A DNA stretch of 64,000 bases from Dimargaris cristalligena (lineage: Eukaryota): NCBI GenBank assembly GCA_003614675.1, contig ML002225.1, positions 1 through 64,000 on the forward strand. Reading direction: 5' to 3'. Positions 1 to 64,000 of this stretch are shown here, piece after piece. A program made the translations under genes and the position numbers. How positions within the stretch are numbered: the stretch's first letter is position 1; every line of letters begins with the position of its first letter. Below the pieces are notes generated by a model that did not search any database, was not told where the DNA came from, and worked only from the letters and a program-made list of their open reading frames with translations.

Positions 1-112
1 GATATGAGACACTACCGGAGTATACACCTCGCGCAAGTTATTTACTATCCAGTCATATCGGCCATCGGCATCGGCTATGAAGACGTTTGGTTCTTGAACA
101 GTGATTTTCTTC

Positions 113-256
113 ATATGGGAGAAGTTCATCCAAGCTGTATAACGAAAAATCCATTAGATTCGGCCAATATTACTAGTTAAAAATAAATTTCCCATATATT
201 CTCCCATACACATATAATGCAAACCCTTATATAGCTGGGCTGAATTTCACCCATAT
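113..256. mobile_element. 144-bp MITE, copy 1
   Basis: About 30-bp imperfect terminal inverted repeats (ATATGGGAGAAGTTCATCCAAGCTGTATAA ... TTATATAGCTGGGCTGAATTTCACCCATAT). Same-length homologous copies lie at 42504-42647 and, inverted, at 58220-58363. No coding capacity. Confidence 0.85.
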
Positions 257-699
257 TGTTTTAATATTGGAATTGATAGTCCTTCGGACTCGTTGATTGG
301 TTGATGATCAATTAGATATTATTTAAGAAAAGATGTTGTTTGATAAAACCGGAGTCTATTGTGTACGCCACACCAGCGATTCTCTTGACAATGAGATCCA
401 GAAAGCCTTGAGTATAGCCCAACAGGCCCGCTGCATTTATGGAAATGATGAGGTCGAGTTCGAAATCCGGATCCATACTATCAGACCCCAATAGTGGGGT
501 AATATGCCGATTGACCAGATAAGGATGATCCATTACATTTCTTCTCATTCACCCAGCAACTTTTGTAAAATCAATTCCAGTCAACACAGAACCCGATTTA
601 TGGCCAAACATTCACTGTAGTCAACCATAGAGGGCAATATCAGCATCCATATTTCCGTTGAGTGGTCAATACCTGTATTAGAGATGAACAATCTAAATT

Positions 700-1710
700 T
701 TATTTCCAGCCGTGTTGGCCCTTCTAATCCACCCTAATCAGGCTGGTGTAGTAGCCAACTATATTAGGCCTCATAGCACCATATTAGTCTTCCCATGGTC
801 ACACCCAATACCATGGGATCATCCTATATCATCTAACCCCCTCCAACCAGCACCTTCTAGTTTGCACTAATCAACCTAGCACTGATCTGAAGACTCTTCC
901 GGCTACCCAGAGTCTTCCACGTACTAGCAACCATCCAGCCAACCTATTTACTTATATCATAGCCTAGTAGTAGTCTTCCCTTAGGACCTCCCTCTGGAGT
1001 TGTCCCCATGTATATATAACTGGGCCCCATTGGGACCAGTTAGTTTCCTTAGCTTATTCTTACCCCTAGTTTACCCCCAATAAACTCTATATATGCTCAC
1101 CCCCTTATACCTAACTAGTAGGTGTGCCCACTGCACATCCCTTACATATACCTGTAAACTAGCCTTTATTAGTTAGTCCCCGTGCCCTGTACCTGATGCT
1201 AGCACCTGCTTGGCCAAGTCTGAGCCCCACCTACCATTAGAAGCCTATCCTCGGGACTCTTGATGGACTAAGAGTAGTTAATCTAGGTGACATAGTCATA
1301 GAAGGATATAGTAATATAATAGAATTTGAAGACTGCAGAGTAGGAAAATTAACTTATATAAAGAAGGTAATAAAACTACCAACTCCCATGTGAGCTTGGT
1401 AATGGCCAGCAACCTCAGACTCATCCATATGACAACTGCACCCTAATAGCTGACTGATACCAATGCTTATGTGGTTATGTTACCACTGCCCATGATAGTT
1501 CAAAAGGCTATGTTAGTTGTTTGGACTTACTTGTGAGTAGCAGCCACCTCCAGACCAATCCATATGATCACTACCAACCATAGTCCACAAGTTGAGTATC
1601 TGGATTAGTTTAATAATTAGGGTAGGGTAGGTTGGAATGGTAGCTGCTTTTACACTATTCTAGCTGTAGTCGAAGGGGTAGGGGAGTAGTATAGAGTGTA
1701 TTTATGTAAA
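700..1710. repeat. CpG-depleted repeat relic of unknown class (possibly LTR-like)
   Basis: Almost no CpG, like the adjacent Helitron, but lies outside the Helitron 3' end. Contains TATATAA (~1013), AATAAA (~1079), a ...GTGACA end-like motif (~1287-1292) and a short diverged internal repeat (~1408-1440 vs ~1539-1577). Boundaries are approximate. Confidence 0.35.
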
Positions 1711-4700
1711 TAAGTAACAGATCTGGGGAGTACACTCCCCTCTGATCCTTCATTTCAACTTATGGTACAGGTGTGCTCTCTGTAGGAAGTACTGTGATTT
1801 TTTAAGTGTCTTCCATATAGTTATAAAATAAGGCTCAATTTTTAACAGAAAAACAGAATGTTTTCACTTTATTACCACACCCTGTACTCTATATCTCATT
1901 GTAGTGCCTTGCAGTATACCACATTCCTGGTAGTCCTACATCTATTTGGAGTTGCCATATAGAGATCAGAGGGGTTGGCCACTCTGGAAAGGGCTACATA
2001 TTGTTGGCCATAAGAAAAGATGTTTCAATTAAGGAATACTGCTACCTTGGAGAGTGTCTGGCCCTGTGACTTATTAATTGTCATGGCAAAGGTGGCTTGA
2101 ACAAGAAATTGCTGGCGGAGAAACCTGATTGGTACCTCCACACCTGAGTAGGAGATGTTGATCTGGGGAATAATGTGGATATTTCCTGAATCAGTGCCAT
2201 CAGCCTAGGACACCCAAGGTAAACTGGGACATGCTCCTCACAATGACATGGGTGCCATTGCAGAGACCTTGGCTTGGACTTAGATTCTGCATAAGTAGGA
2301 GGGGCATCCCAAGCTTAATATGCAAGGAATGTGCAGGTATTCCAGAGATCTCAATGGTATATCTGGCTACAGTACTACCAGAGTCTTCATCATTGGCAGA
2401 GTCTACAGAACAGTATACAGAGCCTACCCCAGGCATCATGGAGATGGCCAAGTCATTGATGGCCCTGACATCATCATTGTAAGGGGTAAGAATAGAGTTA
2501 GAGCTGATTTCATTGGGATAAAGATATTGACATGCCAGGGATGGGTATACCAAGATAAGGAGGGCTCGGGGATCAGTTGAGGACTTGATCCAGGGCTCAG
2601 GGATAGGAATGTTGATACCCATGTCACCTATAGCCATGTTAACTATTTCAGAATGGGCCATGGGGTTGTCCCCTTGCTCAAAAGGATCCACAGATCCCTC
2701 TCCCAGCCATAGAAGTTGATTAGCAAAGACTCCAAGGGTAGCTACTTCTTAAAGATTCTGGGCATGGCAGAGGATGTGCATGTTCTCAGTGAGCCTGGGA
2801 ATTTGGACATATTGCCAGATTGATAGTGAGTAATGGATAGACGCCTGAACAATCTGGAATCTTGCTCCTCAGTGAATGACTGGTAGAATCTGGTGAAAGT
2901 CACCACCAAATACCATTAACTTTCCACCAAAAGGAATACTGGAGAATTCCGGATCTTGGACACCCATTAAGTCTCGTAGAAAATGATCAATGGACTCAAA
3001 GATATTCCGGTCAGTCATGGGCACCTCATCCCAGATAATGACAGCCACAGCAGAGATAACAGAGGCCCCAAAGCTATTGACACTTATGGGGATCTCAGTA
3101 TTAGTAAAAATATCCAGTGGGATCTTGAAGGTACTTTGGGCAGTAGTACCACCCTCAAGGACAGTAGCCACAATTCCTGATGAAGCCATGGCTAAGGCTA
3201 CATGATTTTTGGATTGATCATAGCTGAGGATAGTATTAAATACCATTGACTTACCAGTACCCCCTGGACCATCAAGAAAAAAGACTTGGGGGCCTGGGAT
3301 TAGCAGAGAGTTGAGGATAGTAGAGTTAATTTGGGCTTGGATTGTCTTAAAGGCCATCCGTTGTCCTTAATTTAATTGTACAAATCTTGACTGATACTTG
3401 CAATCCTCATCCTCCTGGTGGTAGTGGGCTAGGGTTCTTTCCAGATGTGTTAGAGTATGCTCATTTACCCTATAGCAGCACTGGATATCTTGAGGGAGAG
3501 AGGGAATGACTTGTAGGGAGAGGCTGGACATCTTGAGCTCATTACCAATGTCTTGTAGAGCATGGCACTTGGCATCCTCAGTAGTAGCTTGGGTACTAAG
3601 CATAGTATCCAGTTGCAGGGCCCCAGTATTAATTTGATAGTAGTAGTCCTCAGACATGGATCTCTTAAATGCAGTCCACAGGGCACTGGGATCTGATGGA
3701 TTGCAGAAGGCCAGGATGTAGACAAATAAGGACCAAATGGTAGCAGGGTAGGTTACAGATGCACAAGCCTTTTCCAGGCACTGTTCCCACTCAGTGTCAT
3801 CCACCAGTAGACCATAGGCCTTGGCTGATTCTTGGAAGGTAGGGTAGAGGATACCCTCAAATGCCCATAAGTCTTCAAAACACTTTGGTCCTGGAACTTG
3901 GGTAAGAAGAAGCCATAGACAGAATCTTTCTTGATCTCAAGGTGATGAAAAGTACATCCAGCCTATGATAGGCTTACCACATTGCATACAACGTCTCCAG
4001 CACTTTTCTCCAGGAAGGTACTGGTAATACTTGGGGATGGAGGGGTAGAGGAGGCAGGCAGCTTGTTCATCCTCTTGGCAAAGCTTGAAAAAGGCCAGAA
4101 GGGTTGATCTAGACTCTCGGGAAGTAGCAATAATGGCTTGCATTTCCTCAGCTGTTGTACTGGCTTAGAAATGCACCTCATGTTGCTCTAGTAGATGGAC
4201 AGCAAGGCAAACAACAACTGGGGAATGGCTTTGCATAGAGAATCCCAGTGTCCTCCAGATGGCCTCATGCACAGCAATATACCGGGTATTTAAAAACTCA
4301 GAGATTTCATCTATCTCCATCTCTGTCACTTCTCCTTCCACTTGTCTCTGACCTCAGAGAATAGCTTAGGCCCTGTCACTGCCCTTGGAGATATACTTAC
4401 AGATGTACTTGACCGCAGAAACAGTGGCACAGATCTCAATATTGATATGGACATTATACTGTACAGTCAGAAGAGGGTTGTAAGGGACTACCCAGGCATT
4501 ATCAAGGATATGTTGACCATACTGGAATTGCTGTCCTCCACACCTCTGATGGTACTCAGGGTATCCCTCATGGGTAACTGTAGTTTCCACCATATACTGC
4601 TTGGGGAAGCCCTTACTGCATACCCCTTCTACAGTACACTGGGCCCTTGGACTCATTACCCCACGGGGCCCATGGATGAGGCTATGTGTGACAGTTGCAT

Positions 4701-7700
4701 AGAGGGCTGGGTGGATTGAAGGGTCAGGAATCTCAGCCCAGGCAAAGCAATCAGAGTCTGAGGTAGATCTGGGCTTGTTTGGCTCAGCAAGGAAGAGGAT
4801 CAGGTGCATATGAGGAAGGCCCCACTTCTGGAACTCAATTGTATAAGCAAAGGCAGTAATAGTACCAAATATTTCAGATCAGCAGATGTTAGAGAGCATT
4901 TGCTGGACCTTAAGATCAAAGACCTGGCAGACAATATCAGGGTGGTCATTAGCAGACTGGCCATATTGGAGTTCACGGACAATCTCAGGCCATTGTGGGT
5001 TGCAGGTGAAGGTGATGAATAAATCTGGTTTACCATACTCCCAAACAATGGCAATAAGGTCTTGGTACAGCTGGCCCATGTACCGGGCACCACTGGTAAA
5101 GGAGGAGGGAAGGACAATCTGGTGGCCTATACCACATGCAGAAAATATACTGGTAGTATCCACCTGTTGAAGCTGATCCTGAGCACTGGCGTAGATGGCT
5201 GCTTGAAGTTCAGCCTGGTGGAAGCGGATGTAGCTGAGCCTGCTGGCCTCAATCTGGATGTAGGAGTCAACAGCCCATTGATGAAAGAGTTCGAAAATCC
5301 TGGATTGCAATGCCTTCCTTCACCATCATCTGGTAGGCAGTATAGGCTCACAGAGTAAGTTTACATCCTTGGGCACTATTTGTCACTGTACTAACTTGGT
5401 CACCCCTGGTAGAAAGTCGGAGATCTGTTGACCATCCATCATAGCCATAGGGGAAAATCAAGACATAGATGAGGGGGTTATAAGAGGCATGGTATTGACT
5501 AATTAAAGACAGACCATTGGTATTGTCCCTAACTGTAATACACTGATCCAGGATCTGCCCATCTACCACATTTTCTACAATTAATGCCACTACCTCAGGG
5601 ACTGAGGGCTGATCATACCTCTGCCCAGCACCTCTATTAGTAACAATATTAATACAGAGACTTCCATGGGGAACATCTTAGTATTGGGTAGCAGTTATTT
5701 GATATTGCTGCACAAATGGGTTGACCTCATGGAGCATAGTATTGACTTGGGAAATTAAGTTAATATCAAGTCCATCCACAATACTTGCACACTATCAGTT
5801 CTGCTCCTCCAGATCATAAAAGTAGATCTGCCCAAACTGGGCTCCATTGGCATCACCATTATGTTGCAGGGGAGGGGCTTGATGGTAGATACCACCACTG
5901 ATCCGGAAAGTTGATACTCCATTAGATCCATTGGCCAATATGGGATTGAAATCAGCAATAAAGGCACCAAAGGCAAAGATCGAGATGTAGGCACAAATGT
6001 TAGTACGGAAATGGCTAGACTGCCTATGAGTACCTGAGAGGAGGTCCTGGAGGAGAGGAGGGAGAGCCTGCTGTCTTGGAAGGCAAATAGCTCCAGAGTT
6101 ACAGCAAATTTGGAAGGTGCTACAGGTGCCAGATTCTTGAAGCCTTTTACCTGGGAACATGTGGGTGGCACAGAAGGAGCATATATGATTCATTGGCCCT
6201 AATTCATGCTGGAGTAAGAGAATGGGGCCAGGGACGTCAGCAGATCCTGGGAGGTGGTGGACAATATCCTCAGTAAAATTAGATAGACATGCTTATAGAC
6301 AGACAGTGCCCTCAGAAGGTCCCCCTATTGGCTCTTGAACTGAACTGGTGGCCCTTAATCCTTGGTAATTTGCACACAGGTGGCTTGTCATGCGTTGGTG
6401 GTCTGTACCCCCACAACTTCCACAATGCTGTTGAAAATTAGGACAGAGTATACTGTAATGCACTGGTGATCAGTGCCTCCACAGCTTTTGCAGTGTACCA
6501 CAAAATGAGGGCATAGCTGACTGGTAATGCAGCTATGATTGGTACGACCACAATGGTTGCATCCACAGGCTTGTTGGTTGGTTGTCTCAGTGGGATCCAT
6601 CTATAATTAAATTATATAAATATATATATATGTGTGTGTAGGAAGGATTAGTAGGTGTATTAGAAATTAATATCCTTATGTTATAATATTCAAACTATGC
6701 CTTAATCTTATGATTTGGGTACTATATTGAAGTTAAAAAAAGGGGTGGTGGTGTGAGAGGGTGAAGGTGTATATTAAATATCTAAACATAATGCATAATG
6801 TATATGGGGTGGGTGTATATATATGTGATGTGGATACACGTGAATCCCTCACCACACTGTATTGAAAACTTCCATTTTTAAAAAATACTTAAAAGGAAAT
6901 TTAGATTGGAGTTTTGTATGCGGACACAGATAATGTTAGTTATCTCTTTGTGTAGCTGAATTGAAAAGAGTACAGTAAATATTTGAATCTATAAATTCTC
7001 ACTTAACTCCAGATATATCATAACAATATCTAAAGAGAGTGCATATATATTCTAAAAGGTAAATATCTTAGCCAAAGTATTTGAAAAGGGTAGAAGTACA
7101 AAAACCTCAAAAAGTGTAAGGATATTTTTGCAATTGCATGTATTTTTTGGTAGCTGTATGTAATTTTTATAATGTTATTACTGTTAACCTAAATGTTGTT
7201 GTGTTACTGTTTCTTCTGTGAAAATGTGTGTTTGGGTCTGTATATGTATATTGTATTCATAAAAAAGCCCAATTTGGTATTAAGATGGCTTATATCACAG
7301 AAATAGTATGCTGTACAGGGAAGAGGGCAAGATAGACAGGGGTAAAGTGGGGGTGGGGGGGATACTTATAGATGCCAGAGAGTGGAATGCTTGGATGGGT
7401 AAAAGAGGATGCTACATCTGGGAGAGTAAGGTGCCCTATTCCTGTAAACTTTGTTGAAGCATCTGTGTCAGGATGATGGCATTTCAAGTCTGTTTATTAG
7501 TACATTTATACTCTCAAGGTCCTTATCACCCACCTCCTCCCTTTCCCCCTCTACTGCCTTTAATATATATCTTTTGTTTCAGCTGTGTGTATGTGCCTAT
7601 GGGGATAGAGTATATAATGTATAAAGTATATGTATGGGTGTGGATATAGCACCTGTTAATGAGTGATTCAGCAAATGGGTAACTAAAGAGGATAACAGTT

Positions 7701-8202
7701 TATTAGAATATGGATAATAATGGATTATATAATAGTGACAGTGAAGTAATAGGCTGTAAGCAAATATGGGGAATAGTCATCTAAGTTTTGCCAGAATACT
7801 AATTGACCCTTCCTTTATATTAAATGGCCTAATGGCCAAGTAGAGAAGAGTGCAATATCAATAGTGGCCTGGAAGTATGTGTATAACAGTAGGTTATGTG
7901 TAAATAAGACTGAGTTGGTTCTAGCTGCATAGCTAAGTTCTCATCCTCCGGGGTGGTTCTACCCTGGGTATATAGGTGCTAGTCTGTTTAGTTGGTACTG
8001 TAGCCAGTTTAGTATTAACCCTCCTTTAATATATAGATAGATATACAGATAATAATAGTAATAGTAATTGGGTGGCAGTTCCAATCAATTAAGCACTAAG
8101 GAGAGTTTGGGATCAGGTGACCGGAAATGCTGATACTAAGGAGTTACACCTAGGAGTTAGCCCCATACATTTTTACGAAAAATAGCAGCTTTATAATATA
8201 GA
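1711..8202 (-). mobile_element. Full-length degenerate Helitron (rolling-circle transposon)
   Basis: Minus-strand 5' end TCTATATTATAAAG at 8202. Subterminal hairpin GGGGAGT-AC-ACTCCCC at 1725-1740, about 14 nt from the 3' end (CTTA|T at 1711). Internal Rep-helicase remnants. The whole array is inserted between A and T. Confidence 0.88.
1896..6600 (-). pseudogene. Helitron RepHel (HUH Rep endonuclease + PIF1-family helicase), disrupted by stops and frameshifts
   Basis: Fragments in order: CxxCGxxxH knuckles, MNHICSFC...CCNSG, GKPDLFITFTCNPQW (Rep motif 1), EFQKWGLPHMH (HUH), YICKYISKG (catalytic Tyr), FFLDGPGGTGKS (Walker A), IIWDEVPM, FGGDFHQILPV, GLCNGT, FAMTINKSQGQTL, TRNVVY. Many Arg codons are converted to Trp/Gln/His/Cys/stop. 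Confidence 0.93.
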
Positions 8203-8959
8203 TGAGCAACAGATCTGGGGAGTACACTCCCCTCTGATCCTCCATTTCAACTTATGGTATAGGTGTGCTCTCTGTAGGAAGTGCTGTGATTTTTAAAGTA
8301 TCTTCCATATAGTTATAAAATAAGGCTCAATTTTTAGCAGAAAAATAGAATATTTTCACTTTATTACCACACCCTATACTCTACATCACCTTACTGTAGT
8401 GCCTTACCATATACCACATTCCAGGTAGTCCTACTTCTATTTGGAGTTGCCACATAGAGATTGGAGGGGTTGGCCACTCTGGAAAGGGCCACATATTATT
8501 GGCCATAAGAAAATATATCTTGATTAAGGAATACTGCTACCTTGGAGAATGTCTAGCCCTGTGACCTATTAATTATTATAGTAAAGGCAGCTTAAACATA
8601 AAATTGCTAGTAGCCTGGAAGTATGGATACAATAGTAGGCTATGTGTAAATGATACTGAGTTGGTTCTAGCTGCATAGCCAGGTTCTCATCCTCCGGGGT
8701 GGTTCTACCCTGGATATATAGGTACTGGTCTATATATTTAGTTAGTGCTGGGTACTGTAGTCAGTTTAGTATTAACCCTCCTTTAGTATATAGATAGATA
8801 TACAGGTATTAATAGTAATAGTAATTGGGCGGCAGTTCCAATCAAATAGGCACTGAGGAGAGTTTGGGATCAGGTGACCGGAAATGCTAATTCTGGGGAG
8901 TTACACTTAGGAGTTAGCCCCATACATTTTTACGAAAAATAGCAGCTTTATAATATAGA
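8203..8959 (-). mobile_element. Non-autonomous mini-Helitron (internal-deletion derivative), head-to-tail with the full element
   Basis: 8609-8959 duplicates the element's 5' ~340 bp (7863-8202). 8203-8608 duplicates its 3' ~400 bp (1711-2114), including the hairpin at 8217-8232. Confidence 0.88.
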
Positions 8960-9255
8960 TAATATATATATATGCTGCGGACATCTTAAAGAGCCAGTAC
9001 ATAAACATTGGGACAACAGGTCAGTGAATAAACCCTAATATCCCTTCCAGTAATACAGTTTTGCTATGTTTTTTTGTTTTGGTTGAAAGCCATTAGCCCT
9101 TTTCAAATTCAGCACTACTTACTAACTACCAGACTCAACCTACTCACTACCATCAGCCCATTTAACCTTTCTTTTTCCACCTTGTACCCCGTAGGCATTT
9201 GCTCTCATTCGATTCCCAAATAGCCCAAAGAGCTCGTCTTTAACAAATCCCGCCC

Positions 9256-11345
9256 ATGCACGTTCATCGCTGCTTACTCATCCGAGACATTCACTATGCC
9301 CAAGCCTTAGACCATTCTTCTTCGAAAGGCCCGTCAAAATCCGACTCGGGTGTAGCCTCCACCGTTTCGCCAGGACCAACCTACCGGTTAACGGTCCGGC
9401 CCCGACAGCCCGACCTGGTACACTCTGCCCGTCACATCGATTCAAATAAGTACTTGGATTTTTCCCGGGTCAGGTATGTCAGTCCTATTATAATCTGCTA
9501 GGCCGTACACGTATAGGGACGCGGGATACACTGCACCAACCCACGTCTTGATATTTGTCGTTTTAGCCGAAGGTATAATACTATGGTGACTAATAGCTCA
9601 CACTTGATCATTGTATCGCTACGCACATAACCTCCTCCCCCGTCCCACTCCTCGCGCCGATAGAGTATCCGGAATACTGGTCGAACGTATTGAGGACACG
9701 GGTGATGCGATCCAGCCCTCCGAGCCGGTCTACGGTCGATATACCTACTATTTAGGTAAATGCCTCTGCCAAGCTATGATCCATTGGCAGCCAGGCAGTT
9801 GTTTCCTCTACTAACCGATTCCTCAACAAGAACTTCCCAAATCATTGACTAATCACCCTCGAATTACGGATGTTACCATTAAGTATGCTAACATCTTGCT
9901 TGCCATTTTACAAACTTTACACGCCAATAGACGACGGTACAGCCATCATCGGTTTTCGATTCCGGGTTCCCGAAGACAATGTACAACGGTACTACTTTGC
10001 CCGACTAGAAGCTTCGTTGAATGTTAGTATAGGAAGCTCAGTTGAGGTTCTAGGCTCCGTCGTCCCGACTTCCCTTGCCATGCCTATTTCAGTAGGTCCC
10101 GCTACTAACCATGCGTCCGTCAATCGTATTATAAGTTGCACAGGGTAGGTCCAGTATTCCACTAATGTAGGATTCGCCCGATTCTTACCCGACCCCTTAC
10201 GAAGGATAGCCAAAGCATGGCCTGTACAAGCCCTTCCTTCTAAACTTGCCTATAAGCAATCTGACACCATTTCTTGTCTGGCACCAATCTAATGCCCAAA
10301 TTATGGCTGTGATGTTCGGTTTATTCCTCTGGTTATCCCTTTTTAAGATGCGATATCAAATCCGACGTCATGTGCGATGTTCTACCCGCGCTCGAATCCA
10401 TCAAACTATACCGAGATCACTATTTCCCTGGGGTGTTCAATCAGTCGCCCGAGGCCAAGCCGCCACTGACCGCTAAGGTCCCACCAGCAACTCCGACCCG
10501 CCGTTTTGGTCAGCCCCCGGCTACGGATCCCCGTAATGGACACTGGGTACCAGATCAACGGGTGGCACCTTACCAGACTTCCTCGCCCCGGGCGGATCGC
10601 CGCTTCGGCTTACCCGGATCCCAACTGCCTGCAAAGCCACCACCACCGCCAGCTCTCTTGGGCCCTTCAACCATATCTGGTCACCTTAATACTACCAATG
10701 GAGGAGTAAAGGGCTACCCCGGCCCAGCCGCTTCTGCCTGGTCCTCATCACTTTTGGCATCAACACAGCCCCCTCCCCCACTGTCCACCGCCTCCACCAC
10801 TGTCACTGTCGCTACCGTCCCCGGTCATCCCACAGCGGGTGACCAGGCTATTGCTGATTTTATGAATGACGACGATGATGACGAGGGCTTGGCTGACTTA
10901 CTATTCGAAGACTGGAACGCAACCCCTGGATTCAATATTCCCGCGGGTTTTACCCAGCCAACTGAAGGGGCAGCCCGTCATCCGGTCCCGCCTTCCGAAA
11001 TCGAGAATTCTATCCGGCAATCAGGGGCCATTGGGATATCTCTCGAAACCCTCCAATCAAAATTTAATTTGAGCCTTGGTGATCTGCACAATATTTTAAA
11101 TGAGGTAAGCCAGCCCTGACATGATTTCGATTACTCTTACCCCCCCTCCTGTCCCTGCCATTCGCTATGACACATTGAAGCCAGACCTCCCATAGCATCA
11201 TATTATATATCCATGTTATCCTCTAACCTAGGCAGCCTCTATTCTATTCATGTTATCTATATTTACCAACTAAATGAACTCGACCTTAAAGCTACTGGAA
11301 ATGGGCGCAATTTACAAAACCGCCGAAAATTACCATTCTTTGTAA
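9256..11345 (+). CDS. STN1/RPA2(RPA32)-like OB-fold ssDNA-binding protein with C-terminal winged helix, ~444 aa
   Basis: Five in-frame GT-AG exons: 9256-9473, 9664-9755, 9931-10144, 10348-11104, 11292-11345. Motifs LLIRDI, VRVSGILV, YYLDDGTAII, IGSSVEVLG, LESIKLYRDHYF, then a Pro-rich linker and GISLETLQSKFNLSLGDLHNILNELLEMGAIYKT. Confidence 0.72.
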
Positions 11346-11930
11346 GACTATTATTCCGGATTTCCATTGGTGCATGTTTGTTATAGCTGACGGACCATTT
11401 CCTTGGAACCGTATCCTAGATGTCTTCCGTTGTTTACGAGCCCGATACCATCAATTAACCAAGACAGGCAAAGCGAACCATGCAAGATATTTGCGAATGG
11501 CCAAATATAGCGGATAGCAAATGAGTAGGTAATTCGGTATGCTAAACTGCACCCAAAATTCAATCATATCACTGAAATTCGGGTGCAGCCCCCACTAATT
11601 AAATACAGATCCCTCTAATTGTATTTCGCCCTATATTATTAAGAGAGAGCTCATGAATTTCAAAAAAAAATGTTTAAAATAGCAATTAATTTATTTTATG
11701 TACGTCTCAACTTTGGGAAATGATTTTAGGTTATGCATTTCAAAACGTGGCTTAAGAAAACAATATAATGAGACACGTACAAAAGTAATATAGCAAACTA
11801 TGTTTCTGTTGTTGTTTTTTGCAATACCAATGCGCCGGGTGAAGATCTTTGATCATGCACGATTGTACCGTTATAGTCACGATCGATAGCAGTATCGGAG
11901 TGCACGGTCATTAACCCATTGGTCCCGCCG

Positions 11931-14114
11931 TTAGGTTGTCTCCAGTGGCCTGTTAGCAAGGCCTTGGATAAACTCAAATTCGGACTCAGTTACCGGTTGG
12001 ATGGAGAGCCTCCCGCGACTTAATAGGCTCATGGAGCTCAGAGGGCCACTTTTATAGGCTTGTAATTCTTTAAGTGGAACAAACCGGTCCAACTTTTTGA
12101 CCAGCTGAACATCCACCTAGAGATCGAGGCGGTTGTTGGGAATGGGGAAAAGAGGGAGGTGGGGGGGTTATCGATATACAGCAAGTCAATGAACTATACT
12201 TGAGTACAATCCATATAATTGACCATAACGAAATATCCAATAATGGAAGCATACCGAAAGGTAGGAGTAGAAATCGGACGGGGGTGACGGGACTTACCAT
12301 GTACCATTTCGCCGGGTCTTTCGCCTTGACTTTGGCGTCGAAGTAAGGGTGCTCAGGGTCACACGCTGTGTCTAAGGATATAAATATAAATTAATCGAAA
12401 GAAAAAGCGGGTAATACTATGTGAGTATAAGTTTGTCACATATCGGCAAGGCTTGACTAAGTTCCCCCAAAGCGAAACGTAATTAGGCGGAGGATATACA
12501 TGGCACACATCCGCTACTTTTCTCAACTCGAACGATAGACGTTATAACTTACGGTCAGGATAGCCCTCGCGAACAACCTATTGGAACAGTAGAGTGTATA
12601 CAATTTAAGGAGGCCAGAACAATTAAGTATCTGGCTTAATAACTAGTACCCCCAAGACATTCAGCGGTCTGCAAACAAAGGAATCTAGTTCAGCTACATC
12701 AGGGCCTACCTTAACAACCCCGGCTATGCCTGGGATTTTACAACTTGAGTGGTAGAATAAGGCCTATGGGACATGGAAGGACATTGGGTGAGCAATCGAA
12801 CCCAATTTGATGAGTATTCTTCTTCATAATCTTATTATTATATTTGACAAATAATCTTGAATAAAAATGTAATATTCGAGACCGGTGTACAATCAGGTAT
12901 TCCCCCGATTTGGTGTGGTTTTCCATGATGTTTGAGCAGCTTACCAAATCCCCGACTTTCATTTTATCGCGCAGAATATTACGGGCTTCGTAATTCCTCT
13001 TCGATTCGTGCGACACGGAGGCAACAGCGTTGTGCCAGGGTTAGACATACATTGATAACAGAGAGTTTGTAAGGCTTGGTGATGGATTAGGTCAAGGACG
13101 GGATTATCACATTCATATTGAATCTAATAAATTAACCGATTATCATTTTTATGTCATAAAAAAACATACGGAAAATTGCACTTACTACTCCGTCCCACGA
13201 CGATATTTTGTTGGGCATATTGTCTAAATCATCGATACTAAAGTATACGGAATAGTATATATAGGGTTCGGTTTATCCGTTAGAGGTGGGATCCACACAA
13301 AAACCCAACATATATCTTACAAATTTGATTAAATAAAGGGATATAGTCACTAACCCGGGTTATACGGCTCCTTGAGGCCCAGAACCCAGAGAAATTGACC
13401 TACCTGAACTTAACATCGACCCCTTTCACAAAGCGCGATTCGGGCTCCGCTTTCATTAACCAGTAGCTCGGCTAATAGATGTAGTAAATTGGGGGATTGG
13501 GACAAGCAGCGGTATTTTTCGGGCATAAGCTGTTGAGATCGGGTGAAGAATGGATGAAGGGACTGGTAAACTGATCCAACAGGAACGAAATGAAGAGGGA
13601 GAAGAGTGGGCTTACCTGTAGGGGGATGGGTGACGAGGGGAGTTCCGGCAGCGATCCAAAATCAATACTAGTAGGGCTGGTGGCATTTAGATCAATGTGC
13701 TTAATTCGCTGCCGCTTGCTGCTACCGGACGGCTGATCTGAGGCGGCATTCTGATAGGTGGAGTAGGGCAGAGGAAACCAAATGTCCGCACACATTTATA
13801 TCGGGTTAGTGTAGTGGGCTATACGGTGCTACTACAGGGTCTGTCCGTAAACACATATCAAGTCAGCTGAAGCCGGTCGATCTTTACAATATTCGATTGG
13901 ATTTGTCGCCTGGGTGGATACAATGGTAGGTCAGGTCAGCTAAGGATATGCCGTGGTATAAACGCGTTTAACCCCATGCGATACATCATTATAATACTGC
14001 ATACTAAATACGAACCTTTCGGGGAGTGGTGGGTGCTGGGTTGGGGCTGTTGTGGGTTTTGTCATGGGCCGCAGTTACGGATTTCCGCGTAGAGCGTCGC
14101 ACGGCGGGGGGCAT
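11931..14114 (-). CDS. THYN1: EVE-domain protein (thymocyte nuclear protein 1-like), ~248 aa
   Basis: Nine in-frame exons: 14114-14016, 13750-13616, 13471-13404, 13237-13186, 12998-12945, 12763-12710, 12577-12553, 12371-12298, 12116-11931. Hallmark motifs YWLMKAEPE, FSIDDL, WDGVRNYEARN, FYHSSCKNPGIAG, GYPD, WYMVDV, RLSIQPV. Confidence 0.92.
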
Positions 14115-17100
14115 GGCCAACGGTAATGTGTAGGCTATCAAGCTGCGGTGGAAGAGCGAACGTAAAGGAAGACAGTCAAGGGTGGATAACGCGATAGGGC
14201 CCAGGCGCATTCCAATGGAACCGCGGCGGACAGTGAAAATACACGTACGAAACGGTTCAAAAATTCAGGTAGTCGAACCTCGTTTAGTAGCGCTTTGGGG
14301 GCTGGAGGCTAAATAGGGGGAATGCAATTATGGGAGAGCGAACGGTAAAATTGGGAAGAAAACGTGAAGGACCCGGAATCAATGGAACTGCCGATGCATA
14401 AGCCAGTAACCGTCGAGCCGAGGGGTTCCAAGAGGGTCGTCGATGGCTGGTAAAGTGAGGAGGAGGGTGGAGGGGACAACCTCTACAGTAGATAAATGAA
14501 CTGTGCATGGCTTGAGTGTGAGGCTAATGGGCTGAGGGAGGGGGGGAATTGAAGTAGACTGGCTCTTTGAATTATCCATTTCAGGCTCCCCGGTTTCCCC
14601 TAAGCTTCCCTCTCGTCGTTCCGTTTTCGACTGGAAGTTTTATATGTGGGCTCTCTCTTCTACATCCGTATAGCCACCATATCCCTTTGGTCCCCATGGC
14701 TTCCAAAAATGGCGCTGACGAAAAGTCAACCAGAATTCAGAGGGTACAACTGGCTGCCCTAACTACTTCGACGCTGTGTGGCGAATCCATGCCGCCCCTT
14801 TCAATAAAGGTATTCGACGAGACATTTCAAGACGAAGTACAATTAGAGGGGTGGAGTCGTTGACAAGGAGAGCGTAAAGCCGTAAATTTATTTTTGCTGC
14901 CATAATTCCGAATAACGGCTGCCCGCCCGAAAGGCTTGGTGGGCTTTTGAAGGCGATACAATGTTTCATACGAGGAATCCCACGAATACCCTGGACCGTG
15001 AGATGCCCGGGTCACTCTCCCACCTCCTTAACTGCCAATTCCTCCGACTGCGGGGGCTCGCCTTATGATAAACAGTAACGGCACCTATGCATGATATATC
15101 TGTTGGCCTATTATGGGTCACACAGCACAGCACACACCCACTAAATCTATTTGGTTTAAGGGTGGAAATATGGACCCAGACAGCCGTTGTAGGCCCCCAA
15201 CGCAACGCAACCCAAAGTCTCCGAAGAGCACTTGGAGTGACCGAGTAATGTACGGCCGTCTAGATGACAATTCGATTCCGATTGATGAACGGTAGAGTGT
15301 CTTTTGGCATGGCTTTATTGGCGTAACGGTTCTTCATAGGGGTGCAATTGCCACCAGCTGCCGGTAACTCGTACTAGACCAAATGGAGTCTGCCGCAACG
15401 ACTTACCATCACATTATGGACTCAAACCGAACCCCCCGGCACTATATCGGCTAGCCTGGTCTGTTTACCCCCTCGTTGGTCAGGTGTTTGCTACGTTCAC
15501 GAAATGGTGGAAGACAGAACCGAAACTACCCGAACCAGATAAATCGACATAGTCTGACATGAAATGCCAATGGTCTACACCCCCTATTTTTTCCCCTTAT
15601 GTTTCTTCGACATACCTGCCGTTCCCGCTCTTTACAACGAGCCATTTGGGCAGCCGAGCCGGGCCTCCTTTCACTCCATGCAGTGGCTGCAGTAGGGAGG
15701 AGCATAATGTCTTAAATATGTCCTCCTGGACTTAGAAAGATGCATATTTACCATCATTACGACGATTCCCGTCCAAGGAACAAAAACACTCGGCATCAGT
15801 TTACACCCCAGCTGCCTCTATCTATTTCGATAGGCCATATTCTAATCCGAATTAGGCCACGGGAATTGCGTATCTTGACCTCCTTTATTATCACCTATTA
15901 TGAGCAAGTAGATATACCAACAGTGCGTTGTTGGGCCTTCCAGTAAATACCGATTTATTGGCGATTCAATAAGTCCAAATCAACTGATGTTCTGGCTGTG
16001 GTACAACCCAGCCCAAAGTCACTTTGTACATGCGCCATGACAAAAACGTTTTTATCAATTTTAGGGAACAGCCACCTTAGTCAGCCCGGGAGCGGAGGGT
16101 CGGTCCAACGGATTAATAACGCGTATTCCTTGTACATGACGGACCAGGACATTTTAGCGCCAAGGATTACACCAATGATTCATTACGGACCGATATCTCG
16201 GGCTCATATGCACAGTATAATAGCAGTATGACAGATATCTTTTCCCCCCTGTTTATCAAAATGCGACGATCCTCGGGCGGATTTGCAGCAGCACCGATGA
16301 GATTTCAACACCAGCATCATACACTGTTGCCTGCCCTAATTGTTAACAGCTGCGTTGGGGGTAAATTCCTGGTTCTCCCCAGCCGGATGCTCCGACGCCT
16401 CTGGCCTACAAGGTATACTTTACCTTCACCCTTCTAAGCCATCTAGTGGGTAAGATGAAAGACGAGGGGCTGTGAATAATAAAAAGGGGGCGCTTATTGA
16501 TTAGTTAGGGGTCAGTCCACAACAATAGACCGTATGAAACCCCACCCCCCTTTTTTGATATATTTTTTTGGCAGAACCCCAAAATATGTAAATTGCCCGA
16601 ATGGCTTTATAGCCACTCCTCCCCCTATATCAGGGCAATTATCCTATTTATCCGGCCCCACTTTCCCAGACATTCGCTGGGAACGTTTGCTTTGACAAAT
16701 TACCATCACATATGTAATAAATGGTAGAGGGCGATAGTTCGGTCATAGGGGGAGACCCAGGTCCGGAAAACTGGCCTTCGATGGACCCCATTGAATTATT
16801 CAGTGCCCCCCACCCGTGTGTGTATGGTTTCTATAAAAATTTTAATATCCTGCTAATTTCTAGAGCCGATTCTTTTTACTAAGTGGGTTTGGGGGCTGAT
16901 AACCAACTGTACATCTAAGGAGTGAACTGGACAACTGCCAACAAGGACTGGCTCGGATGTCGGTTTGTTTACCCAGCACATCACACCATCCCCCTTTTTA
17001 ATATATATATATATTTTAACCTGGCCTCATTATGTGTGGCTTTTCTTCATCCAAGCGGTCTCGACACTCGCATATTCCCCGCAACACCAGCTTCCGCATT

Positions 17101-20100
17101 ACTATACATCCATGATGACGACGACACAACATTATCACGTCTGCAATGACCACTAGCCCGCCTTACGCATTCTTAAAATGATTGGGGTTTATTTTTTCCA
17201 AGTTTACAACCATCGAACTCCATCAACTCTCCCAATCCATGTTGGTCGACACACGGTTCCGCTGTGGCATTGTAATTGGAAGTTGAATATGCGAAGGTGT
17301 TTTTTTTTTCTTTCGGAAGCCATGGGGTCAAACTTTACGACTCGATGGGAGGCGGGCAGGTCACGGTCAGGCCTAGGGTGTGAATATATATATTATTATA
17401 TTGGTCGAATAAAACGGATTCTTAACAATGGGGGTTTCAGATTCGGGATATATTAGGCAGTGGTTGAAGAGGCTAGGGTATACATGGCCATGAGTCACAA
17501 GGAATAGGAAACGGGCCACTTATTGGAAACAACAATAGACAGCTAATATGTTGCAAAAAGGGAAATGTGGCACAAAGCGTGATCTGGGTGGTGGGGTGGG
17601 GGGGGACGGTGGTGATGTCTCCAGCTTCAGCGCCCTCGCCTGGGACGACAAATTCGCCCGTAGGGGAGCGCCGTTTCCCTGTCGCCCGGTCAGAAGAAAT
17701 CCTGTCTAAATAAAAATGGGATAAGCCCAAAGAGATTATATTTTTATCTTCAATCCAGTCATGAAAAAGTCGGATTGGCTCTTTCGAATAGGTCTCATCC
17801 CGCATTCCCAAGCCCAAAACTATCGTTGCGTGTTTCATCCAGCTCCCCAGCATACGGCAGTCTAGAGGGGGCTGACTACAGACTAAAACCAAAGGACTCT
17901 TGGAATAGTAACCCTAACCCTCCCCAGTATCAGGTGGTATTTCGGCTGTGTAGCTGGCCACTACCTTCCTCCTCCTTTAGCATGTATTTTCCGTTTCTGT
18001 TAAACCAATATACGAGATGGGCATCGTCACTAGGTTGCACTAGTCTGCCTCCTGTCCAATGCCAACTCATGCTGCCCAATACCAGGCGGGGCTTGAAAAT
18101 CCGACCTATACGGTCAATTCCCTCACTGGCGCGTGTGCCCCCTGATGGCATCTTACTAAAAAAAGTTAACCGAAGACCTCATTGACGTTCCAGTGGTTTG
18201 GCTATTCAATCCGAATCCCATATATTGTTGGGATTGCGGGTTTTTTAAATATATATAATAATATTATCTTTTCAGGATAGTCTAAATTCCCGATCTTGAT
18301 TTTGCAAATCCCCCCCTCAGCCATAAAAAAATCTCGGATGATAAACATAGGATTGTCAAAACGTCAAAATTTAGGTGATTGGTATCCCAGCATACGTTGG
18401 AACAGTCACGACAGTAGCGAGAATACGGGAGGCCGTGACTACACCTGACTAGTTGGCAGTGTATTGTATATTATTACTGAACATGTCCGTATTCGACTTG
18501 ACAGCATGTAAAATTTATAACGATTGGCATCAGTTGGTAGTGGACTATGGCCAGATTCCTTAAATAGGTTATTCCGCTTAGTGATACGGTATACTGGTCT
18601 ACCCGGACAGCTGTCAACTCATAGCAAAATACACCGCTCTGATCCGGGACCTCTTGCTGTCAAAGGAGTGTCCCCGTTTGCATACAACTAAGTATATTAA
18701 ATTGTATTGCGACTATCACTAACCTTTGGCTACTGAAGTGAACGGAAAGCCCGGCGACTTCGGGAGAGTGGATAGCCAGATTGGGCCGGTCGTCACTATC
18801 TATCCATCGAGTTGCTCGGATATTCACTACCGGGTCGGTTTAAGGAAAGAATATTGCGCCGCTAAACACGACCAGGTTAACAGCTGTGACCGTAACACAG
18901 CAGCAATAACAAAAGCAAGCTCCGACAATAGTCATAATAGAGGGGAAGTACCGTTTTGTATAGGTGTTAGACGAAATAACGCCTCTCATACATTGATGTA
19001 CCCCGACCACCTAACCATTCCAATTTGACCCGATAATTCCCCCCAACTTCATTATCCAAGAGGAGGATTTTTTTTTCAGCGTCATTGTGGAAAGGTAATA
19101 CAATCTCCTGAAACTAGTGATCCAGTGAATCTAAATATGAGAGAGAGAGAGTGGGTGTGTATGGATAACACCATTATTCCCAACTGACGGTGGTGGGTTT
19201 TCGAACCCCTGCGCCAGACTGGTACGCCCCATCCAAAGTGGGAAATATGCCGCTGTATCCTACTGCTCCGATATTATTTGCACACTGTTACGGACGCACT
19301 ACATCCACTAACCGCCGTCGACACAAAACGCCATTTACTTGACGGTGTCAAATTAAGCACGGGCAACGAACAGTCGAAAAAAAAACAGCGAAGGAGAAAG
19401 ACACTATATACATGACCCAACAGTCAGCCAACTGCTTCGGAGGAGTGGACCGTCTACAGTCGCGCCAAACGAAGCAACCGGATAAGCAAGGATAATTTGG
19501 AACGACAAATGGCCATGTCCTGTACATTATGGAGACAATCCGTGTATGTATAGTCCGAATCAGTGGGTAATATTCGGCCGGAAAAAAGAGTCTGAGGGTG
19601 CATGAAAAGTGTAGTCATCCGGAAGTTTTTAGTTCAAACCTTAATTCGCTTTAGGATCCCTCTCCCACCCCCCTACATCTCTACAATTTCCCCCTTTCAA
19701 CTTTGTTTTACTTCCCAAAAGTAACACTTCTCCCAAAGAAGTATGCATGGCTAACTCCGCTAGCAGGACTTGACCACAGTGGTGGTATGTCCCTTCGCCC
19801 GTATCTTCCCCCTTGAGCATACTTATAGGGGGGTATAGAGTGAAATTTCGGAGCAGAAATGAGTCGATGGGTTAGGGGGAGGGGTAAAAGTTGTAGGTTG
19901 TAGTCATTGGGTCCTCATGTATCTTGGCGTACTGGCCCTACCTGGGCAGTCGGGGAACGCAATAGCCGGCAGGTCCAAGCCAAATAACCCAGGCCAAATC
20001 GCGCGTTCATTTGCACAACTGGGGCTAGACCTGCGCAGCTTTTGCTGTAAGATTATACCCCTCCCCTACCCATTCTGGTACTACCCACCCGACCCGCTTA

Positions 20101-22234
20101 GTAACCATTCGGCAGTGCGACCCACTCTATAATAGTAACTAAAACTAGGACGGGGTATCGTTAATTTCGGCCTTTCCTTTGTGGTTGGCTGACTCTTCCT
20201 GCCCCCTGTTTTCTCTCCTTCCCCCTTATTACCATTCACTTTCATCGCCGACTTAATACACTGGACATATCTATTCAAGGGGAAATGTCCGTCAACGCGG
20301 ACGGTTAATGTCTTAATGCCTGGGCTCATAAATAAATAGGTGATGCAGTCCGTGGGGAGAGGGTGGCTACGTAATATAAGCTGAACTATATACATATGTG
20401 TCTCCATGGGCATAGTGAGACATATACATGTCAAATAAGTATAATATTCAAGTGCGCTCACATAGTCGCCCCGCACCCACGCCTCTCTCCTCCACTTTAG
20501 CCACCACCTCGGAAATGAAAAAGTCCCCGGACATTGCGAAACTTCAGTTAGTTGGAAAGACGGGGAAGGGGGAGCGGAAAGGTGAAGGGATGAGATGGAG
20601 GGGAGGGGGTGATGAAGACGAGAACAAGGAGCGACGGGGGGGGGAGAAACATATGGTCAAAATTATATATATTAGATTAACCTAGGCATTATTGGGCGCT
20701 TACTCCGCAATTCGAGGCAGCCGCAGGCCAGTATTATAAATGGCGAGAAACGGGAACAAAGATAATGCTGAGGAGGAGAGCTGGATTACCAGGGCGGATT
20801 TACCCCCTCACCCTCCTACCCCTCCCTTAGCGATGCGCAGTGGATATAAAGGATCAGAATCAAGTGATCTATTAATCGACCGGCTCGTGTTTATTTACAC
20901 ATCTCTCCCTTGTGGTGCCTTTTAACTTGCTCCATTCCATAGGGAATATTATACACCCTCCTCGTCATCGCCCTCCCCCTCCCTCATTGACATTTGGACT
21001 GTTAATCATAATCAGCATCCACTCGAAACGATAGGTCAACGGAGAAGGGGGGCCCGAGAGAACAGTAGAAGCTCTGGGATATGCACCTCCTCTAGCACCC
21101 CGCCCCTTTCTCCATCAACTATCAGTCTGATTATCGCTCCCCTAATGCATGATTTCAGGAGGCCAAGTGGGAGCCGAAAGGGAGGGGGAGGGGCGGTATA
21201 CACTTATTGAGGGCGGCGGCTATACCGGAACTGATGATAACCTGCTCCACTCCCCCTCCCCCCCTCACCCATGTACTCCCCCCCCCTTAAATGAAGTCAA
21301 TATAACTTAAATTTAAAGCCAAGGAGGCACACAGGTGGGCGAGAGAGTGGGAATGAGGAGGACCTTGTCACATATTTGTCGGGGTATCCGCGATTCATTC
21401 AACACCGACCGCTCCCCCTTCACCGATAACCGCTTACTTGCAAACAGTATCCCTCCTTCATGTTGAACGGAAATGATTTTTTGAAGAAGACAGTTTATTA
21501 CAAGCTAGTGAATTAGTCCATTATAATATGTAGTTAATTAATATTGACACTGAGCGCAGGGAGAGTGCAAATTTGAGAGGGAGGGGGTGATACGAAGTAC
21601 AAGGTATTTAAAGAACGCTGAACAAAAGAGATAGAGAGTGGGAGTGGGAGCCAAGTAGACCCGCACAATACAGAGTCCAAACATTAAAATATAGAGTAAG
21701 ATAAATTAACGAACGAGTAGTAAATGACGCGATGATATATAGAGAGAAATATAATAATAGTAATTGGATGTTACTAAGGGTAGTAAATAGTTATAGGTAG
21801 GTAAGTAGATATATGGATTGTGAGTGAGTGAGTGGGCGTATAAGAGAACCGAACCAAGGGATAGTGACGGAGGAGCGGGCGAATAAAAAAAATACATTTG
21901 TAAGGCCGTCTCGTAATTGTGAAGGTGGAGAGTGATTAATATGGCCATCGGATGGGCAAGAAAATAAAACTGAGCATGAGGACGGAAAACCGCGTGTTCA
22001 AGTCAACCTATAACTCACTAGCCGGGGGCATGTGTGAGGAGGGTACTAAAGAACGAAGAACCACTACCCTAACTAAAGTCTAAGGGAAGGATAGTGGGGT
22101 GGGTGGGCGTGTATGTGTTGTTTGCGAGCGTGCCGGTTTGGGTATACTGTGGCTTACAACTAGCTGAATATATCCATCCCGGTCAGCAGCTAAGAAAGCA
22201 GGGGGGTGGTAATACTATATTGCTTTTGGCCAAA

Positions 22235-23392
22235 CTATAGCACCTTTTGAAGGGAAGGCTGTTGCTGTTGTTGCTGCTGCATCACTGAGGGGTGGTTGCC
22301 GTTCATGACGCCGGGATGGCCACCGACCTGACCGGGCATGGGCATATGAGCGGATTGCTGGGCCTGGGCTTGGGCTTGGGCCTGATTCCGCTCGTGGATC
22401 TTACGGTGCCGGCGCATGTTGCTGAGGACCGAGAAGCGCTTGCCACAGCCGGGGTGGGGGCAGACGTGGGGCTTGGCTCCGGTGTGCTTGTTCATGTGGG
22501 TGTTGAGGGTCGAGGGACGGGCAAAAGCGGACTGGCAAATCTGGCAAATGTAACGCTTGTTCTTGGTGGTGCTCGAGCGGTTGCGCTTGGCCGAGGGGAA
22601 CCGGGTGATGTAAGGGGTCATGGTGGGGTCAGCTCCGAATGGGGAGGCGTCCGAGCGGTGGTAGACACCGGCCCGGTTGAGGGCCATATGGGTGTTGGGG
22701 TCGTCGAAGCGGTTCATTTGACCGTAGCTGTGGTGCATGGCAGCGGCGGCAGCAGCGTGCTGGCTATCTTCCAGACCACCGTAGGCCGACTTGTCACCGT
22801 ATAGACCGGGCATACCCGGGGCGAAGTGGGGAGCGGGGGGCATAGGGTAGGCCGAGGGGTCCATGGGAGGGGGCATCTGGCTGTTGGCTGTGGGCATCAG
22901 GTTCAGAGCGGGCATGAACGAGTTGGGGCCGGCCATGGAGTTCGGGGTGGCCTGACCCACCGAGTAGTAGACGGCCTGACCAGCGGCGGTATCCATGTAG
23001 TAGTTGGGCTGCTGCTGCTGCTGTTGTTGTTGTTGCTGCTGCTGCTGCTGCTGATGGTGGTGGTGGGGGTAAGACTGGGGCTGCGAGTGAGTGGAAGACA
23101 CTTGTTCCATACCAGCGGACATGTGCATATTGGTGCCGTTTTGGTAGGATGGCGACGAGCAGTTGGAAAGACTGGGGCTGCTGGAGGAGAAGGTCAGGCC
23201 GGGGGCGGGGCTCTGGGTGGGCTGGCCGTACAGGGAGGGGTTGAGCGAGGGCTGGCGGTCATATTGTTCGTGGGCGTACATGGGATAGCCGCCCTGAGGA
23301 CCGGGCGTCGAATCGGTAGCGTAATGTTCGTGAAAGTCGTGACTAGGGATGCCAGTGGCATAGTCGGACTTCATGAGAGTGGGAGCTTCCAT
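22235..23392 (-). CDS. C2H2 zinc-finger transcription factor (MtfA/FlbC/Loz1-like finger pair), Q/P-rich, 385 aa
   Basis: Single-exon GC3-rich ORF with two fingers, YICQICQSAFARPSTLNTHMNKH-TGAKP-HVCPHPGCGKRFSVLSNMRRHRKIH. A possible 5'-UTR intron lies at 23491-23731. Confidence 0.93.
   Translation of the reverse strand: MEAPTLMKSDYATGIPSHDFHEHYATDSTPGPQGGYPMYAHEQYDRQPSLNPSLYGQPTQSPAPGLTFSSSSPSLSNCSSPSYQNGTNMHMSAGMEQVSSTHSQPQSYPHHHHQQQQQQQQQQQQQQQPNYYMDTAAGQAVYYSVGQATPNSMAGPNSFMPALNLMPTANSQMPPPMDPSAYPMPPAPHFAPGMPGLYGDKSAYGGLEDSQHAAAAAAMHHSYGQMNRFDDPNTHMALNRAGVYHRSDASPFGADPTMTPYITRFPSAKRNRSSTTKNKRYICQICQSAFARPSTLNTHMNKHTGAKPHVCPHPGCGKRFSVLSNMRRHRKIHERNQAQAQAQAQQSAHMPMPGQVGGHPGVMNGNHPSVMQQQQQQQPSLQKVL
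23009..23053 (-). repeat. CAG/CAA microsatellite encoding Q15
   Basis: 15 consecutive Gln codons in the zinc-finger ORF. Confidence 0.95.
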
Positions 23393-24090
23393 TTTGAGAT
23401 ATGTATTAGTAAAAGTTAAAGAGGGGGCCGGCGCGAAGGTACAATAATAGCAGTGTGCAGGAGGTGCGGTGTGAGGTTGACGATTGATCTCTACAAAAAA
23501 TAGAGGGGGAGAAAGGGTATGTATTTATATGTATGTACGCTGGGGAATATCGAGGTGTGTACAAGAAATTCGGCCCAAAAGATAAATCAGGGGAAGGGAA
23601 TTACACAAAATTGGTCGTAATAACTACAGGGAGGTCCGGGAGAACGGAAGGTTTTAGGACCGGTAAGACTAGGTTAGGGTTACACAACTTAACGTGTGGA
23701 TAGAAAATAGACAGACAGAAACTCAAACTACCAGCGTTAGGGCTTGATGAATATTAAACTAATACTTATAATAATTAAGCCTATAGAATAGCTTATGGAA
23801 CAATAGTTAGGCAGCGGAGCTTGAAATCAACCAGGGCCGGAGGATTATAAGTAGGGAGAGAGAAGCGGGAAAGGGGAGGTGTGGTGAGGAGTTGCGGGGT
23901 AAAAAGGCACTCAACAACAGGCACAGAGGTTAAAGCCGGAATTCTAGCACGAGTAGGACTAAGCAGCACGGCAATGGTGCAAAGGGAAGGAGAGGAGGGT
24001 AGTAGTAGTAGGTGAGAGGGAGAAGGTGAAGCCAGTTCAAACTACAAATGATGGGTGATTAACGGATGGACGAGGGATGCGGCGAGGGCC

Positions 24091-24640
24091 TTTATATATG
24101 GGATGGGCGCGATAGGCCGCTCCACTACCCTTCCTGCTTAGCCCAGCGGATTCATACTCAGAGCCATTGCCATGGCGGGAGGTGCTAAGGCCAATGGGAC
24201 AGAGGGCATGGCCGTGGCCAGTGGAGTGAAGGCAGTGATCCTTTCCCCAGAAGAGAGAAGAGGGGAGGAGAGAGGGAGGAAAATCCAATGTCTCGGTCGG
24301 GCTATGTGCTAGTAAAATAATATGGGTGTATTACTATGTGAAATAGGAACGATGATACCTTGGTATTGTATTATTCGGGAATACTAAGGCCTTTTCCAAT
24401 CCAATATACAGGCCGCCCATTGTAACTCCCCTCTTCTAACCCCCCCCCTCTTTTATTCCCCCTCCCTTCCGGCCCTATCGAGTTGCCATAGAAGAAGCAC
24501 TCACTGTATCGCTTGGCCGTCCTATTTTTTTCGTTTGAATGGTTGTTGCTATACGTCTCGCCATACAGTCCACCTGTCCCGTTTAGTTTTAACCCCCCCC
24601 AGTGGCCCATTGGTTATGGCCTCCCCCCAGTCCCCATTGG
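24091..24640 (-). promoter_or_regulatory. Probable core promoter of the zinc-finger gene
   Basis: TATATAAA on the minus strand at 24091-24098, followed by a pyrimidine-rich leader. Several CCAAT/ATTGG boxes lie between ~24190 and 24640. Confidence 0.5.
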
Positions 24641-27600
24641 CCCAAACACCGCCCTCCCCAATTCGCCTATTACGGTCCGCCCTTAATGGCTGTCCCCATA
24701 GTGGTAGAGAAGTGGATGGGGGGAGAGGCAACTAGTGGTAAATGGATACGAATAGGGCTGAGGGGAGAACGCCGGCGTCAGCGAGAACATAGCCATAACT
24801 ATTCCCGCCCCCCTACGTTTACACACGTTTAATAGACCTGGATAATAAAAACGGCTCTTCAACCAAGCCGACCCATTTTTGTGGACAGGTAAACTCCGCC
24901 AAATTCATTCGGGAATTACTGCCACGTCGCTCTAGTTGTGGAGAGGTAGGTCTCTGTGTAAACCAACGGGTTGTCTTTTTATGAGCGGGTCCCAGCATGA
25001 TCATTCATAGGCGAGACATGCAGTACTGAGGGCCCAGAAAGAAAGAGGGGGGGAAGAATGCATTGGTAACTGGACTGATATGGGGAAGTGCGAAGAAGGG
25101 AAGGTTCCCCCTTTCTGCGGGCGGATGCATGGGTGCTGTCCCCTTCCTGGCGCGTTTTACCCCACATTTTGGACATCAACGGGTTGCTTCATGCCTTCGT
25201 ACATATCGCTGCTTCGGAAAGTGAGAAGGTCTTTGCGTGCCAGCCTACCTACGTATTATTATTTTTCCCTCCCTCACCATGCGGTCCAAAAGTTATGCCA
25301 AGGAAAAGTGCGGGAGGGGCAGAGAAGATGGAGGAGACCCCTCCCCGCCTGTCAGAACCTCGACTAACGTATTCCTTTTCTTCCCCGTCCACCCCGGCGA
25401 AATATAACCAAACAGCCGTAACCTTAATAAACCGGAATTCCCTCCGCAATATTCGCAATACTCACCATCCACAATGAACCAGGGTACCACCAAACAATAG
25501 CCACTGTTCATTGGATCTCTGCTGAGAACACATCCTATCTTATCCCCCACCATCGACTGTGTGGACTCGTGTATATATGGGTGTGTATCCGTCGGATGGG
25601 TAACGGTGGACCGACTAGGGCCATTAGCAGTAACCTCGAGCTAGTCTCTTCTGGACTTTATTAAACCCCGGGGGTGGAGGTGGCACACCTTGTGTAACAT
25701 GCGGGGTTTAATGAAGTATATACCGCCTTAATCGGGACCAGGGCTGAGCCCGTAACGCACCGGTGAACCGAGTAGAGACCGTTTAACTGGTGGTGGTCGG
25801 AGAAGAGCCCACATTGCCCTACGGTTGAACTATATACCTTCTTCTTTCGCAGGTATTTCTCGCCCATTCTATTTCGGGAAGAAGCGGGTGGACACCATTA
25901 GCCAAAAGATATCACAGCCATACTCAGACCCACTCCCCCTTCTCGACCTATAGTGCTCTGGGACATTGCGACTCCATTGTTCGTATCATTGGCCCACGTG
26001 TCCCGTAAAGGCCCTACACAATTAGCGATCGAATTAACCGCCACCACTTCCAGCCCTATATCCCCAGACCTAACTAACACCCGTCCGTCTCTTTTGAATT
26101 CCATAAATGCCTACTGTTCTTTCAATGAGGTGCTTTTCACGGCATTTGCAATGTAGTTTAGGTAGTAGTGTCTCATGGGCCCTGAATTGGCAGTAAGGGA
26201 CTTCCGCCCATCCCTACCCTCTCAAACGAAAAAGTAAAGGGACTTCCCCCCTTTTTTTATACACTTTACTTCGCATTTTTCCCTTATTTAATTACTTCCG
26301 TACCGCGACCATTCACTCAAACTAGGTGATTTTTCAGCACCCCATACATTAGTCCAGTGGGCTTGACAGCTCCCAATAATCGTCTAATAGCCCATTCGGT
26401 AGGATGGACCTTCTGCTCTATTCCGGCCGTGGATTCACAAGGGCTAGTGGCGAGAAGTAGAGGATGTGCGCACTTGGTATAATTAGGAAAGGGAGCAACG
26501 CGTGTTACAATGAAAAAAAATAATAATAAAAGCGGGGGGAAGGGTGGATCTTTCAAGAAATTGGACGCGCATGCTGGGGCTGTGACTAGCAGTAGTACAC
26601 AATGTCCTATTTTAGACGACTCGTTAAAACCTCCTTACTCATGTAGGGAGAGATAGTCATACGAAAGATCCCGGGCTACATCGACTACCCAGCTTAGCTC
26701 GGTCGCCAACTTTCCTGCCCACTGGCCCCCCAAAACCATCGATTTTTCGCGGGAGCGCTGTGTGCTTCTGTGCCCCGGATCAACTAGGGATGTGCTTACA
26801 GGCCCTCAGGTCGCTATATTCAGTTATTTCTAGTCTACGACGCGGTGTTGAAGGGCGTCAGTGTTATATTATTGGCTTCGATTTACATATATTTACATAC
26901 ACTTCACTCGTCACCCCCCCCCCCTTCGTTACCGTGCGCTATGGTCCCTGGGCAATTTCCTATTATTCCGATACAGTTGATCGATAGCTCTACGTTGCAG
27001 TATATCGACATACTATCAATTGGAATATACCGAGGCCAGAGTGTCATCGGATAGCTTGGAATGTGGGAATAGCCAGGAGAAGGAAGGGGGCGGGGTAGCA
27101 CATATGAACCCAACTGCGCCTTTATTATATCCGGGACACTATCTACCGAAAAGGAATGTATATTGACCAAACGCTATTCGTTATTTTTAGATTTTGACAG
27201 CCAACGGCTCGCCCTACACATACCCATTTATGTATACACACCGGCTTATATGTACCCACCATTTGCCCGCCCCTTCTCACCACCCACTTCATGATTTGTT
27301 CGGCAAACTTCAAACCCACACACACTAGTTGGATAACGGGTGGGCTCATGGGAAAAGCACGTCAACCATTCCTTACCAACCCATACGGCCTGCTCGGATT
27401 GTTTTATCACCATCGGGCCCCAGGGCCAACGTAATAAGGCGGAGTCGGTAATACTGGTCAGCAACGTTTGGCCCGAGGTCAAGTCACGCTCAGCCAGTCA
27501 CTTCGTTGGTTCCCATCGATATGAGACCCAAAACAAATCGTACAGGATCATCCCGGCTTCATCTTATAACCAGCCTGTGCCTAACATTGGCTGTATATTC

Positions 27601-30600
27601 GCCATTAAGTACTACGTCGTTCCTCAGGTTCCACTCGCTAATAACGTTAAGGGCAGCCTTCCCCGGCTCATATCTATTCGATGACAATGTCGGGCTGAAC
27701 TCCCTCTTTTAATCCATACTTTTATTATTCGCCCATGTCGCACCCTTTTCAACGACCTCATTCTCACAGAATACTATACGCCTCATCATTTAGTCTCCAT
27801 TCCCCATCACCCCACCCACTCGTTGAACCTTCATAAGTAGCGGTAAGGTATCCGTTCATCGACATTGGCTCATGTGTATAAGCGCGCCAATCAGCCCGAT
27901 GAATCCGTCTCTCGTCGGGCCCCTATCAACACCACTTGAGCAAACCCCGTGCCTCACATTGACTGGCTAGTTAGCTGCGCGGGAAAGAAAAGGATCCCTG
28001 TACTGTATTTTCTCTCTCTTTCACGGGGTAGGAGGTGGTCACGCTGCCATTACTGAGGGGACTGAGAATAGTAGTCACAGCAATCGTACCGCCCAGCTAG
28101 CCCTGCTGAGTTTTCTACCATGGGGTCTATACCAAGGTGTATTCGCCAATTTTCATATGGAACAGGCCAGGGTTAAAAACCTGTGGGTAAGGGAACTAGA
28201 AAGTTTCAACGGGTCAGTGAATGTACTGCGTAAACGACATACGAGACCATGAGTACGAGTAGTCACTTAGTGATGTAGGCCTGTGTTTCAGGGGTCCTAT
28301 TTCCCCCCCATTATTTACGTAGCATCCTTCATTTCATACAATCTGGTACGTAGGACCCTGGCTAGGATAGGCATACCTTTGTATAACGTGGTACAGTTGT
28401 TCATTAGAGAGGTTTAAGTGAAGGTTGCCCGGAATCGGTTAGGCTCCGCGATTGTCAGGCCTCGTCTTTTCTATAAGGATAGATACACCCGGAAATAGTA
28501 ACCTGCAAGCAATCGCCTTAGGCCCGCTCATCGACCCCCACTCTGTGTAAATTTCTCACCCTACATTTCGCTCTCTTATCAATAAACAAGGGCGGTGCTA
28601 ATTAGAGCAGCGGTGATGGAATACCCCGTAAATCCAGATGGAAGCGCTAGTCATGGAGGACGATGGGGGAGATGGTCAGTCAGTCCATTGATTGTCCCCT
28701 TGTCTTGGTCACTCCACCCTCGTTTTCCCCATTGCTATGCCACTCTATTTCTTAGCGATGGTTTGCTATGATTAGAGCTTGCGTGGTCCAAATCGATCAA
28801 ATGTATTGGTGTTTCCACCATTGCGATCGAGTGTCTCAACATATGGAAGCGTAGAGGTAGGGACAGGGGGTGGGGGGGGGGAAGAGAAGGTGAAATAGAG
28901 ACCATGTTTAGTGTTAGAGGCGGAACGCGAACTATAGCATCCACTCATACTTGACGGAAGCATAGAAGAAAAACACAAATGGAGAAAGAGGCCCTACATG
29001 CGGAGGAAGAGGGGAATAAACAAAGACCGAGAGAGTGAGGGTGCGAAAATCCCCGCGAAAGCCTCAGACAGTGGCTCTGTACGCTTGGCTCCCCTTCTCC
29101 CCCATTCGTTAGTGCCCTCCATTCGCAAGTCAGGGTCTATGGCCGGATTGACGCGTCTATTCCACCAGTCAATGGAGGGATGCTCGCTAGTCATCGATGT
29201 ACACAGGGCTGCAGTGTCCCCAAACTTAGTTTGTAGTGCCCAAGGATGGACTTTAGGCCAACGCAATGCGATTGGCCTGGCCCTGATCAGTTACGATATC
29301 CGCCAGCCCCTTGAAAAAAGCCATGGCTTCCAGAATGTACAATCTGGTCGTCGTTGGTCATATTATCCAGATTTGGCCCTTACGATTCGTTAAAATGGAA
29401 CTGCCTCGGCGGGAAAACGTTTAACAGCAGAGTTTAAATGCAAGATGAGCGCGAATATCCCCTTTTCATATTATCGGAACTCCCCTCCCTAACCCGGGGG
29501 TCTAGTTGAAGGGGGGGGTAGGGCAATTGGTTCTGCGGGTCTCCCCAGCTGCCCACAATCCAGGTCAATTACTATTCTCATATTGCTCTCAGATACGCAT
29601 GGGAAAATGGACCACGAGCGGGGTTCGGCCGTATTAGACTGAATTTGAAACGGTAACTGTATAGGTGTAAGTCCCTCAGTAACAGCAACTGGTATGTTTC
29701 ATTCCCTAAACTAATAGGCTAACGACCCAAGTTGGACGGTGACTGTAATTGGGGTTACACTATCGCTGTCAAGACCTCTAGGCTTTTCATCTATTTCGAA
29801 ATCAAGTTAAACTCCCACTTTCAGTCTAAGGGAACCAACATAGAGGCGAAATGGTGAGCACATTGGGGATTAATATGGTCTAATTAGTGAAACTGAAAGC
29901 TGGACTGTGGCCAGAATTTGGCCCATCCACCCCTCGTACATCGTGTCTCTACGAGCAATCCTTGGCGAGCTCCACCCTCCCCTCCCCCCCACAGTGGAAT
30001 TAGAATATTACAATACCACTGAATCACCATGAAATTAAAGTTTGGTAGACTGAGAAGGAAAGTCTCAAAATGGGGCAGGCGCACTTCAAAAAGTTGCGTG
30101 TCCATCTTCCATACGCGGCGGTGCACAAAAAAAAGAAAAGTATAGTGTGGTGTGGATCATCCCATTCATCCAATAAAATACAATTTCACCAACGATCATT
30201 GCTGTTTTGGCCGCTTCTCTCCATATGACCCATTCGGATAACACTAGAGATGGGACGCGGATGAAACGGTCGAATGAATATAACCGGACTATTCCAGAGT
30301 GAGATGGGAGAGAACGTTCGGATTGGAGTGAAGTAGAATAGACAAAGAAGACTGAAGGAAAAAAGATGGTCGGATAAATCAATAGGGTAATATGGGAGAG
30401 AGGGGCGGTTTAAAGGAATTTCCTATAGAACCAATCGACATATATAGATTTAACAAATGGCTCAAGATGCTGTCGGTATCTCTCAACGTCCACCAATCTA
30501 ATAGAAGGTTTAGGCGGTCAAGGGGTCAGGGATGAGCGACCTGGAGTTTCCCGCCTCCCAACCACACGGCGTCAATGTACGTCCCTTGCTTCCATGCTTA

Positions 30601-33600
30601 CTGGTTGATCGCATGGATAGGTACAACCAGCGAGCGCGAGTGGTTCAAGCGAAGCGGAGCGTGAGTCAGGGGGATTGGCTCGGCAATAATAAGAAAGCAA
30701 GGAGGATGAACGAGTGCTTCCAAACGTCATTAGTATTGGCCAGGTAGTCTAAAGATGGGCCACGAACACGGTCGTATACTAATAGGAATTCCTAGGTTAT
30801 TATAGAGCGGATTAGGCAACGAACGTACGCTTATCCTTAATCGTTCAACCTTGTACAAAATCGGAAGCAATCAATGGGCTAAGCCACTGGATTGGCGAGT
30901 AATTCCTTTTAACCTAGAATGGTGTACCAATTTTATCCAACCTCCCACGTTCATTGCTGTACCCTCTCGCCTACCTCACTCACTTAATAAATGGTGTCGC
31001 AATATATTAATGAAACAGTCGCACCATGGCCATAGCAAATATGGTCAGGTAAGGGAGGGGGGGGGTGTAATGAACGCGGTGTATCATACACCGGTGCCAT
31101 TAAACCTAAATGGCTTGTATTATATAAAGGGCTGTCGCCACGTTAGAGTGAGAATGCAGTCCCAACTGCAGTTGTGTGAAGATAATGGAGAAGTATGGCT
31201 GCCATAAGTGGGATTGAAAAGGAAACCCTCAGTGAACCACTTTTTAAAAAAAATGCGAACTAGCTAGTATCGATTAAACTCAATTTAGACTTGTTCGTTG
31301 CTCCGCATTATTATCCGGAGGTAGACCCCATGCACCTCCCACATTGAGCCCCATTAGGTACTGTCTTCCCCGCTAAATGGGCCAATGCTTTCTCCACACG
31401 TTGGACCTGATCACTGTACGTTCCTGGTACCATTCTGCATATTTGTGGTGCGGCGGAATGAACACTTGTTTATTTTTATTATTTATAGGTATTCCCCACA
31501 TCTATTTAGTATCAAGCATTAAGGAATTCGCATCTCTTCCTCTCCCAAACAATTTACCCGACCAATTGTCCCAATTAGTCATGGGCAACCTAATTCGTTG
31601 GTCGGGTTTAACCTCACGGGAAATGTATATAATAATATCAAGGATTGCTCCGTCGGCGGAGGAAGAGTAGTAGGAGTAGTAATAACCACTCCCCACCTAT
31701 TAGAGTCCTCTTCGCACCTCCCCCTACAATCCTCCCATCTCTCCCATCACCCACTCCTCCGCATTTCCGATTATATCTTAGTCGCCCCTCGTGCTTTACT
31801 CAGGCCATTTTCATTTTCTTTATTGTACTTCCCACCGATACCATTGTGTAATTATCATTTTTCGCCTCAAACCAACGTCTTTTCCAAAGCCCTGGCACCA
31901 TGCTACTCAAGGTGCTTATGTCATCCGCGTACAACCGCCCATAGGCATTTCTCATTATTCATAATGGCCATCTCCCTTGTCTCAGTCCCCCTCATACACT
32001 AATCCACCTAATCCTGACCTATATTATTCGTGAAATTGCTCCTTATATCCAGGTTGGTCCATTAACCATGGGCAAGTGTCATCTTGGTGTCGCGGGACTC
32101 TCATATTTTAACACTATACACTCTTTTCTAATCAGCTAAACCCACAGCCGACACCTCTACTAATGAGAGGGATGGACGTGATTTACACCACAGCCAACAC
32201 TCCTGCCCTGGTCATTCCCTACTAACTCCTATTGGAGCGGTATAATTGTACACGACTCGTGCCTTCATTTATCCACAGACATTGGTGCGGGGTGACGGGG
32301 GTGGTCAGTTGGTTAGAAGGCGGATGAGCAACGCTGACCAGTGCGAGTGAGTGTAGATGAGGGGTGATGGCTGGAGGAGCCAGGGCCCTAGTTGTCAATT
32401 GGAGGGAAGGAGGTTGGTCATTGGCATGATAGGGATTTCTGTCTTTTTTTATATATATGTATATATACTCTCGGCGGTTTATTTGCTGGCCGATCCTTGC
32501 TTTAAATCTGACAGTGGTCGGTTTATCCGGACTGGGAGTGCCTCGGCCAATGTCAACTGGAAATTTGACATACAAACTCAGCGAGAACCGCTAATATTAA
32601 TAGGCGAAGGAAAAACCACCCACTCTAGTGCACTCAAATAGCATGGTGCTAAGAAAATGCTCTCATATGGCATGTGTTCCTTAAAGACGCTCTTGTTTCT
32701 GAGAGAGAGGTTTTGTAGCTCCAATATTATTACTTGTAGTGGTAAATGCAAGGGCCACACACCCGTTCGTATAGCTATCATACCTAGCTGCGGGTGATGA
32801 GTCAATGGAAGGGAAACGCAGAACAGTAAACGACTATGCAGGTAGTGTGTCGGAGCTGCCTGTATGGTGTATGAGGTCGTTAACTTTCTTTCGTCTCACT
32901 GACAAGATCAAGCCGCTATTTTCGGTTATTCACGCCACATGCCTCTTCTTTGGCGGGGTTCAGTCTTCGTTTCGCGTGATTAAAACGAGAAGGGCGGTCT
33001 TCAAAATGCTATTGGTTCGTGATTGGTAAACGGCTTTCAGCAACTTTGGCATTCGTTCCATATGCCTTCCCAAAGCACGCGGTATTAAAGTAGAGACCTT
33101 GGGGAAGAGGTTAGTAGTGTTAAGCCACCTAGACCACGGTTTGGAACGTGTCCTAGCATGATTAATTATGGAGGCTTAATCGTACCCAAACTAGTAACAC
33201 TGCCTATTTTTTGAACAACCTAGGCTCACATGGAGAGTGATCAAACACTTTGTTGGAATATCCGTTCCTTCTTGGTGTTTATTCTCAAAAAGAAACTGCG
33301 GGTAAATGTGCTGTGGGGAAGGGTATAAGGAAGACACGTCTAAACCTAATAAGCATGCCAGCCGAATTGTCCAAGACGTCAAATGGGAAAGCCAGAGGCC
33401 ATGGGAAGCCAATGTAGTGAATAAGAAGAGTCGCTGGTTCCCAATTGAGGCCAAAACCGGAAATATATTAGGCCAATCGTTCTTATACTCTAGTAGACTG
33501 AGGTAATGGGGTGGTGACTCGGCCCATTGGCCCAGCATGGTTGGCAGTGGAGACGAATACGTTTTTTAGTGGATAGATGGAAAGAAGTACGGCGGGCCCT

Positions 33601-36600
33601 CTATATCCGACCCTATGTGGCCCAAATGACGACCACTGGTGCCAAATTGAAGGAGTATGTGAAGAGTTCCGACCTTCCCCAGAAAACCTGCTGATGGAAT
33701 GAGAACACTGCGGGGTTGCAGGTTGGGGTTGGCCGCCCGTCGGAGCGGCTGCGAAGGAAGTACTCACCACTTCGGAGCGGGGAACTGTTCGCCGTTGCTA
33801 AATATAATAAAAATAGAAGCCCAACTTCTGGGAAATATCCCCGACTTCTTCCCTCCGCCTCCCACATTTGTTGGATTCTGCAGGCATTGGTTGGAGGGTC
33901 TGGTCGGAAAGACTCCTGACCGTGTTGGAACAAATGGCACTCAGCCTCGGCTTCAATTTTCCGCTTCCCCTCTCCACTAAGGAATCTTCCCGTATCTTTT
34001 TTTTTTGCGTACGCCATGGTGTTATGGGTAATTCGCGGCTCAGAGCAATGCCTATTTTAGTCAATCTAGTTTGTCTAGCCACGGTAATTGGGTCGGGTTA
34101 ATAATGTTCCCCTTGAGGCTATTCCACACCTCTTTGGTCTAGTGCAACCACTTATAGCTTTTCGCCCATCGCGGTTGGGCTAATTGGGATATAAGGAAGA
34201 TGGAGTAAAGGTATTCTGGCTAACTGGAGTCGTCAGCTGACCTAACTCCCCTGGTCGACCCACTGTGGGCCGCAAAATAAAGTGGGGTGCTGACATGCAA
34301 AGACCGGGGGGGAGGATGAGTTAGCAGTGATATGTCTCGTCTTTCCCCGCACCACTTTTGGGGAGGGGGGCGGATACTACCTGAACAACTAGATCGGCCC
34401 TGGCGGGATTAATACTCGAATGTGGCCGGGGCGCATGTCCATCGTATATTTACGGCCACCCTGATCGTGTCGCTCATGTCGCAATGTATGTTTTAAAATA
34501 GCCGAAAAGGATGCGCTAGTTAGAAATACTTACTCGGCCCTAAACTATATGGTGCGATTACCCCCCTCCCCCCTTCAAACAAAGCCCGCTAGGATGTGAT
34601 CTGGTGGCGATTGATCCATCTACACAGTGCTTTGGTACAGTGTGACCTATGGCGATGTTTAATTTCGCTGGGGCGCTCACGAACATTTGGGCCTGAACTC
34701 TCCCACCCCACTTTATTGTTGACTTGTAAATCAAAGATATACCGAGTTTTAGTGGCACTGAAGTATTCGGTGGAGGATTATTGATGGGCAGCTTTCAGGG
34801 CGCGTTAGGATTGGCAACGCCTCTATTCGCACACATCCTTTTCCTTTAAAGTGGGCCAGTCCACGCTTTAAGCGTTTCTTAAGGTACATATGCACTACTA
34901 CAACCAAGAGTCGATCATCAGGCGGAGCCACTCCCCTCTCCCCATCGAACCAGTACATCTAGGCTGACACAAAAGGAAAGAGGTGAGGGGGGAGGGAAAG
35001 AAAATGATGGACATTGTGACCACGGTTTAGGGATAGGTTGATCGTTGAACGGGATATTGAGCTCGGTAAATACTTGCTGAGCATATGATCATTGATTGGA
35101 TAATTAGCGAACGGGATTGTAGTGTATAATGGTAGATTGGAGTCAAGCGCAATGGCCTGGGCTAGGATCCCGCCATTGCACCTTAAAGAATCAGCTGCTC
35201 CCATTTGTAAAGATCCTACCATTTGTAGGCTGGGTCGGCGGGTTGCGCACCCTAACTAGATTGGATTTCTATCATTATCGACTTACCTACAGACCTACCA
35301 TTACATCTACGATTTTTCGGGAGTGTTATGGTGCGATTATCGAGCTACCCAACGACTTACTACGGTCGACGGATTCTCCGCCTTCCTTAATAATACCTAG
35401 TAGTTTATTTTTAACTAAAACCAACTATTGGTCTATTTTAACCGTGCTTATGGTGTAGAACTACAACAGCTGTAATCGGGGTATCCAGAACACCGAGCCT
35501 CAGTCAGCCGCCGGTGTTCCATGGGCCAACTCATCCTAGTGAACCACGTATGGGACACTAGCAAACAGCGGTGTGATGTAACCAGTATACATACTTACGT
35601 TGGAGTGTAGCACAGTTGCACATCTGAGTACAATAATGGCATCCCCACACCCCATCACACCCATTCTTAGACAAGTTGGCGGTGAGTATTGTTTAAACGG
35701 ATAGTAACACCCTGCTTCCTGGGTAACCGATTGCCGCTGCTATTTGGTTCCACCTTTGCCCGCCTGATAGGCCAGGTGCCAGGGATATGTATGAAATAGG
35801 TGTTACCAAGCCTGGTTCGCCTATTCACTCGTAGTTTTTTACTTGTTTCTATTCCACACTACCCCATACTCAAAAAACCCGATTGTTATTTCCCACCACC
35901 TAGACCAAAGTGGGCGGTGTAATATACTCACTTCATTAGCCCAGAAATGCCAGTCAAATGTGCAATTGTTTTGGCCAATTATTAGGCCTACAATATTAAC
36001 CAGGGGGGAGTAGGGCGACGGATGAATACTCGGCCAGCAGTATATACCGATTGTTGTTGGTCCTTTACGTTTACCGACCCCGCCCTCTCCACCAACATGG
36101 GGGCATTCCTCGGGAACAATGTATGGATTACGGCAACAAGAGTTCAGAATATGGAAATAACTAGCTGTCAAAACAACCCGTATGTTCATCAACCACAAGT
36201 ACAGCCCAATGTCCATCAGCAAATGAGTGACAGGGTTTGATACCCGGCAAGTCACCCCCAAAACATGACATCAGAACTTATCCACCCAACCCCGCCGCGC
36301 CTCGTTTGGGAGATACTCCCACCTGGGTCCGCATATCAATATCAAATACCAATGCCATATATGGTCTCAAAAGCAGAATAACAGACAATACCCTGGTCTT
36401 CTATTATGAGCTGTTTAGATTAGGTGGAAAAGTATGGTCCCGGAAAGTGCTAGTACCCCCGAGAACACTGGGTCATAGCCAAGTAGGTGTCCACGCCAAT
36501 GTATTGCTGACTCTCGATCCTTTAAAAAATAGTTCGGTAAAGCACCAGCTTATTAATGGTATTACGAACAGATACCCGGTCTTCCTGGGTTGACTAATGT

Positions 36601-39600
36601 CAAACCGCACCGAACTATCCACCAAAGGAGGGAGTTCTTTGGCGGAGTAGTTATCCGCAATTGTTTAAACCCCTCTATTTTGCGGAAGGTCTACCGCCGA
36701 TGGCCTGGCGGAATTTTTGACCAAAGTCCGCTACCAATCCCCGCTCGGCGGAGCTGTAATTCACGCTGAAAGCCGGAGAATGAAGGGTCAACAAACCGCC
36801 GTACATTCCTTTACCCCCACGGGTGCTTGTACTCACACTGAACCATACTTGGCCCATTTCATTACCACGCCCCCATACTAACGAGTCCACGAGTCCAATG
36901 GTTTCGCTCGATCCAAGCACCGGAAAAGCGACACTAGTCAACTGGCCCCACCTCAAATAGCTGAGTTTTGGGTGTTTCCATTCGTGGCTCCCATCTTACA
37001 CTCTGGGGGGCGATCCCACCCCCACAACTACCTCCGCATAAAAATGGTTAAATTAAATCCATAGAAAGGATTAAAAAAATAAAGAGAATCTGGCGTGATT
37101 TTAACCATGCTGCAGTCCCTTGTCACTTATGGTAAGTCTTCGGCAAATTTGAGAGAGGGAGAGAGAAATAAAGAGAGAGGCCAATGCCATACTCCAGTGA
37201 GTATCTGGCGGGAGGAAAATAAGGCGAGTACTAGATTATTCCCTGGCGCTTTCGTGGAAGTCCGTTTGACTGCCAATAATAGGTTGCGGCAGTTCATACA
37301 GTGGGTAGTTCGTATTGGTTGAGTGAGAAATGGCGGAGAAAAGAAAATGAAGCACTGCAATTGTGCAAATGTCCGCCGCGTAAAAGCAAGCAACTTGCCC
37401 CCTTCACGGTGTCAATTTCGTGAATAATGAAGGTCATGTTAACCGCCGCCTTAGCTTGTCTACAGTTGATATTCTCGAGTACACCGTTACCTGGTTATAT
37501 TACTAGTGAAGTCTGACTGAGCCGACCTTTGGCTTTCAATGCTAACGTCAGTTATTTATAGCCACCTAACCGCTTAACACACTTAGTATGGGTCCAAATG
37601 GTCCTACCACCTTGTAAGTAGACGCGGTATGACATGTTAGCTTTATTTCCCCTCTTTACAAATTAAAAATTAATCAGGAATCAGGAATTTTGTGCTCATA
37701 TGTATATTTTCTAGCCCAGACCTGTTTATTTTTAATTACCCCGGTTATTTAATGAGTTCTGTACAAATTGATATTAGGTCTTAGCTATTGAGATACACGC
37801 AGCATACAGTGGCAAAGTATACGCTATTTACCATTTAATCATACCTAGACTGAGCTCACTGTTATTAATGTAATATTAATGAATATACCTGCGCATTATT
37901 GTTCACCATGGCTCATTTTAAATTGCATTCCTTTTGTTTACCAAACTAACCGCAACAAGGATTAGCCGCCAAAGCATATTACCCATAGAACCAAACCGGA
38001 CTATGGCTGGCCTAAAGTGCCCCTACGCCAAGATAACATCGACTTCCAGTAACCCATGATAGGTCTCGGAAGACTCTAGAATAATTATACTCAAATCCCA
38101 CTCGTGATTTTAGGTCAGCTGTTGGGCTTTATTAGCACTTATACACAAGGGCTGCATATCGATAAATATTGGGTTCTTTTACTTCAATGATAACACACCA
38201 AATCCACGAACTGGGATACCGGCTAATGCCGCATCCCCCTCAGCTGAAGTTAAGTATCGACCAACGATGGACAAGCCCGCATTAGTTTATTGCCATTCCT
38301 GTCTCGTTCTATCCACCATCTCATAGGCCTGGAAAATTACTACAATATTTGGTCTACCCCTGTTCACCCACAGATCTCTCGGTTGATCTTGCGTCAATTT
38401 GTAACCTTAACACTTCGCACCTGGAAATCCTTGCAGCCTAGCTAATTTCCTCTTAATGTATACCCCTTTCCCTAACTTCCTCACTCATTCCCCTTCGTTT
38501 GGTAATTCCTAATGAGTTGGACTGAGTACTTTGGCAAAATTAAAAACATTTTGTTTGTCCATCTTGAATGGTTAGTGAATGGGCCAGTATATGGTTTCTT
38601 ATTTAGGTGGGTAATGGCAGTTCTTGGAAATCTCTCTTTGATTAAAGCTAAATTGCCAGTTGGGACTTTACATTTCCTTAATATGCGGAAGTTACCAAGT
38701 GAGGCGGGACGGGCTAGAATGGCTAACCCCTAGGTGAGTTGTATTATAGCTGGTTGACCCCCCCCCCGATCGTACAATGCATGGTATGCCTAGTTTGAGA
38801 AGTCCGTTTGAGTTACACTGGTCGAAGGAACGGAGAGTAGGAAAGGTAAGACGGGTTGAAGAGAAAGCAGTATTAATGGAGGTCCACACCAATCCAATCC
38901 AGACAATGGAGGCATATAGCAATGAAGAACATGTGATTAGCGTCCTTGGCCTATTCCGGTATTACAGCCATCGATCGCCCAATACAATGCTTTAGGGGTT
39001 GCCTCATACTAGTTTCCATAGAAACATTTATATTGACCAAAGTGGGGGTGGGGTGGATATTGGCCATGCCCATCCGACAGGGGGGTCGCGATGGATAGCT
39101 GCTTACCTATCCTCCGAAGCCCCCCGCTAACGGGGTTTCAATGGGCATTTGACCTCCGGTATCTCGACAAATACGGATGGACCTCGCCATCCCGATTAGG
39201 AGGCTCCATAAAATCAATTGCGTTTGGGACTAGACCTCCTATTATTGAATAAGAAACCATAGGGCGTCTAGGTCGCTATCATCCCCTCCACCCCTCCCCG
39301 TTCCCCTATTACCAAATGAAGACCGCAATTTCCTAATCCGTCTAATAATGAAACACATTTATAGCTATCATTACGCAGGCACTGCCTTTATCGCGTATCG
39401 GTCGCATTCAGTCGGTTCACTTTCTTTTGGAGTCTAAACAAGAGTTGTTCAAGGATTGCGGATAACGAGATTTCTCGACAGGGGTGGTAGACGGCCGAGT
39501 TTGGGCTAGCGTTCATTTCGTTTGTACTCGGGATGCCGTTGAGTTTATGCTATCTACCTAGTTTAAAGCATTTTTATTGGATTTAGCGTGACTGCCAACG

Positions 39601-42503
39601 CTCTGGTCAACCCCCCCCTGGTGGTTGCTTGGTGTATATTCCCATAGATTACTCGTAGGAAAAATTTGGTTCATGGGCCAATTGTTTCAAAATCTCGGGT
39701 GAATTTATGGGAAATGGAACTAAACAAAAATATTGTACTCCAGGTTGTATTTCCTATTGAAAAAAAAAGGCAAATGCTATAATGGGCACCCCGGGCAGTG
39801 GGTATTATTAAGACCTCGTACTCGATCAAGGTTATTAGTTCACCGCCCAAGTTAGTGGCGAGTTTGTTAATGGAAATTATTGTTGTCGGCCGAAAATCAG
39901 GTGGTTAAAGAAAATACCCAAGAGAACTTGAAACATTCGATAACCTTATTATATTTTAATTTTTCATGAATAATAATAAATCTATAGAATGGCTACGGTC
40001 TTAAAGGTTACCATCGGAAATTCGTAGTCATAGCATTTCCAGCTGCAATTCCCGCCGAAGTAAGCACCGTCAGGATTTGTCGGGAATGAGTGGCCAACAG
40101 ATAGTCGTCGGTATTTCGATATGGGTGAGATTGATGGCCATACCTATCCATGTGTCCCTTCGATCGTTCAGCTTCGACATCTTATTGTCAATCGCCTACT
40201 TACTCCTTAAGCTTATTGGTTCAATCTAAATGCCCCCTCCCCCTTCACCATAGCGAAGATGGCTTTATTTTGTCTGCAGGTTCATACTCGACCAATTACA
40301 AACTATGGGTAAAATATATGTATCTGGTTCTCATGGTATATCAATGCGCCTTACCCCAGTTTGCAGATTTTACATTATAAAAAAGCAACGTAGAAGAGAT
40401 GCTACTGGACCTTTTACAATCTCCTCAGTCCGACATGATACTAATATTTATAATATGTTTCATAATTGTTAGGTTGTTCCGCACTTGGGATGGAATTTTT
40501 ATGAATATATCTACAATATAAAAGTAAAGGGACTGAGCCACTCGGCCTATGGGAATAGGGTCAGCATTAAACAACCGCCCAAATGTGTCCCCTAGCCAGG
40601 TATGGAAGGTCCCAAATGGTAGTCAGCATATTAGAGTTATGAAAATGATTAAAAAGAGCACCGTGCCACCTTGAATTGCCCGACATTTCATTGTGTAAAT
40701 TTGAATATTCCGGGAGATGAGAATTCGATGCAACAAGGTGGACAAGAGTCGTGGACAGGCCTCTTCATTATTACATCTCTCTACGGAATTGGTTTAGGCC
40801 AGCGCAAACCCGGTCCGGAAGAGCTTGCGTTTGCTGCTTTGGGACAGCGAGATAAATAAGGTGGTCGGTTCACATGACCTTCAATGCAACCACCATTTCC
40901 GTTGAAAGGGTATTGGATAAAAATACCAATTGAGGGAGAGGTGGGGGGTATGTTTGGGCTACCCATTCGAGCGATGACATTTCAGGGCCACCTGACCGTT
41001 TTCACCTGGTCTTTATTCACAGGAATGCCAGTTTCCTAATAGTGGGTATTTTGCCTGGGTTCTCTATCCACTGACCTAACGGGCCAATGTAATAGGGAAT
41101 ACCGAACTGACCCATTCTATTCAGATCATTACACGATCCCACGAATTGAGAACACCTTTAACCCTTGCAATCACATTGTCCACGCCCAGTCCAAGCAATG
41201 GGAGAAAAGCATGCCCAATGACTAGCCGTGTCAAAGAGCCACTTTTCCGACCAGGCCCTGGGAGAAGAGTGGGCGAGGGGGTAGAAATGGGAGGTGAATA
41301 GTTAGAAGGAGTTTAGGTACATTAACATCTTTGGCACACTGAGGTCCCTGTATTACCCCTTCATTCCCTCAACCCATGGAGTGGCACCCATACTCGACCC
41401 CTTCAACTGTCAAACAAAAAGAAACTTGGGCAATCCTATCCACCGTTAGTACCGCGAGTGTGACGCTGACCAGGTAATTGCTAGGATAATCCTGGTCGCC
41501 CTAACACTAGTCTTTTTACAGCCCCACGAAATATTCCCACTCGCACCCGGATGGAGTCCTTTCCGCAAGCGGTCCGGCATTGTCTATGGTACAACCCATA
41601 TATTTGCCGGGTGGTTAGAGCACTGTATCCGCTGCACGTGTTGGACGAAGGGTGCTTGGATTCGAATCGATTCTACTCCGCCGTCAATTTTTCGGCATAT
41701 TGAGTGCACATACAAAATAGTGGAGTTGACAATGTCTTCTAATCGTAAGCGGTATATCCGCTTATATTATTCTTATTATTATTGTTGCTATTGATGCAGT
41801 TGATATCGTCCGTTGCTGACACCAAAACATTTAGATCAGGCGGTAGGCCTGTGGACGGCAGGGCTACCAAACAAACCACTGGAGGGTACACAGGGCACAC
41901 TCGGTATTTTTTATTGCGAATATTTAGTTGCTTCCGAGACAATAGAAGAAAGAGAAAAAAATACCCCCTCTGATGGTGGACAATCGAGTTGGTGGGTTCT
42001 GGGATACCGGCCCAAATAGAGGATTGTTTACCAAAAATTCGTCACTGGGATAGTCAAGCGACATGGATGAGACACTGGCGAAAAGATAAGTTTCTTCATT
42101 TGGTTTACTAGAAACCCTGGAAATGGTGATACCTCTATGCCGTTAAGACATATACGCAAGTCCCTAGGTAGACCTTTGTTACCACATTCCCTGACGTTCT
42201 CAGACGTAAGGTGTTGGTATCAGTGATACCTGTCATTTTGGATGTACTTTGCACCCATTATCTATTCTCGGCCACCACCCCATCCCAGCGCATATTTAAT
42301 GGCATGACGTACCCGATAATGTGATAAGTTATTTCTTGAGAAAGAAGGCAATTTGAAATAGCTAGCCTAATACTTCCCACGTAATCGTGGGTAGTTTCTA
42401 TAAATGTGATTTCAAAGGTGGAAATCCGCTGACTTTAAACCTACCTTAATCTACAAATTCAATGGACCTCCCAATACCCTGTTCTGGGATGTATACTCGG
42501 TTA

Positions 42504-42647
42504 ATATGGCAGAAGTTCATCCAGGCTGTATAACGAATAATCCATTTGACAAGGTAAATATTACTGGTCAAAAATTATTCTCCCACATATTATCCCATAC
42601 ATATATTGTGTAAAATCTTATACAGTTGGGTTGAAGTTCACCCATAT
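42504..42647. mobile_element. 144-bp MITE, copy 2
   Basis: Colinear with 113-256, with the same TIRs and ATAT ends. Confidence 0.85.
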
Positions 42648-45600
42648 GAATCCCTCCGTTTAATTAGAGTACTTTTTTTGAATATTATAGACTATTCAAG
42701 CTGAATCGTACCACCGGGTTAAAATGGGGCCAATTGCATCACCCACGGCTATTGGCTAACACCCAACACCCATTCACACCCACACATATGCCGCCTTTCT
42801 AATACGCCCCCATCTCGTTCTATTTCCCATTGATGCGACACAAGGAACCTAGTCAAACCCCAATATGGTAGAGTGAATCATCCCTACATCCGTACCGCTT
42901 CTTTTACTAATACGTTCACTACCCCTGCCGTTTAACATGGGGATATAGATAGGTGGATAAGGCAATAGCGGTCACCCTTTAGTGGAACCATATGCCTTTA
43001 TATTGGCCAAGCCGAGTATACTGTAGTGTCCGGATGAATAAGTGGATTATTCTCCATATTGCACATATACTCAGCCGCTTATCAACCACGTTGGTATATT
43101 CTGTTTAACAGGGTCGCCTCATGAGTTAGCTGTGGGTAGGACACACCTCAACAGTGCGTTGACATGATGCTATTTTTGGGGATGGTAATAGATTGCCCCT
43201 ATGCTGGTGTTGTGGATGGGTTTTGTTATTGCTTTAAACTGAATGACCTGTTTCCCTTCAGGCCAGTCGAGTATGAAATCCCCGCTGAAACTCTTTTTAT
43301 TTTAGGTTTAGTTGTTCCTAATTCCAATTCGCGGGCTCTACTGAGTAATGGCTCGCGATGGCGTACTTCCATTGACTCGGCAACTATATGGCGCATCAGT
43401 AAAATGGGCGGGGTAGTCGTCCGTGACACTCGAACGATTTTCACTAGTCGTACATAATACACCCCTTGCATTGAACCCCCCCCCCTTCAATCCGCTTCCA
43501 ACGAGGTCCGGGTTTTGGTTTTAGAAAATTTTGGAGGTATGTGAGTTGAAGAGTGGGGCCACAGTGGGCACTCTATTGTCCGACTAGCGACTACTGCAGG
43601 GTGAAGAGTTACTGATGCTTCCCGACTCGGATTCAGAGGGACTCCTACAAAATGGGCCCTATACCGGGTGAATTCTAATTTGACATTACAGGAGTATATA
43701 CGACAGGTGAGCGAGACCGCCGCCCGGATACATACACCTGCATATGAGGGACCGTTTATTTCCCCCCTGACTCATTGCGCTGGCGGCATTTTGGACTGGC
43801 GTTTTGTCCACCTGACCTTTAGGTTCTTCCTCAATAATTGTTTAGTTTTCCCCCAAACCCCCGATTCACTCCACACCGTCGGCCCTGGGGACATACCACC
43901 AAGAATCGCACATTGCGCATAAGCCCTCCACTGTGATCTCGCTAGCCAGTACAATGCTAACCCGAATCCGTAAGACTTAGTTGCCCAATATTGACATTTG
44001 GTCAGCTGGGGTCCTATATGACTGTTGTACTGGATCTCTGACTGGGCTCTACCCTCCTTGATCTGTCACAAAAAGGAGTATTATTAATAGGGCGGAAAAT
44101 GCCGGTGATTGAGGGAGGCGAGGTGTCATTGATGCTAATTTAGTGCTTATTAGTATGCATCATGCACAGGTAATCGTCAGGAAATGTTACTTTTTTTCAT
44201 AATACGAGTCTGTGCCGAATAAACATTGGCCTTGTAACTGACAAGCGGTCCAACCCCCACCAATGTAGAGTATCGGACCGATGCACTTATTGTTCGGAAA
44301 TAATCGCAGGTGTACCGCTAGTACCACATCGACCGAATCTTATTTAACCATATTAGGGCGGAAGAGCGAACCTTGGGGGTGTACTAGAGTCGAGACAGAT
44401 CATGGACGGATGCGAGGGATTCCGTGGGTAGGCATATATGTGTGGGGTTGTGTGTAGGTATGCACATGGACTATATACCCCACTACAGCATTCTTTAGCA
44501 CGGACCCAACCTATAGTCCCGACCCGCCATCGAAAGCATTATGCATGAAAGCCCGCGGGGATTGTTTCAGGCTACGGTGAATACCTCGATTCCACCTGTG
44601 ATAAAACTGCACCGGACTATATACAACCTACAGTCAATGGCACTAACTGTCAGCATTCTGACCATAAACACTAGGCCCACAATAGTCGGGCCGTGTCCGA
44701 GCGGGGTCTGGGTTCATGGAATAGGCGGACAAACATTCCCTCTTAATTGACCAATTATTATATGTTCTTCACGCCGTCGACATACACTGGTGGTAAAAAC
44801 ATTTTAACCAAAAGAGATTTGGGCCCAATGGCCACCATTGCATGGCAAACAAATGCACATGTATCAACTAGCCATGGTCATGCTGGTATTTTTATGCCAA
44901 ACCCACCCGTTTCTCTCAGGTCTCTCGGAGGTTCGGGGATTGATAATACTAGTCGATGTAAACTATTACCCCAGCAGCTAGAGTACATGGGCAGGACCCG
45001 CTGGTGGCGCTACACCACGGCTACCAAGGCTATTTCCGCCCCCCCTCTCGTACAGGAGATTAAACCATGTCATAAAAGTATTCCGAGGAGTTGTTAACCG
45101 CAACTTCAGAGTACAATATTGTCTGAGATACTCAGATAAAATATTAGAGCAAACTGTTTACATACCAACTGAGGGCCATGCGGCTGGGGATGCTTCACTC
45201 TTTGTTAGGGAATACATATCCGGATCCCAGTTTAGAAAGATGGGGTGAGGGGTCATGTAAGGGTGGGGGGGATGGGGAAAGGGGGGTAGTGGTGTCGAAT
45301 GGAGAAGGGCCCCTTTGGGCACTGTTTTTCCATCATTAGGGGGACTCGTCCCAGTTTAGTTTGGAATTGAGGCTTTGTTTGGATTCACGATTCCCCCAAT
45401 TGAACAACGCGAGTAAACATCTAGCAAGCCACCCAGATACCTTGCATCAAGTGGGTTTTTATTTGCGAACTCTACCTGCTTGGCGATTCGTCTACAACGT
45501 AATGATCCGTTATGACCTCCGCGGGGTTGAAAATAGAATATATCACATTGTTTATTTATATCCTAGCGCACCATTATGTTGGTGTGGGAGTGGGTTTCAC

Positions 45601-47366
45601 GGCTACGGGACCTTATTGATGGTAGGTACCCGCTACGTTGTTGGGGCAACTGTTGTCTAAAGCAAAAATAATCCTCACTGGATTGGCCTTCACTAATGGA
45701 GGCGTACACTTCAGAGTCGGCATTTCATCAATAGTGACCTGTATTGCCCTATTGGAGTCACGGTAAAAGTACCGGCAATTCATTCGTAAACGAAACTATA
45801 CTTCCGGTGATTCACTAGCCGATTGATGGAAAAAAAGTATGACGATAGTACAACTTAGGGATCACACTAAGGGGCACCTACTCAGTCAGTTTGCCAATAG
45901 GTCATTCCATAGTGAACCCGAACGGTCCTCCGTGGGGAAGTCGGGTGTGATTTAGTGGCTACCCAGCATGACCAGTCGGCGAATCAGCTACTACGGTATA
46001 CCTTCTTAAGAATAACAAAGGAAGGCAAAGGCTGCAGCTTCCCATTAGCCGAATGAGACGAGGGAGGGGGGGGCATTCTGCATGCGTAACTATAGCCCTA
46101 TTTTTATCCGGTAGCGTAAGCATCTCGAAAAAATATGGCCGATAAATCCGCTAATATAGCCGGTAGGACCAATTTACATTACCATCAACCCATGGTTAAC
46201 TGATTTGCCATTAGCGAGTTCCTTTTCCGGCTTGGGCTGTGAATGTGGGCAGAATCATTGAAGGGGGAAGTTGTAATCATTGGGTGCCATATATATGAAC
46301 AGGCCAAAAACGCCAAGTTCCTTCAGAATTCACGTTCCATATTAATCTGCTTTCTTAGCCAGCGGTAAATATCACCCCACACCCCCCTTCCTCCGAAGTA
46401 TCCGCGTGGATACGTCCACAATCGCTAATCGTTTTGGAGGCGTATATCCACGAGTAATTCAACAACGTAGGGATCGGCCAATCCGACCGTCGATGGCCGA
46501 GAAGCATGGTTGCTACTAGTAACTTTTGTTTCGCCCTTCAACGCGCGATTTACTACAGAATTGAGGGTCCTGACAGCAAGCTACGGTAGGATATGCAAAT
46601 CGACTATGGAAGGAGAGTGATCCACCTGTGTTAAAGACCGCATGGCGAGTGAGCGGCCAAAAGAAAGGAACTGTGGTTTTCGTATTGAGCGCCACGATAT
46701 TCCCTGTTTTTCCACGCTGAGGATAATCTCGGTAAATTCGAAAATGTTAAATAAAATACCCCCAGTACCAACTGCAATACAATGTTCGAAAGAAAATCCA
46801 TTGAATGGCATCGTAAACTATGAAATAGACACAGAAAATAGGACGATAAGAAGGGATGGAACGGTTGGCATTTAGGACTGGGATTAAATAAATGACAAGA
46901 ATATATTTAATGCAGTAAATTTCGGTAATGTAAGACTAAGTAATCAAACCAAGCTGGGGAAGTGCTAAAATATTATTTATACCACTAAATTTTGGGGGGT
47001 ATCCGCTAAATAGGCTGCGTTATCTAAATTATGGAGCAATTGAAACAATAGTTTCAGAAGAATAGATCACTATAAAACCGGCATAACTACTACAAACCAA
47101 CATTTAGTCGTAATATTATTTGTCGTTGCTATAAAATAGCATTCCAGACTAATGCTAGGGATTCACATTCGAGCGAATTGATTTATTGGAATAGCTCCAA
47201 CTATCAGTGAATAAAAAAGATATGGCCATTTATGGAGGCCAGAAACAAGTATAATTGTATATCAATATAACCCACTCCATTGCACTACAAGTAGGGAGGA
47301 ACACGGGTAAAGGACGTATGTAGGCTGTCGGTCGATAACAAGTATGATGCCCTGCCATCCATCCAT

Positions 47367-48653
47367 TTAGAGTTTTCGGGCCACCACATTGAGGTGCGCA
47401 TAGTTCATGTGGAATTTACCATTCCGGCACGTAGCCGACTGCATACTTCTTTCCAATCGGTCGAACACGTCCCTACGCTTCTCGTCGTCAGCCCAGTCCC
47501 CTAAAAGAGGACCAGCGAACAACTCGATATACTGGCGTAGGGTAATGGGCAAATTCAGCACGGTGGGCTCCGTTTCGATGGAATCCACTTGGAAGCCATA
47601 TTGTTCCAAGAGACCGCGGTACTCATCCTCCGTTGGAAAATAGAGGGGAACCGGGAGCTTGGTCAGTCCGTAAGTATCCAGGATAGCCATCAGGGGGGCA
47701 CATATAGCTATGGAGATTTCCATCGTTTGGTCGATGCATTATTAAAGAATATCAACAATGATTGTGGATAGTTCGTAAATATATTTTTTCGTGTGGATTG
47801 ACGGGTCGGAAATTTAAGTGGCACAATATTAGGGGACCAAACCCCCTATACAGAGTGAATTACCTTGCAAGTACTGCATATGGTTGTAAAGTCACACATT
47901 TGGAGATTCTCTACTGAAAGCAAATATTAAAAGTTGTATTAAATAGCTTACATGACATTGTTTGGTGCCCACCGAGCTTCGCCACCAATATACCACCCGG
48001 CTTTAGGCAGCGATGCATTCCCTGGACCACTTTCTCGGGGCCGTCCGCCATCCAGTGCAGAGCCTTTAGTCTCAATATATAATGGCAGTACGTCCAATCG
48101 ACAATTGAACGAGGCCAGGCCAAGGGTTTAAGTTCAGTGGTTAAAATATGCAGAATATAAATTAAAGATTTGATAAGTAATTAATAGCCTATGCCTGGAA
48201 ACTAGGGTCATTGATTGAATTAGCTCACTATTATATTGGCCGCCTGCCCAAGACCGTAGGTCTAATCTCGGACCTAGGTTCCCTCAAGTAGAAAAAGAGA
48301 AGTGGTTTTGAGCAATACTTACCGTAATTAGAGAACACGGCGTCGAATTCGTTGGCCTCGATTCCGGCCCCCTTCAAATCATTACCATTGGCCACTCGAG
48401 TATCCACGACCCCCCGTTGTCTGGCCTCCGCAAGCATCGTCGGACTCAAATCCACCCCCACCACGTGGGCGTACCGGTCCTGTAGAACCAGAGTCGCGAT
48501 TCCGTCACCACACCCCAAGTCCAATACTCGGGCGTCCGGGGTTAACCGGTCCCGGAGAAGAGCGAATAATTCGTTGGCCTACATTAGAGTGACTTCGCCC
48601 ACATCTGCATAGATCTGGGCACTCCAGTGGTCAGGCTAGGAGTGGTCGACCAT
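47367..48653 (-). pseudogene. Class I SAM-dependent methyltransferase (trans-aconitate methyltransferase-like), apparently disrupted
   Basis: Exons 48653-48323, 48063-47952, 47707-47367 give VLDLGCGDG, VVGVDLSPTML, FDAVFSN, ALHWM, CLKPGG and LYFPT. There are in-frame TAGs at codons 6 and 25, and a 1-nt phase conflict across intron 1. Confidence 0.75.
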
Positions 48654-49994
48654 GCCGCTTCGTAAACAAAGGTGTTTGCCAGAATAGGTAATAAGGCGTA
48701 GTATTCGATACTAAAATAGTAGAATTACCCGGGGAAGTATGGTCAAATATCAGTAGATCAGGCAGTAATCAAGTAACCATAGTGGATTCGGGGGCAACCG
48801 GTCTCGTTTTATAGTCGACCAGAATCCCCTCGCTCAGCAGCATCTGCGGACATGACTAGAACAGCGGCGCCCCCCGCTCAAGAACAGTTCAATAGGCTCC
48901 GGTTGGGGGCCATAGCCTACGACACACCTCGTGTCCAACTGACCAATGGAGGCTTGCAGAAACTTGTGTCATTTAACCACTTTCCCATAAATAAACGGCT
49001 GCATTAATACAATGGTTTCGTCAAACTCCTGCCTGAAATACCTGCTATCTCTAGCAGGCTAAAATAGGCATGATGTAGCCACCATCCTCTGGTAGTACGT
49101 AAAATTTGTACTTAATATCGCCAGACCATACAGGTCAGTGTCAAGAATGCTGCTTAGAGGCGTGGGGTTGGTCAAGCTATGCGGAGTCTGAAGGGGGAGG
49201 GGGGAGCTTTACACTCGTCTGGATCTCCAAAACGATGATTGGTGAACTCCAAACACCGGCCTAGTTACTGCGTATCGACATATTAGCACCCCGATGCCCC
49301 CACATGTCATCTTTAACCGGGCCATTACTACCAAAGTATATTCCTGTCCATTTCCAACTGATCACTTGTCGAGCCCGAAATAGACCACCAGGCGATGGCA
49401 GAGTTATGGAATTAGGAGAGTCTAGATGGGAAGGGCATTAGAGCACGACGGCGTCAAGCGTCCGTCACAGAGGTCCTACCATCAAGGACTACAGCTCGGG
49501 AACAGTTTATTCGAGGCCAAGGTTATACATGGAAAAGGTAATGGCTATGGGATTTAGTATTATTTATTGATAGAGATGGGGTCAGATTGCTCCATTTTCC
49601 GATAGGGACTGACGAGGATAGGGCTTAATATTAAGAGAAGACGGACATTGCGACACAAGGGGAAATACTGGTAAAGGCACCTTGGAAATCAAGTAAAGCG
49701 TTGGTCAAAAGATTGCCATTCAAATATTTTCGAATAGTCGATTAATCAAGTGAGCATCGGTACCACAATCCCACCAGGTGGCATACTGGTATAACCAAAA
49801 AACCTACGCGGCTAATGCAGCGTAAGAACTTGGGTGTGGTGCTATATTTAGGGCTGGCGTATGTAACAGATAATACATTTCGCTGACATACTTGATGGTG
49901 GGCAGTAATTACACTCAGCTCAGTTTATAGTATATTTTAAAGGTGGACAATGCTTCTTGTAGTGCTATTACAGGTCTTGTGGTGCCAAACGAGT

Positions 49995-52082
49995 TCAATC
50001 GTGGTCGCTAAACATATCTGATGCCAAGGAGGAGAGAGTGCTGGCGTCACTATCCGAATCGAATATATCGGCCTCCCGTGGCACAATATTATCATTCAAG
50101 TCGGGTGCATTTACATCAATCAGCGGTCCGCCGGGGGAGTCACCGGTAGGCTCAATTGGATGATTACTGGCTGTTTGGGCAAGGTTGGTGGCTGCAGCAG
50201 ATTCATCCCGTGTATCTAGATCGGTGGCCTCCACGAGTTCCGAATTGGCCTCTATTATTAAGGACTCGTGCGGCGGGATAGTATCCTTAGGAGACGAAAG
50301 ACCAGCTGGCGATAGGCAACTAAATTTGGAGGCAACACCGGTGGCCTTGGGTTCCACCCGTGATTTTTCTTCTAGCGAGTCCGTCTGTTTAGAAGCCTAT
50401 GGGTTAAATATCAGTAAATAATAATTATCAGAGCGAAAGCGTGGTAATTAAAATTGGAGGCCTTTTACTCCTTGATTATGTTTTTGTTGATTCGGCAAAT
50501 AGAGCCGTCCGCTTCACACGATGATGCCTTCAGAACTCCAGGACAGGATACCGAGTTTATGAAGCACTGGGGATTGGGTTATGACAGTTCGAATATATAA
50601 CAGGATAGTGGTGGAACTTACGCTGATCCCCCGCAGCCGCGATATTTTAAATAGTCGACCGACTGGGACCGTGCATAGATCACCGCCGAGGAACTTAACT
50701 CGAACAAATTTCTGAATGGCATTGTAAAATAATTGCAAAAAAATAAAAATAAAAATAGAATCCATTACCGGTAATTAGTTGGGGCTGGAACACCATAATC
50801 CAACAGACACAGAATCATTGATAATATGTTACCATCACAAATCAAGGGTACTTACATTCGAAACCTTGGCGACTTTGGCGCGGAATAACTCCGAGGTAAA
50901 CTTGGTCTCGCCCGGAACACGTTGAACTGAAAAGACGATATCACGGACCGCGAATGGTTCCCGTATAGTCAAGCCCACGGCTCGCTGGGAATGAATCCGC
51001 CACGTTTCCCTAGCATTCAAGCGTTCCCCGGGAGAAAAATTGGTAGCGACATGATCCCCTTCCGGCATGGGGGCCTCCAAATTCCGGACTCTAAACCGAG
51101 GCTCCTCTTCCTCCTGGGCTATCACGATAACCAGAAGACAGCAATCGGTCTTGAGATCCGGGGGAGAAGCGGTGGTTGACAGGGTGGGTGGTATAAAGGC
51201 GGCGACCACCTGGCCCACTCGAATGGGAGGGGTTTGATCCGACCGCTCCAGGGGGGTAACCTGAAGCAATGACTGAAGGATTTGGGATGGGTCGCGAAGC
51301 TCGGATTTGTTTAGCCGTGCGGATTCGGGGGTTGGGGCCATCTCATTTGGCGTTGACAGAGCACTTGGTGGGTTGGCCTTGGGATCGGGCTCATCCTTGT
51401 GGGTATTTAAATATTCGATGGAGCGCTCGATGTGGGTATCCAGGGTGTCCTGGTAGGCCTGAGAATTGAGTATGTTGTCGCTTAATTCGTTTATGATCCG
51501 CTGGGTTGTCTTCTGGCTATATATATATATATTTATTTTGATAACAGACTGGCCTTATTAGAATCTGATGTTTAAATCCAGTAGCATTAAAGCGGGATTG
51601 GGCCGAAAAAAGCGTTCTACGTGAATGGGCTTCGGGGAGCTCAAGGATCAATGATGACTACTATATTGCGAGTTTCTGATTGACCTACCTGGCCAGTCGC
51701 TCACGTACACGACTCGGGAAGTATTGTTTGTTTTTAAGCTGATGCTGTGAGCACTGGCCGGCCAGATCCTTCATGGTGGAAGCAATTTCCTGTTTGTACT
51801 CTTGACACAGTTCCTGAGATATAAAAACGGGACAATATCGAATAAACGGTTAGTCCCAGAGCCATTGGCAGGTCAGTACGGGTTGTTCAAGGAAATGGAC
51901 CTTTGAAGCGAAGGAACCTTAGTAACCAACAAGGGAAGAAGGCTGACATGGTGCCCATGGAGTGGGGGAGTTTAGACTTAAGTGCGGCTTACGTCGTTCA
52001 GGAACTCGGCGAGCAACCGCTCACGGAGCTCGTCGAATGCGCCGGATTGCTTAAGACGTTGGACGATTTCTTCGGGGGTCAT
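49995..52082 (-). CDS. BOD1/Shg1-like N-terminal domain fused to an Sgf29-like tandem Tudor domain, ~455 aa
   Basis: Five in-frame exons: 52082-51993, 51813-51689, 51516-50856, 50711-50622, 50396-49995. N-terminus IVQRLKQSGAFDELRERLLAEF. Central IRVGQVVAAF...LLVIVI...RFRVRNLE...FTSELFRAKV...VRVKF. Acidic disordered tail. Confidence 0.72.
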
Positions 52083-52808
52083 TCTGACGGAGGTTGGTTA
52101 AAACTACAATTCATAAGTACAGGAGGATGGGGGAATGTTAGGTAAGGAACGGAAAGGCTAAGGGGTGGCGCATGAATCACTTGCGTTGCCGCTAAATTCA
52201 GCATATAGTCTGAAGTAGGTGTTTTAATGGACTGGAATTTACTTCTGTCCTTCCTGGGCTGAATATGAAATGTGGACTGGTGGTGGCCGCTGCCTTGTTC
52301 CTGTGGTGTTGAAAATCGCTTCACTGGCCATATTAGTACATTAGAGCACAACCTAGCCGCACTTGGGTTTCCTACCTATATGGGAAGCCTAGCAGCTCAC
52401 CTGACTAGCTGCCCTATTAAGGACAGGGTCGCAGCGGCCTCTCCTTCTAAAATGGAAGACTAGATGGGGGTTGCTCTCCATTTTATCTCAAGTCGCCTGA
52501 CCCATCAGGCCCTTTTGGTTCGCTGGTTCCCCACGGAGTCCTGTAGTTGTAGTGGTGTATACGTAAAGGATGCCAACAAACTACTACTATATATGCGCAT
52601 TGATGCACCGCCGAGCTTGTTCGGGTATATTTTGCTAATAAACAGCTGAACTACCGAGTCTCTTCTTCCAGCTCTTCTTTTCTTCCGTTGCTCTCTACTC
52701 TATTGGTGCCAACTCACCCACCTCGCTTATCAGTTTCCGCCTTGCTCGGCTCACTCCTTCCCGAATCTTCCCCCACGCCCGTCCCTAGCAGTTGACCTCA
52801 CTCTCCCC

Positions 52809-54481
52809 ATGACCCATTTCCTCGAGTCCATCGCGGAGTACGCGGACCTCTGGTCGGACGGCCTCCGCCCCGTGCTGGCCGGGCTCAACCTCGAGAAACT
52901 GACATACCACTGGCCGGTGGTACTGGCTAGCACTTTGGCATGCTCTCTGATTTTCACCCTGTCGGGCATCCTCTCCCCCATGCTGTTCCCCGCCAGCTTC
53001 CGTAACATGAAGGCCTTCCAGCGTATCAATTGGAATATCCATGTCGTCTCCATGGTTCACTGCTGCCTGGCCCTCTACTGGAGCTTCCCGCTTATCAACC
53101 ACCCCAAGCTGGCCGATGACTATATTAACAGCTACTGGCCTTATTTCAGCAACATTGCCGCGGTTTCGTGCGGGTAAGTTCTACGGAGCGCCTCCCCTCC
53201 AAGACCAGCTAATATTTCGTTGGGGGAAGTGTAGGAGGCATGGTCCGTGTCAGCAGAGAGTTCCCCTGTTTGGCCTATCGAGTTGACGGCCCCCACACAC
53301 CCTACTGATCCCGAACATCTCTGTTAACACTGTGGTACAACCCGACCTGTTCAACCCAACCACCCGGTTGCATATTTATAAAACAATATATCGGGTGTTG
53401 AAATAACGCCGGTATCTTGCAAGACAATATGCATTCCCCGTATTATAACCCCTAAACAAAACTAACTCAAGCCCGGGCATTCTATGCCGCCATGTAATCC
53501 ATACAGATACTTCCTCTGGGACTTTGTTGTCTCCATGCGCTACATTAAACAAACCGGGATTGGGTTTGCCGTGCACGGCCTAGGTTCCTTCGCCGTTTTC
53601 CTCCTCAGCTTTGTAAGTCAGGCCAAGTCAATGCCGGTTATTTTATGTGTCCATTTCCTCTGAAAATGTCACGATTTCACCCTTGTTGGATACGAACGGC
53701 TCAGTAAAAATGTTAAGGGCAAATCTACGATTATTGGTTTATTGGGCTAATTAATATATAATGTTGCATATATCTAAAAATCCCCGCTCCCTTCCTACAT
53801 TCTGACTATGATTCGGATATTATGCCAAACCCCTGACAGAGGCCCTTCATCAATGCCTATGGCCCTGTGTTCCTGATGCTCGAGCTTAGCACCCCGTTCC
53901 TGAATCTCCACTGGTTTATGGATAAGCTGGGAATGACGGGCAGTTTGCCCCAACTCGTTAACGGTGTTATTCTGCTAGCTACCTTTTTCGGCTCCCGGCT
54001 GGTTTTCGGAATCTACTGGGCCATCCATCTCTATAGTAAGTCACCCGATTCACTTCCTTCTACATAGGCATTGGAATCGTACCAAATTGAGGCGCCGTCT
54101 TTCTGATTAGTGCAACTGAATGCCAACTATTGGTACTACTCATACAACCACTGGACATGAGCCTGGCCGACAACACCCTGCCAAGCCCCCCAAGTGACAC
54201 CCAGTGACTATTAGCCGCCCCATCTCTCTTCTTCGCAACGTTCACTTAACATTACTGACTGACTAACCCAATATCTAACTCACATCCTCTTCTGTCCCAA
54301 TATCCGATCGCTAGCCAATTTTTACCACAACTGGGACACGGTACCCCACTATCTGGCCATCAGTGTCGTCGTGTCCAACATGGCTCTCAATATTCTCAAC
54401 TTCTTCTGGTTCAGTAAAATGGTTTCCGCCATCCGTGGCCGTTTCGACCAACCCGTCGAAAAGGACATCAAAATGGACTAA
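52809..54481 (+). CDS. TLC-domain membrane protein (TLCD4/TMEM56/Tda4-like), paralog 1
   Basis: Exons 52809-53173, 53507-53612, 53840-54035, 54315-54481. Motifs WNIHVVSMVH, SCGYFLWD, ELSTPFLNLHWFMDK, LNFFWFSKM. Confidence 0.92.
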
Positions 54482-56403
54482 CTCCCATTTGGTTTTGGAT
54501 CCATCTGATCCAGGGGTTAGTTTTTACTTAAATTTATATACATATACGTATATTTGTCTTTAGTTATCTGATGCACGTCCATCGCCCAAGGGCGGTATTT
54601 TTTTTTCTCTTTCTTTTAGGACACTCTGGCTCACCCGATCGTATAATATTTGCTGAATGAATAGAATAGACGTGCAGAGCCCCCTGGCCTTGGCTAGTGG
54701 CCTGCACCATGTAGTGCTTATTAGTAATAAACTTGTGTGCCATTTGATGGGACCCCCCGAGTCGCTTGGACACTCCTATGGGGGAATTGCGACCCATAAG
54801 CCATTCCAAACCCACTGCTTCCCTTTAAGATGGCTTTGGGGACAGTTTCTAGTTAACTGGCTAAATGGATATTTTGGTCATACAGTCATCTGTGCTGAGT
54901 GGTACAGTCGGAGAGTTTCCCCTATCTGGTAACAGTGACGTGGTTTAATTTAGGTAGGTTTACAGCACTTACATCATGATGGCTGAAAAAAGGATTAGAA
55001 TGATCTATATGAGTGGGGGAGGGGATGTATGTGGTAATGCGGCGGTAGTCAGGCCCGCGAGGATGAGGATCCCAGCGGAAAGTTCATAATGATGGCGATA
55101 CTCCCTCACTCAATCATATTAAAATACTCGGCTTCGGCTCGGTGGAGCCGGTTAGACCAATCAAGTATTATATGAATGGGAGTGATTTGACAGTTATATA
55201 CATATATATTATTATTGGTATATTCCTGGACAGCCGGAGGGTTTTATTGATACTACACTTTACCAGCCAGTTCATAACATGAACGGCCGGTGCCCCAGCC
55301 AATGAATTACCCTGTGACTTTGTAGATAGGATACAGTAGTAAGCAGTAGTGGCTGGCAGGAAAAGAGTTCAGCCACGCTATTCGCCTGACCTGACCTGTT
55401 GTTACCCGACATGCCTCTAAGGACCAATCAGGGACCGGGCTGGTCTGTTGGCCAGGTGGCGTGTTTTACATTGGCCTGGGGGGGAGGACTCTGCGGCGCG
55501 CCGGTGGTGTTTTATTCAGTCAGGCTTAGCAAGTGTTACAAGAGCATGAGGAAAATAATAGAAAGATAGAGAGCATATAGCTCATTTACTCTTGTTTTTA
55601 GTTTCTCTTCCTTCTCCCCTGAGTTATCAGATGGTCAGACGGCTACCGTATAAATACTCCTGTATATCCTGCTGCTAAAGGGACATTGTTATTTGATTCT
55701 CTTTCTACCTGCCCTTTTTATATTCACCAGTTCAATTGTGTTATCTTTTTTGGTAATCCTGCAGAGGTGTACACCAGTTGGTACTGTGTAATACATACCC
55801 TACATGCCTTAGTTCATTTAGTGGCTATTGTTATTTCTACCTTCGAACTGTATTAATTTAACGACCACCTGTCTAAAAATCACCCTGCCCCCCCCACTCC
55901 AGTCCAGTGGTAGTCGCGCTCCTCTTTCACACAATAGTTAGGATTGTCGACAGCCCATGAACTGTACTTAATCTATATAACCCACACACCCCCTTACCCT
56001 TATTACCCTTACCTCTTTTCCCCGCACCATAATCGCGGCCACTGCTTATTAAACAGCCCTCGTGCTGGTAACCCTGACCTAGTTGGTTCCGCGCATATAT
56101 ATATAATACACACACGCGTACACTTATATACAACGTCACCCTTTCCCCCTCTCTTTCCTTGGTGTAGAGCCCGTTCATAAACGACGTAAAGGAACCCGCT
56201 GTACAACCTACCTGGGCCCTTCTTTTATATAGTCCAATACCCCTTTTATTATATTTTTATACTGGTCTAAAGCCTTCATTGACCAGGTCGATTTGTAGTC
56301 CATTTCACCTTTAAATTCCTCCAAACCCCCCTTCGGCCCTATTGTTTGGCTAACCACAGCCCTTCCCCCCCTTTACCGTTGAACATACGGATTCCCACCC
56401 ACC

Positions 56404-57853
56404 ATGTCGCTCGTTTTGGGGCAAGCCGACCACTTTGTGAGCCGCATTTCGGAGGGCATTCGCCCAGCCCTGGCCTCCCTGAACATGGAAACTTTTGCCA
56501 ACCACTGGCACATTGCCTTTGCCTCCATGCTGGCCTGTTTCCTCATTACCGCCGTATCCGAGCGGGTCTCGCCCCAACTGTTCCCCAAGGCCTTTCAGAG
56601 TATGAAGGGATTCCAGAAGACCAACTGGCACATTCATGTGGTGTCGTTGGTGCATAGCATCGTTTCGTTGGTCCTGTCCTACCCGCTCATTAACCACCCG
56701 GAGCTAACCAAGGACCCCATTGGGGTTTACTGGCCCCATTTCGGTAATGTGACGGCGATTTCCACTGGGTAAGTGACAATTCTTTTTTTTTCTTCTTCGT
56801 ATAACATCGTTTTATATCTGCGCACCGCTTATTCCAGTCGGGTGGTACTGTATTGGTAACTGCAGTATGGACTGCGGTGGTTCTTCCTCACCTATATCCC
56901 CCCAACCGTTCGCTTCAGCTTCAGCTAGGCTCTGGAGTGGGGGACCTATGGGGGTAGTAGCAGTAACAGTAGTGGTAGCAATAACCTAAGATTTCCTTAT
57001 CTCGTGAGGGTGGCCCCTTTTACCCTAGCTAACACCTGATATTACCCTTTCACCACCCTGTATTTTGGAATCGTGGTTTCCCTTATTTAGCTATTTCCTG
57101 TGGGACATCTACGTGTGCCTGCGTTACATTCGTCAAACGGGCATCGGGTTCTTTCTCCACGGGTTTATCGCCTGCTTCGTCTCCCTCATTAGCTTCCGCC
57201 CCTTTATCAACATGTACGGGCCCATGTTTATCATGGTTGAGCTGAGCACCCCGTTCCTCAATATCCACTGGTTCATGGATAAGCTCAAGATGACCGGCAG
57301 CATGGCCCAACTGATTAACGGCGTGTTCCTACTCGGGACCTACTTTTTGGCCCGCTTGCTGTACGCCCCCTACCTGGCCTACTGTGTGTTCTGTAAGTTA
57401 CTACTCCATCCCCCCCCTTCTACCATCCCACTTCACCGCACATTACTACCACCATGGGTGGATTACGCTTCCTATTTATCCCAAACGGATTTTAGAAGCC
57501 ATGGTCATTATGGCCTTTTCTCGACGTTAAACCATCATTGTCTGCTCTATGTACCAACCCACTGTTGAATGATACATGGCCGATGGAGATAGGTCGATCC
57601 AATCGGGTAGTTTACTGACTCCCACTGTGTGTATACGTATATCTCTATATCCCATGCACTCCGTACTTCTGGCATATTTCTCCCCCTCACAGCTACCTTT
57701 TATCAATACTGGGGCGAATTCCCCGCCTACCTGGGCTACATTTACGTGGTCCAGATCATGACTCTGGTCATCCTCAACTTCGTCTGGTTCAACAAGATGG
57801 TCAAGACGCTTCGCAGCCGATTCGAGTCCCCGACCCCGAAGAAAATGATTTAA
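56404..57853 (+). CDS. TLC-domain membrane protein (TLCD4/TMEM56/Tda4-like), paralog 2
   Basis: Exons 56404-56768, 57091-57392, 57693-57853. Motifs WHIHVVSLVH, STGYFLWD, ELSTPFLNIHWFMDK, LNFVWFNKM. C-terminal KKMI fits a KKxx signal. Confidence 0.92.
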
Positions 57854-58219
57854 TTGCATTTTTACCTGAAAGCGTGAGTATAGGCCTCTTCTATGCACAT
57901 ATACTATGCACGCTCGACTCCCCTGGCTATACCACCCGTCCGTTTTATGAAGACGAATAGTAATAGTTCCTCCCTCCTCCCCGCCCTCCCTCATTTCTAT
58001 TAGAGGGGGTTTCTAAATATACGAATCCTTGCTTGCGTCTCTGGACACATTTCTTCTATTTATCACCCTAGCGTATTTCTTGTAGTTTGATCGAATGTCT
58101 TTTATTACATATATTCATAATTAATCTCTATAAATCAGTTTTCCATGTATGGCTAATTGTCGATGGGGGGGATTCACTCTATACATCTCGATTTGCGGCC
58201 AACTGATGGGGTGTGCTTT

Positions 58220-58363
58220 ATATGGGTGAAATTCGGCCCAGCTGTATAAGGTTTTACATGGTAAGTGTATGGGATAATATATGGAAGATTTATTTTTAAC
58301 CAGTAGTATTTGCTTCATCTAACGGATTTTTCGTTATACAGCTCGGTTGAACCTTTCCCATAT
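58220..58363. mobile_element. 144-bp MITE, copy 3 (inverted)
   Basis: Reverse complement aligns with 113-256 and 42504-42647. Confidence 0.85.
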
Positions 58364-59120
58364 CTTTTAAAAACAGATGCGTGCCAAGGCCTCTTAGGCA
58401 ATCAAATGGATAGTTTGATAAAATAAATACAATTGTGAATTAAGTTACGGTTAGGTTAGTTATCAATCTAAACTGGTACATCCGGTCAATCATATAGGTT
58501 TCTCGTTACATCACCTGATTGAAGCTCTGCCAGATCTACCGAGAGAATGGGCGATTAATAGGATTACAGGTGCTGATGGCAATGTCAACTTTCTGTCTCT
58601 ATACAGTGAGATACACCATCTCTGACTGAAGATGTGTAGATATGTCTAGATAAATGAAACGGTATCAAAGTCTAAAGAGATGAAGTGGGGAACATGTACG
58701 CAATTTGTCTATCGAGTGATTGTTAAGGAAATGATGGAAGCTGACATTGCATCTAAAACTATTTTGGGTCTGATAAAATACCTAGCTCGTAAGAAGCAAG
58801 ATACAGTTATAGGCGGAAACTACACATACATTTGGGTGCTGAGTTGATTCCAATGGGCCGAGTGGTCAACGTACAACGAACCCAATCCTCACATTTGCCA
58901 ATATCGGCAACCTCGGCTCAGCGTTCTCTTCATAGGCCCAGGTGCTCGCTTTCCCGAGTTTCCTATAAATACCAACCCCAAGTAGCCCTCCAGAGTTAGT
59001 TCAGCAGCTCTCTCATCTTCTATTCACCTCTACCACTACCACACTACCACTACTTCCGCTTTTAACCCCCCAGCGTTCTCTCTCCCCTCCCCGCTCTACC
59101 GCCTACTCCCACCTAACACC

Positions 59121-59648
59121 ATGCAGTTCAAGCTCTCCACCGTTGCTCTCCTGGCCCTCGCCCTCGCCATGACCGTATCCGTGGTCCGCGCCCAGGACGA
59201 CTTCACCTCCGACGATAGCAATGCCCCCGCCTCCGAAGCCGACTATGAACCCACCGCGGACAGCGACGAGAGTGGTTTCGTGGATCGCCGGGCCTGGTAC
59301 GGCCCCGCCGACTACCCCAACTACGAAGGAGGCTACTTGGTGCGCCGCGATCTGGGCAGCGGCTACGGTGGTCTGAGCGGTCTAGGTGGTATCGGTGGTA
59401 TCAGCAGCGGCGGCTACGGTGGTGGCTACGGCGGTGCTGGTGGCCACGGTGGCAGCGTGTGCAGCTCCTGTGGCCAGAAATCGGATGGTGGTCACGACAG
59501 TCTGCTCAACAACTTCGGCTACATCCCCAGTATTCGGGCCACTAACACCCGTACCAACGCCAAGGTGCTCAAGGACCAGAAACTCGCCTTCGCCAAGCTC
59601 AACAAGAAGAAGATCAAGGCCAACAGCAAGCTTGCCGTCAAGGCCTAA
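59121..59648 (+). CDS. Secreted Gly-rich protein with basic C-terminus, 175 aa, function unknown
   Basis: Signal peptide MQFKLSTVALLALALAMTVSVVRA, strong GC3 codon bias, TATAAATA at ~58964 and a pyrimidine-rich leader. Confidence 0.85.
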   Translation: MQFKLSTVALLALALAMTVSVVRAQDDFTSDDSNAPASEADYEPTADSDESGFVDRRAWYGPADYPNYEGGYLVRRDLGSGYGGLSGLGGIGGISSGGYGGGYGGAGGHGGSVCSSCGQKSDGGHDSLLNNFGYIPSIRATNTRTNAKVLKDQKLAFAKLNKKKIKANSKLAVKA

Positions 59649-61022
59649 TCGTCGAATGATAATCCGCCCCTCGCTGCCCCTGGCCCTGGGCCCCGCCCCT
59701 GTTCCTGCTCTCCGCCAGCCAACAACGGGTGGTAGGAAATTTCGACGCATAGCCCCCCCCCCAACGCTTTACAATTGGATCTATTCGCTACTATTATTTA
59801 TCCGGCTACTACTCCCATAACTTTGCTTCCTCCACCCCTGTGGCTTTGCCCCCTCAAAAAAAAATGCCGGTTGGTATTTGCCTATTTATTCTGCTTCAAT
59901 TAGTCCAGCAGGGCTAATCGGGGTTGGTCCTCTTTCTGGTTATGATGGTTGCTACCTTCGCTTCTCAATAGCAATAAAACAAGCTGTCTCAATAATAACC
60001 TCCATAGTCCCATATCCCGGCCAGTATTGTGCGACGCAGCTTAGGATGCACATAGCTAAACCCTAAGATAGGGTGCATGTCTTTTTTACGAAGGCGCTTC
60101 AGGTAATCGATTGTCCGGTCTAGTCGTTTCAAGAGTAGTTTTGCTGGGAGAATAGCTAGCCATGGCGCTATGCTTGAGCTGAAGGGGACCAGCAATTACT
60201 ATGAATAGCGAGTGATTGTTTTCTTAGTATCAGTGAAGTATTGAGATAGAGTATGGTTATTTGGTTGTTCAGTCCCTTCTGGCGGCAACAATAGCGGCTA
60301 ACACTCAATAATAGTATGCCGTTCCACCGAAAGCTAATCGAGAGCGAGTGGGCCAGCTTGGTACTGGTCCGCAAGTGTACTGACGGGACTTAGTCATTAA
60401 AATCACTCATATTCAGCCGTCGGGAAGGGGAGAGATTGCGGTAACATTAGAAAATAGTGGGCGATGGTCCCTATTGAATATTTACGCATCGTCATTTCAA
60501 ATCGAAAGTTGTACATAATGCAGTAAGCTTGCAGTCTGAATAGTTTGGAACCCATGTCAATCGGGAAGTAAAAAATCCACTCTAGTCACAATGGTAGTCA
60601 AAGCGTGCCTACGTGTAGTGTTCGATCGTGGTGCAGCCTACTAGTCACCTAATGCCCAATGTTGCCAGCTTCATCGATTCACTAATATACATCGCAGCGA
60701 GCCCCAACCACGACTTCAATCTTAGCTATTCACAATTAGACGTTACTAACAAAATCTTTTTTACTTTGGATAATAAAGCGGGCCATTTCCAAACCCTTTT
60801 CTCTCACTCAAATACACCTGTTACAGTAGTCATAAGAAAATATTGCCATAAAGACAACGTTTTATTCGGGTCCCAATCGCTGGTGGTGAAGGGGGAATAT
60901 AAAGAGACAGGGTTGTATGGGATAGGGGGAGGGATTGCAATAAGAAGGCTTATGTTAGAAGAGAGAAACAACATGGTTTACGAGATAAGATCAAGTATAT
61001 ACCGGATTAAAGGTATATATTT

Positions 61023-61592
61023 TTACTCTTCTTCAACCACGGTGGTCTTCTCCGACACGTAGATACCGTCCAAAAATTTACGGATATCCTTCTTGCGGGC
61101 AATGGTGGACTGCTGGATGCTGGCGGCGGACTGGGAGACGTTGGCGACATCGTTACCGTACAGGATGATCTCGTCCTTCTGGGCGGTGGAGACCTCGCAC
61201 TTGACACCCTCGAGCATGGGCACGCGACGCACGACCTTCTCACCCAAGAAGTTGCGGATTTCAATGTGGTCACCGCTGTCGGAGATGTTCACGTTGATGG
61301 GGAAATGCGCGTAGACGAAACGCATCTTGTACTTGTAGCCCTTGGTCACACCGGTGATCATGTTCTGAATCAGCGAGCACACGGTACGGATGCAGGCAAC
61401 GTGCTTGCGGTTACCACCCCAGACGACCACACGGATCTGCTTCTTGCTGACGCGCTGCAGCTCCATGTTGATGTGACGGAGGTTCTTGTTCAGAGTGCCC
61501 CGGGGACCCTCCACCTTGATGTCGCGAGCCTTGATCGACACGGTGACACCCTCGGGGATGTTGATAACGTCGTCCTTGTAGATGTCCTTCAT
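61023..61592 (-). CDS. RPL9: 60S ribosomal protein L9 (uL6)
   Basis: 189 aa with [42 protein letters not shown]. Confidence 0.98.
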
Positions 61593-61604
61593 TTTGCTTT
61601 AAAT

Positions 61605-62288
61605 CTGCGGGTTGGGAATAAATTATACGACGAAGGAACGGTCGGTTGGATTGGGTAGGTGGGAATAGAGGGGTATAACCAATAGTAATATTATATTTTA
61701 GAGTTAGTGGAAGAGCGTGATTCAATAACCCATGCTAGGCATTTGGAATAAGGAAGGGGTGAAGGCAACATATGGTGTGCTGCCAAAGAAGAGGGACGCA
61801 AGCGAAGTGTCCCGAAGGCCCCATTCAGACTTGCGAATCTTCCAAACTTCATTGAGAAGAGTGTCGCCTTCCCGCTCTCGTACGCAGTCTACTCGGTATA
61901 CCAACAGTCGACAGTCCCACAGCCGATACCATCCGCTCATTCGACTATCCATCCATCCATCCGTTTGTGCATAACCTTGGCGGGTCCAGGTAGATTGTCC
62001 GGGTTTAAGCAACGTGTATACGCCCCAGGCGTGAGATGGTCGAGACCGACGTGCGGGGTCGAGTGACATTAGGTGTGCCTTAGGACGGTAGGCCCGCTTC
62101 GACGGTTGGTGGGAAGTGTCGTTGACCTGTACCACATCCGCGGCGTGTGACGACTTGATAGGATGGATGGATGCACGGCTGGTTGGATAGGTAGATAGGA
62201 TCGTGTGGGCTGGTCGAACTGTGGGCTGCGTACGAGTCGACGGCCGTGGACGGGGGATTCGATAGAAGAATGCAGTGACGACACTTAC
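61605..62288 (-). other. 684-nt structured 5'-UTR intron of RPL9
   Basis: Donor TG|GTAAGT at 62288. Acceptor CCGCAG| at 61605, 12 nt before the ATG. CTAAC at 61703-61707. Extensive internal inverted repeats. Confidence 0.8.
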
Positions 62289-62913
62289 CACCGAGGTGGA
62301 AATCCGTCGACTGATGAATTTAGTACAGGATTAGGGAAGAGAAAGATTTCGGCAGCCACGGCCCATAATGCTTTTTAACTCCTATTCTTTCTTTCCCTCT
62401 TCTGGTAGTCACCCTACTTTTTGCCCTGGCGGGGGACTTCGCTGGGTCGACTAGTAGGGGGGGGGGTGGCATCTGCTAACACACACCTGGGCTGATGATG
62501 ACTTAGGTGGAGTAGGCTGCCGAGTGGTTTGCTATATTGAGTCACGTGCCAAATAGTCTGGGCAGTGTATAACCCCCAAGCTCAGAAGTTAGACCAGTTT
62601 CACCATTTGGGGGGGAAATTCCACGAACGATGGTTGATAATAATAGTCTTCCGCTCACTCTTATGGTGTTCCTTGGAGTCAAAACTGGGAGTTTGTTGGT
62701 GGGACTTGGAGTTGAGCGAGAGATTCCCCCCCCCACTGACGTTGAAACGCTTGGTGGCCCAAAGCAAGGCAGAGGTGCTCCTCCATTATTAGAGAGTGGT
62801 TCTTACCATTTCATTCTACATCCGGATTCCTCTCTTTAAACCCTCCCCCCTCATTCTTATAACCTTTTCGCCATCTCTTGCCTCTTCGATCCCTTCGATT
62901 CCGTCTCTGAACC
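62289..62913. promoter_or_regulatory. RPL9 non-coding exon 1 and divergent promoter shared with the NDUFB11-like gene
   Basis: Head-to-head genes about 0.6 kb apart. Pyrimidine tract CTTTCTCTTCCCT (minus strand, 62345-62333) is the likely RPL9 start. TGAGTCACGTG at ~62538-62548. Confidence 0.55.
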
Positions 62914-63549
62914 ATGAGTTTCGCCAACCTCCGCGGTCTGGGCACTTCTCCGCTCCACCGCCTCTCCGCCCGTAGCGCCCTTCTGCGTCGGGCCGGCATT
63001 GCCCAAGAATATAACCGCCCCAGCGGTTGGCTGTTCGGTGAAAAGGTACGCCTATCCTACACAGCTCTATGCATCTTGCCAGTACCTATGATTCCGGAGC
63101 CCATTCGCTTGGATTTACTCCCCAGCTCCAGTTGTAGTGCTTTACTATTATTTTTTGGCTAGGGGTTGAAGCGATTTCGCCCCAGCCCTCATGGTATCCG
63201 CTGAGCCTGCTCCCGCCCTGACCGTCGCTTACCCCACTGTAAATCGCTACCTAGTTCAGTACTGTCTTTGCATACACTCTCTAACCTCAACATATATCTA
63301 ATATACCTAATCTATTGATTGTTTTAATAAAAATCTAACTAGCCGCTTAAGCCCGGCCAGAAGCGCGTCTGGGAGGCCTGGGAATACCCCTGGTACTACA
63401 TGTACTATGGCGGTATGGCCCTGGCCGGTATCGCCCTCTACTACAAGCCCGATACTAGCGTACAGGCCTGGGCCACCGTCGAGGCCAAGCGTCGTCTGAA
63501 GGAACGCGGTGAATACTTTGACTGGACCTCCACTGAACTTAAATGGTAA
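62914..63549 (+). CDS. NDUFB11: NADH:ubiquinone oxidoreductase ESSS subunit (complex I accessory)
   Basis: Exons 62914-63045 and 63343-63549. Arg-rich presequence, YNRPSGWLFGEKP...WEAWEYPWY, one TM helix, YKPDTSVQAWATVEAKRRL. Confidence 0.9.
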
Positions 63550-64000
63550 ATTCGACAACCGTCATACGTACTTTGGAGTTGGCCGACATTACAGCACCAC
63601 GAACCAGGTGGTTTTCGGAGGCGGCGCACTCTCTGGTCGCCCTTTCTCCCCCTTTCATCGGCTTTACGCTTGGTTCTTTAGATCTTCACCCCGATTCGGG
63701 CAAACCTCTTGTATCTTTCTATTCACCCTAAACATCGCTACTTATATAAAGAACTGGGCTTAGGCCCAATTTCTATACGCACGACTGATTTCTCGAAAGA
63801 TCCTTAGTGGTATATCCCAATTAAAAGATATATCGGTTCGCTAAGTATAGTCTAAAAGAAATGGTACATCCTTCACCTAGCTAGTCTGTCCCATTTGGGG
63901 AGGCAGGCTAATTTCATATTTAAAGAATCTATTGTGGGTACATTTAAATATCCCACTTCCGGATGATCGCTGAGTTATTGCTTGCAGAACCCCTTCAAAT

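Follow-up and report, generated by a model that had tools for sequence, protein, structure and literature searches.

The gene for ribosomal protein uL6, RPL9, lies on the minus strand of a 64,000-nucleotide stretch of contig ML002225.1 from the zoopagomycete Dimargaris cristalligena, and it is this whole stretch that we refer to as the window. The coding sequence runs without interruption to a stop codon at 61023-61025. In a protein search its product gave full-length matches to fungal L9 proteins, and the closest named ones all come from Dimargaritales (Zoopagomycota), namely Tieghemiomyces parasiticus (77%), Dimargaris verticillata (72%) and Dispira parvispora (71%). The Dimargaris verticillata protein carries a 25-residue N-terminal extension, which is uninformative. 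The divergent neighbour of RPL9 is the gene for the ESSS subunit of complex I, with its start at 62914, and upstream of the RPL9 start codon we place a putative intron and a putative first exon.

61026 to 61592, minus strand: RPL9 (uL6) coding sequence, 189 aa, uninterrupted; open reading frame with a Pfam Ribosomal_L6 match (E 4.6e-30)
61605 to 62288, minus strand: putative 5'-UTR intron, 684 nt, placed from splice signals only
62289 to 62345, minus strand: putative non-coding exon 1 with a pyrimidine-rich 5' end; its start is a guess

The donor of the putative intron reads GTAAGT and is preceded by G, the branch site CACTAAC (61709-61703) is followed by about 99 nt without AG, and the acceptor CAG stands 12 nt ahead of the ATG, which has the context AAAATG. 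The motifs as such are not enriched in the window, where GTAAGT and ACTAAC occur 31 and 37 times on both strands together, which is about the number expected by chance. By a rough estimate, however, a donor, a branch site, an AG-free stretch and an AG 12 nt before the ATG would fall into this order by chance with a probability of only about 0.001-0.004. Since signals that stand in the right order and end just before an ATG are unlikely to be accidental, we are fairly confident that the intron from 62288 to 61605 is real. The first-pass annotation of this locus had predicted that intron retention would put upstream AUGs ahead of the RPL9 start, and this is what the sequence bears out: 13 such AUGs were counted, and exon 1 contains no ATG. 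Burdened with these AUGs, the unspliced RNA would be unproductive.

Three other introns of the window were placed in coding regions by reading frame and by the points at which Pfam matches are truncated.

63046 to 63342: intron of the ESSS gene, 297 nt, GTACGC donor and TCTAAC branch site
53174 to 53506: intron of TLC paralog 1, 333 nt, GTAAGT donor and CTAAC branch site
56769 to 57090: intron of TLC paralog 2, 322 nt, GTAAGT donor and CTAAC branch site

Together with a fourth coding-region intron, MT_i2, they showed no excess structure (z -0.16, -0.69, -0.24 and +0.26), where the last value is that of MT_i2, whose ends were set slightly wrong for the fold; the TLC paralog 1 intron was folded one base short. 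Hence, long stems are not a general habit of this genome.

At the RPL9 donor, a local hairpin with exon 1 is predicted.

62273 to 62313, minus strand: donor hairpin, 21 bp with a CUCG loop, from RNA folding and shuffles

One arm of this predicted hairpin is exon-1 sequence (62313-62296), and the other (62291-62273) holds the entire GUAAGU donor. Its energy of -17.8 kcal/mol (z -3.45) was matched by none of 200 shuffles. Fixed windows centred on the donor gave z values of -3.65 (-30 to +20; 1 of 150 shuffles as good), -2.78 and -2.07 (10 of 150), such that the signal weakens as these windows become wider, while not one of 150 random 50-nt windows from the 64 kb reached a z of -3 (lowest -2.89). 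At four further donors of the 64 kb the local z ranged from -1.23 to +1.50. The predicted cost of opening positions -3 to +8 is 10.9-14.0 kcal/mol at the RPL9 donor, as compared to 3.0-7.2 kcal/mol at these four. On the opposite strand the same hairpin has -13.2 kcal/mol (z -1.76); the 4.6 kcal/mol by which it is more stable on the transcribed strand are due to G.U pairs, and this strand bias is a slight indication that selection acts on the RNA. The first-pass annotation did not contain this hairpin.

It did contain a second complement of the donor, which lies within the intron.

62108 to 62122, minus strand: anti-donor 15-mer ACGACACUUCCCACC, complementary to 62292-62278 at 14 of 15 positions

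The complementarity that had been claimed for this segment is there as described, with ACGACACTTCCCACC (62122-62108) matching GGTGGTAAGTGTCGT (62292-62278) at 14 of 15 positions. The single C.U mismatch is opposite intron position +2, and the duplex has an energy of -23.6 kcal/mol. When exactly this 15-mer was taken as the target and the remaining intron sequence was dinucleotide-shuffled, a partner as good as the anti-donor arose in 1 of 1500 cases. Other choices of donor window were not significant (305 of 1500 shuffles for -10 to +15, 248 of 1500 for -3 to +8), so that the significance rests on a window defined post hoc, and we estimate the corrected p at about 0.01-0.03. When all 741 15-mers in the pre-mRNA are ordered by the quality of their best partner, that of the donor comes ninth, and the eight that precede it belong to the microsatellite helix.

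This microsatellite helix is part of a long inverted repeat, whose arms are separated by 198 nt and together enclose the middle 360 nt of the intron.

62161 to 62236, minus strand: 5' arm of the inverted repeat, 76 nt, C-rich, ending in (AUCC)3
61877 to 61962, minus strand: 3' arm of the inverted repeat, 86 nt, G-rich, beginning with (GGAU)4

All five sub-helices that had been listed for this stem are present, and RNAduplex pairs 62244-62161 with 61962-61866 in 68 bp at -86.2 kcal/mol. Such an energy was reached in none of 500 shuffles of the two arms separately and in none of 150 shuffles of the whole intron, and after removal of the (GGAT)n part 2 of 500 shuffles were as good. Scored as sequence, the inverted repeat was equalled in 15, 1 or 9 of 400 shuffles, depending on which of three schemes was applied, and its score of 406 lies above the median of 346 but below each of the eight top-listed of 93 consecutive 684-nt tiles (the lowest of these eight being 418). 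Furthermore, the minimum free energy (MFE) of the 391-nt segment has a z of -1.09 on the transcribed and -2.04 on the other strand (-132.6 versus -160.3 kcal/mol), and the arms by themselves likewise pair better on the non-transcribed strand (-95.2 versus -86.2 kcal/mol). The long stem thus is a real but moderate inverted repeat, and because the other strand folds at least as well, nothing marks it as a feature of the RNA. The stem has many bulges.

The (GGAT)n and (ATCC)n runs at the inner end of the stem are the sole such runs in the 64 kb, and Tandem Repeats Finder reports only the longer of them. In a check for a MITE or foldback element, the repeat showed an 11-bp perfect terminal inverted repeat; a target-site duplication was not seen around it by eye, and further copies of the arms were not found within the 64-kb window. 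An Rfam search of 60500-63000 with E values up to 10 returned only a chance-level match to the Na+ riboswitch inside coding sequence, and in the whole window nothing rose above the gathering thresholds. A snoRNA hosted by the intron was also considered and rejected, with no Rfam match and with box C/D or H/ACA motifs that were unconvincing by eye. The first-pass annotation had raised the concern that the stem might merely flank a known snoRNA, and there is no match that would suggest this.

Additional partners of the donor region had been proposed as well, and these have to be seen together with an accumulation of short palindromes in the region.

61860 to 61868, minus strand: GGCGACACU, proposed as an extra donor partner; second-best partner (-15.2 kcal/mol), equalled in 159 of 250 shuffles
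61907 to 62451, both strands (palindromic): four GTCGAC hexamers, starting at 61907, 62236, 62306 and 62446

While the proposed sequences do exist, as partners of the donor they are at the level of chance: the second- to fourth-best partners were matched by 159, 118 and 179 of 250 shuffles, and an extended target of exon 1 plus donor by 157 of 800, which is not significant. These partners, like several of the other short complementarities, can be traced to the GTCGAC cluster, since the hexamer occurs four times in the region where 0.18 would be expected from its density in the window (13 in 64 kb). One of the four copies lies upstream of putative exon 1.

How the helices would act on each other was followed in silico. 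In the ensemble of the full pre-mRNA the anti-donor helix has a probability of about 0, the long stem of 0.58-1.0 and the core of the exon-1 hairpin of about 0.9, and forcing the anti-donor helix costs 15.2 kcal/mol. With transcripts of increasing length, the predicted partner of the donor changes.

Transcript end at 62200: donor in the exon-1 hairpin
Transcript end from 62100 to 61990: donor with the anti-donor, probability 0.91-0.99
Transcript end at 61940 and beyond: long stem formed, anti-donor probability 0.00, donor in the exon-1 hairpin

The first-pass annotation had argued that the long stem and the anti-donor helix cross and should therefore compete. In nested folding the two are indeed exclusive; however, a crude estimate for a pseudoknot with both helices gave -217.6 to -227.2 kcal/mol as compared to -212.8 kcal/mol for the nested MFE, an estimate that takes no account of loop entropies and works with an assumed penalty. 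By this estimate, crossing helices need not compete. The further idea of a two-state switch that sets access to the donor finds no counterpart in the predictions, because the donor is paired in every predicted state. Thus, the 5' splice site is predicted to be base-paired in every low-energy fold, and the modelling points to the exon-1/donor hairpin as the more likely key control point. The structural distance from the 5' splice site to the branch site is 54 in the MFE fold (579 in linear sequence), as compared to 53.4 +/- 20.4 in shuffles, 40 of 80 of which were as short.

A metagenome scan with the RPL9 protein retained 80 loci, the best of them at 64-66% identity. Of these, 13 were inspected for a pair of donor and branch site comparable to that of RPL9, and none was seen upstream of them; these 13 loci begin like L9 genes of budding yeasts or of other distant organisms. 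Over 1701 bases, a second strain (run X5) shows 5 base differences and 1 indel relative to the window, all of them outside the elements described here. Three of its SNPs fall inside the intron (61778, 61985 and 62010); about 0.8 would be expected to hit an element by chance, and with so few differences the comparison is uninformative.

Autoregulation of splicing through pre-mRNA structure is known from the yeast genes RPL30, RPS14B, RPL22B, RPL7B, RPL18B and RPS22B. [quoted passage not shown] One account of such feedback includes RPL30 and RPS14B (the latter printed as 'RPS41B'; PMC12311795), and feedback via 5'-exon/donor structure as a class of ribosomal-protein regulation is described in this and a further source (PMC12311795, PMC13232506). 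One feature of this class, a stable structure in or beside the intron that affects a splice signal, is found in silico in the RPL9 donor hairpin, and like in RPL30 and RPS14B it is a predicted helix of exon-1 and donor sequence at the point where splicing would be controlled. RPL9 departs from those genes in several ways: neither a kink-turn nor any other motif for protein binding was identified in it, its first exon does not code for protein, its product is uL6, it comes from a zoopagomycete and not from a budding yeast, and there is a second, intronic complement of the donor.

For RPL7B, PMC12311795 describes a zipper stem that enhances splicing and a mutually exclusive alternative structure that is the binding site of Rpl7. 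With its predicted long-range intronic helices, which are mutually exclusive in nested folding, RPL9 resembles this case, and RPL7B is the nearest analogue of the two-state model; in contrast to RPL7B, both alternatives in RPL9 leave the donor paired, and the linkers are too long for a zipper. [quoted passage not shown] The total linker given for zipper stems in Rangan 2025 (PMC12350175) is 42-85 nt. In RPL9, it is 52 nt from the donor G to the start of the 5' arm (62288 to 62236) and about 168 nt from the end of the 3' arm to CACTAAC (61877 to 61709), and because the linkers thus total about 220 nt, the stem falls outside this zipper definition. A functional zipper in the sense of Rogic 2008 was rejected as well, with the structural distance of 54 lying well within the range of the shuffles (53.4 +/- 20.4).

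For the same protein, control through its own mRNA is known from yeast. According to PMC8047918, Rpl9 binds a stem-loop in RPL9B mRNA and thereby regulates RPL9B; the stem-loop lies at the 3' end, where it governs how transcription terminates (Gudipati 2012, as cited in PMC8047918 and PMC8216456). The case described here shares with RPL9B the protein family and a stem-loop in the gene's own transcript, where binding by uL6 would be a guess. It differs in the 3' UTR, in which excess structure of the RPL9B type was sought and found to be absent (z -0.41). The published RPL9B stem-loop itself was not identified in the folded 3' flanks of 10 yeast-like loci from the metagenome scan, an eleventh (L009) having been left out because it came without a 3' flank. 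A literature search on the regulation of RPL9 and uL6 returned no description of intron-based autoregulation by uL6.

We favour, as a tentative reading to which we give somewhat less than an even chance, that a donor-occluding structure limits or tunes the splicing of RPL9 in the manner of RPL30, RPS14B or RPL7B. The donor would be paired either with the last ~25 nt of exon 1 or with the intronic 15-mer 166 nt downstream, and in nested folding the inverted repeat would evict the anti-donor and return the donor to the exon-1 hairpin. By occluding the donor, these pairings would make the access of U1, and hence the splicing of RPL9 pre-mRNA, limiting and tunable. Free uL6 as the sensor is a guess. 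Donor occlusion is made attractive by the fact that RPL9 belongs to a gene class with known splicing feedback and that uL6 binds its own mRNA in yeast, and it is strengthened by the three folds that switch with transcript length and by the other donors being predicted to be open. The two independent complements of the donor, one of them strand-specific, further suggest that its pairing is no accident. Conversely, an occluded donor would be odd in a gene that is expected to be highly expressed, GTCGAC palindromes and inverted microsatellites can yield complementarity in RNA as a by-product of events at the DNA level, the long repeat is better on the non-transcribed strand, no Rfam family matches, the z of the hairpin drops in wider windows, and the anti-donor is not significant in windows other than the one chosen; all of these weaken the case. 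What we observe are sequences and helix predictions with their statistics; from these we infer splicing of the intron, helix formation in vivo and an effect on regulation.

A somewhat unlikely alternative is that the intron is real while the helices are functionless by-products of an inverted duplication or foldback-like insertion, of two inverted (GGAT)n runs and of GTCGAC, which the spliceosome ignores. The inverted repeat fits this, in that it is equal or better on the non-transcribed strand, has an ordinary segment MFE (z -1.09), scores (406) below all eight top-listed of the 93 tiles and brings the 5' splice site no closer to the branch site (54) than shuffles do; the excess of GTCGAC (4 versus 0.18) and the extra donor partners at chance level fit as well. 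It is harder to reconcile with two independent complements hitting the donor itself (0 of 200 and 1 of 1500 shuffles), with a donor hairpin specific to the transcribed strand, with four other donors of the window that are predicted to be open, or with the lack of a second copy of the arms anywhere in the 64 kb and of a target-site duplication on visual inspection. The by-product view retains the intron; it would be lost if RPL9 started near its ATG and 61600-62480 were promoter DNA, in which the inverted repeat, GTCGAC and a CCACC..GGTGG palindrome acted, if at all, as DNA elements. The ATG is preceded, at about 34 and about 95 nt, by A/T-rich, TATA-like stretches with a pyrimidine tract after them; the window holds about as many copies of GTAAGT and ACTAAC (31 and 37) as chance predicts, palindromes are in excess, and one GTCGAC is found upstream of putative exon 1. 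Nevertheless, we regard this as distinctly unlikely, given the ordered splice signals (chance of about 0.001-0.004 by the rough estimate above), a donor hairpin that is stronger on the transcribed strand, and the positions of CACGTG (62543-62548) and TTAGGG (62331-62336), which lie upstream of or at putative exon 1. Both are motifs of ribosomal-protein promoters in other fungi. The CpG content does not decide between intron and promoter: the observed/expected ratio is 1.08 in the bin 61601-62400, like that of coding sequence, 0.81 in the bin after it (62001-62800), into which the 5' portion of the region extends, and 0.72 in the window as a whole.

It may also be that the long stem is the functional element, either as a zipper-like splicing enhancer that loops out 360 nt and lets the 684-nt intron act like one of the roughly 300 nt usual in this genome, or as a double-stranded signal by which unspliced RNA or the lariat is channelled to an RNase III enzyme. 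This explanation is compatible with donor occlusion. The stem is prominent in the ensemble (pair probabilities of 0.58-1.0), and excluding the looped-out part leaves 684 - 360 = 324 nt, which is near the 297, 333 and 322 nt of the other introns of the window. Moreover, zipper stems are described as common in long ribosomal-protein introns of yeast (PMC12350175; PMC2536676), and Rnt1p as degrading unspliced RPS22B and RPL18A pre-mRNAs (PMC8047918). We nonetheless consider it improbable, because linkers of about 220 nt compare with the 42-85 nt of PMC12350175, the structural distance to the branch site is no shorter than in shuffles, the four coding-region introns are not more structured than expected (z -0.69 to +0.26, with the ends of MT_i2 slightly misplaced), and the stem has many bulges and no advantage on the transcribed strand.

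Going back to donor occlusion, a much more elaborate version can be imagined, and to this we assign only a slight probability: the RPL9 leader would contain a three-state RNA device that is ordered co-transcriptionally. The exon-1 hairpin would take the donor first, the anti-donor would take over at about 250 nt, and the 3' arm of the long repeat would then reset the system or lock it into a pseudoknot. This would open a timed window in which either U1 or free uL6 picks between splicing and an AUG-laden, unproductive RNA. At present, the RPL9 donor structure is a well-defined in silico candidate and not a demonstrated element.

If the three-state device were true, it would be the first splicing-level feedback of a ribosomal protein outside Dikarya, and the first for uL6. 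A donor gated by structure in the uL6 gene of a zoopagomycete would, if confirmed, mean that this feedback logic is either older or evolves repeatedly. It would then also represent a second route by which uL6 senses itself, mechanistically unlike the 3'-end control of yeast RPL9B.

Stop-to-stop open reading frames of at least 150 aa number only 22 in the 64 kb, and the observed/expected ratio of CpG, which averages 0.72 over the window, is approximately 1.0 across RPL9 (the minus-strand gene for ribosomal protein uL6) and, in the region upstream of it, across 61601-62400. Taken together, the ORF count and the CpG values suggest that much of the DNA in the window is non-coding or degraded, and that CpG has been lost outside active genes. 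The following elements were recognized outside RPL9:

2200-6300, minus strand: decayed Helitron-like element, with ORF fragments matching PIF1-like helicase and Helitron_like_N
52650-53620 and 56383-57568, plus strand: two adjacent TLC-domain (TRAM/LAG1/CLN8) paralogs
62914-63549, plus strand: gene encoding the complex I subunit ESSS, divergently oriented to RPL9

The Helitron-like ORF fragments (E 2.3e-44 for the PIF1-like helicase match) are spread across several frames and are broken by stops and frameshifts.

The two TLC-domain paralogs each carry an intron, of 333 and 322 nt, at the identical codon, and the single intron of the ESSS gene (63046-63342) measures 297 nt. These three introns suggest that a length of about 300 nt, which is long by fungal standards, is usual for this genome. 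The ESSS intron has the non-consensus donor GTACGC, and its branch site TCTAAC lies just 4 nt upstream of the TAG acceptor.

The same hexamer, GTACGC, occurs on the minus strand at 62233, in the long imperfect inverted repeat within the putative 5′-UTR intron of RPL9, and a second donor-like hexamer, GTACGA, is found at 61883. Since both lie where the ends of the repeat pair perfectly over 11 bp, any cryptic donors there would be masked upon formation of the stem.

Further motifs were noted at and upstream of the putative RPL9 exon 1:

62331-62336: TTAGGG telomere-like motif at the proposed exon 1 start
62457-62466: run of ten G, differing in length by one base in a second strain (run X5)
62543-62548: CACGTG box, about 200 nt upstream of the proposed exon 1 start

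TTAGGG and CACGTG are known from ribosomal-protein promoters of other fungi. Moreover, the palindromic hexamer GTCGAC, which is present 13 times in the whole 64 kb, occurs at 61907, 62236, 62306 and 62446, i.e., four times in 540 nt as compared to 0.18 expected, and the TCGA count reaches its maximum for the window around this cluster (10 in one kb). In the promoter and leader of RPL9, the cluster could represent a motif at the DNA level.
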